Positions 1 through 64,000 of a DNA stretch of 64,000 nucleotides are shown in pieces; within the stretch, counting starts at the first letter, position 1, and every line of letters starts with the position of its first letter. Position numbers and translations under genes: made by a program. The notes beneath the pieces are model-generated. The model saw only the letters and a list, made by a program, of their open reading frames with translations. It searched no databases and had not been told where the DNA came from. Source of the stretch: an uncultured Acidobacteriota bacterium (lineage in GTDB: Bacteria; Acidobacteriota; Vicinamibacteria; Fen-336); contig OY970399.1 of assembly GCA_963720545.1 (NCBI GenBank), positions 352,001 through 416,000 of the forward strand, in the 5' to 3' direction.

Positions 1-2477
1 CGGTTGGCGAGACCGCAAAGCTCGTGTACCAGTTCGACCTCACGCCGCCTGCGAACAGCACTTTCTTCGTGACCAACATCCCGGCGGCGCCGGCGTCCGG
101 CAGCTACAACCTCGGCGCGCTGGCGCCGACTTCCACCACCTGGGCCCACTATTCCCCCGCTTACAACTTCACGGGCTTCGCCGGTGAGACGCTCGGCCCG
201 CTCTGCGACCTGCGCCTGACCGTCGCAGTTCCGACGCGCGCCGCGATTCGCGGCGTGAACTTTTCGGGCGGCACATTGCGGTTTGCCACCACGCGCCAGA
301 AGAACACCAGCGGCTTCAACGTCTACGCGGTCACGAGCCCCGCCGACCGCAGCCTGAGCCAGCGCCTCAACCGCGAACCGCTGCGCTCCCGGCAGCCCGA
401 CAGCATGACGCCCGAAGCCTACGAAATGAGCGTGGCCTCGCGGCCTGCGTACATCCTCTTCGAGGAGCTGGAGACGGATGGCGCACGCCGGCTGATCGGT
501 CCGTTCGCCACGGTTACGTCACGCGGCGCGCAGGACTTCTTCGCGGCGCAGCGCACGGCCAGCGACGCGGACGAGCGACGGCTGTCCGCGCGTCCCGGCA
601 TCGAGCGGGAGCGCGTGCGCGAACGCTCGGCGACCCGGCTGGTACGCGCGCCGGCCGCGGCGGTCGCCGCCGGAAAGCAGCCCTACAGGATCGAAGTCTC
701 AGGCGCCGGCCGCGTAACCATTCCCGCGTCCGCTTTTTCCGGCAATCCCAAGATTGCGCAGTGGCGGCTGACCCGGTTCGGCTCGGACGTGCCTTTCCAG
801 GTGGTCGGACCCGCGGGGGCGAAATCGCTCGTCTTCGACTCGCCCGGCATTGCGACGGCCTATGCCGAGGCGATGACCTACGTGCTTTCGAACCGCACCG
901 TGGAACCGCGCTCGAGCGTCGCCGGCACTTATTGGGAGGCCGCGCCGGCGCCCGGTGCCACGCGTGTCGAGAAGCCGTCACTTCTGGTGCCCGGGGCGCC
1001 GCAGGGTTCGACGCCGTGGATCTGGGACTTCGTGCAATCCGATCCCGGCGAGTGGCCGAACGACTTCACCGCTCCCGGCGCCAACGCGTTCGACCTTCCC
1101 ACGCTCGCGGCGAATCCGGCCGGTCCGGTGGCGGTCTCGATCCGGCTCGGCGGCGGTAGCGCGCACACTCACGACGTGACGGCCGCGATCAACGGCCACA
1201 CCGTCGGTTCGCTGAGCTTCACCGGGAAAACCGCCGCGGTGCTCCACGGAACGATCAACGCATCCTTGCTGCACCGCACCGGCAACACGTTGTCGCTCAC
1301 TTACGCGGCGGAAGGCGACCAGTCGTTCATCGGCGCCATATACCTCGGTTCGGTGGATCTCGCGATTCCGGTGGCGGCCGGACCGTCGGTCACGCCTTCG
1401 CTCATCGCCCCGCTGGCGCCGGCGAAGCTGCCGCCGGGCCGAACCAGCTACCTGATCGTCACCCACCCGTCGCTGCTGGCCGCGGCGAACCAGCTCGCCG
1501 CGGTGAAGACGCTCGACGGACAGCGCCCGTTCGTGGTGACCACCGACGCCATCTACGACGGCTGGAGCGACGGCACCGCCGAGGCGCGCGCGATCGCTGC
1601 CTACATCAAGGCGGCTGCAGCAGCCCCGGCGCTGAAGTTCGTGGTGCTCGTGGGCGACGACACATTCGACCTCCACGACATCTCCGGAACGTCGCCGCAA
1701 AACGTCGTGCCATCGCTCTATGCGTGGGACGAAGAGTTCGGCCGGGTGCCGTCGGAGAACGCCTACGCGGACGTTGATGGCGACAACGCTCCCGATCTCG
1801 CTATCGGCCGCCTGCCGGCGGACGATCCGGATGAGGCCGCCGCGATGGTCGCGAAGATCGCACGCGAAGCGTCGGCGCTCACCGGCAACCGCCACGTGAT
1901 TGCGGCCGACAACCAGGGCGCCGGCGAACCCGACTTCGCCGCCGGCGCGGCACTGGCGGCCGGCTTCTTCCCGGGCAGCGCGCAGGTCGTCACTGTCCGC
2001 CTCGGCGACGGCCTCGAACAGGCGCGCACCGCGCTCCTTTCCGGCCTGCGCCAGGGCGGCGCCACCGTCAGCTACTTCGGCCACGGCGGTTTCGACCTGT
2101 GGGCAGACGAGGGCCTGCTGACCCAGAATGACGTCGCCTCCCTCGAAGGCGCCCCGGGCGAGTCGGTGGTGTTCGCATGGGCCTGCGAATCGCAGTGGTA
2201 CCAGTCGCCGTTCGGTCCATCGCTCGGCGAGTCGCTCTTCGGCGTGCGCCAGGGCGGCGCCGTCGCCGCCTTCGGCCCCGCCGGCATCACCGCATGGCAG
2301 CTGCAGCCGCAGCTGTCGAACCGCGTTTACCAGAACGCCTTCAAGAAGAACGTCGCCCTCGGCGAAGCCATCCGGGCCGCCAAGGCCGACGCCGTCCGCC
2401 TGAACCTTCCGGGCGCGGCGCAGCTCGCCGCCGGATGGAACCTTCTCGGCGACCCGAGCCTGAAGCTCAGGCGGTAG
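1..2477 (+). CDS. Large secreted protein with C-terminal peptidase C25 (gingipain/PorU-like) domain, probably 5'-truncated by the window edge
   Basis: C25 motifs YLIVTHP, VVLVGD, DLAIGRLP, YFGHG (catalytic His), WAC (catalytic Cys), WNLLGDP; frame appears open from the window start. Confidence 0.8.
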   Translation, partial: VGETAKLVYQFDLTPPANSTFFVTNIPAAPASGSYNLGALAPTSTTWAHYSPAYNFTGFAGETLGPLCDLRLTVAVPTRAAIRGVNFSGGTLRFATTRQKNTSGFNVYAVTSPADRSLSQRLNREPLRSRQPDSMTPEAYEMSVASRPAYILFEELETDGARRLIGPFATVTSRGAQDFFAAQRTASDADERRLSARPGIERERVRERSATRLVRAPAAAVAAGKQPYRIEVSGAGRVTIPASAFSGNPKIAQWRLTRFGSDVPFQVVGPAGAKSLVFDSPGIATAYAEAMTYVLSNRTVEPRSSVAGTYWEAAPAPGATRVEKPSLLVPGAPQGSTPWIWDFVQSDPGEWPNDFTAPGANAFDLPTLAANPAGPVAVSIRLGGGSAHTHDVTAAINGHTVGSLSFTGKTAAVLHGTINASLLHRTGNTLSLTYAAEGDQSFIGAIYLGSVDLAIPVAAGPSVTPSLIAPLAPAKLPPGRTSYLIVTHPSLLAAANQLAAVKTLDGQRPFVVTTDAIYDGWSDGTAEARAIAAYIKAAAAAPALKFVVLVGDDTFDLHDISGTSPQNVVPSLYAWDEEFGRVPSENAYADVDGDNAPDLAIGRLPADDPDEAAAMVAKIAREASALTGNRHVIAADNQGAGEPDFAAGAALAAGFFPGSAQVVTVRLGDGLEQARTALLSGLRQGGATVSYFGHGGFDLWADEGLLTQNDVASLEGAPGESVVFAWACESQWYQSPFGPSLGESLFGVRQGGAVAAFGPAGITAWQLQPQLSNRVYQNAFKKNVALGEAIRAAKADAVRLNLPGAAQLAAGWNLLGDPSLKLRR

Positions 2478-2479
2478 GT

Positions 2480-3625
2480 CTAGACGGCCTTCTTCAGCGC
2501 GTCGGCCTGGTGGGTGCGCTCCCAGGTGAACTCGGGCTCGTTGCGGCCGAAGTGGCCGTACGCGGCGGTCTTCTTGTAGATCGGACGGCGCAGGTCGAGG
2601 TACTCGATGATGCCCTTGGGCGTCAGCGGGAAGATGTCGCGGATCGCCTTCTCGAGCTTCGACTCCTCCACCTTGCCGGTGCCGAGCGTGTTTGCCATGA
2701 CCGAGACCGGTTCGGCGACGCCGATCGCATAGGCCACCTGGATCTCGACCTTGTCGGCGAGGCCGGCGGCGACCACGTTCTTGGCGACGTGGCGGGCCAT
2801 GTAGGCGGCCGAGCGGTCCACCTTCGTCGGGTCCTTGCCCGAGAACGCGCCACCGCCGTGGCGGCCGACGCCGCCGTAGGTGTCGACGATGATCTTGCGG
2901 CCGGTGAGGCCGCAGTCGCCGTGCGGGCCGCCCACCACGAAGTTGCCGGTCGGGTTGATGTGGTACTTGGTGTTCGCGTCCAGCATGCCCGCCGGAATCA
3001 CCGGGCGGATCACCTTCTCCATGACGTCGGCGCGGATCGCTTCCTGCTTGACGCGGTCGGAGTGCTGGGTCGAGACCACGACGGCCTCGACGCGAATCGG
3101 CTTGTCGCCCTCGAACTCGATCGTCACCTGGCTCTTGCCGTCGGGCCGCAGGTAGTCGAGCGTGCCGTCCTTGCGCACCTTGGCGAGCTGGCGCGTGAGC
3201 TTGTGCGCGAGGCTGATGCTGAGCGGCATCAGCTCCTCGGTGTCGTTGCAGGCGTAGCCGAACATCAGGCCCTGGTCGCCGGCGCCGTCGCGATCGACGC
3301 CCATCGAGATGTCGGGCGACTGCTCGTGGATCGTCGAGACCACCGCGCAGGTTTCGTAGTCGAAGCCGAACTTGGCGCGCGTGTAGCCAACGCCCTTGAT
3401 CGTCTCGCGGACGATACCGGGCAGGTCGACGTACGCCTTGGTGGTGATCTCGCCGGCGATCACGGCGAGGCCGGTGGTGACGAGCGTCTCGCACGCCACG
3501 CGGCTGCCAGGATCGAGGGCAAGGAGCGCGTCGAGGACGGCGTCGGAAATCTGGTCGGCGATCTTGTCGGGATGACCCTCGGTCACCGACTCCGACGTGA
3601 AAAGGTGCCTGCTGTTCTTGCCCAT
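2480..3625 (-). CDS. metK: S-adenosylmethionine synthetase
   Basis: [43 protein letters not shown] upstream. Confidence 0.98.
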
Positions 3626-3714
3626 CGGTACGGCAATCCTCCAGTGAATCAGCTAGTTACGGCCAGGACTGCGAATGGCTGCGGCGCTTCGCCTGGCTTC
3701 TCTGGGAAGCCGCA

Positions 3715-3723
3715 AGGCTACCA
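3715..3723 (-). promoter_or_regulatory. Putative extended -10 promoter element for metK (TGG-TAGCCT)
   Basis: TGnTAnnnT in the xerD-metK gap; TGCTAGCCT also occurs upstream of the starts at 12273 and 56096. Confidence 0.4.
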
Positions 3724-3756
3724 CGGGGCCCTTGCCCGCCGTTTGCAGCATGGCGC

Positions 3757-4695
3757 TCACGCCCGCGGGTGGAACTGGTCGTAGACCTTGCGCAGGCGCT
3801 CGCGCGAGACGTGCGTGTAGATCTGCGTCGTCGAGATGTCGGCGTGACCCAGCATCGCCTGCAGCGCCCGCAGGTCCGCGCCGTTTTCGAGGAGATGAGT
3901 GGCGAACGAATGGCGCAGCACGTGCGGCGTGAGCACGTGCGCGACACCCGCGGCGAGCGCGTGCTTGCGGACGATGCCCCAGATGCCCATGCGCGTCAGC
4001 CGCCGCCCGTGCTGGTTCACGAACAGCGCGTCGTCGGTGCGGTCGGCGCGGTCCACGCGGTCCGCGTTTTTCGGGGCGAGCTGCGGCCGCGACTCTGCCA
4101 GGTAGCGTTGCACCCATGACCGCGCCTCCTCGCCCACGGGCACGAGGCGCTCCTTGCGGCCCTTGCCGAACGCCTTGATGATGCCGAGCTCCAGGTCGAG
4201 GTCGCGGATGCGCAGTCCCACGAGTTCCGAGACGCGCACGCCGGTGGCGTAGAAGGTCTCGAGCATGGCGCGGTCGCGCATGCCGAGCGGTGTCGCGACG
4301 TCGGGCGCCGCCAGCAGTGCCTCCACCTGCGCGCCGCTCAGGTAGCGCGGCAGGGCCTTGAAGGCCTTGGGCGCACCGAGGTTTTCCATCGGGTCCGCCT
4401 CGAGCAGCCCTTCGCGCACGCAGAAGCGGTAGAACCCGCGCACCGCGTGCACCGCGCGCGCGATCGAGCGCGGCTGCAGGCCCGCGGCACGCTGCGCTTC
4501 GATGAAGCGCGACAGGTCCTTCTGCCGCAGCCGCAGCAAGGCGCGGTCGTCGCCGGCGAACGCTTCGAGCTTCGCGAGGTCGGAGCCGTAGGCGGCGAGG
4601 GTGTTCGCCGCCAGGCTGCGCTCGACCCGCAGGTGGTCGAGCCAGGCGCGGATCCGCTGCGCGTTTTCGCCGCTGCTAGAGGCCGAGCGCGGCAC
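3757..4695 (-). CDS. xerD: Site-specific tyrosine recombinase XerD
   Basis: LAANTLAAY, YATGVRVSEL, GKGRKER, HVLRHSFATHLL, LGHADISTTQIYTHV. Confidence 0.92.
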   Translation of the reverse strand: MPRSASSSGENAQRIRAWLDHLRVERSLAANTLAAYGSDLAKLEAFAGDDRALLRLRQKDLSRFIEAQRAAGLQPRSIARAVHAVRGFYRFCVREGLLEADPMENLGAPKAFKALPRYLSGAQVEALLAAPDVATPLGMRDRAMLETFYATGVRVSELVGLRIRDLDLELGIIKAFGKGRKERLVPVGEEARSWVQRYLAESRPQLAPKNADRVDRADRTDDALFVNQHGRRLTRMGIWGIVRKHALAAGVAHVLTPHVLRHSFATHLLENGADLRALQAMLGHADISTTQIYTHVSRERLRKVYDQFHPRA

Positions 4696-5443
4696 CGAAA
4701 TAGAAGCCGTCGGGCTTGAAGAGGCCGTAGTTCGACTTCTCGTCCACCCGGATGCGCAGCCGCCGATAGCCGGCCTCCGCCGCCAGGGCGCGGCCCAGGT
4801 AGGCCCGGGCGCGGATGTCGAACTCGTACAGGCTGCCGCGCTTGCCGATGCTGAGCCCGGAGAATTCGCCGGAAAAACCGACGGGCCCCGCGTGGATGCG
4901 CGCCACCGCGCCGACGATCGGAATCGGCGCCTTGAGGCTCGCGAGGGCGCGCTGGCCGATGTCTGGCGACTCGACGAGCGCGTCGAAGTCGGCGTACTTC
5001 ACGCCCGCGATGCCGTCGAACTCGAAGCCTTCGCTGCGGATGATGCCGAAGCGCAGGTCGCCGGAAATGTAGTGGCCGTCGAGCGAACTGACGGCGCGCG
5101 TGTTCACCGAGTAGGTGCGGCCGTCGAACACGATGGTGCGGTTCAGCTGCACGTCGCCCGCGTATTCAAGGGAGGTGTAGGAGAACTGCAGGCGGCTGCG
5201 TTCGGCGAGGCGCAGCGAGAGGCCGTAGCGGAAGGTGTTGTTGTCGGTGACGCCGAGGTCGTCCTTGAGGTTCAGCAGCGTCCCGATCTGGCCGATGCGC
5301 ACCTCGGCGGCAAGTTCGGGCCGCCAGTAGTCGGCTTGCAGCTGCAGCTTCGTTTCTTCGAACGGGGCGCGCAGGTTCTGGGCGTTTGCGGCAGGCGCAG
5401 CAAGGGCGGCGCACAAGGCCGCCGCGGCTGGGAAAAAGCGCAT
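4676..5443 (-). CDS. Putative outer-membrane beta-barrel protein
   Basis: Signal peptide MRFFPAAAALCAALAAPAANA, alternating amphipathic strands, ends GFYFGAALGL; GGAGG RBS. Confidence 0.65.
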   Translation of the reverse strand: MRFFPAAAALCAALAAPAANAQNLRAPFEETKLQLQADYWRPELAAEVRIGQIGTLLNLKDDLGVTDNNTFRYGLSLRLAERSRLQFSYTSLEYAGDVQLNRTIVFDGRTYSVNTRAVSSLDGHYISGDLRFGIIRSEGFEFDGIAGVKYADFDALVESPDIGQRALASLKAPIPIVGAVARIHAGPVGFSGEFSGLSIGKRGSLYEFDIRARAYLGRALAAEAGYRRLRIRVDEKSNYGLFKPDGFYFGAALGL

Positions 5444-5463
5444 CTTTGTTGATCCTCCGAAAG

Positions 5464-7074
<1,611 letters not shown>

Positions 7075-7122
7075 GTGCCGTTAAAATTCGCTTTTACACG
7101 TACTTACGGGAGGTCTAACGTC

Positions 7123-7395
7123 TTGGCTCATCACGCATCGGCGCTCAAAGCCATGAGGCAGAGCGTCAAGCGGCGCGCTCGCAACCGCCAGAACATGTCG
7201 CGCCTGCGCACCCAGATCAAGAAATTCCGCGCCCTCGTCGCCAAGGGCGACGCCAGGGCGACGGCCACCCTCCTCCCCGAGACCGACTCCGAGATCGACA
7301 AGGCAGCGAAGAAGGGCACCATTCATTTCCGCGCCGCCTCGCGCTACAAGAGCCGGCTGGCGAAGCGGCTCAACGCCGCGACCCGGAAGGCGTAG
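7123..7395 (+). CDS. rpsT: 30S ribosomal protein S20
   Basis: (M)AHHASALKAMRQSVKRRARN...IDKAAKKGTIH..AASRYKSRL; TTG start after GGAGG. Confidence 0.93.
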   Translation: MAHHASALKAMRQSVKRRARNRQNMSRLRTQIKKFRALVAKGDARATATLLPETDSEIDKAAKKGTIHFRAASRYKSRLAKRLNAATRKA

Positions 7396-8362
7396 CTCCC
7401 TCACTCCGCCGCGAGCACGCAACGATCGCCGCCGTCAGCGCGGTCCGCGCGTCGACGCCGGTCTTGATCCGCCGGTCGCATTCCATCAGCGCCGCCACCG
7501 CTTCCTTCACGTCCCTGTCGCTCCAGGTGCGTGCGGCGCGCCGCACGTCCTCCGCCTTGAAGGCGGGCACCTGCAGCCGTGCCTGGAACTCGGAGGGCGG
7601 CGCGTTGCCGAGTGCACGGGCGCCGCGCACCTGGCGCACGGTGCGAAACAGCGCCGCCACCACCACCGGTGCCGGCTCGCCTTCGTCGAGGATCTCCTCG
7701 AGATAGGCGACCGCGACCGCGGGGTGGCGCGCCATGAAGGCGTCGGCCAGCCGATAGAGCGGCTGCGCAATGCCCTTCCCCATCACCGCGGCGACGTCAT
7801 CGAGCGTCAGCCGCCGCCGCGGCGCCGCGAATGCCGTCAGTTTCTCCAGCTCGCCGATGAGGCGCCGCAGGTCGGCGCCGACGCGCTCCAGCAGGCTCGC
7901 GAGCCCTTCCTCGTCGATCGCAAGGTCGCGCGCGCGCAGCTCGGCGAGCACTCGCGTGCGCAGCGCCCGGCCGCGCAGCGGCTCGACGCTCAGCACCTTC
8001 GCCTTCGCCTCCTTCGCCGCCGACTCCACCCTGCGCCAGAGCCGCTTGCGCTTGTCCGGCTTCGACGCGAGCAGCACCAGCGTGATGCCGTCCGCGGGGT
8101 TCTCGAGGATCGCGTCGATCAGCTCCTCGTCGCCGCGCAGGCGATCGGCGTCGCGCACCACCACCGCGAGCCGCGGGCTGAAGAGCGACGGGCTGCGGGC
8201 GGCGTCGGCCACCTGGATCCAGCTGCTCTCGTCGCCGCGCAGCACGCTCGTGGCGTCCTGGCGGTTGGCGGCGCCCAGGGCATCGGCGAGCACGGCTTCG
8301 AGCGCTGCTTCCGCCGAGTGCGAATCGCCGCCGAGGATGGCGACGACGCCGGCGGCCCTCAG
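7370..8362 (-). CDS. holA: DNA polymerase III delta subunit
   Basis: SPSLFSPRLAVVVRDAD, DLRRLIGELEKL, DRRIKTG; leuS-lptE-holA synteny; start uncertain (CTG at 8362 proposed). Confidence 0.88.
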   Translation of the reverse strand: MRAAGVVAILGGDSHSAEAALEAVLADALGAANRQDATSVLRGDESSWIQVADAARSPSLFSPRLAVVVRDADRLRGDEELIDAILENPADGITLVLLASKPDKRKRLWRRVESAAKEAKAKVLSVEPLRGRALRTRVLAELRARDLAIDEEGLASLLERVGADLRRLIGELEKLTAFAAPRRRLTLDDVAAVMGKGIAQPLYRLADAFMARHPAVAVAYLEEILDEGEPAPVVVAALFRTVRQVRGARALGNAPPSEFQARLQVPAFKAEDVRRAARTWSDRDVKEAVAALMECDRRIKTGVDARTALTAAIVACSRRSEGATPSGSRR

Positions 8363-8910
8363 AACGCCTCCAGCATCTCGGCGACCAGCTTGCGGGCGAA
8401 TGCCTGCACGAGGCGGTCGAGCGCCTGGTCTTCGCGGTCGACGAACGTGCCGGGGTCTTCGCCGACGTCGTAGTCGTCCTTCTCCGAGAAGCTGTCGTTC
8501 TGCCACATCGGCTCGCTGACGCCCGTCTTGCTGTAGGTGGCGCGCGCGCTCAGCACGATGCTGTAGCGGGTAGAACCGGTGGTCTGGTCGCCGATGTTGC
8601 CAAAGCCCACCGGCACCACCGAGTAGTTGGTGAGCTCGGCGTCGAGCAGCGCGTCGACCTCGGTCGACTGCGTCACCACTTCCCAGTTGCCGCGCTTCAG
8701 CAGCTCCTCGACCACCGCCTGGCTCACTTTCTGCGCGAGCCCCGGCCTGCCGGTCAGGTCGCGAAACTGCGGCACGCCGATCTTGCGGATCGACTTGTCC
8801 ACGGTGACACCCTTGCCGACGAGCGCGTAGCCGCAGCCGCCCAACGCCTGTGCCAGTGCGCAGGCGACGAGCAGGGCGGTGCCCCACGGGGCATCGCGCC
8901 AAAGCTTCAT
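8359..8910 (-). CDS. lptE: LPS assembly lipoprotein LptE-like
   Basis: Lipobox LGG-CGY; located between leuS and holA. Confidence 0.8.
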   Translation of the reverse strand: MKLWRDAPWGTALLVACALAQALGGCGYALVGKGVTVDKSIRKIGVPQFRDLTGRPGLAQKVSQAVVEELLKRGNWEVVTQSTEVDALLDAELTNYSVVPVGFGNIGDQTTGSTRYSIVLSARATYSKTGVSEPMWQNDSFSEKDDYDVGEDPGTFVDREDQALDRLVQAFARKLVAEMLEAF

Positions 8911-11408
8911 TGCAGCACCACGTTCACGAGCCGGCCCGGAATGACGATCACCTTTTTCACCGCCCTGCCTTCCATGTTCTCCCGAACCCGCGGTTCGGCG
9001 AGAGCCTGGGTGCGAACCGCCTCTTCGGAAGCGCCCACCGGCACGGTGATGCGGCCGCGCAGCCTGCCGTTCACCTGCACCGCGATCTCCGCCTCGTCCT
9101 CGCGGGCCGCTTCCTCGTCGGCGACCGGCCACGGCGCGGTGAGGATCGAGCCCTTGCCGGGGCTGAGGCGCTCCCAAAGCTGTTCGCAGATGTGTGGCGT
9201 GAACGGGCTGAGGAGCAGGACCAGCGCCTCCAGCGCCTCGCGCACGACTGGTGCCGCGTGCTCGTCGTCGCGAAGCGCACTGCCTCCTGGGCTATGCACG
9301 CCCAGGGCGGCTTCGATCTCGTTCAGCAACTCCATCAGGGCGGCGACCGCGGTGTTGAGGCGGATGCGTTCGTCGATGTCGTTCGTGACCTTGCGGATCG
9401 TCTGGTGCACGCGACGCCGCAGCTGCCGGGCCGCATCGCTGGTTACGCCGGCTGGCGCGGGCGTGGCCGCGAGCGCGCCGGCGTGGCGGTCGACGAGACG
9501 GTAGACGCGCTGCAGGAACCGGTGCGGCCCGGCGATGCCGCTCTCGCTCCACTCGAGCGACATCTCGGGCGGCGCCGCGAACAGGATGTAGAGGCGAAGC
9601 GTGTCGGCGCCGAACTTGGCGATGACGTCGTCGGGGGCGATGGTGTTGCCCTTCGACTTCGACATGATCTCGCCGTTGTTGTGCACCATGCCCTGCGGGA
9701 AGAGGCGCGTCACCGGCTCGTCGAGCACGACCAGGCCGAGGTCGCGCATCACCTTGGTCCAGAAGCGCGAATAGACGAGGTGCAGGATGGCGTGCTCGAT
9801 GCCGCCCACGTAGAGGTCGACGGGAAACCAGTAGTCGACGTCCTTGCGGTCGAAGGGTGCCTGCGTGTCGTGCGGCGTGAGGTAGCGGTAGAAGTACCAG
9901 GACGAGTCGACGAACGTGTCCATGGTGTCCGTCTCGCGGCGCGCGGGGCCGCCGCACTTCGGGCAGGTGGTGTTGACGAACTCCGTCACCTTCTCGAGGG
10001 GGTTGCCGCCTTCGCCGGTGAATGGTGCTTCCTTCGGCAGCACCACGGGAAGCTGCGAGTCGGGCACCCCCACCAGCCCGTCGTTCGGGCAGTAGACCAC
10101 GGGTATGGGGGTGCCCCAATAGCGCTGGCGGCTGATGAGCCAGTCCTTGAGGCGATAGCTGATCGCCTTCTTGCCGAAGCCCGAGGCTTCGGCGTAGAGG
10201 GTCATCCTGGCGGCCGCGTCAGCCGACGGAAGCCCTGAGAAGGAACCGCTGTCCGCGGTGTTCCCCGGGCCCTCGTAAGGCCCCGTGATCGTGTCGCCTT
10301 GCAGCGTCTCACCCTGCGGCTGGATCACCACCCGCACCGGCAGGCCGTACTTGCGGGCGAATTCGAAATCGCGCCCGTCGTGCGCCGGCACGGCCATCAG
10401 GGCGCCGGTGCCGTAGCCCATCAACACGAAATTGCCTACCCAGATCGGCACGCGTTCACGGTTGAACGGGTTGACCGCGTAGCGGCCGGTGAAAACACCT
10501 TCCTTTTCCACCTGTCCCGCCTGGCGCTGGCGCCGGTCCTGGCCGCGCAGGCGCAGCACGGCCTGGCGCGCCGGGTCAACGTCGCTGCCCGCACCCAGCA
10601 GCTCGTCGACGCGCGGATGCTCGGGTGCGAGCACCATGAAGGTGGCGCCATAAATGGTGTCGATGCGCGTGGTGAACACGCGCAGTGGCTCGTCGCTGCC
10701 TTCCACCGCGAAGTCGACCTCGGCGCCGTGCGAGCGGCCCACCCAGTTGCGCTGCTGCACCAGCACCCGCTCGGGCCATTCGGGCAGCGCCGCCATGTCG
10801 TCGAGCAGCGCGTCCTGGTATTGCGTGATGCGCAGGAACCACTGGTCGAGCTCGCGCTCCACCACGGCGCTGCCGCAGCGCCAGCACACCCCGCCTTCCG
10901 CCTGCTCGTTCGCGAGCACGGTCTTGTCCACCGGACACCAGTTGACCGCCGCCTTCTTGCGGTAGGCGATGCCGCGCTCCAGCATGCGCAGAAAGAACCA
11001 CTGGTTCCAGCGGTAGTACTCGGGGTCGCAGGTGGCGATCTCGCGGCTCCACGGGTAGCTGAAGCCGAGCCGCTTCAGCTGCCGGGTCATCGAGGCGATG
11101 TTGTCGCGGGTCCATTTCTCGGGGTGCACACCGCGCTTGATGGCGGCGTTTTCGGCGGGCAGGCCCAGCGCGTCCCAGCCGATCGGGTGCATGACGTTGA
11201 AGCCGTTCATGCGCTTGTAGCGCGCCACGACGTCGGTGATGCAGTAGTTGCGGACGTGGCCAACGTGGATGTCGCCCGACGGATAGGGCAGCATCTCCAG
11301 GCAGTAGAACTTCTTGCGCGACGGATCGCGTTCCACCTCGTATGCACCGCGGGCCGCCCACTCGCGCTGCCAGCGCTCCTCGATGCCGAGGAAGTCGTAG
11401 TCGCTCAT
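8907..11408 (-). CDS. leuS: Leucyl-tRNA synthetase
   Basis: MLPYPSGDIHVGH (HIGH), DWLISRQRYWG, GGIEHAILHL, IMSKSKGN (KMSKS). Confidence 0.98.
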   Translation of the reverse strand: MSDYDFLGIEERWQREWAARGAYEVERDPSRKKFYCLEMLPYPSGDIHVGHVRNYCITDVVARYKRMNGFNVMHPIGWDALGLPAENAAIKRGVHPEKWTRDNIASMTRQLKRLGFSYPWSREIATCDPEYYRWNQWFFLRMLERGIAYRKKAAVNWCPVDKTVLANEQAEGGVCWRCGSAVVERELDQWFLRITQYQDALLDDMAALPEWPERVLVQQRNWVGRSHGAEVDFAVEGSDEPLRVFTTRIDTIYGATFMVLAPEHPRVDELLGAGSDVDPARQAVLRLRGQDRRQRQAGQVEKEGVFTGRYAVNPFNRERVPIWVGNFVLMGYGTGALMAVPAHDGRDFEFARKYGLPVRVVIQPQGETLQGDTITGPYEGPGNTADSGSFSGLPSADAAARMTLYAEASGFGKKAISYRLKDWLISRQRYWGTPIPVVYCPNDGLVGVPDSQLPVVLPKEAPFTGEGGNPLEKVTEFVNTTCPKCGGPARRETDTMDTFVDSSWYFYRYLTPHDTQAPFDRKDVDYWFPVDLYVGGIEHAILHLVYSRFWTKVMRDLGLVVLDEPVTRLFPQGMVHNNGEIMSKSKGNTIAPDDVIAKFGADTLRLYILFAAPPEMSLEWSESGIAGPHRFLQRVYRLVDRHAGALAATPAPAGVTSDAARQLRRRVHQTIRKVTNDIDERIRLNTAVAALMELLNEIEAALGVHSPGGSALRDDEHAAPVVREALEALVLLLSPFTPHICEQLWERLSPGKGSILTAPWPVADEEAAREDEAEIAVQVNGRLRGRITVPVGASEEAVRTQALAEPRVRENMEGRAVKKVIVIPGRLVNVVLQ

Positions 11409-11412
11409 CGCT

Positions 11413-12273
11413 TTATGCGGATCGGATTCTATCAGCCCGCTCCGCCAGGTTCGGCGCGCCGAGGTCCGCTGCAACCGACTTGAAGCGCTCCGTAGGGCCG
11501 TTCCAGCGCCAGGAATCGACGCTGCCGACCTCGCAATCGACGACGATCGTCGCGAGCTTGCGAAACAGCATCGCCAGGTCGCGCTGGCCGGCGAGGCTCG
11601 CGGCCAGTTTGTCGGCGCCGCGCAATCCCGGCACATCCCAGCCTGTCGCCGGGATGTTGTCAATCGAACCGTAGCGGGCGAGCACCGCGGTCGCGCTCTT
11701 CGCGCCGAAGCCCGCGATGCCCGGGAAACCGTCCGCGGAGTCGCCGACGAGCGCCAGCCAATCGGCGATGGCGCCCGGCGGCACGCCAAACTTGGCGGTG
11801 ATCCCCGCCTCGTCGAAGGTGACGCGGTTGCGCCTGTCCACCTGCACCACGCGCTCGCCGCGAACGCATTGGCCGAGGTCCTTGTCGGGGGTGAGGATCA
11901 GCACCTGCTCGACGCGCGGGTCTGCCGACGCTACCGCGGCGGCGCTGCCAAGGGCATCGTCGGCCTCGTGCTCGACCATTGCCCAGGTGGTGACGCCCAT
12001 CGCCACGAGCGCATCTTCCACCACCGGAATCTGCTCGAGCAGCACCGGGTCCATGCCTTCGCTCGTCTTGTACCCGGGCCACAGCCCGTTGCGGAAGCTC
12101 TCGATCACGTGGTCGCTGGCAACGCCCACGTGCGTCGCCCCATCGGCGAGCAGCTGCAGCGTGGACGCGAGCACCCCCGTGGTCGCGGCATAAGGAGGCG
12201 GCTCGCCGCCGCGCGCGGCGCCGTAGTGCTGGCGAAACATCTCGTAAGTACCGTCGATCAGGTGGACGCGCAT
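11413..12273 (-). CDS. Stand-alone 5'-3' exonuclease / flap endonuclease (PolA N-terminal-like)
   Basis: HLIDGT, EADD, DKDL, LVGDSADGFPGIAGFGAKSA helix-hairpin-helix. Confidence 0.9.
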   Translation of the reverse strand: MRVHLIDGTYEMFRQHYGAARGGEPPPYAATTGVLASTLQLLADGATHVGVASDHVIESFRNGLWPGYKTSEGMDPVLLEQIPVVEDALVAMGVTTWAMVEHEADDALGSAAAVASADPRVEQVLILTPDKDLGQCVRGERVVQVDRRNRVTFDEAGITAKFGVPPGAIADWLALVGDSADGFPGIAGFGAKSATAVLARYGSIDNIPATGWDVPGLRGADKLAASLAGQRDLAMLFRKLATIVVDCEVGSVDSWRWNGPTERFKSVAADLGAPNLAERADRIRSA

Positions 12274-12335
12274 GGCGAAGGCCGTTTGCCGCCCGCAGGC
12301 TAGCATTGCGTCATCGTGCCCGGAGGCTTGCCACA

Positions 12336-12701
12336 ATGATCGCCGCCGTGCGGCTCGGAACCGCGCTCGTGTGGATCGTCTTTGGCCTCGGCTTCAAGGT
12401 GTTCGACCTCGTGCCGCGGCACCGCGCCATCGTCGACGCCATCCTCGGCTCGAAGCTCGCCGCCCCGGTGACGCTTGCGATCGGGATTGGCGAGACGGGG
12501 CTCGGTATCTGGATCCTGAGCGGCCGCATGCCGCGCACCTGCGCCGCGGTGCAAACAGCGGCGATCGTGGCAATGAACGCGCTCGAACTCACACGGTCGC
12601 GCGGACTCCTGCTGGCGCCGATGCCCATGGTCTGTGCCAATGCCGTCTTTCTCGCGGCCGGCTGGTACCTGGCGCTCAACACGGCAAGGCCGGCGCGCTG
12701 A
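12336..12701 (+). CDS. DoxX-like membrane protein
   Basis: Four hydrophobic segments, VWIVFGLGFK and IGIGETGLGIWIL; GGAGG RBS. Confidence 0.65.
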   Translation: MIAAVRLGTALVWIVFGLGFKVFDLVPRHRAIVDAILGSKLAAPVTLAIGIGETGLGIWILSGRMPRTCAAVQTAAIVAMNALELTRSRGLLLAPMPMVCANAVFLAAGWYLALNTARPAR

Positions 12702-13462
12702 TGCTGCACCTCCTGCGGAGGCATCCGTTCCCGGTGCGAGCGTTCTTCCGGCATTCGCTGGTCCTCACCTATGCGTGTCCCCAGGAACAGCTGCAGGCGC
12801 TGCTGCCTCCGGGACTGGTGGTCGATACCTACGAGGGCAACGCGTTCCTCGCGATCGCGCTCGTCCAGACCGAGGCGCTTCGCCCCGCCGGGCTCCCCGC
12901 GGCGCTCGGCCGCAGGTTCTTTCTTTCGGGATACCGCATCTTCAGCCGCTATCGGCAGGCCGACGGCCGCGTGCTGCGCGGGCTGCGCATACTGCGCAGC
13001 GACACAGACAGCCGCATGATGACCTTGCTCGGCAACCTCCTCACCCACTACCGCTATCGGTTGTGCCGTGCCGAGGTCGAACGCACGCCCGATGCGCTCA
13101 CGGTACGCATCACCACTCCCGGCGCGGAGGCAGACCTCAGCGTGCGTGCGTCTACCATCGCGGCGACGGCGCCACCTGCCGGGTCGCCGTTTCCCGACCT
13201 CATCACCGCGCGCCGCTTTGCGGGGCCGTTGCCATTCACCTTCGACTACGAGGCGCAGACGCGGCGCATGGTAATCATCGAAGGCGTGCGCAGCGACTGG
13301 GATCCGCTTCCGGTCCCTATCGAGATATCGCGTTGCACTTTTTTCGAGCGGCTGCCGTTTGCCGGCACGGTGCCGAGGCTGGCGGCCGCGTTCCTGGTGG
13401 AGAACGTGCGTTATCGCTGGCGCCGCGGCGTCCTCGCCGCACTGCCGGAGGGCGCCGCGTGA
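12701..13462 (+). CDS. DUF2071 / YqjF-like protein
   Basis: HPFPVRAFFRHSLVLTYA, LRGLRILRSDTD, FAGPLPFTF; TGATG-coupled to the upstream gene. Confidence 0.65.
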   Translation: MLHLLRRHPFPVRAFFRHSLVLTYACPQEQLQALLPPGLVVDTYEGNAFLAIALVQTEALRPAGLPAALGRRFFLSGYRIFSRYRQADGRVLRGLRILRSDTDSRMMTLLGNLLTHYRYRLCRAEVERTPDALTVRITTPGAEADLSVRASTIAATAPPAGSPFPDLITARRFAGPLPFTFDYEAQTRRMVIIEGVRSDWDPLPVPIEISRCTFFERLPFAGTVPRLAAAFLVENVRYRWRRGVLAALPEGAA

Positions 13463-14202
13463 GTGGCAGCGCCGGCCTGCACAAGATCGTCGTCTTCAAC
13501 TGGCCGTGGTTCGCTGCCGCTCTGGTGGCGGCAGCGGCGGCGGCAGCGCTACTGCGACACGGGGCGCTCGACCCGCGGCTCGCCGCGGCGGTGGCAGCGG
13601 GATTCGCTGCGGCCGGCGCCTGGTCGATCCTGTCCCTGGCGGTGTCGCATTACGTCTACGACCGCTCCCCGGTGGCGCGCGGCGAGTGGCTGGCAGGCCT
13701 CCTGCCCGACCATGGGGCGCGCATCGGAGTGTTCCACGCCGGCCAGGATGAGGCGTCGGCGGCAATCGGCCGCTTGCTTCCCCTGGCGGTCACGCAGGTG
13801 TTCGACTTCTACGACCCGGCCGTCTCCAGCACCCCGTCGCTGCGGCGTGCACGGGCCAGGAGCGCCAGGCGCGACCTGCCCGCCTCCCCGCAGCATTTGC
13901 CCCTCACGACAGGCGCCATCGATGCCGGCGTGGTCGCGTTCGCGGCTCACGAGATCCGCAGCCCCGAAGCGCGCGCCGCCTTCTTCGGCGAACTGCGCCG
14001 CGTGCTGGCGCCCGACGGCCGTGCGGTCGTCGTCGAGCACCTCCGAGACGGCTGGAATTTTCTTGCCTACGGTCCGGGTGCCCTGCACTTCTTCTCGCGC
14101 AGCACCTGGCTCCGGGCGTTTGCCGAAGGCGGACTGCGCGTCCGCGCGGAGGAGCGGTGCACCGCCTTCGTGCGGGTCTTCACGCTCGAGGCTGCGCCAT
14201 GA
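13459..14202 (+). CDS. Membrane-anchored class I SAM-dependent methyltransferase
   Basis: Two N-terminal TM helices, degenerate motif I FHAGQDE, AAHEIR, LRRVLAPDG, EHLRD; GTGA overlap. Confidence 0.7.
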   Translation: MSGSAGLHKIVVFNWPWFAAALVAAAAAAALLRHGALDPRLAAAVAAGFAAAGAWSILSLAVSHYVYDRSPVARGEWLAGLLPDHGARIGVFHAGQDEASAAIGRLLPLAVTQVFDFYDPAVSSTPSLRRARARSARRDLPASPQHLPLTTGAIDAGVVAFAAHEIRSPEARAAFFGELRRVLAPDGRAVVVEHLRDGWNFLAYGPGALHFFSRSTWLRAFAEGGLRVRAEERCTAFVRVFTLEAAP

Positions 14203-14621
14203 GCGACGAGTGGCTGCTGCGGACCGCCGGAGCGCTGCAGATCGCACTGGCGCTGCTGCACGCCTTCTTCCCGAAGCGCTTCGACTGGGCGGTCGAACTC
14301 GGCCGCCTGTCGCTCCTCAACCGGCAGATCTTCATCGTGCACACGGTGTTCGTCTGTTTCACGCTGCTGCTCCTGGGCTCGCTCTCGGCGTTCGCCCCGC
14401 AGGCGCTGCTGGTGCCGACGCCGCTCTCGCGGCTGGTGCTCGCCGGAATTGCGTCCTTCTGGGGACTGCGGTTCCTGGTGCAGTGGCTCTATTACGACCG
14501 AGTGTTGTGGCGCGGCCACCGCTTCAACACCGTCATGCACGGACTCTTCACCGGCGTGTGGGTGTATCTCACCGGTGTCTACACGTGGCTCTTCTGCGTG
14601 CAGACCGCCGCCGGCCGCTAG
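14199..14621 (+). CDS. Four-TM hypothetical membrane protein
   Basis: HAFFPKRFDW, FIVHT, FWGLR; ATGA overlap with the upstream stop. Confidence 0.7.
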   Translation: MSDEWLLRTAGALQIALALLHAFFPKRFDWAVELGRLSLLNRQIFIVHTVFVCFTLLLLGSLSAFAPQALLVPTPLSRLVLAGIASFWGLRFLVQWLYYDRVLWRGHRFNTVMHGLFTGVWVYLTGVYTWLFCVQTAAGR

Positions 14622-14630
14622 GCCGAGGCG

Positions 14631-16322
14631 CTACAGGTCGTCGTAGCGCGGGCCGCCGCCGCCTTCGGGCGTGACCCAGGTGATGATCTGGTACGGGTCC
14701 ATGACGTCGCAGGTCTTGCAGTGGACGCAGTTGGAGAAGTTGATCTGCAGGCGCTGGCCCGGTGCGCCGTCCTTCGGCACCATTTCGTAGACGGCGGCCG
14801 GGCAGAAGCGTTCGCACGGGTTGCCGTACTCGGTGGTGCAGCGCGTTTCGCAGATGTTGGTGTCGGCCACGTGCAGGTGCGTCGGCTGGTCTTCCTCGTG
14901 CTTCGTCCCCGAGTGGTAGACGTCGGTGAGCCGGTCGAACGTCAGCTTGCCGTCGGGTTTCGCGCGCACGAAAGAGTCGTGGCTGGTGCCTGCGCCGTGC
15001 GCTTGCTGCAATGTCTCTATTTCGGCGTATCCCTTGCCCGGCGCCATGGGATCGACGAGGCCGCGGCCGCCGCTGAACATCTGCAGCCCGCTGTTCACGA
15101 GCCCGGGCCAGAGCCCGTGCTTGAAGCCCGCGTGGAAGTTGCGCACCTTCCAGAGTTCCTTCTTCACCCAGCTCTGTTCCACTTTGGCCGCGAAGGCCGA
15201 GAGCTTCGCTGCCGACGTGTCCGCGGCGACGAGCGCCTCGAGCGCCGTTTCCGCGGCGAGCATGCCGGTCTTGAGGCCGAGATGGATCCCCTTGAGGCGC
15301 ATGCCGTTGAGGAAGCCGGCAGCCTCCCCAGCGATCAGCAGGCCATCGGCATAGGGTCGCGGCACGCTGTACCAGCCGCCCTCGCTGATGGTGCGCGCGC
15401 CGTAGCGCACCATGGTGCCGCCCTCGAGCAGCGGCTTGACCAGCGGATGCTCCTTGAACTTGCCGAACAGCCCATGCGGATCGACGAACGGATCGCGGTA
15501 GTCGAGGCCGGCGACCAGGCCCACGGAAATGCGCGTCTCGGTGAGCCCGTAGATGAAACCGCCGCCGAAGGTGTGGTTGTCGAGCGGCGCGCCCAGCGTG
15601 TGCAGCACGGCACCCCTGGCGAGCCGGCCCGCGGGCACTTCCCACAGCTCCTTCACGGCGATCGCGTAGACCTGCGGCTGCTTGCCGGCGTCGAGCTTGA
15701 GCTTCGACACGACCGTCTTGGTCAGGCTGCCGCGCGCGCCTTCGGCCAGGATCGTCACCTTCGCGCGCAGGTCGACACCCGCCTCGAAGTTCGCCTTGCG
15801 CTTGCCGTGCTTGTCGATGCCCTTGTCGCCGGTGCGCACGCCGACCACGCGCTCGCCCTCGTAGAGCAGCTCCGCCGCCGGGAAGCCGGGCAGCATGTCG
15901 ATGCCCATGGCTTCAGCCTGCGCCGCCAGCCACTTCACCAGCTGGTTGAGGCTGATGACGTAGTTGCCGTGGTTCTGCAGCGGCGGTGGCACGATCGGCA
16001 GCCGGATCCTGCCGCTGCCGGTGAGGAAGTAGACATGATCCTCGCTGACCTCGGTCGCGACCGGCGCACCCTTTTCCTTGAAGTCGGGAATGAGCTCGAG
16101 GAGCGCCCGCGGGTCGAGGATCGCTCCCGATATGTTGTGCGCGCCAAACTCGGCGGCCTTCTCCACCACCATGACGGCGGCTTCGAGTTTGGTGCCGGCG
16201 GTCTTGTTGTGCTCGTCGAGCTGCTGCTTGAAGCGGATGGCCGCGCCGAGACCGGCGGGCCCGCCGCCGACGATCAGGACATCGGTCTCGAGTACGTCGC
16301 GCGCGCTTTCCGTGTCACCCAT
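14631..16322 (-). CDS. Electron transfer flavoprotein-ubiquinone oxidoreductase
   Basis: DVLIVGGGPAGL FAD motif, KELWE, C-terminal 4Fe-4S cysteines (CPAAVYE, NCVHCKTC). Confidence 0.95.
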   Translation of the reverse strand: MGDTESARDVLETDVLIVGGGPAGLGAAIRFKQQLDEHNKTAGTKLEAAVMVVEKAAEFGAHNISGAILDPRALLELIPDFKEKGAPVATEVSEDHVYFLTGSGRIRLPIVPPPLQNHGNYVISLNQLVKWLAAQAEAMGIDMLPGFPAAELLYEGERVVGVRTGDKGIDKHGKRKANFEAGVDLRAKVTILAEGARGSLTKTVVSKLKLDAGKQPQVYAIAVKELWEVPAGRLARGAVLHTLGAPLDNHTFGGGFIYGLTETRISVGLVAGLDYRDPFVDPHGLFGKFKEHPLVKPLLEGGTMVRYGARTISEGGWYSVPRPYADGLLIAGEAAGFLNGMRLKGIHLGLKTGMLAAETALEALVAADTSAAKLSAFAAKVEQSWVKKELWKVRNFHAGFKHGLWPGLVNSGLQMFSGGRGLVDPMAPGKGYAEIETLQQAHGAGTSHDSFVRAKPDGKLTFDRLTDVYHSGTKHEEDQPTHLHVADTNICETRCTTEYGNPCERFCPAAVYEMVPKDGAPGQRLQINFSNCVHCKTCDVMDPYQIITWVTPEGGGGPRYDDL

Positions 16323-16344
16323 CGCTATCGCGGCTCATGCCGCT

Positions 16345-17325
16345 TCAGTGCTTTCCGGCGAAGTGCGCTTTGGCTGCTTCGGTGAGCTTCGGGGCGATCT
16401 CGAACACGTCGCCGACGATGCCGTAATCGGCCACCTTGAAGATCGGCGCATCGGCATCCTTGTTGACGGCAACGATCACTTTCGACGACGACATTCCGGC
16501 GAGGTGCTGGATGGCACCGCTGATGCCGAGCGCGATGTAAAGGTTGGGCGAGACGGTCTTGCCCGTCTGGCCGACCTGGTAGTGATGGTCGATCCAGCCG
16601 GCGTCGACCACGGCGCGCGAGGCGCCCACGGCGGCGCCAAACGCCTCGGCAAGTTTCTCGACGAGCGGGAAGTTCTCGGGTCCCTTGAGGCCGCGGCCGC
16701 CGGAGACGATGGTCTGCGCTTCGGTCAGTTCGATCTTGCCGGCGCCGCCCATCTTCGTCTCGACCACCCGGGCGCGCGCCGCCGCGTCCACGGCCGCCGA
16801 CTTCACTTCGGCCTGGCGCGCGGCGTCCTTCGCGCCGAGGGCGAAGACGTTGGCGCGCAGTGTCGCGATCTGCGGAGCGCCGGTCCATTCGACGGTTGCA
16901 TAAGCCTTGCCGGCATACATGGGGCGGCGCGCCACGAGGCTGCCGTCCTTGATGCTGATCGAGACGCAGTCGGAGGCGAGTCCGGCCCCCTGCTTCGCCG
17001 CGAGGCGCGGCGCCAGGTCCTTGCCCTGCGCCGTGAAGGCAATCAGCACCGCCGTGGCGGAAGTCGCCGCGATCACGGCGGCGAGGGCCTTCGCGTGCAC
17101 TTCGGTTGCATATGCCGCGAGTGCCGGGTCCTCGAAGACGTGCACCTCATCGGCGCCGTAGGCGCCAAGTTCCGTCGCCAGGCTCGCGACGGAGGCGCCG
17201 ACCAGCGCGGCCGCGACGCGGCCGCCGCTGCCGTCCGCCAGCCGGCGCGCTTCGCTCAGCGTTTCGAGCGAGGCGCGTCGCAGCCTGGCGTCGTGATGTT
17301 CGGCGTAGACGACGATCGTGCCCAT
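16345..17325 (-). CDS. etfA: Electron transfer flavoprotein alpha subunit
   Basis: [36 protein letters not shown]. Confidence 0.96.
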
Positions 17326-17327
17326 GC

Positions 17328-18098
17328 CTAGATCACCTTCGCTTCTTCATGCAGCAGGCGCAGCAGTTCCTTCACCTGCACGTCGGCGTCGCCGGCGATC
17401 ATCTTCACGGCGCCGCGCACCGGCGGCAGTGCCAGCGCGGTGACGCGCGTGTGCGGCTGCAGGTCCGCCTCGGCGAGGCCGAGTGCCGCGGCATCCCAGC
17501 TCTCGATCGTCTTCTTCTTCGCCGCCATGATGCCCTTGAGGCTCGCGTAGCGCGGTTCGTTCAGGCCCTTCTGCGCCGAAACGACCGCGGGCAGGCTGGT
17601 TTCCCACACCTCCACGCCGCCCTCCACCTCGCGCTCGGCCTTCGCCGCGCCCTCGCTAATCTCGAGCTTCACCACGGTCGTGACCTGCGGCAGGTCGAGG
17701 AGTTCCGCGAGCAGGCCGGGCATCTGGCTATTGTCCCCGCCAACGCCTTGCTGCCCGGTCAGGATCAGGTCGTACGCGCCGATCCTGCGGATCGCGGCGG
17801 CGAGGGCGCGTGCCGCCGCCAGCGTGTCGCTCGTCTCGGCCTTCACGTGGACCGCGGAGTCGGCGCCCATGGCGAGGCCGGTGCGCAGCGCCGTTTGCAC
17901 GCGGTCGGCGCCGAGCGACAGCAACACGACTTCGCCGCCCTTTGCTTCGCGCAGGCGCAGCGCCTCCTCGATCGCGAACTCGTCGTAGGGCGAGACCACC
18001 CAGTTGATTTCCGATTCCACGATCGCGGCACCGTCGGGCGCGATGCGCACCCGCGTTTCCGTGTCCGGAACCTGCTTGACGCAGACGAGGATCTTCAT
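17328..18098 (-). CDS. etfB: Electron transfer flavoprotein beta subunit
   Basis: MKILVCVKQVPD, PYDEFAIEEALRL, LAMGAD, NEPRYASLKGIM. Confidence 0.96.
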   Translation of the reverse strand: MKILVCVKQVPDTETRVRIAPDGAAIVESEINWVVSPYDEFAIEEALRLREAKGGEVVLLSLGADRVQTALRTGLAMGADSAVHVKAETSDTLAAARALAAAIRRIGAYDLILTGQQGVGGDNSQMPGLLAELLDLPQVTTVVKLEISEGAAKAEREVEGGVEVWETSLPAVVSAQKGLNEPRYASLKGIMAAKKKTIESWDAAALGLAEADLQPHTRVTALALPPVRGAVKMIAGDADVQVKELLRLLHEEAKVI

Positions 18099-18117
18099 TG
18101 CTTGGCGGAATCCTTGC

Positions 18118-19365
18118 TCAGGCCGCGTGCCGCTTCATGATGAGCGCGGCGTTGGTGCCGCCGAAGCCGAACGAGTTGGACAGCGCGTACTCCACCTGCA
18201 CCTTGCGGGCCTGGTTGGGAATGCAGTCGAGGTCGCACGCGAGATCCTGGTTTTCGAGGTTGATCGTCGGCGGCAGGATGCCGTGGTGCAGTGCCAGCGC
18301 GGTAAATGCCGCCTCGGCGCCGCCGGCCGCGCCCAGCAGGTGCCCGGTCATCGACTTGGTCGAACTGATCGCGAGCTTGCGCGCATGCGCGCCGAACACG
18401 GCCTTCGCCGAAAGGATCTCGATGGGGTCGCCCGACGGCGTCGAGGTGCCGTGCGCGTTGATGTATTCGATCTGCTCCGGCGCCACCCCGGCGTCCTTGA
18501 GGGCCGCCTTCATCACGCGAATGATGCCATCGCCGTTCTCGGCGGGCGTCGAAATGTGGAAGGCGTCGCTGCTCATGCCATAGCCGATCATTTCGGCGTA
18601 GATGCGGGCGCCGCGCGCCAGGGCGCGTTCGCGCTCCTCGAGGATGACGATGCCGGCGCCCTCGCCCATGACGAAGCCGTCGCGGTCGCGATCGAAGGGC
18701 CGCGAGGCTTTCTCGGGCGCGTCGTTGCGGGTGGACACGGCGCGCATCGAGCAAAAGCCGCCGAGGCCGAGCGCGGTGATGGCGGCCTCGCTGCCGCCGG
18801 CGATCATCACCTCGGCTTCGCCGCGCTGGATGATCCGCAGCGAATCGCCGATGGCGTGGCCGCTGGTGGCGCAGGCGGTGGCGGTCGCGGAGTTCGGACC
18901 CTTGGCGCCGGTGCGGATCGACACCCAGCCTGAGGCCAGGTTGATGATGGCGGCCGGGATGAAGAACGGGCTGATGCGCCGCGGCCCGCTCTTCAGCATG
19001 GTCTCGTGCTCGCGCTCGATGGTGGCGAACCCGCCGATGCCGCTGCCAATGTAGACGCCGATCTTCTCGGCATCCTCGCCGGAGATCGTGAGCTGCGCGT
19101 CCTTGGTGGCAAAGTCGGCCGCCGCCACCGCGAACTGGATGAAGCGGTCCATCTTCTTGACGTCTTTCTTGTCGACCCAGTTGAGCGGGTCGAATCCCTT
19201 CACCTCACAGGCGAAATGCGCGGTGTGCTGGGAGGCATCGAAGAGGGTGATGGGCCCGGCGCCGGAACGGCCTGAAACGATGCCTTCCCAGCTGGGGCCG
19301 TTGCCGATGCCCAACGGTGTCACGAGCCCGATGCCCGTGACGACGACGCGGCGCTTCTCCAGCAA
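18118..19365 (-). CDS. fabF: 3-oxoacyl-ACP synthase II
   Basis: [14 protein letters not shown] (Cys), [31 protein letters not shown]. Confidence 0.97.
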
Positions 19366-19371
19366 GACTCC

Positions 19372-19611
19372 CTACTTCTTGGAGTGCTTCTGGATGTAGT
19401 CGACGGCTTCCTTGACCTTCGTGATCTTCTCGGCGTCCTCGTCCGGGATCTCGATCCCGAATTCTTCCTCGAGGGCCATGACGAGTTCGACGGTGTCGAG
19501 GCTGTCGGCTCCCAGATCGTCGACGAACGAGGCATCCGGGGTCACCAGGTCCTCCTCGACCCCGAGCTGGTCCACGATGATCTTCTTTACCCGACCTTCA
19601 ACAGGCTCCAT
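19372..19611 (-). CDS. acpP: Acyl carrier protein
   Basis: [29 protein letters not shown]. Confidence 0.98.
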
Positions 19612-19667
19612 CCGTCCTCCTTGAGGCGCGTCGTCAAACTGTCAGCAAAGCTCTCGAATGTGTTTAC

Positions 19668-19673
19668 ATTCTA
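19668..19673 (-). promoter_or_regulatory. Putative internal -10 element (TAGAAT) for acpP
   Basis: TAGAAT in the AT-rich fabG-acpP gap. Confidence 0.45.
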
Positions 19674-19695
19674 GCGAAAAGCCGCGGCCAAAGAA

Positions 19696-20421
19696 CTACA
19701 TGTGGAAGCCGCCATCGACGGCCAGGACCTGGCCGGTGATGTAGGCGGCGGCGTCCGAAAGCAGGAAAAGCACAGCGCCGGCAAGGTCTTCCGGCGTGCC
19801 GGTGCGGCCCATGGGAATGGCCGCGGCGAGACCTTCCCGGGCCTTGTCGGTCATGGCCGCGGTCATGTCGGTCTCGATGAATCCAGGGGCGACGGCGTTC
19901 ACCGTGATGGCGCGCGACGCGACCTCGCGGGCGATCGACTTGGTGAAGCCGACGACCCCCGCCTTGCTGGCGGCGTAGTTGGCCTGACCCGCGTTGCCGG
20001 CGAGACCGACGACCGAGGTCACGTTGACGATGCGGCCGCTGCGCTGCTTCAGCATCGGCTTCAGTACCGCCTGGGTGCAGAGAAAGACGCCGGTCAGGTT
20101 GGTCGCGATCACGGAGTCCCATTCGTCCTGCTTCATCCGCAGCAGCAGGTTGTCGCGCGTGATGCCGGCGTTGTTCACCAGTCCGTCGACGCGGCCCGCG
20201 GCAGCGAGCACTTGTGCGACGCCCGCCTCGACCGAAGCGCGGCTCGCGACGTCAAGAGCGAGGGCGTCGGCCTTGCCGCCCTGGCCGCGGATGGCGCCAA
20301 CCACTGCCTCGAGCTTCCCCGCATCCCTGGCCGCGGCGAACACGTGGTCGCCGCGCGCGGCGAGCGCCACTGCCAGCGCCTTGCCAATGCCCCGCGACGC
20401 GCCCGTGACTATGACGATCAT
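19696..20421 (-). CDS. fabG: 3-oxoacyl-ACP reductase
   Basis: TGASRGIG, NNAGITRD, YAASK, VAPGFIETDMT. Confidence 0.96.
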   Translation of the reverse strand: MIVIVTGASRGIGKALAVALAARGDHVFAAARDAGKLEAVVGAIRGQGGKADALALDVASRASVEAGVAQVLAAAGRVDGLVNNAGITRDNLLLRMKQDEWDSVIATNLTGVFLCTQAVLKPMLKQRSGRIVNVTSVVGLAGNAGQANYAASKAGVVGFTKSIAREVASRAITVNAVAPGFIETDMTAAMTDKAREGLAAAIPMGRTGTPEDLAGAVLFLLSDAAAYITGQVLAVDGGFHM

Positions 20422-21365
20422 TGCGAGGCTCCCTGGGTGGCCAGCGCGGTGACGGCGGCTTCGGCCGAGGCGGCGTCGTGCACGTTCATGAGCACGGCGT
20501 CGGGCACGATCTTCTTCACGAGGCCCGTGAGCACCGAACCTTGCCCCAATTCCACGAACCGGCTGACGCCTTCGCCGGCGAGCGTTTCGACGACAGCGGT
20601 CCACAGCACCGGCGCCGACACCTGGCGCACCAGGTTGTCGCGGCACTCCGGGCCGCTGCGCGAGACCCGACCCGCGACGTTGTTGACGAGCGGAAAGCGC
20701 GGATCCGCGAAGGCGAGCGCCGCGAGGTCGGACGCGAGCCGCTCCTGCGCCGGCATCATCAGCGCACAGTGGAACGGCGCCGAGACCGGCAACTTGATGG
20801 CGCGCCGCGCGCCCGCCGCCTTGCACGCCGCGATGGCACGGTCGACCGCATCCGCATGGCCTGCGATCACCACCTGGCCGGGCGCGTTGACGTTCGCTTC
20901 CGACACGACCTGCCCCTGCGCCGCTTCGAGGCACGCCGAGCGGACCGCTTCGCTCGCGAGGCCGAGGATGGCAGCCATGGCGCCGGCACCCACCGGCACC
21001 GCCTCCTGCATGTACGTGCCGCGCCGGCGAACCAGCGACACGGCGTCGCGCAGAGAGAGCGAGCCGGCGGCGACGAGTGCCGAGTACTCGCCAAGGCTGT
21101 GCCCGGCCACGTAGTCGGGGGCGATGCCCTGCGCCTCGAGCACGCGCCAGGCCGCCACGCTCGTCGTGAGGATGGCCGGCTGGGTGTTGGCGGTGAGCGC
21201 CAGGTCCGCTTCTGGTCCGTCGAAGCAAAGTGCCGAGAGCGAGAACCCGAGTGCCGCATCGGCCTCTGCAAAGGCTGCCTTCGCGGCCGCGTTGCTCGCG
21301 GCGAGCGAGCGCCCCATCCCGACCTTCTGCGAGCCCTGCCCCGGGAACAGGAAAGCGGTCTTCAT
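20418..21365 (-). CDS. fabD: Malonyl-CoA:ACP transacylase
   Basis: FLFPGQGSQ, GHSLGEY, VSAPFH. Confidence 0.97.
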   Translation of the reverse strand: MKTAFLFPGQGSQKVGMGRSLAASNAAAKAAFAEADAALGFSLSALCFDGPEADLALTANTQPAILTTSVAAWRVLEAQGIAPDYVAGHSLGEYSALVAAGSLSLRDAVSLVRRRGTYMQEAVPVGAGAMAAILGLASEAVRSACLEAAQGQVVSEANVNAPGQVVIAGHADAVDRAIAACKAAGARRAIKLPVSAPFHCALMMPAQERLASDLAALAFADPRFPLVNNVAGRVSRSGPECRDNLVRQVSAPVLWTAVVETLAGEGVSRFVELGQGSVLTGLVKKIVPDAVLMNVHDAASAEAAVTALATQGASQ

Positions 21366-22402
21366 CACGCGGAGGTCTCGCGGCGCGAGCCCAGAGCCTT
21401 CAGCTCGGTCGCGATCTTGCCGTTGACGCCGCCGCGCGCGAAGTTCGCCGCGGCGCGGATGCCATTGCGCACCGCATACGCCTTCGAGCTGCCGTGGCCG
21501 ATGACCACATAGCCGTTGATGCCGACGAGCGGTGCGCCGCCGTACTCCGCGGGGTTGGTGCGCTTGCGCAGGTCGCGGAAAGCGCCTTGCGACAGCGCCG
21601 CGCCCAGCTTGCGGATCGGCGTCTTCATCAACTCGTCGCGCACCGCGCCGAGCAGCGCCGCGGCGAGCGCCTCGCAGGCCTTGAGCGCGACGTTGCCGGT
21701 GAAGCCGTCGGTGACGATCACGTCCACCTTGCCGGAGAACAGGTCGCTGCCTTCGACGTTGCCGATGAAGTTGAGGCTCGAGGCGCGCAGCACCTCGTGC
21801 ACCTCGCGGGTGAGGTTGTCGCCCTTGCCTTCCTCCTCGCCCATGCTCAGCAAGCCCACGCGCGGCTTGGCGATGCCGAAGATGCAGCGCGTGAACACCT
21901 CGCCCATCACGGCGAACTCCTCGAGGTTGCGCGCGTCGCACTCGGCGTTGGCGCCGACGTCGAGCAACACGGTCTGCACGTTGGCGGCGGCCGAGGGGAT
22001 GATCGCGGCGAGCGCCGGCCGGTCCACCTCCTCCATGCTGCCGTGCACCAGCTTGGCGATGGTCCAGCAGGCGGCGGTGTTGCCGGCGGAAAAGAACGCG
22101 TCGGCACCACCCGACTGCGCCAGCTCCATCGCGACCGAGATCGAGGACCGCTTCTTCAGCGTCTGGCGGCTGACCTTCTCGGCCATGTCCACGACTTCGG
22201 GCGCGTCGACCACTGCCAGTTCGCCCGGCTTCGCGCCGAGCCGCTTCAGTTCGGCCTCGACCGTCTGCTGCGGTCCGACGAGCGCTATCTCGACGCCGAG
22301 CTCACGGTGCGCGGCGAGCGCCCCTTCCACGGCCGCGGCCGGGGCAAGGTCTCCCCCCATGGCGTCGACGGCTACGCGGACTCCGTCCCGGGGGCTGTTC
22401 AT
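21365..22402 (-). CDS. plsX: Phosphate acyltransferase PlsX
   Basis: VAVDAMGGD, DVGAN, DGFTGNVALK, HGSS. Confidence 0.96.
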   Translation of the reverse strand: MNSPRDGVRVAVDAMGGDLAPAAAVEGALAAHRELGVEIALVGPQQTVEAELKRLGAKPGELAVVDAPEVVDMAEKVSRQTLKKRSSISVAMELAQSGGADAFFSAGNTAACWTIAKLVHGSMEEVDRPALAAIIPSAAANVQTVLLDVGANAECDARNLEEFAVMGEVFTRCIFGIAKPRVGLLSMGEEEGKGDNLTREVHEVLRASSLNFIGNVEGSDLFSGKVDVIVTDGFTGNVALKACEALAAALLGAVRDELMKTPIRKLGAALSQGAFRDLRKRTNPAEYGGAPLVGINGYVVIGHGSSKAYAVRNGIRAAANFARGGVNGKIATELKALGSRRETSA

Positions 22403-22426
22403 CGTCTGAAACGGCGGCTGAGGGGG

Positions 22427-22609
22427 CTAGACCTTCTCGACAGCGTAGACCGGGCGGCCCTTGTAGTAGCCGCAGTGCGGGCAAACGCGGTGTGGGAGCC
22501 TCGGCTCATGACAGTTGGGGCAATCGCTCTTGGCGGGAGCCGAGAGGTGGTCGTGGGCCCGGCGCTTGTCGCGGCGTGCTTTGGAGTGGCGTCGCTTGGG
22601 ATTCGGCAT
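22427..22609 (-). CDS. rpmF: 50S ribosomal protein L32 (Zn-ribbon form)
   Basis: [23 protein letters not shown]...CPHCGYY. Confidence 0.97.
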
Positions 22610-22656
22610 AACCGGCGGATTTTAGCCTCCCGGCGAGCCGTTTCCAACTCCGGACC

Positions 22657-23241
22657 CTAGTCGGACCGGCGCTTGAAGAGGTCGGCCAGGCCCGCGAGGC
22701 GGGGGTCGGCGTCGGCGCGTTCGGGACAGGCGCAGGTCGTATGGTTGCGGTTGGCGCCGCAGGTGGTGCACAGGCCCTGGCAGTCTTCGCGGCACAGGCG
22801 CTTCAGGGGAATCGACAGGTGGATGTGCTCGCGCAGGGTCTCGCCAAGGTCGAGTTCGGTGCCCGCGTAGGACCCCACCACCATGTCGCGCTCCTTCAGC
22901 TCGACGTCCTGCTCGACGAGTTCGGTGCCGTCGTCGGGCAGGAAGTACAGGTCGAGGTTGGCGCCGGCCGGATGTTCGAACGCGTCGAGGCAGCGGCCGC
23001 ATTCCAGGCGCACCGTCGCCTGCAGGATGCCGACGATATGCAGCGATTCGTCCTCGCCGCGGTCCACGCGCCCGTCGAAGCGCGCGCCGGGAAGGAGTGC
23101 GAACGAGTCTTCGCCTTCGAGGTGCAGGCCTGCATCGGTCAGGACGGCATGGATCTCCGCGCCGTCCTGCGGGACCTTGCGCAGTTCGATGACGAGGTCG
23201 TTCTTCGGCTTTCCTGCTGTCTCGGTCTCGATGTCGGTCAA
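22657..23241 (-). CDS. yceD: YceD / DUF177 family protein
   Basis: ECGRCL, LCREDCQGLCTTCGAN, DPRLAGL; upstream of rpmF; TTG start after GGAG. Confidence 0.9.
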   Translation of the reverse strand: MTDIETETAGKPKNDLVIELRKVPQDGAEIHAVLTDAGLHLEGEDSFALLPGARFDGRVDRGEDESLHIVGILQATVRLECGRCLDAFEHPAGANLDLYFLPDDGTELVEQDVELKERDMVVGSYAGTELDLGETLREHIHLSIPLKRLCREDCQGLCTTCGANRNHTTCACPERADADPRLAGLADLFKRRSD

Positions 23242-23257
23242 GGTGCTCCAGTCGCGT

Positions 23258-24439
23258 TCAGGCTGTGATTTCTCCGAGGAAAGAGGTGCCGGCGTCGAGC
23301 GGCGCCACGCCGAAGTTCTCGGCCAGGGTCGCCCCCATGTCGGCGAACGTCTCGCGGTCGCCGAGTGCGGTGCCTGGGCGGACTCTCGCACCCTTCACCA
23401 GTATCGGCGTGAACTCGCGGGTGTGATCGGTCGACGAGTCGGACGGATCGCAGCCGTGGTCGCCGGTCAGCATCAGCACGTCGTCGCTGCGCAGGGCCGC
23501 GAACAGTTCTGGCAGGCGCTGGTCGAAGAGCTCCAGGTTGGCCGCATACCCGGCAACGTCGTTGCGGTGGCCGTAGAGCGTGTCGAAATCGACGAGGTTG
23601 GTGAAGATCAGGCCCTCCTCCTGCACCGCCATCGCCCGCAGCGTGTGGTCCATGCCGTGGTTGTCGGAGACGGTGTGGACGGCTTCGCTGACGCCGCGCC
23701 CGGTGAAGATGTCCTCGATCTTGCCGACGCCAAAGACCGGCAACCCGGCCGCCTTCAGGCGGTCGAGCAGCGTCTCGCCGTGCGGCGGCACCGGAAAGTC
23801 GCGGCGGTTCGGCGTGCGCTTGAAGTCGGCGGCGCTGCTGCCGACGAACGGGCGCGCGATGACACGGCAGACGCCATGCTCGAGGCAGGCGATCTCGTAG
23901 CCGATGCGGCAGATCTTGTAGAGCTCCTCGACCGGGATCACTTGCTCGTGCGCCGCCACCTGGAAGACGCTGTCACCGGAGGTGTAGAGGATCGGCGACC
24001 CGGAGCGCAGGTGCGCCTCGCCCAGCTCCTTCAGGATCTCGGTGCCGGAAGCCGCCTTGTTGCCGAGCACCCGGCGGCCGATACGCTTCTCGAACGGCTC
24101 GATCACGGAGGCCGGAAAGCCGCGCGGATACGTGCGAAACGGCACCGTGGTGATGAGGCCGGTCATCTCCCAGTGGCCGGTGGCCGTGTCCTTGCCGGCG
24201 CTTTGTTCCGCCATGCGCCCGAAGGCACCCTGAGGCGTGTCCGTGCGGGCGCCCGCGAAACTCGGCGGCAGGTTGCCAAGGCCCCACGCCTTGAGGTTGG
24301 GAATGGCGACGTCGCGCGAAGCCAGCACGTGGCCGAGGGTGTCGCTGCCCTGGTCGCCGAAGTCCATCGCGTCCGGGGCCTCGCCGACGCCAAGCCCGTC
24401 GCAGACGATGACGATGGCGCGCTTGAAAGGTGAACTCAT
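23258..24439 (-). CDS. deoB: Phosphopentomutase
   Basis: CDGLGVG, GKDTATGHWE, YTSGDSVFQ, NLVDFDTLYGHRND, TGDHGCDP, DHTRE. Confidence 0.96.
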   Translation of the reverse strand: MSSPFKRAIVIVCDGLGVGEAPDAMDFGDQGSDTLGHVLASRDVAIPNLKAWGLGNLPPSFAGARTDTPQGAFGRMAEQSAGKDTATGHWEMTGLITTVPFRTYPRGFPASVIEPFEKRIGRRVLGNKAASGTEILKELGEAHLRSGSPILYTSGDSVFQVAAHEQVIPVEELYKICRIGYEIACLEHGVCRVIARPFVGSSAADFKRTPNRRDFPVPPHGETLLDRLKAAGLPVFGVGKIEDIFTGRGVSEAVHTVSDNHGMDHTLRAMAVQEEGLIFTNLVDFDTLYGHRNDVAGYAANLELFDQRLPELFAALRSDDVLMLTGDHGCDPSDSSTDHTREFTPILVKGARVRPGTALGDRETFADMGATLAENFGVAPLDAGTSFLGEITA

Positions 24440-25377
24440 GTTTTCCGCTCCTCCAACAACCACTCCCGGATGGCGGCCAGAGCGCTTTCCCTGTTGCTGG
24501 ACCAGCTTGCGGCGACCTGATGGCGGAACCACGTCCGCTGCCTCTTGGCGTAGCGCAGAGTCCTGGTCACGATAACACGCTCGGCGTCAGCCTCCGCGAG
24601 AGTGCCGTCGAGCATCGCGAACGCCTCGGCGTACCCGATGGCGCGCAGCGGCCGCAGCTCCCGCGAGTAGCCCGAAGCGCGCAGCGTGCGCGCCTCCTCG
24701 ACCAGGCCAGCGGCCAGCATGGCGCGCGTGCGCGCTGTAATCGCCGGCGCCAGCGCCTCGCGGCCGGGGTCGAGGCCGAAGATTCCCACCCTGAACCCGG
24801 TGAGCGGCGCCGCGCCGCGGCCCTGTTCCGCGCTCAGCGGACGGCCGGTCGTGAGGAACACTTCGCATGCTCGCACGATGCGCACGCGGTCGTTCGGCTC
24901 GATGCGCGCAGCTGCCTTCGGATCGACGCCTGCCAGGAGGCGATGCAACCGGACGTTGCCGAAGCGCGCCGCGATGCGGTCGAGGCGCGCGCGCAGTTGT
25001 TCATCGCGCGAGGGGCCGTCGAACAAGCCGTCGAGGAGCGCGCGCAGGTAAAGGCCCGTGCCGCCGACGACCACCGGCAGGCGCGCGCGCTCGCTGATGT
25101 TCGCGAGCGCCGCGCGCGCCGCGCGGGCGTAGTCGGCGGCCGAATACGCGGAATCGGCCGCCGCCACGTCCAGCATGTGGTGCGGCACCGCGCTGCGCTC
25201 CGCCGCGCCAGCTTTGGCGCTGCCGATATCGAGGCCGCGGAAGACCTGCAGGCTGTCGCACGACACGATCTCGCCGCCGTGCTCCTGCGCAACGGCGACC
25301 GCGAGCGACGACTTCCCCGCTGCGGTCGGACCGACGATGACGACGAGCGGCGGCGGGCTGTGCACGCCGCCGTTCAC
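24436..25377 (-). CDS. miaA: tRNA dimethylallyltransferase
   Basis: GPTAAGKS, DSLQVFRGLDIGSAK, VGGTGLY, AKRQRTWFR. Confidence 0.96.
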   Translation of the reverse strand: MNGGVHSPPPLVVIVGPTAAGKSSLAVAVAQEHGGEIVSCDSLQVFRGLDIGSAKAGAAERSAVPHHMLDVAAADSAYSAADYARAARAALANISERARLPVVVGGTGLYLRALLDGLFDGPSRDEQLRARLDRIAARFGNVRLHRLLAGVDPKAAARIEPNDRVRIVRACEVFLTTGRPLSAEQGRGAAPLTGFRVGIFGLDPGREALAPAITARTRAMLAAGLVEEARTLRASGYSRELRPLRAIGYAEAFAMLDGTLAEADAERVIVTRTLRYAKRQRTWFRHQVAASWSSNRESALAAIREWLLEERKT

Positions 25378-25454
25378 CGCAGCAACCGGTACACCGTCCA
25401 GGCGAGGACGATCAGCAGCAGGAGCGCCGCCCCGCGCACCTGCACCGGCCTCAT
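25374..25454 (-). CDS. 26-aa single-TM small protein (MRPVQVRGAALLLLIVLAWTVYRLLR)
   Basis: Fills the nitrilase-miaA gap exactly; ATGA overlap with the nitrilase stop and GTGA overlap with the miaA start. Confidence 0.6.
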   Translation of the reverse strand: MRPVQVRGAALLLLIVLAWTVYRLLR

Positions 25455-26440
25455 CCGCGGCCGCGTCCCTTGGCGGCGTCGATGCGCTCGTTGTTGCCCG
25501 GGTACGACAGCTCGGCGGCGCCGCCGCTCGCGAAGCCGGCATCCCGGTAAACCGGATACGCTTCGGTGCGCAGGTGCGCGAGCATGTGATGCCCGCGCCG
25601 GGCCGCGCGCTCGTGGCGCAGCGCGTCGATGTCGATCGGCGCCACCACGATCCTCTCGCCCGGCCCCGGTGAGGCTTGCGCGAGGATGCGGCCGTCGTAG
25701 TCGACCGCCATGCTGCCGCCCGGCCACGAGTACGGCGGGTAATGGCGCAGGCTCGCGCCCTGGTTGGCCGCCACCACGAACGCGGTGTTCTCGAGCGCCC
25801 GGGCGCGGTTCACCACAGTCCACCAGTCCATCGGCTCGGTGGCTCCCCAGGGGTCCATGTACGCGGAGACACGGATGAGCACCTCGGCGCCGTTCGCCGC
25901 GAGCTGGCGGATCGCTTCCGGGAACAGCCAGTCGTAGCAAATGGCGCAGCCGAGGCGGCCGATCTCGGTGTCGGCCACCGGGAAGAGCGGCTCGTCGTAC
26001 CCCGGCAGCAGGTCGTGCGGGCTCGTCTGGATCTCGAACGGGATCCAGGTGTTCACCTTGCGGTACTTGTAGAGGATGCCCTGCGGGCCGATGAGGCAGG
26101 TGGTGTTGAAGACGGCGCCGGGCCAGCGGCGGTCGACCTCGAGCATCGAGCCGCCCTGCACGAAGATGCCCTCGGCCATGGCCTTCGCGGCGATGCGGTC
26201 GGTGTGCTCGTTGGGAATCTCGACGGCGAGCTTGTCGCGCAGCTCGGCCACGGTTTCGTACACGGGAGCGGAGTGGCCGAACTCGGGGAACACGACGAGG
26301 CGGACCGGCAGGAACGGCGCCGCGCCGATGAGAGCGGAGTCGATCATCGACAGCATGCGGTCGGTGTTGCGCGACATGGCCGAGCGGTCGAGAGGGTTCG
26401 GCTGGTCGGTCTGGCAGGCCGCCGCCGCATAGCGAATCAC
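25451..26440 (-). CDS. Nitrilase-superfamily carbon-nitrogen hydrolase
   Basis: E-K-C triad: VFPE, YRK, ICYD; RALEN..FVVAANQ. Confidence 0.92.
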   Translation of the reverse strand: MIRYAAAACQTDQPNPLDRSAMSRNTDRMLSMIDSALIGAAPFLPVRLVVFPEFGHSAPVYETVAELRDKLAVEIPNEHTDRIAAKAMAEGIFVQGGSMLEVDRRWPGAVFNTTCLIGPQGILYKYRKVNTWIPFEIQTSPHDLLPGYDEPLFPVADTEIGRLGCAICYDWLFPEAIRQLAANGAEVLIRVSAYMDPWGATEPMDWWTVVNRARALENTAFVVAANQGASLRHYPPYSWPGGSMAVDYDGRILAQASPGPGERIVVAPIDIDALRHERAARRGHHMLAHLRTEAYPVYRDAGFASGGAAELSYPGNNERIDAAKGRGRG

Positions 26441-29400
26441 CGCCTGGCCTCCCCTGCCGGCGCGGCGACGAACGGTTCGACCGCGCGGCGGACGACACGG
26501 GTGTTGTAGCGCTCCATCAACGCCGCTTTCTCGGGAGTCATCGGGAAGCGTTCACCGGGGCCATAGGGGTAGCGCGCCATGCCGTGGAACGGCAGCGGCG
26601 CCCACTGGTCGGGGGTGGCGGAGTTGATGTCCATCTCCTTGCTGTAGCCATCCGAGTAAAGAAGGAACGTCCGCTTCATCCCGGCGCCGAGCGGCGGGAA
26701 CGCGGACACGTCGAAGGACACGGCCAGCTCATCGCCGGGCCTGGAGAACACATAGACGTCGTCGCTGTCGCGCAGTAGCTCGCGCACGTCACCGAGGCGC
26801 GTGTAGCGGCCCGGAAAAGCCTTCCAGGGCGATTCGGCGCTCACCTTCGTGTAGTCGAAGGTGGTGCGCTGCGGCGCGCTGCGCGTGTGCTCGAGCGAGA
26901 AGCCGCGGTCCCGCAAATCGGCCGTGGCGGGGTCCACGGTGGTGACGCGCAGCGCGCGGCTGGTCGGCGGCCGCCGCCACCCGCACCTCGTCCCAGTAGA
27001 TCCGCATGTTGGTGACGATGCGGACCTGGCGGTCCTTCGCGAGCCACTTGTCCGCGAGGTCGAGCGTTAACGTCTGCGGCCGTCCCACCGGAATGCCGAC
27101 CTCGGCAATCACCGTCTGCCACGCGCCGGCGGCGTCGCGCATCTGCAGGCTGGGCGGGTGCAGCGCGAGGCCGGCCTGGCCCGCGGCGACGTTGTCGCTC
27201 GAAAAGGCGTAGTCGGTCCAGCCGGTGAGCAGCAGCAGGTCGGCCGGCCCGCCGCCGAGGTCGAGCGTCAGCGAGTGATCGGCGGCGTATCCGCGCACCC
27301 GCGACAACCCGAAGCCGGCAGGGCTGCGATCGTCGAGCTGCGCGATATCCGCAGTGACGTCGCGGCCGGCGTCGTCGAACGCCGCGCGCACCGGGCGCGG
27401 CGCCGCCGCCGCGAACAGCCGATGCGTGGGCGGCTGCGACACCATGCCTTCGTTCGGCTGCACCTCGACCGCGGCGGCGTGATCGACGGCCACGAGCCGC
27501 ACCCGGTCCACGTAGAGCAGTTCTTCCAGCTCGTTGGTGATCCGCAGCTCGTAGCGGCCGTTGCGCGGCCGCAGTTGCTCTGCGCCGAGCCGCACGTACT
27601 CCACGGGATCGGGCATGTTGAAGGCGCCGTTCGGGAAGCGGTACCCCATCTCGCCGCCACCCATGAAGTCGGTAATGAAGCCGAAGCGCTCGCCGTCCCA
27701 GGCGTAGAGATAAGGACAGGACGATGGCTTGCGGTCGAGCTCCACGATCTTCATCGCCGCCGCCTTCGGCTCCGGCGCCTCGGCCTGCATGGTCCCCGAC
27801 GGCCAGATCACCCGGACCGCGTCGGCGGCGGCGCGCTGGCCGAGCCCGAAGACGACGTCGGCGGGCCGGAGCGGCGGGAAGACCGACGACGTCTCGAGCT
27901 TCTGGTGCAGGCTGCCCGCGCGCATGTCCACCTTGGCGCCGACGCCGCTGCGGTTGCTTACGAATCCCTGCAGCTGCACGCGCAGCGAGTGGTTGCGGCT
28001 GCCGCCATCGTTGCGCAGGATGTGCGGCGACCCCTGCTTGTCCAGGGCGACGATCTCGGCGTCGCCGTCGCCGTCGAGATCGCCGGTAGCAACGTAACCC
28101 AGGGAGCCGCCGGGGACCGCCGGCGCGGTGACTGCGGCGAACCGCCCGCCGGTGTTGCGGAAGAGCTTCAATCCGTCGGCACCCGAGACCAGTAGGTCGA
28201 GGAGGCCGTCGTTGTCGTAGTCCAGGAACTGTGCTTGCGCTGGGTTACCCCGCGACGGCGGCGCCGCGACGACCTCGTACCCCCTGCCGCCGCGGCTCAT
28301 CGCCAAGCTGGAACGACCGTCGACCGTGAAGAAGAAGTCCGTGAAGCCGTCCTTGTTGACGTCGCCCGCCGCGGCAACCGCAGCCGGCACGTCGCCGAGC
28401 CCCTGCGCGGTTGCAACATCGCGGAACGTCCGGTCCCGCTGGTTTTGGAAGAGGTAGACATTGGGCGCGTCCAACATCCCCACGACAGCGTCGACGAACA
28501 CGAGGTCCATGTCGCGCCGGTTGTCGAAATCCGTCGGAATCACGGTCGTGGCCCGCGGCGGCCTGTCGCCCAACGCGGCTTTGGTTATGTCGGCGAATCG
28601 GCCCGTGCCGTCGTTCTGGAACAGGCGCACTCGTCCGTCGGGAAAGACACGGCCGGCAACCAGGTCGACGTCGCCGTCGTGATCGAAGTCGGTGAGCGCG
28701 GCGCCAATCACCGCCGACTCAAGTGCAATGCCGGACCCCTCGGTGGCATCGACGAACCCCTGCGCTTCGCGCTTGAAGAGACGCAGGCCGCGGCTCGTCA
28801 GCAGCACCAGGTCCACGTCGTTGTCGTTGTCCACGTCGGCCGCGACGCCCGCAAATGCCGGAAGCGACGCGGGCAGGCCGCTGGCAGCAGTCACGTCCAC
28901 GAACTTGCCGTGCCGGTTCTCATAGAGTCGCAGGTTGCCGCGGCCAGCCGGCTTCACCCGATCTGGCGGCCAGCCGGGATCGATCCCGTCGTTGCCGGTG
29001 ACCAGCAGGTCGAGCGCTTCGTCCTGGTTCCAGTCGAAGATGAGGGCGCTGCCGAGCTTGCCGACGGCCGGTCCGGGAGCGATCCCAAAGTCTTTCGTGG
29101 CCTCGACGAAGCGAACCGCCGGCTCTTTCGTGTCCACGAGGTCGGCTTCGTCGCCGGTCGAGAGGACCGCTTCGGCATAGCGGCCCTGTTCGGGGTAGTT
29201 CTGGCCGATCATCGTGGCGGCGCCCATCTCCTTGAGCGCCTGAAAATGGTCGAGGGCCTTCTGTCCCTCCTCCGAGCGACCCGCGCGGACCAGCGCGATG
29301 CCGAGGTTGTAGAGGGCGGTGCCGTTGTAGGGCTCGGCTTCGGTCGCCGCCTTGAACTGCGTGATCGCTTTCTCGTAGTCGCGGCTCAGCAGCGCGAGTT

Positions 29401-29851
29401 GGCCGAGGTTCACACGCGCGCCGACATCGGCGGCGTCCACGGCCAGTACCTTGTCAAAGGCGCCCGCCGCTTCGGTCGTGCGGTTCTGCGAGCGCGCCAC
29501 CAGGCCGCGCACGTACCAGGCCTGCGGCGAGTTGGGTACCGCCTGGAGCGCGGCGCTGGCGGCGGTGTCGGCGGCCTCGAAATCTGGCACGTTGAGGAGC
29601 GCTATCGCGAGGTTGACGCGCGCGAGGGTGTTCCTGGGATCGAGGGCGAGGGCGTCGCGGAACGCCTTCACCGCCGCCTCTGCCTGGTACTGCTCGAGGA
29701 GCGCAACGCCGCGATTGTTGGTGCGATAGGCGCCCTCGCGCACCGCTGCTGCGTCGGGCGAGCCCTGGCCCAGCGCCAGCGCGCAGGTCGTCACCAGGGC
29801 GGCGGCCGCAAGCGCGCGGGCGCGCGGCGCCACCGCCGTCGTCGGCTTCAC
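26437..29851 (-). CDS. Secreted TPR + FG-GAP repeat + ASPIC/UnbV protein with C-terminal extension; one frameshift near 26955
   Basis: TPRs, DxDxDGxxD repeats, SNRSGVGAKV, SSCPYLYAWDG; ORF 26437..26937 continues the protein (LRVTTVDPATADLR) in a shifted frame. Confidence 0.82.
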
Positions 29852-29860
29852 CTAGCGCAC

Positions 29861-31504
29861 CTAGCGGCTGGCCGGAAGCGGCACGGTCGCAACGGCGCCC
29901 TTGCCTTCCTCGACCGTGATGAAGCTGCCCGGCGGCACGTTCGGCACCTTGTCCACGACCCCGCTCGGCCACGCCACTTCCACAGCAGCCGCGCCGCGCG
30001 CCGCGCCCAGGCCGAAGGTGACCGGCAGCTCGCTTTGCGAGAGGTAGCTCGATCCCGTCTTCACGAGCGCCCAGCCCTTGAGCCCGTCGCGCCCGGAGAA
30101 CGACACCTTCGCGCCGATGCCGTCGCGGTTCGAGCGCTTGCCGACGAGCCGCACGCGGATGAAGGCGTTGCGGCTGCCGCCGTCGTTGCGCAGGATGCGC
30201 GGCGCGCCGTTGTTGGCGGTGACCACGAGGTCGAGGTCGCCGTCGCCGTCGAGGTCGCCGTAGGCGGCGCCGCGCGCCACCATCGGCTGACTGAAGGCGG
30301 CGCCCACCATCTGGCCCGCATCCTCGAACGCCTTGCCGCCGGTGTTGTGGAAGAGGTGCGGCGGCTGTGCGTACTGCACTTTCGGCTGCACCCGGCTGAT
30401 GTCGTCGGCGACATGGCCGTTGGCCGAGAAGATGTCGAGGCGCCCGTCGAGGTCGAAGTCGAAGAAGAAGCAGCCGAACGCGAGCGTCAGCAGCGAGGCG
30501 CGACCGACGGCCGAGGCGGGCGCCTCGTCGATGAACAGGCCGCGCCCCTCGTTGTGGTACAGCGCCAGCATCTCGTTCGAGAAGTTGCCGATGACAAGGC
30601 TCGGCCGGCCCGAGCCGTCGTAGTCGGCGGCATCGACGCCCATGCCCGCGCGCGCCACGCCCGCTTCGCTGAACGCCACCCCGGCCGCAACCGCGACATC
30701 GGTGAAGGTGCCGTTGCCGCTGTTGCGGTAGAGCTTGTTGGGCTGGGTGTCGTTCGCGAGCAGGAAGTCGAGGCGGCCGTCGCCGTCGTAGTCGAGGAGG
30801 GCGATGCCGAGCGCCTTCGACTTCGGGTTGAGGATGCCGGCCTTCTGCGTGACGTCCTCGAACGTGCCGTCGCCCTTGTTGCGCAAGAGGCGTGCGGACT
30901 GGCCCTTGTACGACTCGGGCGTGCAGTACGACTTGGTGCGGCCGTCGAGCGTGCAGAACAGGTCCTTGTCGATCGACCACTCGACGTAGTGAGCCACCAG
31001 CAGGTCGACCTTGCCGTCGTTGTCGAAGTCGAAGAAGGCAGCGCTGCTGGCGAAGCCGTCGTCCGCAACGCCCGCCGCGGTTGTCACGTCGGCAAAGCGT
31101 CCACCGCCGAGGTTGCGATAGAGGCGGCTCTCGCCGAGCCCGGTCACGTACAAGTCCACCTGGCCGTCGTTGTCGAAGTCCGAGGCAGCGACGCCCATGC
31201 CGTACATCGGCGCTTCGAGCCCCGAGCCGGCGGTCGCGTCCTTGAAAACGCCCTTGCCGTCGTTGAGGTAGAGCGCGGCGCGCGGTTTCGCGCCTGGCTG
31301 GCCCGGCCAGCGGTTCGAGTTGACGAAGAAGAGGTCCTGGTCGGAGTCGCCGTCGGCGTCGAACACCGCGACCCCCGAGCCCATCGTTTCCGGCAGGTAC
31401 TTCTTGCCGTAAGCGCCGCTCACGTGGCGGAACTTCACGCCGGCGGGTGCGGTGACGTCGGCGAAGGTGACGGCAAGCGCGGCGGCGGCCAACAGGCTGA
31501 TCAC
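29861..31504 (-). CDS. CRTAC1-family FG-GAP/ASPIC-UnbV protein
   Basis: PETMGSG, repeated D[FY]DNDG, MGVDAADYD, SNRDGIGA, SYLSQS..FGLG, WPSG. Confidence 0.9.
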   Translation of the reverse strand: MISLLAAAALAVTFADVTAPAGVKFRHVSGAYGKKYLPETMGSGVAVFDADGDSDQDLFFVNSNRWPGQPGAKPRAALYLNDGKGVFKDATAGSGLEAPMYGMGVAASDFDNDGQVDLYVTGLGESRLYRNLGGGRFADVTTAAGVADDGFASSAAFFDFDNDGKVDLLVAHYVEWSIDKDLFCTLDGRTKSYCTPESYKGQSARLLRNKGDGTFEDVTQKAGILNPKSKALGIALLDYDGDGRLDFLLANDTQPNKLYRNSGNGTFTDVAVAAGVAFSEAGVARAGMGVDAADYDGSGRPSLVIGNFSNEMLALYHNEGRGLFIDEAPASAVGRASLLTLAFGCFFFDFDLDGRLDIFSANGHVADDISRVQPKVQYAQPPHLFHNTGGKAFEDAGQMVGAAFSQPMVARGAAYGDLDGDGDLDLVVTANNGAPRILRNDGGSRNAFIRVRLVGKRSNRDGIGAKVSFSGRDGLKGWALVKTGSSYLSQSELPVTFGLGAARGAAAVEVAWPSGVVDKVPNVPPGSFITVEEGKGAVATVPLPASR

Positions 31505-34344
31505 TTCGAGGCTCCAGCAATCGTTTGCGCGGGTTTCTTCTGGTACTTTTGCGGCCCATTCGGCCGCGCCGAGAACTCCGGGGCGGCTGTCCCGTGTTCA
31601 TGGATCGACTGGCGCTCGTTGTTGTCGTCGGGGTGCAGCTGGCGGTATGGCCCGGTGATGAACTGCGCCGACTCGTCGGCCTTGAAGCGCTCGTAAAGCT
31701 GCTTCTCGCGGGCCGCCTGCGCCTCGTCGCCCATTCCCTGGTAAGAGAGCATCAGGTTGTAGTGCGCCTGCAGGTCTTCGGGATCGACCTGCAGCACCTG
31801 CTTCAGCTCGGCGATGGCACGCGCGAACTCGCGCTTCAGGAACAGCACCCGGCCCAGCTGGTTGCGCACCACGCGGTCGCGCGGATACAGGGCGGCAGCC
31901 GCCTGCAGGTGGCCGAGGGCCTCGTCGTAGAGGCCCCTGCCCTTCAGCACCGAGCCGAGGAAGAAGTGGGTCTTGGCAAGCTTCGGGTCCACCTCGAGCG
32001 CCTTGCGCAGGACTTCCTCGGCGCCGTCGAGGTTGCCTTCCTGGAAGCGCGCCCGGCCGACGTTCACCCAGCCGTCGGCATAGCCGGGCTCCATCTGCGT
32101 CACGCGCAGGAACGCCGCCTCCGCCGCCTTCAGGTCGCCCTGCAGCAGCAGCCCGATGCCGTAGTCGTTCCAGCGCTCACGCACCGCCTTGTCCACATAG
32201 GCGGCGTCGGGCGGCAGCGGTGTGCCCGCGGCGACGACCCGCAGCTGCGCTTTGGCCTCGGCCATCACCGTGATCGGAATGTCCGGGATCGCCTTGATCT
32301 GGCCCGACACCTTGCTGGTGTCGGCGGTGAAGGTCCATTGGCCATCGTCGTGATCGGGCGTCACAGAGTACGGAGCCTGGCTCTTGTCCCGTTCCCCGGC
32401 GAACGCCCACTGCGTGTTCCACCACGCGAACTTGCGATAGTTCACCCTGGCCCGCAGCGCGATGGGTCCGGTCGCGTCCGCGGGAATCTTCAGCCGGTAG
32501 CGGATGGTGTCCGCGGCGCCGGGCGGAATGAGCCGCACGTAGGCGACCGAGCGCGTGCTCCAGGCGTTGCGCTTGTTGATCGGGTTGCCGTGCTCGTCGA
32601 GCTGCAGGCTGCGGTAGAAGTGCGCGCCCTTTTCCACCGGCCCCTTGCCGCCGTCCTCGACCGCGCCGCTATGGAAGATCTGGCGGCCGGCGCCGTCCGT
32701 CGCCTCGAGCTCCACCCACACGTCGAAGGCGTCGACCGTGCCGCCCGGGAAGAAGTGCCCCACCTTGCGGGTGCGCACCACCACGTCGACGCGCACGTCC
32801 TCGCCGGCGCGGACGCTCGGCTGCGCCTTGTCGATCGGCGCGATCACGGCGACCGGCGTCGTCAGCACCGCGCTCGACGCGCCGAACGCCGACGACTCCT
32901 CGCCCACCGCGAAGGTGCTGGCCAGCCGCCCGCCGTCGCCGGGCGCGCCCTGGGCCGCCGCGGCCTGCACTTCGCCGCCACGCGCCAGGCCGAAGATGTC
33001 GACGCTGATGGCGCCGTCGCGCAGGAAGTCCTGCGTGATCTTCAGCTGGTCGTGGTCCTTGTTGACGTACGGAATCGCGGTGTTGGCGCCGGGGAAGCGG
33101 TGCGAGTGCACCTTGCCGTCGCGCGAGCCCGGATCGCGCGAGGCGACCAGCGGCATGTGGCAGTCGGCGCATTTCTGCGACTTCGGCGGATAGTAGAAGG
33201 AGCGCGCACCCTGCCCGGAGATTCCCGACGCCTGCCAGTTGTCGTACTCGTTGAAGCCGCGGATCCAGCGGTAGCCGTTCACCGGCACGTCGAGGTGCAC
33301 CTTGTGGCACGACGAGCAGAAGTCGGCGGTCTGCTCGGTGTGGAACGGTTTCATGAAGGTACGGCGGTGCGGCTCGGGGTCGAGCTTCAGCAGGTAGTCG
33401 TGCGACCAGGCCAGCAGCTTGTTGTCGCTCACCGCGAGGTCGTGGAGCGGCGGATACTCGATGGTGAAGTCGCCCTGCCCCATGGTGCTGCCGACGTGGG
33501 TGATCGAGTGGCACGAGGTGCAGCCGAGGCCGTTCTGCGCTTCGGGCGTGTCGATCTGCTCCTTGATGGGCCGGTCGAAGCGCCCGTTGAAGAACACCGC
33601 GTGATCGTGGCAGCCGGCGCACCACTTCGACGGCTTGGTGCCGACGACGTCCTGCATGTACTCGATCGACTTGCGGTACCACTGGTTGTTGAAGGAGGAG
33701 AAGTGATGCACCGACGCCTGCCATTGGGCGTAGATGTCCTTGTGGCAGGCACCGCAGCGGGCGCTGGTCATGAAGAAGGTCGCCGGGATGATGCCGCCCA
33801 CGTTCGTCTGCGACGACGACGGGAAGAACGGCGTCGTCGGACCACCGCCCTCGCCCTCCATCGTCACCGGCGTCAGCTCGGGGTTGACGATGCGATGGGC
33901 GCCGCGAAACGCCTGCCGGTCGTAGACGCGCCCGCCGGCCCCCAGCGCAACCGCGGCCAGCGCAGCCACGCCGAACCAGCGCGGGACCGAAGCACCGTGC
34001 GCAGCCAGCCAGCGTGCGCCCACGACCACGGCGGCGGCGGCGCCGCTCAGCACGTGCACCTGCAACAGCCAGTAGAAGGGCCGCGCCGCGCCGAGGAACA
34101 GGATGGCGATTCCTGAGACAGCGGCTACGCTGAGGAGCGCAGCGATGACGCCGTCGGCGGCACCCGATGGGCGCAGCAACGCCTTGCGGATAGCGAGCAG
34201 CGCACCGGCCGCGAGCAGGACGCCCAGGGCCACATGGATGCCAAGCGTTGCGAAGTAAACGAGCGACGCGTCGGCCCGTGCGTAGAGCCATGCTGCGGTC
34301 AGGAGTAGCACGAGAAGGCCGCGTGCCAGGGTGCGCGAGTGCAT
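31501..34344 (-). CDS. Membrane-anchored pentaheme cytochrome c with C-terminal TPRs
   Basis: N-terminal TM helices; CGACH, CAGCH, CTSCH, CSSCH, CADCH; C-terminal TPR repeats. Confidence 0.85.
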   Translation of the reverse strand: MHSRTLARGLLVLLLTAAWLYARADASLVYFATLGIHVALGVLLAAGALLAIRKALLRPSGAADGVIAALLSVAAVSGIAILFLGAARPFYWLLQVHVLSGAAAAVVVGARWLAAHGASVPRWFGVAALAAVALGAGGRVYDRQAFRGAHRIVNPELTPVTMEGEGGGPTTPFFPSSSQTNVGGIIPATFFMTSARCGACHKDIYAQWQASVHHFSSFNNQWYRKSIEYMQDVVGTKPSKWCAGCHDHAVFFNGRFDRPIKEQIDTPEAQNGLGCTSCHSITHVGSTMGQGDFTIEYPPLHDLAVSDNKLLAWSHDYLLKLDPEPHRRTFMKPFHTEQTADFCSSCHKVHLDVPVNGYRWIRGFNEYDNWQASGISGQGARSFYYPPKSQKCADCHMPLVASRDPGSRDGKVHSHRFPGANTAIPYVNKDHDQLKITQDFLRDGAISVDIFGLARGGEVQAAAAQGAPGDGGRLASTFAVGEESSAFGASSAVLTTPVAVIAPIDKAQPSVRAGEDVRVDVVVRTRKVGHFFPGGTVDAFDVWVELEATDGAGRQIFHSGAVEDGGKGPVEKGAHFYRSLQLDEHGNPINKRNAWSTRSVAYVRLIPPGAADTIRYRLKIPADATGPIALRARVNYRKFAWWNTQWAFAGERDKSQAPYSVTPDHDDGQWTFTADTSKVSGQIKAIPDIPITVMAEAKAQLRVVAAGTPLPPDAAYVDKAVRERWNDYGIGLLLQGDLKAAEAAFLRVTQMEPGYADGWVNVGRARFQEGNLDGAEEVLRKALEVDPKLAKTHFFLGSVLKGRGLYDEALGHLQAAAALYPRDRVVRNQLGRVLFLKREFARAIAELKQVLQVDPEDLQAHYNLMLSYQGMGDEAQAAREKQLYERFKADESAQFITGPYRQLHPDDNNERQSIHEHGTAAPEFSARPNGPQKYQKKPAQTIAGASK

Positions 34345-34392
34345 TGGCTCGGATCTTAGTAGAACGATTCAGCCTAGACTAACGCCGCAACC

Positions 34393-35898
34393 ATGCCATC
34401 GCCGATCGCTGCCGCGCGGCTCGCGCCACTGCGCGCCTATATAAAGGATGGCTGGACGACACTGACCCGCTCGCTTCCCGACCTGCCGCGGGCCGCCGAC
34501 GATCCCAAGCTGAAGCTGCCGCTCGGAGCGCCCCGGCCCGTGTACGTGTCCGCAAAGGAATCGCTGCCGCGGGTCGAGGCCGAGCTTGCCGAGCACCTGA
34601 ACGAGGCGCAGCGCGCCGGGCTGCAGCTGCGCACCCTGCCGGAGGACACCGCCGCCATCGAAAACCATGGCCTCCTCTACCTGCCGCATCCGTATGTCGT
34701 CCCCGGTGGACGTTTCAACGAGATGTACGGCTGGGACAGCTACTTCATCGCCGTCGGCCTGCTGCACGACGAGGAAACCAACAAGGCCAGGGACATCGTC
34801 GACAACTTTCTCTACGAGATCGAGCACTACGGCACGCTGCTGAACGCGAACCGCACCTACTACCTCACGCGTTCGCACCCGCCGTTCCTGGCGCGCATGG
34901 TGCGCGACGTGTACGCGCGCAGCGGCGACCGCGAGTGGCTGGCCACGGCGATGCGCGGCATCGCGGCCCACCACCGCTTCTGGACCAGTGGGCCGCACCT
35001 CGACCCGGTGACGCGCCTGTCGCGCTACTGGGACTTCGACGACCGACCGGGCGCCGAGGTGCTGGGCGACGAGAACGACGCGCAGGGCCACAGCCACTAC
35101 GACCGCATGCGCGACCTGCTGCGCACCGGCAACATCGACGACTATGACGTGTCGGCCTTCTACGATCGCGACCGCAACGAGCTGACGCCGCTCTTCTACC
35201 GCGGCGACCGCAGCATGCGCGAGTCGGGCTTCGACCCGTCGCGGCGCTTCGGCCCAGGCAGCGTGGACATCGTGCACTACGCGCCCGTGTGCCTGAACTC
35301 GCTGCTGCACATGATGGAGACGGACGCGGCCGCGATCGAACACGCGCTTGGCAACGATGATGCCGCGAAAGGCTGGCTGGCGCTCGCCGCCGCCCGCGGC
35401 CAGGCCATCGAGGACCGGCTGTGGGACGAGGATGCGGGCCTCTACTTCGACTACAACGTAGTCACCGGCGAGCGCCGATTGTACGAGTTCGCCACCACCT
35501 TCTACCCGCTCTGGGTGGGCGCCGCATCCGCCGCGCAAGCGGCCCGCGTCGCCGGCAACCTGTGGCGCTTCGAGGCCCCCGGTGGCCTCCTCACGAGCCC
35601 CTACCGCACCGGCAACCAGTGGGACAGCCCGTTCGGCTGGGCCCCGCTACAGATGATCGCCGTCGCCGGCCTGCGCCGCTACGGCTACAACGAAGCAGCC
35701 GACCGCCTCGCCCGCGCCTTCGTCACGCTGGTGCTCGATGAGTTCGAGCGCACCGGCACCATCGTCGAGAAGTACGACGTCATCCGCCGCACCGCCGACA
35801 CCGAGAACGAGATCCGCTTCGGGTACAGCGAGAACGTCATCGGCTTCGGCTGGACCAACGCGGCGGTCCTCGACCTACTGGCAGGCCTCACCCAATAA
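34393..35898 (+). CDS. Alpha,alpha-trehalase (GH37), no evident signal peptide
   Basis: PYVVPGGRFNEMYGWDSYF, NANRTYYLTRSHPP, RESGFD, QWDSPFGWAPLQ, EKYD, GFGWTN. Confidence 0.93.
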   Translation: MPSPIAAARLAPLRAYIKDGWTTLTRSLPDLPRAADDPKLKLPLGAPRPVYVSAKESLPRVEAELAEHLNEAQRAGLQLRTLPEDTAAIENHGLLYLPHPYVVPGGRFNEMYGWDSYFIAVGLLHDEETNKARDIVDNFLYEIEHYGTLLNANRTYYLTRSHPPFLARMVRDVYARSGDREWLATAMRGIAAHHRFWTSGPHLDPVTRLSRYWDFDDRPGAEVLGDENDAQGHSHYDRMRDLLRTGNIDDYDVSAFYDRDRNELTPLFYRGDRSMRESGFDPSRRFGPGSVDIVHYAPVCLNSLLHMMETDAAAIEHALGNDDAAKGWLALAAARGQAIEDRLWDEDAGLYFDYNVVTGERRLYEFATTFYPLWVGAASAAQAARVAGNLWRFEAPGGLLTSPYRTGNQWDSPFGWAPLQMIAVAGLRRYGYNEAADRLARAFVTLVLDEFERTGTIVEKYDVIRRTADTENEIRFGYSENVIGFGWTNAAVLDLLAGLTQ

Positions 35899-35926
35899 AA
35901 AAGGCGGCGCCGGTGGCGCCGCCTTT
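35897..35926. terminator. Intrinsic terminator between the convergent trehalase and TBDR genes
   Basis: AAAAAAGGCGGCGCC-GGT-GGCGCCGCCTTT; U6 tail on the minus strand, U3 on the plus strand. Confidence 0.85.
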
Positions 35927-35960
35927 CAGGAAGGCCGCTTTACGGCCTGCCGAGGAGCCG

Positions 35961-38900
35961 CTAGAACTCGAGGCGCAGCGCGAACTGCAGCGCGCGCGGC
36001 AGCCAGTTGGGCGCCGTGCTGGTGATGAAGCCGGCGTTCGAGTGGCACGTTCCCGGGGATGCCGATAGTTGGAGTTCGGGGTTCGCCAGGTTGACGTGGT
36101 TGAACACGTTCTGCGCCTCGACACGGAACTCCAGGTTGCGGCGGTCGCCCACAGAGAAGCGCTTGAAGAGCGACGCGTCCACGTTCCACGAGCCCGGGGC
36201 CCGCGGAACTCGTTGCGCGGCAGGTCACCGAAAGTACCTGCCGCCGGCCGGCCAAAGGCGCTGCCCGAAGCTGCCGATCGGCGTCACGTTGAAGTAGGGG
36301 CGAGGTGATGCCGTCGCCGCTGCCGATTCTGACGTCGCCGATCAGGTTCGGACGGTTGGTTTGCGCCGGTGTCACGGTCGGCGCCGGCTCCAGCGTAGTC
36401 GATGTTGAAAGGCAGCCCGCTCTGGACGGTGGCATTCGCGTTCACCTGCCAGCCGCCCAGGAGCGCCTGCTTCAGGCCCGAGGCGTCGGTCATGAACTTG
36501 CGACCCTTGCCGAACGGCAGCTCGGCGAGGCCGGACAGCACGAACACGTGCGTGCGGATGAAGTCGGCCGGGCCGTAGTTGAGGCTCGGGGTCGATGAAG
36601 AAGTAGTCGGGCGAGTTGTTCTTGTGCTTCTGGTAGGTGTAGTGCGCGAGCAGCTGGTAGCCGTTCGAGAAGCGCTTGGTGAGCTTGCTCTGGAACGAGT
36701 TGTAGCGGCTCTTGCCGGTGTTCGAGAAGTAGTCGATGCCCTGCGTCCATCCGTAGGCGCCCGACAGGCCGTCGATCGTTTGCACGTTGCCGTTGAAGAA
36801 CGGTCGGCGCTCATCGGTCGAGAGCGTGCCGAAGCCGACGATCGTCGGTCTGGTTGGTGTTGGTCGCCGGGTTGTCGCCGAAGAAGCCGTTGCCGCGGTT
36901 GCCGACGTAGGCGACTTCGAGCGAGACCGAGTCGGACAGCTGGCGCTGCACCGTCAGGTTGTAGGCGTCCACGTGCGACAGGTTCTGGGTCGACGGCAGC
37001 AAGCGCGCCGAGACGCCGGTCGGTAGCGGGAACGTGCCATCGGCGCCCACGGCGGGCGACGGCGGCGCAGCCGGTCCCTGATTCAGAGTTGAACACGCTT
37101 GTCGAAGTTATTCGCCGGAGTGTTGTTCCTGCAAAGCGAGCACCGGCAGGTTCTGCGTGACCGCGTGGCCGAAGGTCGAGCCGAACACGCCGATGTCGTA
37201 GCTGCGGCCGTAGCCCAGGCGGACGACCGTTTTCTCGTCCAGCTGGTAGGTGATGCCCAGCCGCGGCGCCCAGTTGATCTTGTTCTTGACGTTGCCGGCG
37301 AGGTTCACGTCGCCGACGCCGCCCACCAGGATGCGGCCGGTGGCGATGTCGAGCCAGCCGCCGTTTCCTGCCTCGTTGACCGTCTGCGGGTTGATGATGT
37401 CGGTCCGCAGGCCGTAGGCGACGGTCAGCTTCGGCGTGGCGCGCCAGGTGTCCTGCGCGTAGAAGAACTCGCGCCACTGCCGCTCGCGGGCCTTGGTGCT
37501 GCTGCTGACGTAGCGGCTGAACTTGGTCACGTCGCCGAGCATGAAGCTGGCGATGCCGATGCCGCCGCCGTCGGGGCCGCGGGTGCGGTCAGCCTCGAAG
37601 TACAGCTGGCCGGAACGGTGGGCGTCCGAGGGCACGCGCAGGTTGTAGGGCGCGGCGGATGTCGAAGCCGAACTTGGCGGTGTGGTTGCCGAAGATCTTG
37701 GTGAGGTTGGAGACGAACTGGAACTGCTTCTCGTGCTCGGCGAGCGGACAGTTGCAGCGGCCGGCGTCGAGGCCCGAGCCGAAGCGGATCTGGTTGGTGC
37801 CGCCATTGAACTCGAAGAACGGCAGGCCCGACGCGAAGGTGTCGTCGAGGTTGAGGCCAGGGATGCCGGCGTCGGCCGCGGGCGTCGTGCCGAAGTCGTT
37901 CGGCAGCACGTCGACACCGTACTTGTAGAAGCCGAGACGGACGTCCATGACCGTCGTCGAGTTGAAGGTGTAGTCGGCGCCGATGCGCGACGACTGTGGT
38001 TGCGCACCTTCGACTGGCCGCCGAGGCTGACGAGCTCGGAGCCGCCGCCGGCGCCGAACGCCTGCGGGCCGGTGAGGTCGTAGCGCTGGTAGCTGTAGCG
38101 CGCGAACAGGTTGAGGTTCTCGCTCAGTCGGCCGTCAAGCCGGAGGTTGGCCGCGTCGTTGTCGAACGCTTCGCTGCCCTGGGCGATGTAGTTGTCGCGG
38201 ATGCCGGGTGCGTTCGGCAGCGGCAGCAGGTTGAGGATGGCGAGCGCCTGCGGCGAGAGGCGGTTCGTCGGGATGACGTTGCCGGCGAACTGCTGGCGGT
38301 TGTTGGGATCGCCGCCGGCCGGGTCGTAGATGTTGACGCCGTATTCGCTGAAGTTGCCCTGGCGTGCGAGCGCCGTGGGAACGGTCAGGCGCTTGGCGCC
38401 GCCGATCGAGCTGCGCGTGCCCTGAGTAGTCGCCGAAGAAGAAGAACTTGTCGCGTTTGCAGCGGGCCGCCGAGCGACAGCGCCGAACTGGTCCTTCTTG
38501 GTCTCGGGCAGGACGCGGCCGGTCAGCGGGTTCTCGACGTCCGGCTGGCTGAACGGGTTACGGGCCTGGAACTTGTCGGTGCGGTGGAACTCGAAGGCGC
38601 TGCCGTACAGCTCGTTGCGGCCCGACTTCGTCTGCACGGCGACGACGCCGGCGATCGCCTGGCCGAACTCGGCCTCGTAGTTCTGCGAGGTGACCTTCGA
38701 CTCGCCGATCGACTCGAGCGTCGGGTTGATGACGATGATGCCGAGGATCGGGTCGCGGTTGTCGGTGCCGTCCAACTGGTAGCCGGTGCCGCTGAAGGTC
38801 TGGCCATTCACGACGGTCTGCGCCGAGCCCTGCGGGTTCTCGCTCGCGGCGTGGCCCCACGACTGCTGCTGGGTGCCCGGCGTGAGCAGCAGGAACTTGG

Positions 38901-39385
38901 TGAAGTTGCGGTCGAGGATGGGCAGCTCGGTGACCTGGCGCTGGTCGAAGGTGGTGGCGACGTCGGCGCGGTCGGTCTTCAGCAGCTGGCCTTCTCCGCC
39001 GACGACCGTGATGGTGTCGGTGGCGCCGGGCGCGAGCTTGAGGTCTACCTTCGTCTGCGTGTCGACGCTGACGCGGATGCCCTTGGCGAGCGCGGCGTTG
39101 AAGCCGGAAAGCTCGGCCTTCACTTCGTAGGTTCCCGGGAGGAGACGATCCTTGGTGTAGTTCCCCGATCCGTTCGTGACCACCGTGTCTGAAGTGTTGC
39201 GCTCGACGCTCGTCACCGTGACGTTCACGCCGGGCATCACCGCGCCGGTGCTGTCGACGACGTTGCCGGCGACGCTGCCGTAGACAGCCTGCGCGCGGGC
39301 AGATCGCGCCGGACATCAGCAGCAGCGACACGGCCCACGCTGCAACCACCCCGAGCCGGGCAGTGCGGGCAATCGAAACACTCAT
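35961..39385 (-). pseudogene. Oar-type TonB-dependent receptor with CarboxypepD_reg N-domain, broken by many frameshifts (pseudogene or assembly error)
   Basis: Signal peptide; YGSVAGNVVDSTGA, LPILDRNF, AEFG, YAQDTWR, NWAPRLG, AYVGNRG, FRVEAQNVFNHVN, PRALQFALRLEF spread over all three minus frames. Confidence 0.85.
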
Positions 39386-39413
39386 GGGTAACCTCTAACG
39401 TTTGAGTTAAGGC

Positions 39414-39482
39414 GTAACCGCTGTAAAAAACTGTTTCCTGTCCGAATTATTGGTCAATTGCTCGATCCTTGCAAGCGGTTTT
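39414..39482. promoter_or_regulatory. Two candidate LacI-family operators in the divergent TBDR/glycosidase promoter
   Basis: GTAACCGCTGTAAA (39414-39427) and TGCAAGCGGTTTT (39470-39482) share an inverted AGCGGTT core in an AT-rich gap. Confidence 0.4.
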
Positions 39483-39533
39483 GTCACTTTCCTGTGAAAA
39501 GTGCGAGGCTTGGCCCCGGAGGCACAAAAGTTA

Positions 39534-42139
39534 ATGACACCAGTGGGATGGGCCCTGGCGGCCATGCTGTCGGGTACCCCCGGCGATCTCGTCCGCACGG
39601 GGGACGTCCGGCAGGCGTCCTTTTTCGACGTCGTGGGCCGGCGCTCGGCGGCTGTGGGATACGAGGGACGTGGCTTCGAGGTCTGGGTGCCTCCCCTGCA
39701 GGTGGCAAGCGACGTGCGGCTGAGCTTCAAGCTGCGCGGCTACCCGCTCGACATCGACGGCGCCACCGCGGCCACCGGCGTCACGGTCCGCCCCGAATCG
39801 ACCACCTTTACGTATACCCACGCCGCGTTCACGGTGCGCCAGACCCTCTGGGCGCCCATCGACGAACCGGCGGTGGTGATGCGTCTCGAGGTGGAGAGCG
39901 TCCTGCCGCTGACCATCTACGGCTCGTTCCGGCCGCGCCTCAAGCTCATGTGGCCCGCGGGCCTGATGACGAACAACGTCGAGTGGAAGGACGACGCGCA
40001 CGTCTACGTGCTGAGCGAAGAGGCGAAGCAGTACGCCGCCGTCCTCGGCGGCCCGCTCGTCCGGGACCTCTCGGTGATGCCCTACCAGGAGGAGCCGCGC
40101 GACGTGCCGGTGCGCTTCGAGATCGAGCCGCCCGAGGGCGCAACCTCCTACTCCACCTGGGTGCTGTTCAGCGCCGCGGTGGGCACAGCCAAGGAAGCGC
40201 AGGCGGCCCACAACCGCATCGCCGCTGCGCTCCCCGAGTCTTACAAGAAGACCGTCGAGCACTTCCAGGCGCTCACCGGCGGGCGCGTCTGCGGTCGAAA
40301 CGCCCGATGCGCGCATCGACGAGGCGTTCGCGTGGGCCAAGGTCGGCCTCGACAAGGGCATCATGACGAACCCGACGCTCGGAACTGGTCTCGTCGCCGG
40401 GTTCCGAACCGCGGGCGACAGCGAGCGGCCGGGCTTCGCGTGGTTCTTCGGACGCGATGCGCTGTGGAGCAGCTTCGCGCTGTCTTCGACCGGCGACTTC
40501 GCGAACGTCCGCACGGCGCTCGACTTTCTCGCGAAGTACCAGAGGAAGGACGGCAAGATCCCGCACGAGATTTCGCAGTCGGCGGCGCTCATTCCCTGGT
40601 TCAGCGGCTATAAGTACCCGTGGAACGCCACCGATGCGACGCCGCTCTTCGTGATCGCACACGCCGACCTCTATCGCGCCACCGGCGACGCGGCCTACCT
40701 GAAGGAATCGTGGGACGGGATCGCGCGGGCCTGGCGCTACGCGGCCGCGAGCGACCTCGACCACAACGGCCTCATCGACAACTCGAAATCGGGCCACGGC
40801 TGGGTCGAGGGCGGTGCTCTCTATCCGCCGCACGAAGAGTTCTACCTGCAAGGCCTCTGGATCGAGGCGTGCAGCGCGATGGCAGAGCTGGCCGCTGTAG
40901 CGGGCGACGCGCCGGCCGCGAAGCTCGCGAAGGACGCCGGCGCGCGTGCCGCGGCGGCGGCCGAAAAAATTTACTGGCTGCCCGAGCGCGGCTTCTACGC
41001 GTTTGCCACCATGCAGCCGCCCGAGGAGCCGCGCAAGGCCGACCCCGGGCCGAACCGGGAACGCATCGCGAAGCGCATGGCGCAGCTCGACAAGGCGGCG
41101 ATCGTCGATGAAGACACCGTGCTGCCGGCGGTGCCGCTGTGGTTCGGACGTGCGCAGGACGAACGCGCGCAGTCGCAGGTCGACCACCTCGGCGCCGCGG
41201 CAATGGCCGCCGACTGGGGCCAGCGCATCATCGCGAACGACAGCGAACTCTATGACCCGATTTCATACCATTACGGCTCGGTGTGGCCGCTCTTCACCGG
41301 CTGGACTGCGATGGGCGCCTACCGCTACGGCCGCCCGCACGTTGCCTTCCAGTCGTTGATGGCGAACGTGCTGCTCGACGCGCCTGGCGCGCGCGGCTCG
41401 GTGACCGAACTGCTCTCGGGCGACTTCATGTATCCCTTCGGCCGCTCGTCGCCGCACCAGGTCTGGTCGGAGGCCATGGTGCTGACGCCGATCGTGCGCG
41501 GCTTGTTCGGCCTCGAGCTTTCGCAAGGCGGCAAGGCGCTGCGCATCGCGCCGCAGTTGCCGGCAACGTGGGAGCACGCGGCGGTACGCCGGATTCCGGC
41601 GGCGGGCGGCGCCGTCGACCTGGTGTTCGAGCGCGCGCCCGGCAGGTTCACGGTCGCTGCGTCACGCTCGGGCGCCGCTCCGTTACGCCTGCTCCTCTCC
41701 CCCGCCTTCCCGCAGGATGCGCGGGTCGCGCGCGTCACGGCCGCCGGCAAGGAGCTGCCGTTCACGCTCGAGCGTCGCGGCGACCGCCAGTTCGTGAAAG
41801 CCGAAGTGGACGGCCTGGACGACGCCGGCGATGGACGTCGTCTTCGAGGTGGACGGCGGCAGCGACGTCGCCACCGCGTTCGCGGACCTGCGCAGCGGCG
41901 AACGCAGCAGCGGCATTCGCATCCTGCGCTCGAGCGCGAGCCCTGATCGGCTGGCTCTGCTCGTCGAAGGACGCGCCGGCCAGACCTACGATCTCGCGCT
42001 GCGCACTGCGAAGCAGCCGGTTGCAGCCGACCGCACCGCGCTGGCGCCGGACGGGCCCGGGACCTACCGGCTGACCGTGTCGTTCACCGGCAGCGGCGCC
42101 GGGTACGTGCGCCGCGACCTCGTCATCCAGCTGCGCTGA
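39534..42139 (+). CDS. Amylo-alpha-1,6-glucosidase / glycogen-debranching-like (alpha/alpha)6 glycoside hydrolase; frameshifts near 40285 and 41830
   Basis: WFFGRD, GKIPHE, DATPLF, YHYGSVWP, SSPHQVWS; ORFs 39501..40613, 40363..41946 and 41831..42139 join into one protein. Confidence 0.8.
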
Positions 42140-42146
42140 CGCGCGG

Positions 42147-43397
42147 CTAGAACGGCTTCTCCGCCGCGAGGTGCTCCGCCGGCTCGGCGGCGCCGCCGCG
42201 CTGCGCCTCGGCGAGCCGCTGGTACGGCACCAGCAGCAGCGCGAGCAGCGCCATCGGCACGAGCGGGAAGTAGTACGCGTCGTGGGTGTTGAACTGGCGC
42301 GAGATGAAGCCGACGATCAGCGAGCCGGTGGTGCCGCCGAGCGCCGAGAACACGATGATGAGGCCGGCCATCGCCGCGTGCCGCGGCTTCTGCAGCCGGC
42401 TCAGGACGATCGACACGATGGTCGGGTAGATCGGCCCGATGAAGAAACCGATGCAGGAGAACACCACGGCGAGCGCCGGCACCGACACCTGGCCGGCGGC
42501 GGGTGCCGCGGCGCGGGTCGCGAGCAGTACCCCGCCGAGTAGCGCCATGCCCGAGACGAGCAGCGTGCACTGCACCGGGAGCCACGACAGGCGCCGCGCG
42601 AGATAGCCGTTCACGAAGCGGCTGAGCGCGATGGAACCGGCGTAGAGGCTGAGGAGGCCGGCGGCGGCGGCGGGCGCCAGGCCGAAGACGCGCTCGTGGA
42701 AGGTGGGCAGCCAGGTGCCGACGCTCTGCTCGATCATCACATAGAGCCAGGCGCACAGCACGAACACCCACACCATCGGCAGCGACAGCAGGCGCAGCAT
42801 CTCGACGAATCCGGCCTGCTCGGGATGCGAGCCGACCTCGCTCTCGTCGAGCTGCGTCGTCAGGAGCAGCAGGAATGCGCAGACCGCCAGGGCGGCAATG
42901 CCCCAGTAGGTCACGCGCCAGTTGGCGCCGCTCGCGAGCGCGTAGGAGAAGCACAGCGGCCCGGCGAGGGCGCCCACCTGGAAGATGCCCTCGAGGATGT
43001 TCATCAGGCTCGTGTGTTCCTTCTGCCCGTTCGTGATGAGCCCGACGGTCGCGTAGACGGCGCCCTTCATCATCGCGAAGCTCACGCCGATCGTCATGTA
43101 GAGGGCCGGCACCACCCAGAAGGCGGGCACCGTTGCGACCATGACGCTCGCGGCCGCCACCGCCAGGAGGCCGCCGAGCATCGAGCGGCGGTAGCCGAGG
43201 CGCGGCAGGTACGAGGCGAACAGGAAGGACGCGCCCGCGATCGACAGGTCCTTGAAGGCTTCGAGGCTCGAGGCCACGGCTTCGGAGACGGCGTAGTCGT
43301 CGATGACGCGCTTGATGACGATGCCGACGGTGTTGAGCAGCACCGCGAACACCACGAAGTTGAGCGCGATCGAGGCGCGCACCCGCCAGTTCGCCAA
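42147..43397 (-). CDS. MFS sugar transporter (FucP/GluP-like)
   Basis: About 12 TM helices, LEAFKDLSIA, YVMIEQ, GPIYPT. Confidence 0.85.
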   Translation of the reverse strand: MANWRVRASIALNFVVFAVLLNTVGIVIKRVIDDYAVSEAVASSLEAFKDLSIAGASFLFASYLPRLGYRRSMLGGLLAVAAASVMVATVPAFWVVPALYMTIGVSFAMMKGAVYATVGLITNGQKEHTSLMNILEGIFQVGALAGPLCFSYALASGANWRVTYWGIAALAVCAFLLLLTTQLDESEVGSHPEQAGFVEMLRLLSLPMVWVFVLCAWLYVMIEQSVGTWLPTFHERVFGLAPAAAAGLLSLYAGSIALSRFVNGYLARRLSWLPVQCTLLVSGMALLGGVLLATRAAAPAAGQVSVPALAVVFSCIGFFIGPIYPTIVSIVLSRLQKPRHAAMAGLIIVFSALGGTTGSLIVGFISRQFNTHDAYYFPLVPMALLALLLVPYQRLAEAQRGGAAEPAEHLAAEKPF

Positions 43398-43400
43398 GAG

Positions 43401-45146
43401 CTACTCCCCTTTCGCGGCGGCGCGTCCCTCGCCTTCGACCAGGGTGACGACGCGGTTCGCCGCTTGCGGGCCGAATTCTTCCACGAGTCCGCTCGGCCAA
43501 CGCACCTCGACCCGATCCGCCTGCTTCGCGTCGCCCAGGCCGTAGTGCAGCCGGAAGTCGTTCACGGAGTAGTAGCTCGACTGGCTGAGCAGCGCCTGCG
43601 CCTGGCTGCGGCCGCCAGCGGTAACGATGAGAGTGGCGCCGAGCGCGGAGCGGTTCGAACGCGTGCCGCGCAGGCGGAACGCAAGCCACGCGCGTGCCGG
43701 CGCCAGGTCGTTGCGCAGCAGCGACGGCGGCTCGTTCATGTTCATGACCAGCACGTCCACGTCGCCGTCGTTGTCGTAGTCGCCGAAGGCGGCGCCGCGG
43801 CTCGAGTGCGCCGCCGTCGCGCCGGGACCGCTCAGCGCGCTGACGTCACGAAAGGTGCCGCCGCCGAGGTTCGCGAACACGATGCGCGGGCTGCGGTGCG
43901 GATATTGCGGCAGGTGCTGCTCGATCTCCGGATAGACGTTGCCGGTGACATAGAAGATGTCGGGCAGCCCGTCGTTGTCGAGGTCGGGCAGGCCGCCTCC
44001 CCATTCGACGTAGCGGTTCTGCGCCGCAAGACCGGAGACGCTCGCCACGTCCTCGAACAGGCCGCCGCCGGCGTTGCGGTAGAGCGCGGGGATGTCGTCG
44101 GCGAAGTGCATCTTCAATATGTCGAGCCGGGAGTCCGCGTCGTAGTCGCCGACCGCGAGGCCCATGCCGGCCTGCGCGTTGCCGTACTCGCTGAACGCCG
44201 CGCCGCTCGCGATGGCGCGGTCGGTGAAGGTGCCGTCGCGGTTGTTGCGATAGAGGATGGCGGCGGTGGTGTCGCAGGCGACGTAGAGGTCCACCCAGCC
44301 GTCGCCGTCGAAGTCGGCGGCCGCAACGGTCATCGCGTAGCGCTCCTTCGCCGCCGCGATGCCCGACCGCTCGGAGACGTCTCGAAAGGTGCCGTCCGGC
44401 TCCTGATGGAACAGCTGTTGCGTCTCGAACGGCAGGCCCTTCGGTCCGCAATTGACGGCAATGCCTTTCCACAGGCAGTTCGCCCCGTGGCCCTTTTCGG
44501 CGGCGGTTGCGAGGTCGAACTTCAGGTAGTTCGAGACGAACAGGTCGAGGCGGCCGTCGCGGTCGTAGTCGATGAAGCTGCAGCCACTGCCCCAGCGGGT
44601 TGCGTTCGACGCGAGGCCGCTCTGCGCGGTCGCGTCGGTGAAGCTGCCGGCGCCGGCATTGCGGAACAGACGGTTCTGGCCGTACGCCGTGAGGTACAGG
44701 TCGGTGCGGCCGTCGTTGTCGTAGTCGCCGGCGCAGGCGCTCGACGCCCAGCCAGACGTGCCCAGCCCGGAACGCGCGGTGATGTCCTCGAAGCGGCCGC
44801 TGCCGCGGTTGCGATAGAGGCGCGTCACCGGCGCGTCGGCGGCGCTCCACGAGGCGAGCGCGCGCGTGCCCGGCTGGAGGCGCGCGCCGTTCATCACCAG
44901 CGCGTCGATGAAGCCGTCGTCGTCGACGTCGAGCCAGGCGACGCCCGTGCCATTCGTCTCGATGATGAAGCGCTTCTCGGTTTCGCCGCCGTAGATCACC
45001 GGCCGCGTGAAGCCCGCGGCCTGCGCCACGTCCACGAAACGCACGAGCCAGCCCGGCGCGGCGTCGGCGCGGGCGGCGGAGCGGGCGCCGGCGGCTGCCA
45101 GCAGCGCGGCGCCGGCGAGGACGAACACCGGCCTCACTGGCGTCAC
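43401..45146 (-). CDS. CRTAC1-family FG-GAP/ASPIC-UnbV protein
   Basis: Signal peptide, DYDNDG repeats, CLWKGIAVNCGPKGL, SNRSALGA, HYGLG, WPSG. Confidence 0.9.
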   Translation of the reverse strand: MTPVRPVFVLAGAALLAAAGARSAARADAAPGWLVRFVDVAQAAGFTRPVIYGGETEKRFIIETNGTGVAWLDVDDDGFIDALVMNGARLQPGTRALASWSAADAPVTRLYRNRGSGRFEDITARSGLGTSGWASSACAGDYDNDGRTDLYLTAYGQNRLFRNAGAGSFTDATAQSGLASNATRWGSGCSFIDYDRDGRLDLFVSNYLKFDLATAAEKGHGANCLWKGIAVNCGPKGLPFETQQLFHQEPDGTFRDVSERSGIAAAKERYAMTVAAADFDGDGWVDLYVACDTTAAILYRNNRDGTFTDRAIASGAAFSEYGNAQAGMGLAVGDYDADSRLDILKMHFADDIPALYRNAGGGLFEDVASVSGLAAQNRYVEWGGGLPDLDNDGLPDIFYVTGNVYPEIEQHLPQYPHRSPRIVFANLGGGTFRDVSALSGPGATAAHSSRGAAFGDYDNDGDVDVLVMNMNEPPSLLRNDLAPARAWLAFRLRGTRSNRSALGATLIVTAGGRSQAQALLSQSSYYSVNDFRLHYGLGDAKQADRVEVRWPSGLVEEFGPQAANRVVTLVEGEGRAAAKGE

Positions 45147-46135
45147 TGGCGGTTCCCCGGTTCGGGCAACGCGCTCGCGGCGGCGAACTCGCGCGCCGCC
45201 TCGTCTTCCCTGCCGAGCCGCTGCAGCGCCTGCGCCAGCAGGTAGTGCGCCGCGCGGTTGTTCGGGTCGAGCCCGGTCGCCTTGCGCAGGTTGCCTTCCG
45301 CGGCGGCCAGGTCGCCGGTGCGCAGGTACGCGCGGCCGAGCAGGATGTAGGGGCCGCTGTAGTCCGGGTTGATCCAGGTGGAGCGCAGCAGCACCGCAAG
45401 CGCCTCCTTCGTCCTGCCCTGTCGCAGGTGCGCGTCGCCCAGCCGGTCCATCGCGAGCGCGTTTGCGGGGTTGAGGGCGAGTTCCTGCTGTAGCAGCGTC
45501 ACCGCTTCGTCGAGGCGGCCGCGGAAGAGAGCGGACTGCCCCAGCAGGAAGTGCGCCTGCGGCAGCTTCGGGTCGAGCTGCACCGCGCGCTTCAGTTCGG
45601 CGTCGCCCGCGTCCTCGAAGCCGGCGCGGATCATCATTTGCGCGGTGACGAGCGACGCGGCGGCGGAATCGGCAGCGACCCCGAATGCCTTCGCCCAGGC
45701 GCCGCGCGCTTTGCTGGAGTCGTTCGCCTGCACGTAGGCGATGCCGAGCGCGTAGGCAGTGTCGGTGCTTTGCGGAAACGCGCGCTGCGTCTCCTCGAGA
45801 TACGGGATCGCCTCGCCGATGCGACCGCTGACGTAGAGCGCGAGGCCGAGCACCTGCACGGCCTCGGGGCGCTCGCTTGCCGAAGGTCCGAGTGCCGCGA
45901 CCGCCGGGCGCAGCACCTCGATTGCCGCGCGCGGGTCGTCCGCATGGAAGAGGGCGATGCCGAGGAGCACCTGCGCCGCGGGATCGGTGCCGCCTTGCGC
46001 GCGCAACAGCGCGACGGCCTCCTTCGCGTGTCCTGCGTCGATCAGGGCGCGCGCGTCTTGCGGCTTCGTCTCAGCCTGAACTTGCGCAAGGCCCAGCCCG
46101 CCGGCCACTGCAACCGCGAACAGGAGCATGCTCAT
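45143..46135 (-). CDS. Secreted TPR protein
   Basis: Signal peptide MSMLLFAVAVAGGLGLAQVQA, tandem TPRs. Confidence 0.82.
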   Translation of the reverse strand: MSMLLFAVAVAGGLGLAQVQAETKPQDARALIDAGHAKEAVALLRAQGGTDPAAQVLLGIALFHADDPRAAIEVLRPAVAALGPSASERPEAVQVLGLALYVSGRIGEAIPYLEETQRAFPQSTDTAYALGIAYVQANDSSKARGAWAKAFGVAADSAAASLVTAQMMIRAGFEDAGDAELKRAVQLDPKLPQAHFLLGQSALFRGRLDEAVTLLQQELALNPANALAMDRLGDAHLRQGRTKEALAVLLRSTWINPDYSGPYILLGRAYLRTGDLAAAEGNLRKATGLDPNNRAAHYLLAQALQRLGREDEAAREFAAASALPEPGNRQ

Positions 46136-47825
46136 CGCGGTTTCTGCCCGCTGGCTTCGCCTGCTTGCCTTCAACAAGTTCGATGAAGCGATCGACCTTG
46201 AGGCCGGACCAAGACTCTTCGCCACCCGCCGGCCAGCGCACCGTGACCTTGTCGACCCGTTCCGCCCTGCCGAGGCCGAAGTGCACGCGCAGGTCGTTCT
46301 GCGAGATATAGCTGCCGGCGCCGCGCACTTCCTCCACCAGGCGCAGTTCGCCCGCCGCGAGCGTGACGCGCGCGCCGATGGCGTCCCGGTTCGAGCGCTT
46401 GCCGACGAGCCGCAACGTTATCCAGTGGTTCGACGGGTCGGCACGGAGCCTGTAGAGGTCGGGCGTGTCGTGAACGTTGTTCACCAGCACGTCCACCGAG
46501 CCGTCGTTGTCGAAGTCGCCAAAGGCCGCGCCGCGTGCCGCCTTCGGCTCGGTCATCGCCGCACCGAGCGCTTCGGTGATGTCCTCGAAGCGGCCGTTCT
46601 GCAGGTTGCGGTACACGACCTTGCGCTGCTGGTACGCGGCCTCGGTCGCGAGCTTGTGCACCTCGGGATAGACGTGGCCGTTCGCCAGGAACAAGTCGAG
46701 CCACGAGTCGTTGTCGAGGTCGATGAAGCCGGCGCCCCAGCCGAGCCAGCGGGTATTGCGGCCGAGCCCGGCGGCGAAGGTGCGGTCTTCGCACGAGCCG
46801 CGGCCGGTGTTGCGGTAGAGCGAGGTGGTGTCGCCGGCGAAGTTGGTCTTGACGATGTCCATGGCGCCGTCGTGATCGTAGTCGCCGATGGCGAGGCCCA
46901 TGCCGGCCTGCGGCTTGCCGTCCTGACTGTAACCGCAGCCGGCGGAGACGCCGACGTCTGTGAAGGTGCCGTCGTGGTTGTTGCGGTACAGGGCGCTCGG
47001 GTTGCTGTCGTTGGCGACATAGGCGTCGCTCCAACCGTCGTCGTCGAAGTCGAAGCTGACAGCGCCGAGGCCGTAGGTGCCATTGGCTCTCGTGATGCCG
47101 CTGCGTTCGGAGACGTCCTCGAAGCGCAGCCCGCCGAGGTTGTGGTACAGGATGTTCTTGCCGCCGCGCAGTCCCGGCGGACCGCAAGCCACGGGAATGC
47201 CCTTGTAACGGCACAGGCCACTCTCCGGAGTCGGCGCGGTCTTGAGGTCGAGGTCGATGTAGTTCGCGACGATGAGGTCGAGGCGGCCGTCGCGGTCGTA
47301 GTCGAAAAAGGCGCAGCCGGTGCTCCAGCGGTCGGCCGGGTCGCGCGTGCCCGACGCCGCGCTGATGTCCTCGAACGTGCCGTTGCCCTTGTTGCGATAC
47401 AGGCGGTTGCGGCCGAAGTAGGTCACGAACAGGTCTTCGTAGCCGTCGTTGTCGATGTCGCCCGCGCACACGCCCTGGCCCCAGCCGCTCGCACCCAGGC
47501 CAGAGGCCTGAGTGACGTCGGTGAAGGTGCCGTCGCCGCGATTGCGATAGAGGTGGTTGATCGGCTCTTCGCCCTTCGGGAAGCCCGCGAGCGTCGAGCC
47601 GTTCACCAGGAACACGTCGAGGTTGCCGTCGTTGTCGTAATCGATGAAGCCGGCGCCGCAGCCGGTGGTCTCGAGGAGGTAGCGGTTCTCTTCCTTGCCG
47701 CCGAAAACCGTGACCGCGGCGAGTCCAGCTTCCTTTGCCACGTTCGTGAAGCCGAACTGCAGCGGCGGCGTGGACGCCGCCTGCGCAGCTGCGAGCGTGA
47801 GCGCCGCTGCCGCGAGCAGCTTCAT
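46071..47825 (-). CDS. CRTAC1-family FG-GAP/ASPIC-UnbV protein
   Basis: Signal peptide, LLETTGCG, DYDNDG repeats, CRYKGIPVACGPPGL, SNRDAIGA, HFGLG. Confidence 0.9.
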   Translation of the reverse strand: MKLLAAAALTLAAAQAASTPPLQFGFTNVAKEAGLAAVTVFGGKEENRYLLETTGCGAGFIDYDNDGNLDVFLVNGSTLAGFPKGEEPINHLYRNRGDGTFTDVTQASGLGASGWGQGVCAGDIDNDGYEDLFVTYFGRNRLYRNKGNGTFEDISAASGTRDPADRWSTGCAFFDYDRDGRLDLIVANYIDLDLKTAPTPESGLCRYKGIPVACGPPGLRGGKNILYHNLGGLRFEDVSERSGITRANGTYGLGAVSFDFDDDGWSDAYVANDSNPSALYRNNHDGTFTDVGVSAGCGYSQDGKPQAGMGLAIGDYDHDGAMDIVKTNFAGDTTSLYRNTGRGSCEDRTFAAGLGRNTRWLGWGAGFIDLDNDSWLDLFLANGHVYPEVHKLATEAAYQQRKVVYRNLQNGRFEDITEALGAAMTEPKAARGAAFGDFDNDGSVDVLVNNVHDTPDLYRLRADPSNHWITLRLVGKRSNRDAIGARVTLAAGELRLVEEVRGAGSYISQNDLRVHFGLGRAERVDKVTVRWPAGGEESWSGLKVDRFIELVEGKQAKPAGRNRDEHAPVRGCSGRRAGPCASSG

Positions 47826-49456
47826 GAGGTGCGCCCTTTGCGGCCGTAATAGGGAGCGAGGCGGATGGCCTCGGTGCGCTCCGCGCGCGCGCCCGCGCTG
47901 TCGCCGCGCTTTTCGAGGAGCTCGGCCAGCCGCCAGTGTGCCTCGGCATTGTCGGGCATGAGCTGCAGCGTCTCGCGCAACCCCTCGATGGCGCCGCCGT
48001 CGTCGCCGGCCTTCGCCTTCGCCTCCGCCGCCGCAAACGCGAAGGCGGCCGCCTGCGCGTCGGACTTCTTCTTGTTGAGCTGGTCGGCCACGGCGAACGC
48101 GGCCCGCGCGCCCTCCGCGTCGTCGCGACCCTTCAGGATCTGTCCAAGCAGCAATTGCGCTTCTGCCATCCGCGGCGCGAGACGCACGGCCTCGCGCACT
48201 TCGGAGAGCGCCTCGTCGTTCTCACCTTGCTGCACCAGCACCGTTGCCAGCATCGAGTGCGCCTCGGCGTAGTCGGGACGCACCACGGTGGCGGCGCGGA
48301 ACGACGTCGCCGCTTCCTCGGCGCGTCCCGTCTGCCAGTAGATGACGCCGAGCGTGTACGGCGCGTCGGGCAGCGTCGGGTCGAGGGCTACGGCGCGCTT
48401 CAGTTCGGTTTCGGCCGGGCCGAAGTCATCCTTCTGCTTCAGCGCCATGCCGAGGTTGTAGGCCGCCACCGCGTTCGACGGTGCGCGCTGCGCGAGGTCG
48501 CGGTAGAGGTTGACGGCTGCTTCGAGTTCGCCCTTCTGCAGCAGGGCGGTGCCGAGGTTCACGCGCGCCGTGACATCGTCGTCGTGGTCCTCGAGCCAGG
48601 CTTTCAGCAGCACCATGGCTTCGTCGGCGGCGCCTTTCTCGATGAGCGCGATGCTGAGCGCGCTGGTGATCTCGGCGGAGTCCGGCTGCAGCTCGCGCGC
48701 CGCGCGCAGCTCCTCGACTGCGCCGGTGCGGTCGCCCATCTCCTGGAGCAAGAGCCCGAGCTGCAGCCGCGCGAGGCCGAGCGCCGGGTCGAGCTCGACG
48801 GCGCGGTCCAGCTCGCGCAGAGCGTCGGCCGGATGGCCGAGCTTGCGGTGCACCAGGCCGAGGTAGTAGCGGCTTTCCGCATGCGCGTCGCGCAGGGCTA
48901 CGGCGCGCGCGAGCGGCCCGAGCGCGCCGGCGGAGTCGCCGGTCCACCAGAGCGTGGCGCCGAGGTGGTACTGCGCGTCGAACAGCTTCGCGTCGAGCGC
49001 CACGGCCTCGCGAAACTGCTGCAGCGCCTCGCCGGTACGGCCCTGCTGGCCGCGCACGAAGCCGAGCCGGTCGTGCGCGGGCGCGAACTTCGCATCGAGC
49101 GCGATCGACTTCGCGAATGCGGCCGCCGCTTCGTCGAGGCTGCGGCGCGCCTCGAACACCAGGCCGAGGATGTAGGGCGGCTGCGCATTCCGCGGCTCGA
49201 GCCGGGCCGCCGATTCCAGCTGCTGCTGCGCGTCGTCATAACGGCCGGCCTGGTAGAGCGTGAGGCCCGCGGCTATGGCGTGCTGCGCCGTCTGCGCGCG
49301 TGCGGGTTTGGCGGCGGCGGGCTTGGCGGCGGCAGGCCCGGCAGGCTGCGCCGGCCGCGCGGCCATGGCCTTCGGGGTGCTGCCCGGCGCGAGCGCAACG
49401 GCCAGTGTGGCGAGGGCGAGAGCGGCGCCACGGGCGGGCCGCGGGCGGAGGAACAT
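47822..49456 (-). CDS. Secreted long TPR protein
   Basis: Signal peptide, Pro/Ala linker, more than ten TPRs; ATG at 49456 preferred over the longer ORF-track call. Confidence 0.85.
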   Translation of the reverse strand: MFLRPRPARGAALALATLAVALAPGSTPKAMAARPAQPAGPAAAKPAAAKPARAQTAQHAIAAGLTLYQAGRYDDAQQQLESAARLEPRNAQPPYILGLVFEARRSLDEAAAAFAKSIALDAKFAPAHDRLGFVRGQQGRTGEALQQFREAVALDAKLFDAQYHLGATLWWTGDSAGALGPLARAVALRDAHAESRYYLGLVHRKLGHPADALRELDRAVELDPALGLARLQLGLLLQEMGDRTGAVEELRAARELQPDSAEITSALSIALIEKGAADEAMVLLKAWLEDHDDDVTARVNLGTALLQKGELEAAVNLYRDLAQRAPSNAVAAYNLGMALKQKDDFGPAETELKRAVALDPTLPDAPYTLGVIYWQTGRAEEAATSFRAATVVRPDYAEAHSMLATVLVQQGENDEALSEVREAVRLAPRMAEAQLLLGQILKGRDDAEGARAAFAVADQLNKKKSDAQAAAFAFAAAEAKAKAGDDGGAIEGLRETLQLMPDNAEAHWRLAELLEKRGDSAGARAERTEAIRLAPYYGRKGRTS

Positions 49457-49492
49457 GCTGTTCGATGTTAGTTGAAGTGTTATGTTCGCGCG

Positions 49493-50152
49493 GTGGGATT
49501 GGGGCGCAAGCTGAAGATGGTGGGCCTCGGCATCGCGGCAGTGGCTGCCCTGGGCGCGGCCTCGTTCTACGGCTACATGCAGCTGGTCAAGGCCGGCTAC
49601 ATCAAGTACAACAAGTACGACAAGCGCTCGCGCGGCGAGCTGCAGGTCGGCAGCCAGGTGCCCGACCTCGAGGTCGCGATGTACGACGGCAGCAAGGGAC
49701 GGCTCTCCGACCTGTGGAACCGCCCGGTGATGCTGGTGTTCGGCAGCTGCACCTGACCGCCGTTCCGCAAGAAGATCGTGGATCTTCATCGCATTTACGA
49801 CAAGTACAAGGACCGGGCGGAATTCCTCACCGTCTACATTTCCGAGGCCCACCCGAACGACGAGTGGCAGATGGACTCGAACCGCAAGGAGCAGTTCGTC
49901 TACGACCAGCCGAAGAACTTCGAGGCGCGCCGCGAGCTCGCGAAGGTGTTGGTGGACCGCCTGCAGTACCGCATCCCGGTCGCCATCGACAGCATCGACA
50001 ACCGCGCCGAGTCGCTGTTCGGCGCCTGGCCCGAACGCATCTACGTGCTGGAACCGGGCGGCCGCATCGCCTTCAAGGGAGAAATGGGCCCGTTCGGCTT
50101 CCACCCCGACGAAGGCGAAAAGGCACTGGCAGCTGTCCTCGCCAAACAGTAA
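49493..50152 (+). CDS. Iodothyronine deiodinase-like selenoprotein (Sec at UGA 49754-49756), N-terminal TM anchor
   Basis: ORFs 49472..49756 and 49778..50152 are in the same frame: RPVMLVFGSCT-U-PPF, VYISEAHPNDEW, AWPERIYV, GPFGF; alternative start ATG 49517. Confidence 0.9.
49767..49792 (+). promoter_or_regulatory. Putative bacterial SECIS hairpin
   Basis: GAAGATC(49771-77)-GTG-GATCTTC(49781-87) perfect stem; G-initiated apical loop begins 21 nt after the UGA. Confidence 0.65.
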
Positions 50153-50277
50153 GCCTTCATTTCCTGAGTGTTGACTGAAGGCTGAGTATTGACTGAAGCC
50201 TAGGGGTTGACTGAAGCCACGAGGATTACTCAGTCACTCCTCGGGCAGCAGCCAACGACACGCTGCCCTCGTCGGGC
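50150..50277 (+). repeat. Composite repeat element, copy L: 3 x TTGACTGAAG (18-bp period) plus two hairpins
   Basis: Cores at 50171, 50189, 50207; GGGCAGC-AGCCAACGACAC-GCTGCCC hairpin. Confidence 0.9.
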
Positions 50278-50282
50278 TACCC

Positions 50283-52904
50283 TCATCGAGCGTTACTCCA
50301 ATTCATGAGCAAAGTCAGCGGGGCGGTATCGAGCTGGTCGGCGGTGTTGATCAGGAAACGGCGGCCGTCGGCGGAAACGACGTACTGCTGGCGGTGGATC
50401 GGGGCGAACGGAACGATCACGGGCGCGACGAAGAGCGGCACCGGCGTGCCCACCGCCGCGGCGAGGTTGGCTTCCTCGCGAATCGCCACCGCCATCAGGT
50501 GCTTGTCGGGCGCCACGTAGAAGACCTCCTTGCCATCGGCCCGCCAACGGACCTGAGTGCCACCGCCCACGGAGACCTTGTGTCTCGAACCGGGACGCGG
50601 GAACGACTGAAGGTAGATCTCGGCATGGCCGAGCTCGTCGGATTCGAAGGCCACGAAACGGCCGTCCGGAGAAAACTGGGCATCGCGCTCGTTGTACTGC
50701 GTGCTGGCAACCCGAACCTTGTCCTGGTCTGCCACGGACCACGCCCACAGGTCGAACGTCGCCGTCGCCGGATCGATCTCCTTGTACAGCACGAACCGCC
50801 CATCGCGCGACCAGTCGGTTGCAATCCTGACGACACCACGGTCGTCCATGAGCGGCTGGTCGGCGGCCGAACCATCCAGCCGCTTGACCGTCAAGCCCCG
50901 CTGAGGAGTGTTGTAGACGAGTCTGCTGCCGTCCGCGGACCAGACTGGCATCGCGTCGACGCCGGGATCGACCGTAAGCCGGTCGAACGTGTTGCGCTCC
51001 AGGTCGAGCGTGTAGATGTCGGTGTTCTGGCGCTCGGTCGCCTGCACGGCGACGCGCTTGCCGTCCAGGGACAGGGCCGGGTTGTTGACGTACGGCGGCG
51101 CCTGCTCGCCACTCGCGACTCCCAGCTCCTTCCCCGAACGGTCGAACCAGATGAGCCGGCGGCGGCGCACCTGCGCTTCGCCGGGACGATAGGCGATCGA
51201 ACCCGCCGCGGACACGGACAGGCCGACCGAGACGCCGTCGATGACCACGCGGTCCGCGACCTGTTTCATCGTGCCGCTCAGCGTCCGCGATGCCGGGTCG
51301 AACGCCTGCGCCAGCAGAGAGCGCTCCTGCACGAACAGCAGGTGTCCCGCGGTGTAGCGGGCCGGCCCATCGGCAGCCGTCAAGCGGCGGCTTTCGGCGC
51401 CGTCGAGTGAGCCGACATAGACCCCCGGTTCCGCGTCGCCGCCTGCTGGCACGTAGAAGAGGAAGTGCCGGCCATCCGGCAGGAATTGCGGGAAGCGCGT
51501 GAGCCGGCCCGCGGTTCCGAGGACGATTTCCTTCCGCTCTCCACCCGCTGCCGGGATCTGAAACATCCCGGCGTTGTCGACCGGCACGTAGAGGATGGTG
51601 CCATCCTGATTCCACGTTCCGCCCCCCGGCGTCAGCGTATGGGCGATCGCAACTGGTGTTCCGCCGTCGAGGTTGAGCACCATGAGCCTGCTGGCGGTGA
51701 AGAAGCCGACGGAGCGGCCATCGGGCGACCAGAACGGGTGAAGCGCATCCTGAGCACCTGGAAGCGGACGCGTGGCGCCGGTGTCGAGCGAGCGCAGGAA
51801 AAGCTGCCGCCCCTCCTGCTCGCTGCCGCTGAATACGAGCGCGCGGCCATCCGGCGACAAGGCGAAGGAAGTCGGCGCGAACGTTCCGGGAGTGTCGATA
51901 TCCACGAAAGAGGCCCGGGCCGACATCGAACCCGGACGCGCCAGGCGTTGCGACGCGAACCCGGCGCCCAGAGCGACGGCGACGAGCGCGGCACCCCATG
52001 CCACGCGCTCAGGGCGCGTCACCCTCTTCGCGCGCTCGGGCGACAGCGGCTCTCCCCGCATGGCATCGTCCAGGTCCAGCCTCGCATCGGCGATGTCCTG
52101 CTGCCGCTGCCGCAGGTTCTTCTCGAGGCAGCGGCGCAGGAGTCGTTCGATGCCGGCCGGCAGCGCGGGCAGCGCCGACCACGCGGGCTCGCTCTTCAGG
52201 ACCTCGGCGATCGCGTCAGAGGCATTTTCACCCGCGAACGGCCGCCGGCCGGCGAGCATCTCGAACAAGACGACGCCGAACGACCAGATGTCGGCGCGTC
52301 GATCGACGCTCTCGCCGCGCGCCTGTTCCGGCGCCATGTAGGCCGCGGTCCCCAGCACGACTCCGGCGCGCGTGTCGTACCGGGTGAGCGTCGCCGCGGC
52401 CGGCTCGCCCCCGCCCGGGGTGCCTTCGAGGGCCTTCGCGAGCCCGAAATCCAGCACCTTGACGGTGCCGTCCTGGCGCACCTTGATGTTGGCGGGCTTC
52501 AGGTCGCGGTGGACGATGCCCCGCGCGTGCGCCGCTTCCAGGGCCTCGGCCACCGCGCGCGCGATCGCGAGCGCCGGCTCGAGGGCGATTGCACCGCGGG
52601 CCAGGCGCTCGGCAAGCGTCTCCCCCGCGACCAGCTCCATGACCACGGCACGGATGCCGCCGTCGTTCTCGAGGCCGTAGACGCGGGCGATGTTCGGGTG
52701 ATCGAGCGCTGCCAGGACGCGTGCCTCGCGTTCGAGCCGGGCCACGCGGTCGCTGTCCGCGGCGAAGGCGTCGGGCAGCACCTTGATCGCGACCTCGCGC
52801 TCCAGCCTGGTGTCGCGCGCGCGATACACCTCGCCCATGGCGCCTGCTCCGACAGCCGCGAGGATCTCGTAGGCGCCGATGCGCGAGCCGGCGGGATGCG
52901 GCAT
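50283..52904 (-). CDS. Ser/Thr protein kinase with TM segment and TolB/PD40-like beta-propeller repeats
   Basis: GAGAMGEVY, VAIK, HRDLKPANI, DFGLAK, YMAPE; SPDG repeats. Confidence 0.95.
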   Translation of the reverse strand: MPHPAGSRIGAYEILAAVGAGAMGEVYRARDTRLEREVAIKVLPDAFAADSDRVARLEREARVLAALDHPNIARVYGLENDGGIRAVVMELVAGETLAERLARGAIALEPALAIARAVAEALEAAHARGIVHRDLKPANIKVRQDGTVKVLDFGLAKALEGTPGGGEPAAATLTRYDTRAGVVLGTAAYMAPEQARGESVDRRADIWSFGVVLFEMLAGRRPFAGENASDAIAEVLKSEPAWSALPALPAGIERLLRRCLEKNLRQRQQDIADARLDLDDAMRGEPLSPERAKRVTRPERVAWGAALVAVALGAGFASQRLARPGSMSARASFVDIDTPGTFAPTSFALSPDGRALVFSGSEQEGRQLFLRSLDTGATRPLPGAQDALHPFWSPDGRSVGFFTASRLMVLNLDGGTPVAIAHTLTPGGGTWNQDGTILYVPVDNAGMFQIPAAGGERKEIVLGTAGRLTRFPQFLPDGRHFLFYVPAGGDAEPGVYVGSLDGAESRRLTAADGPARYTAGHLLFVQERSLLAQAFDPASRTLSGTMKQVADRVVIDGVSVGLSVSAAGSIAYRPGEAQVRRRRLIWFDRSGKELGVASGEQAPPYVNNPALSLDGKRVAVQATERQNTDIYTLDLERNTFDRLTVDPGVDAMPVWSADGSRLVYNTPQRGLTVKRLDGSAADQPLMDDRGVVRIATDWSRDGRFVLYKEIDPATATFDLWAWSVADQDKVRVASTQYNERDAQFSPDGRFVAFESDELGHAEIYLQSFPRPGSRHKVSVGGGTQVRWRADGKEVFYVAPDKHLMAVAIREEANLAAAVGTPVPLFVAPVIVPFAPIHRQQYVVSADGRRFLINTADQLDTAPLTLLMNWSNAR

Positions 52905-52917
52905 GCGACGGCGATTC

Positions 52918-53121
52918 TAAGCCTGCGTCATGACTGCGTTGACTGAAGCCTGGGGTCGACTGAAGCCCAGGGTTGACTGAAGCCCAGGGTTGACTGAAGC
53001 CTAGGGTTGACTGAAGCCACGAGGCTTGACTCAGTCACTCTTCGGGCCCTGCCAACGACACGGGGCCCTCATCGGGTGTCACTCTTCGGGCCCTGCCAAC
53101 GACAAGAGGGCCTCATCGGGC
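52918..53121 (+). repeat. Composite repeat element, copy R: 5 x T[TC]GACTGAAGCC (17-bp period), bulged hairpin, and a 44-bp hairpin unit duplicated in tandem
   Basis: Cores at 52939, 52956, 52973, 52990, 53007; 44-bp units start at 53034 and 53078. Confidence 0.9.
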
Positions 53122-53122
53122 G

Positions 53123-55132
53123 CTAGTAAGCTCGAGTCACCGCAACGCCGGTGTAGTAGTGCTTCAGGATTTGCGACGCGGACGCGCCGCCGCGGGCCAT
53201 GCCGAAGGCGCCGACCTGGCACAGGCCGACGCCGTGGCCCCAGCCCTTGCCGGTGAAGACGAAGGACACCGAGCCTTCGGGGGTGCGCTCCTCGTCGAGC
53301 ACGAACAGGTTCTCGCGCAGGCCGAGGGCGAAGCGGATACGCAGGCCGCGCAGCGTGACGTCGCCGGCGTCGCCGCGCACCAGCAGCGATACGACGCGGC
53401 CGGAGACGCCGATCTGCGTCGGTTCGATGTGCGTCACGCGGCCCACCTTGCCGTCGGCAGCGATCGCCTTCGCGACCTGCTCGGGCGAGAGGCGCACCTC
53501 CCACCGGTAGTACTTCGAGCTGCGGTCGGAGGCGTCGCCCAGCAGGTTCTGGTTCGCCTCGAGGAAGCGCACACTGTCGCCGCGCACCACCGCGGTGACG
53601 GCATCGCCAGGGGCGAGCGAAACCCGCGACGCGGCGATGGGGTCGCCGCCGAGGCGGCGGAAGAGCGGCACGCCGGCGGGCACCGCGTAGCTGTCGTCGC
53701 TGTCCGCGGACGCGCGCCGCAGCGACACGCGGCCGGCGGACGTGGCGCGGTACTCCGCGGTGACGAGCGCGGGCGCGCCCATCTTCTCCACCACACCCGC
53801 CAGCAGGCGCGCGAACTCGCCGCGGGTGATGCGCGAATCGCCGCGCAGCCGGTTGTCGCCGGCGGGACGCAGCACGCCTTCCTGGATGAGCTGCACCGCC
53901 GCCACCTGCTCGTCGGCGCTCAGCTCGTTCGAGTCCTCAAGATCCAGCAGGTAGCGCGAGTCGCCGGGAGCGACCAGGCGCCGCCGCTCCTGCCAGCAGG
54001 AGCGATCGACCACGTAGCGGAAGACGCGACCGCGACGCGCGGTGACCTCTTCGTCATCCGCGGCACAAGGCTTGCGGCCGGCCGCCGACACGGCTTGCGC
54101 GGTCCACTCGGCGACCTCGCGTGCAGTCGGCGGCGTGCGCGTGTATGCGGTGTCGGTGGCGCGCCCGGTGGAAACGCCGAGCGCCGCGAGCAGCGCCAGG
54201 TCGCGCACCGCCGCCGCGTCGTCGAGGTTCGCCACCACTGCGCGGCCGCGAATCAGGCCCTCGCCATCGGCCTTCTCCGGCGAACACGCGACCCCGCGCA
54301 GGTACGAGACCGGCACGCCGGCGAACACGTTCTCGTTGTTCTCGGTGTGGCCGCCGCAGGTCGAGGTGTAGAGCGAGTTGATCGGCTGGCCTTCGACCGT
54401 CGCCACCAGGCCGCGGGTCTCCTCGACCGCCTGGTCGCTCAGCGGGTCCTCCGTCGACTTGCCCTTGTAGACCTGGCAGGCCGGCGTGGCGCAGATGTCG
54501 TAGCCCTGCGCCTCGAACTGCCCCTTGTTGCGAATCGCGTAGGTGCGCGCGGCGATCGCCTGCGCCTTGTGCGCCTCGAGCTCAGGAAAGCCCTTCGGCG
54601 ACAACTCGTTGGGGACGACGCCGCGCAGGTAGTCCTCGAGGCCGAGGACGTTGATGGCAGTGACGCCCTGCGCACCGAGCCTCACCTCAAAGGCGCCGCG
54701 GTACTCGGCGCCGTCGAGAGTCAGCGATTCTTCGGCCTGCGCCGGGATGACGCCGGCGCGGCTGGCGACGTCGCCGGTTTCGAGCAGGCGCACGCCGCGT
54801 GCGCCGCTCGGCGGCATGCCCTGCTGCAACACGAAGGTCGCTCGCGGCACGCGCCGCTCGACGCGGTTGCGGGTGCCGGGCACGATCAGCCAGACGGCGA
54901 CGCCGCTATCGGCGGCCAGCGATGCGCGCTTCGCGTCCACCGCCACACCGACGCGGATCGACGGCTTGGGCACCAGCGGCTCGAGGTCGAAGCCGTCGAC
55001 GGTGTGCGGCGGCGGCTGCGGACCGCGTCCCACCGAACGGCAGCTCGACGCGAGCGCGAAGGCGGCCAGCAGGACCGCTACGACCGTGGCAGTCCTGGAG
55101 CGGCCAAAGGTGCTGAGGATCGCCTTCACCAT
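53123..55132 (-). CDS. SpoIID/LytB-domain lipoprotein (lytic transglycosylase-like) with SLH-like insert
   Basis: Lipobox LASSC; LEDYLRGVVPNE, KAQAIAARTYA, CQVY, STCGG, GWGHGVGLCQ, ILKHYY. Confidence 0.9.
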   Translation of the reverse strand: MVKAILSTFGRSRTATVVAVLLAAFALASSCRSVGRGPQPPPHTVDGFDLEPLVPKPSIRVGVAVDAKRASLAADSGVAVWLIVPGTRNRVERRVPRATFVLQQGMPPSGARGVRLLETGDVASRAGVIPAQAEESLTLDGAEYRGAFEVRLGAQGVTAINVLGLEDYLRGVVPNELSPKGFPELEAHKAQAIAARTYAIRNKGQFEAQGYDICATPACQVYKGKSTEDPLSDQAVEETRGLVATVEGQPINSLYTSTCGGHTENNENVFAGVPVSYLRGVACSPEKADGEGLIRGRAVVANLDDAAAVRDLALLAALGVSTGRATDTAYTRTPPTAREVAEWTAQAVSAAGRKPCAADDEEVTARRGRVFRYVVDRSCWQERRRLVAPGDSRYLLDLEDSNELSADEQVAAVQLIQEGVLRPAGDNRLRGDSRITRGEFARLLAGVVEKMGAPALVTAEYRATSAGRVSLRRASADSDDSYAVPAGVPLFRRLGGDPIAASRVSLAPGDAVTAVVRGDSVRFLEANQNLLGDASDRSSKYYRWEVRLSPEQVAKAIAADGKVGRVTHIEPTQIGVSGRVVSLLVRGDAGDVTLRGLRIRFALGLRENLFVLDEERTPEGSVSFVFTGKGWGHGVGLCQVGAFGMARGGASASQILKHYYTGVAVTRAY

Positions 55133-55142
55133 GCGAACCCCG

Positions 55143-56096
55143 TCAGCCCTGCCGCTCGGCGTTGTAGACGAACGAGATCTGCAGCACCAGCCGCCGCGAC
55201 TTGAAGTCGGCCGGCAGCGGCAGCGGGCGGCTCGCGATCAGGGCGTTCTGCGCGGCGCGGTCGAGAGCCGCGACGCCGGAGGACTTGGCGAGGTTCGCGG
55301 CCGAGACGCGGCCGTCGCGCTCCACCACGAACTCGAAGTCGGCGTGCGTCCCGAACCCGAACATCGCCGACTGCGGCACGATCCAGTTGCGGTAGATCTC
55401 GCGGCGCAGGTGCTCCACCCAGTCGGTGAAGTCGGCGCCTTCCGGGTCGAAAAAGAGCGGCCCGATCTGCTTGCCGGTGCCGGTTGGCAGGCCCTGGCGG
55501 CCCAGGGCCTCGACGCGGCGTTCGGCCGAAGCCGCGATCGATTCGGATGGCGCCGTGAGCCGGGGCGGCGGCGTGGGGCCGGGGTCGCCGGCCGAAGGCA
55601 GCATCGGGCGGCCGAGGGCCGGCACCTTCTCGCCGGAAGCAGCGGTCTCGGCCGCGGAGGGCGTCGGCTGGGGCGACGCTCCTGCCTGGGCCTTGACCTC
55701 GGCAGTCGGCGGCTCCGGGGCCGGCGCCTGGCGGCGCAGCGTGTCGCCCTGGGCCATCAGCTTGCGCAACTCCTCATCACGTTTCAGCTCGAGGACCTTG
55801 GCCTTCTCCTTCGCCTGTGCGCCGACACTGATCCGGTCGCTTTGCGGTGGCGGTGTCGGCGGCGAGGACGGCGCCAGCCGCGGCTCAGGCTTCGGCGTCG
55901 GTGGCGGAGGTGCCAGCTGCCGCAGGACGGAGGCTGGCGGAGTCACCAGGCGCGCGACTTCGCGGTTGTCCTCGGCGGCCGTCGGCGGCGGTGTGCGTGC
56001 AGGCAGCAGCTGTTGGACCTCCATCAGGGACCCCACCAACATGATGTGGAAGATTGCCGAATAGAGGAAGATTTGACGCTGTAGGTTGTGTTTCAC
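55143..56096 (-). CDS. TonB/TolA-family energy transducer
   Basis: N-terminal TM with SxxxH (YSAIFH), Pro-rich linker, C-domain SSGVAALDRAA..PLPLP. Confidence 0.8.
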   Translation of the reverse strand: MKHNLQRQIFLYSAIFHIMLVGSLMEVQQLLPARTPPPTAAEDNREVARLVTPPASVLRQLAPPPPTPKPEPRLAPSSPPTPPPQSDRISVGAQAKEKAKVLELKRDEELRKLMAQGDTLRRQAPAPEPPTAEVKAQAGASPQPTPSAAETAASGEKVPALGRPMLPSAGDPGPTPPPRLTAPSESIAASAERRVEALGRQGLPTGTGKQIGPLFFDPEGADFTDWVEHLRREIYRNWIVPQSAMFGFGTHADFEFVVERDGRVSAANLAKSSGVAALDRAAQNALIASRPLPLPADFKSRRLVLQISFVYNAERQG

Positions 56097-56217
56097 GCGA
56101 CCGCCACATTCGACGGATCAGGCTAGCACGCCGTATGCGCGGGAAGGGCGTGAAAAGGTCCCTCCATGAAAACCTTAACCTTCTGTGAAGATTGGACTTA
56201 GCCAGACCGACAGAGTT

Positions 56218-57174
56218 TTACTGAGCGCCGCCCGCGGCGTGCCGCGTGATCGAGGCCACGATCCGCTCGCAGAGGTCCAGTGCCCGCCGCCCCGCCAGGC
56301 CCGCAACGAGAGGCTCGCTCCTCGTCCGAACCGAGTGGAGGAACGCCTGCAGCTGGCGCGTGAGCGGCTCCTCCTCCGGCGCCACCACCGTCGAGGCATC
56401 GATGCGGGGATTCTGCGGATCGGCCGAATCGATGAGCACCACCTGCGCTTCGCGCTTCACGAGGTCGGCCGAGACGTAGGTTCCAGGGGCGAAGACCCGG
56501 AACTTGCGGGTCTTGTCGAGTGAAACCCGGCTCGCTGTGAGGTTCGCGATGAGGCCGGAGCGGAAGCGCAGGCGGGCGCTGGCGATGTCGATCTTCGGGG
56601 TCAGCACGGCCACCCCGACCGCATCCACCTGCACCGCCTCCGAACCGTCGAGCGCCAGCACGATATCGAGGTCGTGGACCATGAGGTCGAGGATGACGTC
56701 GATGTCGAGGCTGCGGCCCGGAAAAGCGCCGAGGCGGTGCGCCTCGATGAAGCGCGGGCTTCCGGCATGCTGCTTCAGTACGTCCACCACCGGATTGAAA
56801 CGTTCGACGTGACCCACCTGCAGGATGCGCGAGCCGGAAGCGGCAAGCGCGATGAGCTCGTCCGCCTCGGCCAGGGTCGACGTCATCGGCTTCTCGACCA
56901 GGACGTCCACTCCGGCGCGCAGCGCGGCGGCGGCCGCCTCGTGATGGCCGTTCGTCGGCACCGCAATGCTGACGGCATCCACCTCGGAAAGCATGTGCGC
57001 GAGGCTCGCGAACACGCGGGTCCCATGCCGCTCTGCGATCTCGGCCGCGCGGCCTGGGTCGGCGTCGCAGATGCCAGCGAGCGAGCAGCCCGCAAGCGTG
57101 GCGTAGACGCGTGCATGATGCTGGCCAAGCGAGCCGACGCCGACGACGCCGACGCGCACCGCTCTCTCAACCAT
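56218..57174 (-). CDS. Gfo/Idh/MocA oxidoreductase, GnnA-like (UDP-GlcNAc 3-dehydrogenase)
   Basis: GVGSLG, VEKP, VGHVERFNP, DLMVHDLD, LTASR; located directly after lpxA-lpxI. Confidence 0.8.
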   Translation of the reverse strand: MVERAVRVGVVGVGSLGQHHARVYATLAGCSLAGICDADPGRAAEIAERHGTRVFASLAHMLSEVDAVSIAVPTNGHHEAAAAALRAGVDVLVEKPMTSTLAEADELIALAASGSRILQVGHVERFNPVVDVLKQHAGSPRFIEAHRLGAFPGRSLDIDVILDLMVHDLDIVLALDGSEAVQVDAVGVAVLTPKIDIASARLRFRSGLIANLTASRVSLDKTRKFRVFAPGTYVSADLVKREAQVVLIDSADPQNPRIDASTVVAPEEEPLTRQLQAFLHSVRTRSEPLVAGLAGRRALDLCERIVASITRHAAGGAQ

Positions 57175-57988
57175 GCGCTTCGTCCGCTATGCCCCAGATC
57201 GAGATGCCGCGGGTGTTCGCCGCCACCAGGAACTCGGGCTTGTCGATGATGAGCGTCTTGCCCGCTTCGATGCCGAGCACCGCGGCCTGCGCCTGGGCCA
57301 GCACCTCGAGCGTCGCCATGCCCACGACCGGCACGTCGAAGCGCGGGTCCTGCCGCGGCTTCGCCAGCTTGACGACGACGCAGCCGGCGCCGGCCAGCGA
57401 CCCGGCGCGGCGCACGACCTCGTCGGTGCCCTCCATCGCCTCGACCGCCACCGCCGCCCGGTCCTTGACCACCACCGTCTGCCCCACGTCCACCGCGGTC
57501 AGCGCGCGTGCCAGCCCCAGCCCGTAGGCGAGGTCCTTCTGCTGGGCCGCGCTCGGCGCCGGGCCCGCCATGGCGCCCGGCGCGGCCATGAAGTCGGCAA
57601 GCAGCGACACCGACGACACCAGGCGGATGCCTTCCTTCGCCAGCGCGTCGGCGACACCGCCGATCAGGCTGTCGGTGTTCTGGAACGCGAGCCGCGCCAG
57701 CACCGCCATCAGCTTCAGGTCGGGCTTGATGTCGGAAAAGATCTTGCGGTGCTTCACCTGCCCGGCCATCACCGCTTCGCTGACGCCGGCGGCGTGGAAG
57801 GTGTCGATGCACTTGCCCAGCTGGCCGAGGCTCATCCAGTGGGCTTCGTCCGCCTCCGCCTCGATTTGCTCGGACGCCTCCTCGCGGATCGCGACCGCCA
57901 CCACGCGGCGCCCGCGCCGGCGCGCCTCGCGCGCGATCAGCAGCGGAAAGCGCCCGTTCCCGGCGATCAGGCCGAGCGGCGCGCTCAC
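57167..57988 (-). CDS. lpxI: UDP-2,3-diacylglucosamine hydrolase LpxI
   Basis: LGLIAGNGRFP, DVGQ, AVEAMEGTD, KPRQDPRFDVPVVG; GTGA overlap with the lpxA stop. Confidence 0.92.
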   Translation of the reverse strand: MSAPLGLIAGNGRFPLLIAREARRRGRRVVAVAIREEASEQIEAEADEAHWMSLGQLGKCIDTFHAAGVSEAVMAGQVKHRKIFSDIKPDLKLMAVLARLAFQNTDSLIGGVADALAKEGIRLVSSVSLLADFMAAPGAMAGPAPSAAQQKDLAYGLGLARALTAVDVGQTVVVKDRAAVAVEAMEGTDEVVRRAGSLAGAGCVVVKLAKPRQDPRFDVPVVGMATLEVLAQAQAAVLGIEAGKTLIIDKPEFLVAANTRGISIWGIADEAHG

Positions 57989-59289
57989 GAAGGCGGCGCT
58001 TCCTGCGGCTGCTTCGCGCGCTTGCGCCGGCTGAGGATGACGCCGCGCTGCGACGCCTTCACGAATGCGAGCACGCGCAGCACCTCTTCGCCGTGGCCGT
58101 CTTCGGCCTCGAGGGCGGCGACCGCCGCCGAGAGGTGCGTGGCCTGCGCCGACAACAGGCGGAAGGCGCGGCGGATGGCCTTGATCGCCGCGGGACTGAA
58201 GCCGCGCCGCGACAGGCCGACGCTGTTGGGTCCGTAGAAATAGGCGCGGTTGCCGACCGTCTTCGAGTACGGCAGCACGTCGCGAGTGGCGATGGTCGCG
58301 CCGCCCATGAAGGCGTGGGTGCCGATGCGGCAGAACTGGTGCACCGCCGAGAACGCCGATACCGTCGCCCAGTCCTCCACCAGCACGTGCCCGCCGAGCG
58401 TCGCGTTGTTGCCGAGGATGGTGTTGTCGCCCACCTGGCAGTCGTGCGCGATGTGCGCGTAGTTCATGATGTGGTTGCCGCTGCCGATGCGCGTCACCGA
58501 GCCGCCCTGCGCGGTGCCGCGGTTGACGGTGACGAACTCGCGGAAGGTGTTGCGGTCGCCGATCTCGAGGCGGGTGGGCTCGCCCGCGTACTTCAGGTCC
58601 TGCGCCGGCTGGCCGATCGAGGCGTACGGAAAGACACGGTTGCCGGCGCCCATCTTCGTGGGACCGGCGATCACCGCATGGGATTCGACGATGGTGCCGG
58701 GGCCGAGCTCGACGTCCTTGCCGATGACCGCGTAGGGCCCGATGCGCACGCCGTGCCCGAGCACGGCGCCGGGCGCCACCTGCGCGGTCTCGTGGACGTC
58801 GGGCGGCCGCAGGTGCTGCACCTGCAGCAGCAGGCGTGCCTCGGCGACGCGCGCGTCGCCGGCGCGGATCTCGCCGCGCATGCGGCACAGGCTGCCGCGG
58901 CGGTGGATCAGCGACACCTCGAGACGCAGGCGATCGCCGGGCACCACGGGTCGGCGGAACTTGGCGTCGTCGATGCCCACCACGTGCACCTCGAGCGCGT
59001 GCGCGTCGTCCGCCTGCTCGAGCAGCCAGATGCCGGCGGCCTGCGCCAGGCTCTCGAGCAGCAGCACGCCGGGCATCACCGGCGCACCGGGAAAGTGCCC
59101 CTCGAAGAACTCCTCCGCGGCGGTCACCGTCTTCGATGCCACGAGCCGCGCCTTCGGGTCGTACTCCAGGATCCGGTCGACCAGGATGAACGGGTACTGG
59201 CTGGGGATGCGGCGGATCAGCGTGCCGATGTCGATCGGCAGCTTCGCCGGCGCGTCGGGCGCGGGCGCTGCGGGTACCTGGAGGCTCAT
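57985..59289 (-). CDS. lpxA: Fused FabZ-like dehydratase + LpxA UDP-GlcNAc acyltransferase
   Basis: YPFILVDR and FFEGHFPGAPVMPGVLLLESLAQ followed in frame by hexapeptide repeats, PAQDLKY, HIAHDC, VHQFCRIG. Confidence 0.9.
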   Translation of the reverse strand: MSLQVPAAPAPDAPAKLPIDIGTLIRRIPSQYPFILVDRILEYDPKARLVASKTVTAAEEFFEGHFPGAPVMPGVLLLESLAQAAGIWLLEQADDAHALEVHVVGIDDAKFRRPVVPGDRLRLEVSLIHRRGSLCRMRGEIRAGDARVAEARLLLQVQHLRPPDVHETAQVAPGAVLGHGVRIGPYAVIGKDVELGPGTIVESHAVIAGPTKMGAGNRVFPYASIGQPAQDLKYAGEPTRLEIGDRNTFREFVTVNRGTAQGGSVTRIGSGNHIMNYAHIAHDCQVGDNTILGNNATLGGHVLVEDWATVSAFSAVHQFCRIGTHAFMGGATIATRDVLPYSKTVGNRAYFYGPNSVGLSRRGFSPAAIKAIRRAFRLLSAQATHLSAAVAALEAEDGHGEEVLRVLAFVKASQRGVILSRRKRAKQPQEAPPS

Positions 59290-59339
59290 GAAGAAGCGGC
59301 CGCCCCGGTTCTTGCGTCGAGCCGGGGCGGGACCCGCGC

Positions 59340-60059
59340 CTACTGCTTCGGCGTCGGGGTTGGCGTTGGCTTGGGCGCCGCCGGGCCGGCCGGCTTGGGC
59401 GCCGCGGCCGGCGCGCCGGCTGCCGGGGAAGCGGCGGCCGGTGCGGGTGCCGCCGCGGCGGCAGGAGCCGCCGGCGCCATCGCGTCGGCCTTCGCCACCA
59501 CCTCGGCGGAGATGTCGTAGGTCTTGTTGAACATCAGCGCCACCTGGTTGTCGATGATGATGTCGATGCCCTTGTCCTTGGCCACCGCGTCGATCACCGG
59601 CTTCAGCTTGCCCTGGAAGTCGGCCTGCAGCGTTGCCGCCTGGCCCTGCGCGCGCTCGCGCAGCCGCTGCAGCTCGCCCTGGCTGTCCTCGATGAAGGCC
59701 TGGCGGTCGCGGTTCTTCTTGACGATCTCCTGGCGCTTGCGCTCCTGCGCCTCGGGGCTCAGGGCCGTGCTCTGTTTGTCGAGCTCGTCCTGCAGGGTCT
59801 TGATCGAAGTGTCGATGCCTTCGAGCTCCTTCTGCTTGCCTTCGCCGCGGGCGTCGATGTCCTTGCGCAGCGCCTCGATCTGCGCCGCGTACGACTTGCC
59901 AAGCTTGCTTTCGGAGGAAACCCGGCCCATGTCGATGACGGCGATGCGCGGCGGCTTCGGGTCGGCCGCGGCGGCCGCGGTCTGCGCCTGCGCGTAAGGC
60001 GCCGATAACAGGGCCACTGCCGCAGCGGTGGTGAGCGACGAACGGAGCGACATTCTCAT
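59340..60059 (-). CDS. skp: Periplasmic chaperone Skp/OmpH with Pro/Ala-rich tail
   Basis: Signal peptide, IAVIDM, coiled coil, DISAEV; follows bamA. Confidence 0.85.
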   Translation of the reverse strand: MRMSLRSSLTTAAAVALLSAPYAQAQTAAAAADPKPPRIAVIDMGRVSSESKLGKSYAAQIEALRKDIDARGEGKQKELEGIDTSIKTLQDELDKQSTALSPEAQERKRQEIVKKNRDRQAFIEDSQGELQRLRERAQGQAATLQADFQGKLKPVIDAVAKDKGIDIIIDNQVALMFNKTYDISAEVVAKADAMAPAAPAAAAAPAPAAASPAAGAPAAAPKPAGPAAPKPTPTPTPKQ

Positions 60060-60068
60060 TTCCTCTCC

Positions 60069-62476
60069 TTAGAAGGTGGTGCCGATCGCGAACTTGAACA
60101 CGGATTTCTTGGTCCCGCTCGGGTTGGTCACGGGATCGTACGCCAGGAACGAGGGCACGTTGGGATTGCGCGCGTAGATCAGCCGGAACGGCACGTTCAG
60201 CACCGGCATGATGAAGCGCAGCTCCGCGCCGTAGGATACCTGCAGCTGGCGCAGGTTGATGTTGAAGCTGTCGTCGAACACCTGGCCGGCATCGCCGAAC
60301 AGCAGCAGGCGCAGCGGGCCGGCCACGTCGAAATAGTACTCGGCGTTGAACAGCAGCACCTTGTTGCCGCCCTCGGGGATGATCTCGTTCTTGTCGTTGC
60401 GCGACACCGGCCCGATGGTGCGGATGTCGTAGCCGCGCACCTGGTACTCGCCGCCGAGCCGCTGCAGGAAGCGCAGGTACGAGGTGAGCGTCGTCTGCCC
60501 TTCCGGCGAACGGTCGATGAGGTACGAGCCCTGCGCGCGCAGCCCGAGCGCCGTGCGCTTCCAGTGCGGGATGTAGACGATGCTCTCGAGCGTCGGCTGC
60601 ATGTAGTCGAGCGTGCCGCCGAGCGGGCCGCCGGCGTAGGTGAAGGTGGCGGTGTGCTTCATGCCGCTGCGCGGCTGGTACGGGTTGTCGGTTGAGTTGT
60701 AGACGAAGGACGGCGAGAAGCGGCTCTCGCGGCGCTTGCCGGTGAAGATGCTCGGGTCGAACAGCAGGCCGCCGGTGCTCTGGCCGGTGCCCGTGCCCGC
60801 CGGCAGCGTCGCCTCGATGACCTGGTACGAATAGGTCGGGAAGATGCGTGACCAGCGGCCCACCGGGAAGCCGTTGGTCAGCGTGACCCCCTTGCGATCC
60901 TCGCTGTAGCCGCCGTAGATCGTGTAGTCGGTGTTGCTCGCGAACAGGTCGATGCCGGCGGTGATCGGCCGATCGAACAGGTACGGCTCGGTGATCGCGA
61001 ACTGGTACGCCTTGGTACGGCCGCCGCGCTGCGCCGACAGCTGGAAGGTCTCGCCCGCGCCGAGGAAGTTGGAGGTGGAGAACGAGCTGTTGATGAAGGT
61101 GCCCTCGAGCCCGGAGACGCCGCCGCCGAACGTGAACTGGTTGCGGTTCTGCTCCTGCACCTTCATCTTGATGTCGAGCTTGTCCTCGCCGACGTCGCTC
61201 GGCAGCAGTTCGGGAGCGCCTTCCATCGGCTTGAAGTAGCCGAGCTGGTTGATGCGCCGGATCGAGAGCTTGAGCAGCTCGGTGTTGAAGACGTCGCCTT
61301 CGTTGAGGTACACCTCGCGGCGGATCACCTTGTCGCGGGTGGTGTCGTTGCCGCTGAAGCTGATGCGGCCGACGTAGTAGCGCTTGTCCTCGTCCATGTT
61401 GAGCGTGACGTTGACGATCTTCTTGGCGTCGTCGCGGTCGCGGTCGGTGCGCCCCTGCATCTGGAAGTAGCCCTGCGCGCCGTAGAACTCGCGGATTTTC
61501 TCGTAGCCCTTCTCGATGCGCGACTCGTTGTAGACGTCGCCCGGCTGCAGCTTGAACAGGCCGCGGATGCCTTCCTCCTTGAACACCGTGAGGCCGGCGA
61601 TCTTGACCGCGCCGACGCGGTACTGCTCGCCTTCGCTGACCGGAATCTCGAGCTTCACATCCTTCTTCGGCTTCTTGCCTTCGCGGCCGCCGTAGTAGCT
61701 GATGACCGGGCGGCCGATGGTGGCAGCGACGTAGCCGCGGTTCAGGAAGTAGTTCTGCAGGCGGCCGTAGTCGCCTTCCTGGCCGGTCCACTTGTCTTCG
61801 GTGAAGGTGTTCTTGCCGCCGAGCCAGCTGAAGTTCCAGAAGCGCCGCTCGCGGATCTTCTTCATCGAGCCGCGCAGGTCGGAGTCGGAGAACACCTTGT
61901 TGCCGACGAAGTCGATCTGCTTGACCACCGCCTTGGCGCCGTCCTCGATGACGAACGACACCTGCCGTCCGGCGCCGCCCGAGAGCACGCTCGCCTGCGT
62001 CTTCACGGTGCCGAACGGACGGCCTTTTTCCATCAGCATTTCCTTGATGATTTCCTCGACGCGGCGGATGCGCGAGGGGTCGTAGAAGCTGTCGACGCGG
62101 ATCGCGGCCTCGCGCTTCTTCAACTCGTCCTCGATCGTCGACTTGCTGAGCGCCTTGCTGCCGCGGAAATCCACGATCAGCACCCTGGGCCGCTCCTGCA
62201 CGATGAAGGTGACGATCTTGCCGCCGGCGGTGCCGTTGACCGAGTCGATGCGGATGTTGTCGAAAAAGCCGGTGTCCCACAGGCGGCGGAAGTCGACGCG
62301 CAGCTGCTCTTCACTGTAGGTGGCGCCCACCTTGGTGGTGACGTAATAGAGGATGGTGTCGCGCTGCAGGAACTGGTTGCCGCGGATCTCGATGCGCTCG
62401 ACGGCGGCCTCCTGCGCGGCGAGCGGCGGTGCCACCACGGCAACCGCGAGGCAGAGGGCGACGGCGAATTTCAGGA

Positions 62477-62480
<4 letters not shown>
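60069..62480 (-). CDS. bamA: Outer membrane protein assembly factor BamA
   Basis: POTRA repeats, GNDTTRDKVIRRE, VRGY, C-terminal FAIGTTF. Confidence 0.95.

Positions 62481-64000
<1,520 letters not shown>

What the first reader, a model, noticed from the sequence alone, without database searches (positions are those of the whole stretch)
49493..50152. Hidden selenoprotein: iodothyronine-deiodinase-like enzyme with in-frame UGA
Seen: two short ORFs in the track are one reading frame interrupted only by TGA at 49754-49756, in the context FGSCT-TGA-PPF. Established: animal DIO1-3 have the active site FGSCT-U-P[PS]F followed by Y[IV]xEAH...W and xERL, and all of these are present (VYISEAHPNDEW, AWPERIYV), as is a DIO-like N-terminal membrane anchor. 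Bacterial DIO-like selenoproteins have been reported, but I know of no established substrate. Inference: a membrane-tethered thioredoxin-fold Sec enzyme (reductive dehalogenase or peroxidase-like) that standard annotation would split or call a pseudogene.
Basis: partly seen in the sequence, partly recalled or inferred. Interest (0 to 1): 0.85.

Follow-up and report, generated by a model that had tools for sequence, protein, structure and literature searches.

The report
Bacterial deiodinase-like selenoprotein gene
What looks like two short genes split by a stop codon is one gene whose internal UGA is very likely read as selenocysteine; it gives a membrane-anchored bacterial relative of the animal thyroid-hormone deiodinases, a family predicted in 2005 that still has no known substrate, and this member is predicted, not shown, to strip iodine or bromine from aromatic compounds.

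Summary
Confirmed. 49493-50152 (+) is one 219-codon frame broken only by TGA at 49754-56, at the catalytic position of PF00837 (E 4e-35). The genome has selA, selB, selD and tRNA-Sec. All 19 close orthologs keep TGA at that codon. A G[G/U]-loop hairpin follows it, held by rare codons (GAT-CTT in 19 of 19); such a hairpin occurs in 37 of 47 TGA genes but 1 of 72 Cys genes. The model's best structural matches are mouse Dio2 and Dio3.

The family is known: bacterial deiodinase-like selenoproteins, predicted in 2005, substrate unknown. This scan also noted it before on other DNA (130 notes). This clade has the animal-type C-T-Sec motif and most Dio catalytic residues. It lacks Dio3 His219 and the distal Cys, and probably faces the periplasm. 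It likely has its own promoter. Its neighbours vary, and a halogenase-like gene adjoins it in one genus only.

Best guess: reductive deiodination or debromination of aromatics (0.45). Main rival: a peroxidase or thiol reductase (0.33). Neither is tested. It is a real gene of a known kind and a good enzyme to assay.

The parts
49481..49486 (+). -10-like hexamer (TANNNT) 6 nt before the start codon; predicted own promoter giving a leaderless or near-leaderless mRNA
   Evidence: A TANNNT lies 4-12 nt before a candidate start in 15 of 21 related loci, against 362 of 2379 G000 genes; several starts were allowed per locus. No full sigma-70 site was found.
49493..50152 (+). Deiodinase-like selenoprotein gene, 219 aa with UGA read as Sec; GTG start, TAA stop
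   Evidence: Single PF00837 copy in the genome.
49511..49591 (+). Basic N-terminus followed by a hydrophobic helix (about residues 7-33); predicted single membrane anchor
   Evidence: Best 19-residue hydropathy window 1.78, and 1.4-2.3 in all 23 TGA loci. AF2 helix 2-33.
49748..49750 (+). Cys86, proximal cysteine (aligns to Dio3 Cys168); the only Cys in the protein; predicted resolving thiol
   Evidence: Alignment. Present in 19 of 19 close orthologs. One Cys in each of the 19.
49754..49756 (+). In-frame UGA, predicted Sec88 (aligns to Dio3 Sec170)
49771..49787 (+). Predicted bacterial SECIS: 7-bp stem with a 3-nt loop starting GU, 21 nt after the UGA
   Evidence: Fold, -10 kcal/mol. Fits the constraints in PMC13188914. 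Rare codons fixed in 19 of 19 orthologs. Hairpin in 37 of 47 TGA genes and 1 of 72 Cys genes.
49835..49867 (+). Start of the deiodinase-specific insertion (loop D): Tyr115, Glu118, His120, Trp125 (Dio3 Tyr197, Glu200, His202, Trp207)
   Evidence: Tyr 119 of 119, His 119 of 119, Glu 117 of 119, Trp 116 of 119 domains.
50027..50038 (+). W-P-E-R motif: Pro180 at the Dio3 Phe258 / Dio1 Pro213 site; Glu181-Arg182 at the Glu-Arg pair shared by all Dios
   Evidence: PMC11592359 part 4.

Best explanation
This is one intact gene whose UGA is very likely decoded as selenocysteine, giving a predicted membrane-anchored, probably periplasm-facing thioredoxin-fold enzyme that most likely works like an animal deiodinase, by pulling iodine or bromine off an aromatic ring. 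Shown by sequence and comparison: the single frame, the conserved UGA, the SECIS-type hairpin under selection, the Sec machinery, the Dio fold, and the retained residues Ser85, Cys86, Thr87, Tyr115, Glu118, His120, Trp125, Glu181 and Arg182. Inferred: SelB binds the hairpin and inserts Sec88. The selenolate takes the halogen as X+ from a halophenol-type substrate held by His120 and Trp125. Cys86 resolves the oxidised Sec as a selenenyl-sulfide. With no distal Cys, an outside thiol partner, probably a periplasmic thioredoxin-like protein fed by DsbD, re-reduces it. The natural substrate is unknown and is not a thyroid hormone. Odds: real selenoprotein gene about 0.97; dehalogenation as its reaction about 0.45.
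For: Sec gene. selA is found in 17 of 20 other TGA carriers, and selB in 2 of the 3 without it. Fold: AF2 pLDDT 96; top Foldseek hits are Dio2 9H48 (E 8.8e-15) and Dio3 4TR3 (6.1e-14), ahead of ResA (3.2e-9). Catalytic residues were mapped from the alignment, with roles from PMC12025243 and PMC11592359. The loop-D His, Tyr, Glu and Trp are nearly invariant in 119 bacterial domains. Two differences from Dio3 (Pro for Phe258, no Arg275) are also Dio1 features. Turnover with a resolving thiol: of 119 domains, 25 have Cys at -2, 80 in helix 2 and 6 in loop D, and none has two of these three; 8 have none, 3 of them with a Cys at 175. Export: 82 of 137 full-length homologs pass a signal-like test, against 741 of 2379 G000 genes. 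A DsbD domain is in the genome.
Against: No bacterial member with a measured activity turned up in 8 paper searches. The 2005 paper expects a function different from that of the animal enzymes. Dio3 His219, conserved in all Dios and part of the proposed proton relay, is Pro here and His in only 1 of 119 domains; the distal Cys239 is absent. No halogenase or dehalogenase family appears among 128 neighbours of 28 phylum loci. G000 has no PF04820 halogenase match. Co-occurrence with halogenases in the family is weak (9 of 19 against 4 of 18, p 0.17). The hairpin's folding energy alone is no better than shuffles (z from -0.94 to +0.54). Topology is not settled by charge: net +2 on both sides of the helix. 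The cysteine states change only about 6 times on the tree, so that pattern rests on few events.
Confidence: 0.45

Rival explanations
1. Same selenoprotein, but a peroxiredoxin-like peroxidase or ResA/TlpA-like thiol reductase of the cell envelope; dehalogenation arose only in animals.
For: AhpC-TSA match above cut-off (31.2 against 26 bits). ResA, Bcp and AhpE follow the Dios in the fold search. An N-terminal anchor plus thioredoxin domain is the ResA layout (recalled). Ser-x-x-Sec plus an invariant Arg recalls the Prx triad (recalled). Some distant Cys homologs are fused to AhpD/CMD-like domains (P0009, P0012, P0039). Alternative resolving-Cys sites recall the BCP/PrxQ subtypes (recalled). 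The two other selenoprotein candidates found in G000 are thiol-redox proteins.
Against: There is no CxxC or UxxC, and no Pro of the Prx PxxxTxxC motif (motif recalled). The invariant loop-D Tyr/Glu/His/Trp is not part of Prx or TlpA sites. The genome already has 13 other AhpC-TSA matches, including a Sec BCP.
Confidence: 0.33
2. Same selenoprotein acting on another small electrophile, for example reactive halogen species (haloamines, hypohalous acids) or an oxidised sulfur or selenium metabolite in the periplasm.
For: Dio chemistry is capture of X+ by the selenolate. The closed pocket is conserved but His219 is lost. Likely export. No pathway context.
Against: No direct evidence; inference only.
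Confidence: 0.17
3. A pseudogene, a sequencing error, or two separate small genes.
For: The assembly has frameshifts elsewhere (for example the molybdopterin enzyme). Two orthologs (L043, L044) are cut or frameshifted near the C-terminus. G015 carries the TGA gene but gave no selA or selB match (94% complete, 680 contigs).
Against: TGA sits at the same codon in 19 of 19 close orthologs and 25 of 27 phylum loci. The hairpin tracks TGA. Outside contigs agree. The stop would cut the fold at its active site.
Confidence: 0.03

Closest known systems
Bacterial 'deiodinase-like protein' selenoprotein family (PF00837; Zhang, Fomenko and Gladyshev 2005, PMC1088965; listed in PMC2398784, PMC9312934, PMC13188914)
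   Same: PF00837 domain, Sec at the catalytic site, bacterial SECIS just after the UGA, Cys homologs, and function unknown.
   Different: The two reviews list the motif as UxxC (the 2008 table gives none), whereas this clade has C-T-U-P-P-F with one proximal Cys. The published examples I saw are marine; public runs holding this stretch are labelled soil, rhizosphere or unspecified metagenomes. I could not see the 2005 alignment figure, so its sequences may include this motif.
Animal iodothyronine deiodinases Dio1-3 (4TR3, 9H48)
   Same: Fold. FGSCT-U-PPF as in Dio3. Ser167, Cys168, Thr169, Tyr197, Glu200, His202, Trp207, Glu259 and Arg260 equivalents. Loop-D insertion. One N-terminal membrane helix. 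Dio1-like Pro at the Phe258 site and no Arg at the 275 site.
   Different: No His219 and no distal Cys239. About 30% identity. Bacterial in-frame SECIS. Anchor not matched by the Pfam model. Probably periplasm-facing, whereas the animal catalytic domains are mostly placed in the cytosol (recalled). No thyroid hormone in the habitat.
NCBIfam NF038285 deiodinase_rel
   Same: Best NCBIfam match, E 3.6e-50, over model positions 177-345.
   Different: 171 bits is under the cut-off of 250. The model includes a long N-terminal part, found in EF-hand-bearing Cys proteins, that this protein lacks.
BCP/PrxQ peroxiredoxins and ResA/TlpA reductases
   Same: Thioredoxin fold, AhpC-TSA match, Pro at the cis-Pro site, conserved Arg, and (for ResA) an N-terminal anchor.
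   Different: No CxxC and no Prx Pro. It carries the Dio loop-D insertion. Structure scores are weaker than for the Dios.

Membership tests
Bacterial deiodinase-like selenoprotein | PF00837 domain above the curated cut-off | tested here: met
   121.6 bits against 27.
Bacterial deiodinase-like selenoprotein | In-frame UGA aligned to Sec/Cys of homologs | tested here: met
   47 TGA and 72 Cys domains in one column. The metagenome set is all Cys because the search pattern demanded Cys.
Bacterial deiodinase-like selenoprotein | [quoted passage not shown] | tested here: met
   Loop GUG, 21 nt, 7 bp, -10 kcal/mol. Selection on synonymous sites. Tracks TGA genes.
Bacterial deiodinase-like selenoprotein | Host encodes SelA, SelB, SelD and tRNA-Sec | tested here: met
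   All four are over their cut-offs; ARAGORN also finds tRNA-SeC.
Bacterial deiodinase-like selenoprotein | UxxC motif as tabulated in two reviews | tested here: not met
   The motif is C-T-U-P-P-F. None of the 47 TGA domains shows UxxC. The label probably reflects one representative; the 2008 table lists no motif.
Bacterial deiodinase-like selenoprotein | Selenium incorporation shown in the protein | not testable with these tools
   Needs 75Se labelling or mass spectrometry.
Animal iodothyronine deiodinase | Thioredoxin fold with the Dio loop-D insertion and Sec in S-[CA]-T-U-P-[PS]-F | tested here: met
Animal iodothyronine deiodinase | Proton relay His219-Glu200-Ser167 with Tyr197 and Thr169 | tested here: not met
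   Four of five are kept; His219 is Pro140.
Animal iodothyronine deiodinase | Distal cysteine (Dio3 Cys239) | tested here: not met
   Ile161; the protein has only one Cys.
Animal iodothyronine deiodinase | Reductive deiodination of iodothyronines | not testable with these tools
   Needs an enzyme assay.
Animal iodothyronine deiodinase | Active as a homodimer | not testable with these tools
   Needs biochemistry (feature).
NCBIfam NF038285 deiodinase_rel | Score of 250 bits or more | tested here: not met
   171.4 bits; only the C-terminal half of the model is covered.
Peroxiredoxin (BCP/PrxQ) | PxxxT/SxxC(U) motif plus conserved Arg (motif recalled) | tested here: not met
   Ser85-x-x-Sec88 and Arg182 are present, but the -7 position is Leu81, not Pro.

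The most novel reading that the evidence does not exclude
Soil Acidobacteriota carry a cofactor-free, selenium-based aryl dehalogenase in the periplasm. It would remove iodine or bromine from natural halophenolics by the same chemistry as thyroid deiodinases, making deiodinase chemistry a bacterial invention that animals reused. This C-T-Sec clade has reached the animal-type resolving cysteine, while sister clades use a helix-2 or loop-D cysteine instead.
Probability: 0.35. Interest if true: 0.8.

Novelty: new member of a known kind. Interest (0 to 1): 0.42.

Why it matters
Bacterial deiodinase-like selenoproteins have been predicted for twenty years with no substrate. If they dehalogenate, they add a route to the natural iodine and bromine cycles that needs no B12 or flavin, and they explain where thyroid-hormone deiodinases came from. 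This clade is a practical test case. Its active site matches Dio1/Dio3 closely, it has a single resolving Cys to mutate, and a natural Cys ortholog (L075, 58% identical) can be made without selenium recoding. The gene is also common and invisible to stop-at-UGA annotation: 19 of 37 genomes of the family, and a profile match in 46 of 301 phylum genomes. Among 150 best protein representatives the closest hits were C-terminal fragments or distant Cys forms.

Tried and rejected
Halogenase link: in G024 and G035 the gene lies 13-14 nt after a flavin-halogenase-like gene (PF04820, E about 1e-14). Both genomes are one genus. G000 has no match to any of the five cluster genes searched and no PF04820 match, and co-occurrence is not significant. 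I do not count it as support.

Conserved operon: none found. Among 19 close orthologs, 8 have an ASPIC/UnbV or FG-GAP gene within a few kb, 5 a divergent nitrilase-like gene and 4 purB. The ASPIC link is above the 1.4% background in G000, but shared ancestry can explain it; I leave it unexplained. Leads from earlier notes about dehalogenase neighbours were checked on 128 of 175 called neighbours from 28 of 30 phylum loci, with no such family found.

The idea that this is the genome's only selenoprotein was rejected: two more candidates exist. The molybdopterin hit with 3 TGA is a frameshifted gene with no Sec codon.

Homodimer prediction on the Cys ortholog L075 gave no answer (score 0.00); it is no evidence either way. 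Folding z-scores did not single out the hairpin. No sigma-70 promoter or plus-strand terminator was found. The RNA run X20 holds two depth-2 contigs of a close relative; this does not show expression. Searches for a recalled CMD-family debrominase paper found nothing, so that idea stays recalled. A suspected CcdA gene gave no Pfam or NCBIfam match. A search of earlier notes by sequence found nothing.

Full report
Observation. The frame 49493-50152 (+) has 219 codons and one internal stop, TGA at 49754-49756, in FGSCT-TGA-PPF. A table-11 ORF list cuts it into two pieces. Read through, it matches PF00837 (E 4.3e-35, residues 48-209 to profile 71-230) and, among solved structures, mouse Dio3 4TR3 (E 3.5e-24) and Dio2 9H48 (4.5e-20). 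It is the only PF00837 gene in the genome. The genome is one 4.09-Mb contig, 68.7% G+C, 95% complete. It is most likely an Acidobacteriota: L025, titled so, has the same sequence as the locus from G035 of the same family.

Is the UGA real and recoded? The genome encodes tRNA-Sec, SelA, SelB and SelD, each above its cut-off. Of 61 related genomes 25 match, and the 21 strong matches each hold one TGA. In the 26 loci checked, the codon aligned to residue 88 is TGA in 23 (22 distinct) and TGC in 3 distant ones. Nineteen genomes of the family form a close clade with C-T-TGA-P-P-F; two of these genes are damaged near the C-terminus and one runs off its contig. Across the phylum 46 of 301 genomes match a profile (this tally includes one unpublished genome, G082, on which nothing else rests). 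Of 27 of those loci examined, 25 have TGA and 2 TGC. Eighty metagenome loci are all Cys forms, because the search pattern required Cys. selA is found in 17 of the 20 other TGA carriers, and selB in two of the remaining three. Assembled contigs from 4 of 8 public runs bridge the codon unchanged; no raw reads were available.

SECIS. A 7-bp hairpin with a GUG loop lies 21 nt after the UGA (49771-49787; -10 kcal/mol). It fits the bacterial consensus in PMC13188914 (passages seen). Its energy alone is not better than shuffles, so I tested it by comparison. In 19 of 19 close orthologs the 3' arm is written GAT-CTT, codons used for 18% of Asp and 6% of Leu in G000, while Asp codons further on are GAC in 17 of 18 and 19 of 19. 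A hairpin of 5 or more pairs with a G[G/U] loop 16-23 nt downstream occurs in 37 of 47 TGA genes and 1 of 72 Cys genes, with different stem sequences in different clades. I set that rule after seeing the hairpins, and the rows are related, so the contrast is descriptive. The single Cys case, L075, sits inside the close clade and looks like a recent Sec-to-Cys change.

Anatomy. AlphaFold2 with 92 rows gives pLDDT 96: a helix at 2-33 and a thioredoxin core. Foldseek ranks Dio2 and Dio3 first (E 8.8e-15, 6.1e-14), then ResA, Bcp and AhpE (3e-9 and weaker). Numbering the 4TR3 chain from the alignment, the protein keeps Dio3 Ser167, Cys168, Thr169, Sec170, Pro172, Tyr197, Glu200, His202, Trp207, Glu259 and Arg260. 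It lacks His219 (Pro140), Cys239 (Ile161), Phe258 (Pro180) and Arg275 (Met198). Dio1 also has Pro at the 258 site and no Arg at the 275 site (PMC11592359, parts 1, 3 and 4 of 8 read), so those two differences do not set it apart from the animal family; His219 and the distal Cys do. Residue roles are from that paper and from passages of PMC12025243. In 119 non-redundant bacterial domains Tyr115 and His120 are invariant, Glu118 is in 117 and Trp125 in 116, while His at 140 is in 1.

Resolving cysteine. Besides the catalytic residue, 25 domains have Cys at -2, 80 in helix 2 and 6 in loop D, and no domain has two of these three. Eight have none, three of them with a Cys at 175, and a few have extra Cys elsewhere. 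On a tree built without those columns the state changes 6 times; the proximal Cys needs 3 changes, and the 20-row close clade has support 99. This suggests a catalytic cycle that oxidises Sec and needs one nearby thiol, but it rests on few events and does not tell dehalogenase from peroxidase.

Location and electrons. All 23 TGA loci have an N-terminal hydrophobic helix, mostly after basic residues. Charges around the helix in this protein are even. Among 137 full-length representatives 82 pass a simple signal-peptide test, against 741 of 2379 G000 genes. The longer representatives are fused to EF-hand, TPR, BNR, LTXXQ or AhpD/CMD-like domains (62 proteins scanned). I infer a periplasm-facing domain. 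G000 has a DsbD membrane domain and exported thioredoxin-like proteins that could supply electrons; no partner is shown.

Context. The gene is divergent from a TPR and ASPIC/UnbV cluster and convergent with a Ser/Thr kinase gene. A TANNNT hexamer lies just before a start codon in 15 of 21 loci, pointing to a stand-alone, probably leaderless gene. Neighbours differ among relatives (70 chosen neighbours scanned). A halogenase-like gene adjoins it in two genomes of one genus only; G000 has none, and family co-occurrence is 9 of 19 against 4 of 18. No halogenase or dehalogenase family appeared among 128 neighbours of 28 phylum loci.

Mechanism. Most likely (0.45), the selenolate removes iodine or bromine from an aromatic ring as in the Dios; Cys86 resolves it and an outside thiol restores it. 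Modelling in PMC7144113 (passages seen) makes aryl chlorides unlikely substrates for this chemistry. The case rests on conservation of the Dio-specific pocket. Against it stand the missing His219 and the lack of pathway context. A peroxidase or thiol reductase (0.33), another electrophile (0.17) and a pseudogene (0.03) are the rivals.

What is known. Bacterial Sec and Cys deiodinase-like proteins were reported in 2005 and proposed to serve an unspecified redox function (PMC1088965, passages). They are tabulated in PMC2398784, PMC9312934 and PMC13188914 (passages). The last says functions are largely uncharacterised and has no occurrence of 'Acidobacter', 'periplasm' or 'dehalogen'. A soil amoeba also has a homolog (PMC2375036, passages). 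Eight searches of the open-licence library showed no assay of a bacterial member and no description of this C-T-Sec clade. Subscription papers were not searched, and I saw no figures or supplements; the 2005 alignment figure may bear on the motif. Earlier AI notes of this scan record the family 130 times in at least 110 genomes; they are unchecked and not counted as support.

Verdict. A real, intact selenoprotein gene of a known but functionally blank family. It belongs to the bacterial deiodinase-like family and is not an animal-type iodothyronine deiodinase by membership, though it probably works like one. Interest 0.42.

Noticed in passing
window 50164-50276 and 52938-53120: A composite repeat (17-18-nt tandem units followed by a 43-nt unit) lies in the same orientation on both sides of the Ser/Thr kinase gene 50283-52904. 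Seven of the 8 genomic copies of its 10-base core are here. Public contigs break or diverge at 50158-50230, so the kinase gene may be a variable, repeat-bounded cassette.
   Followed up: partly
L192:989-1441 (G000 C1:2575617): BCP/PrxQ-type peroxiredoxin with in-frame TGA at the peroxidatic site (T-P-G-U) and a SECIS-type hairpin 17 nt downstream.
   Followed up: partly
L191:1064-2932 (G000 C1:1663676): 622-aa protein with a signal-like start, an in-frame TGA in a thioredoxin-like domain followed by a hairpin, and a C-terminal TlpA-like CxxC domain; a possible periplasmic redox partner.
   Followed up: partly
L075:299-991: Natural Cys (TGC) ortholog inside the close clade that still carries the full SECIS hairpin; one metagenome contig only.
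   Followed up: yes
L074:471-7098 and L062:7476-13999: Cluster of ASPIC/UnbV, membrane, asparagine-synthase-like, radical SAM and flavin-halogenase-like genes ending directly before the deiodinase-like gene, in two genomes of one genus.
   Followed up: yes
P0009, P0012, P0029, P0039: Secreted-looking Cys deiodinase-like domains fused to EF-hands and AhpD/CMD-like domains, a possible built-in reductase.
   Followed up: partly
window 37108-49456: TonB-dependent receptor, glycoside hydrolase, MFS transporter, two TPR and two ASPIC/UnbV genes upstream. ASPIC/UnbV or FG-GAP genes lie near the deiodinase-like gene in 8 of 19 orthologs, in different arrangements.
   Followed up: partly
L185 (G000 C1:2511000-2513900): Molybdopterin oxidoreductase gene with a frameshifted stretch, probably an assembly error. 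No Sec formate dehydrogenase was seen among the 6 PF00384 matches.
   Followed up: partly
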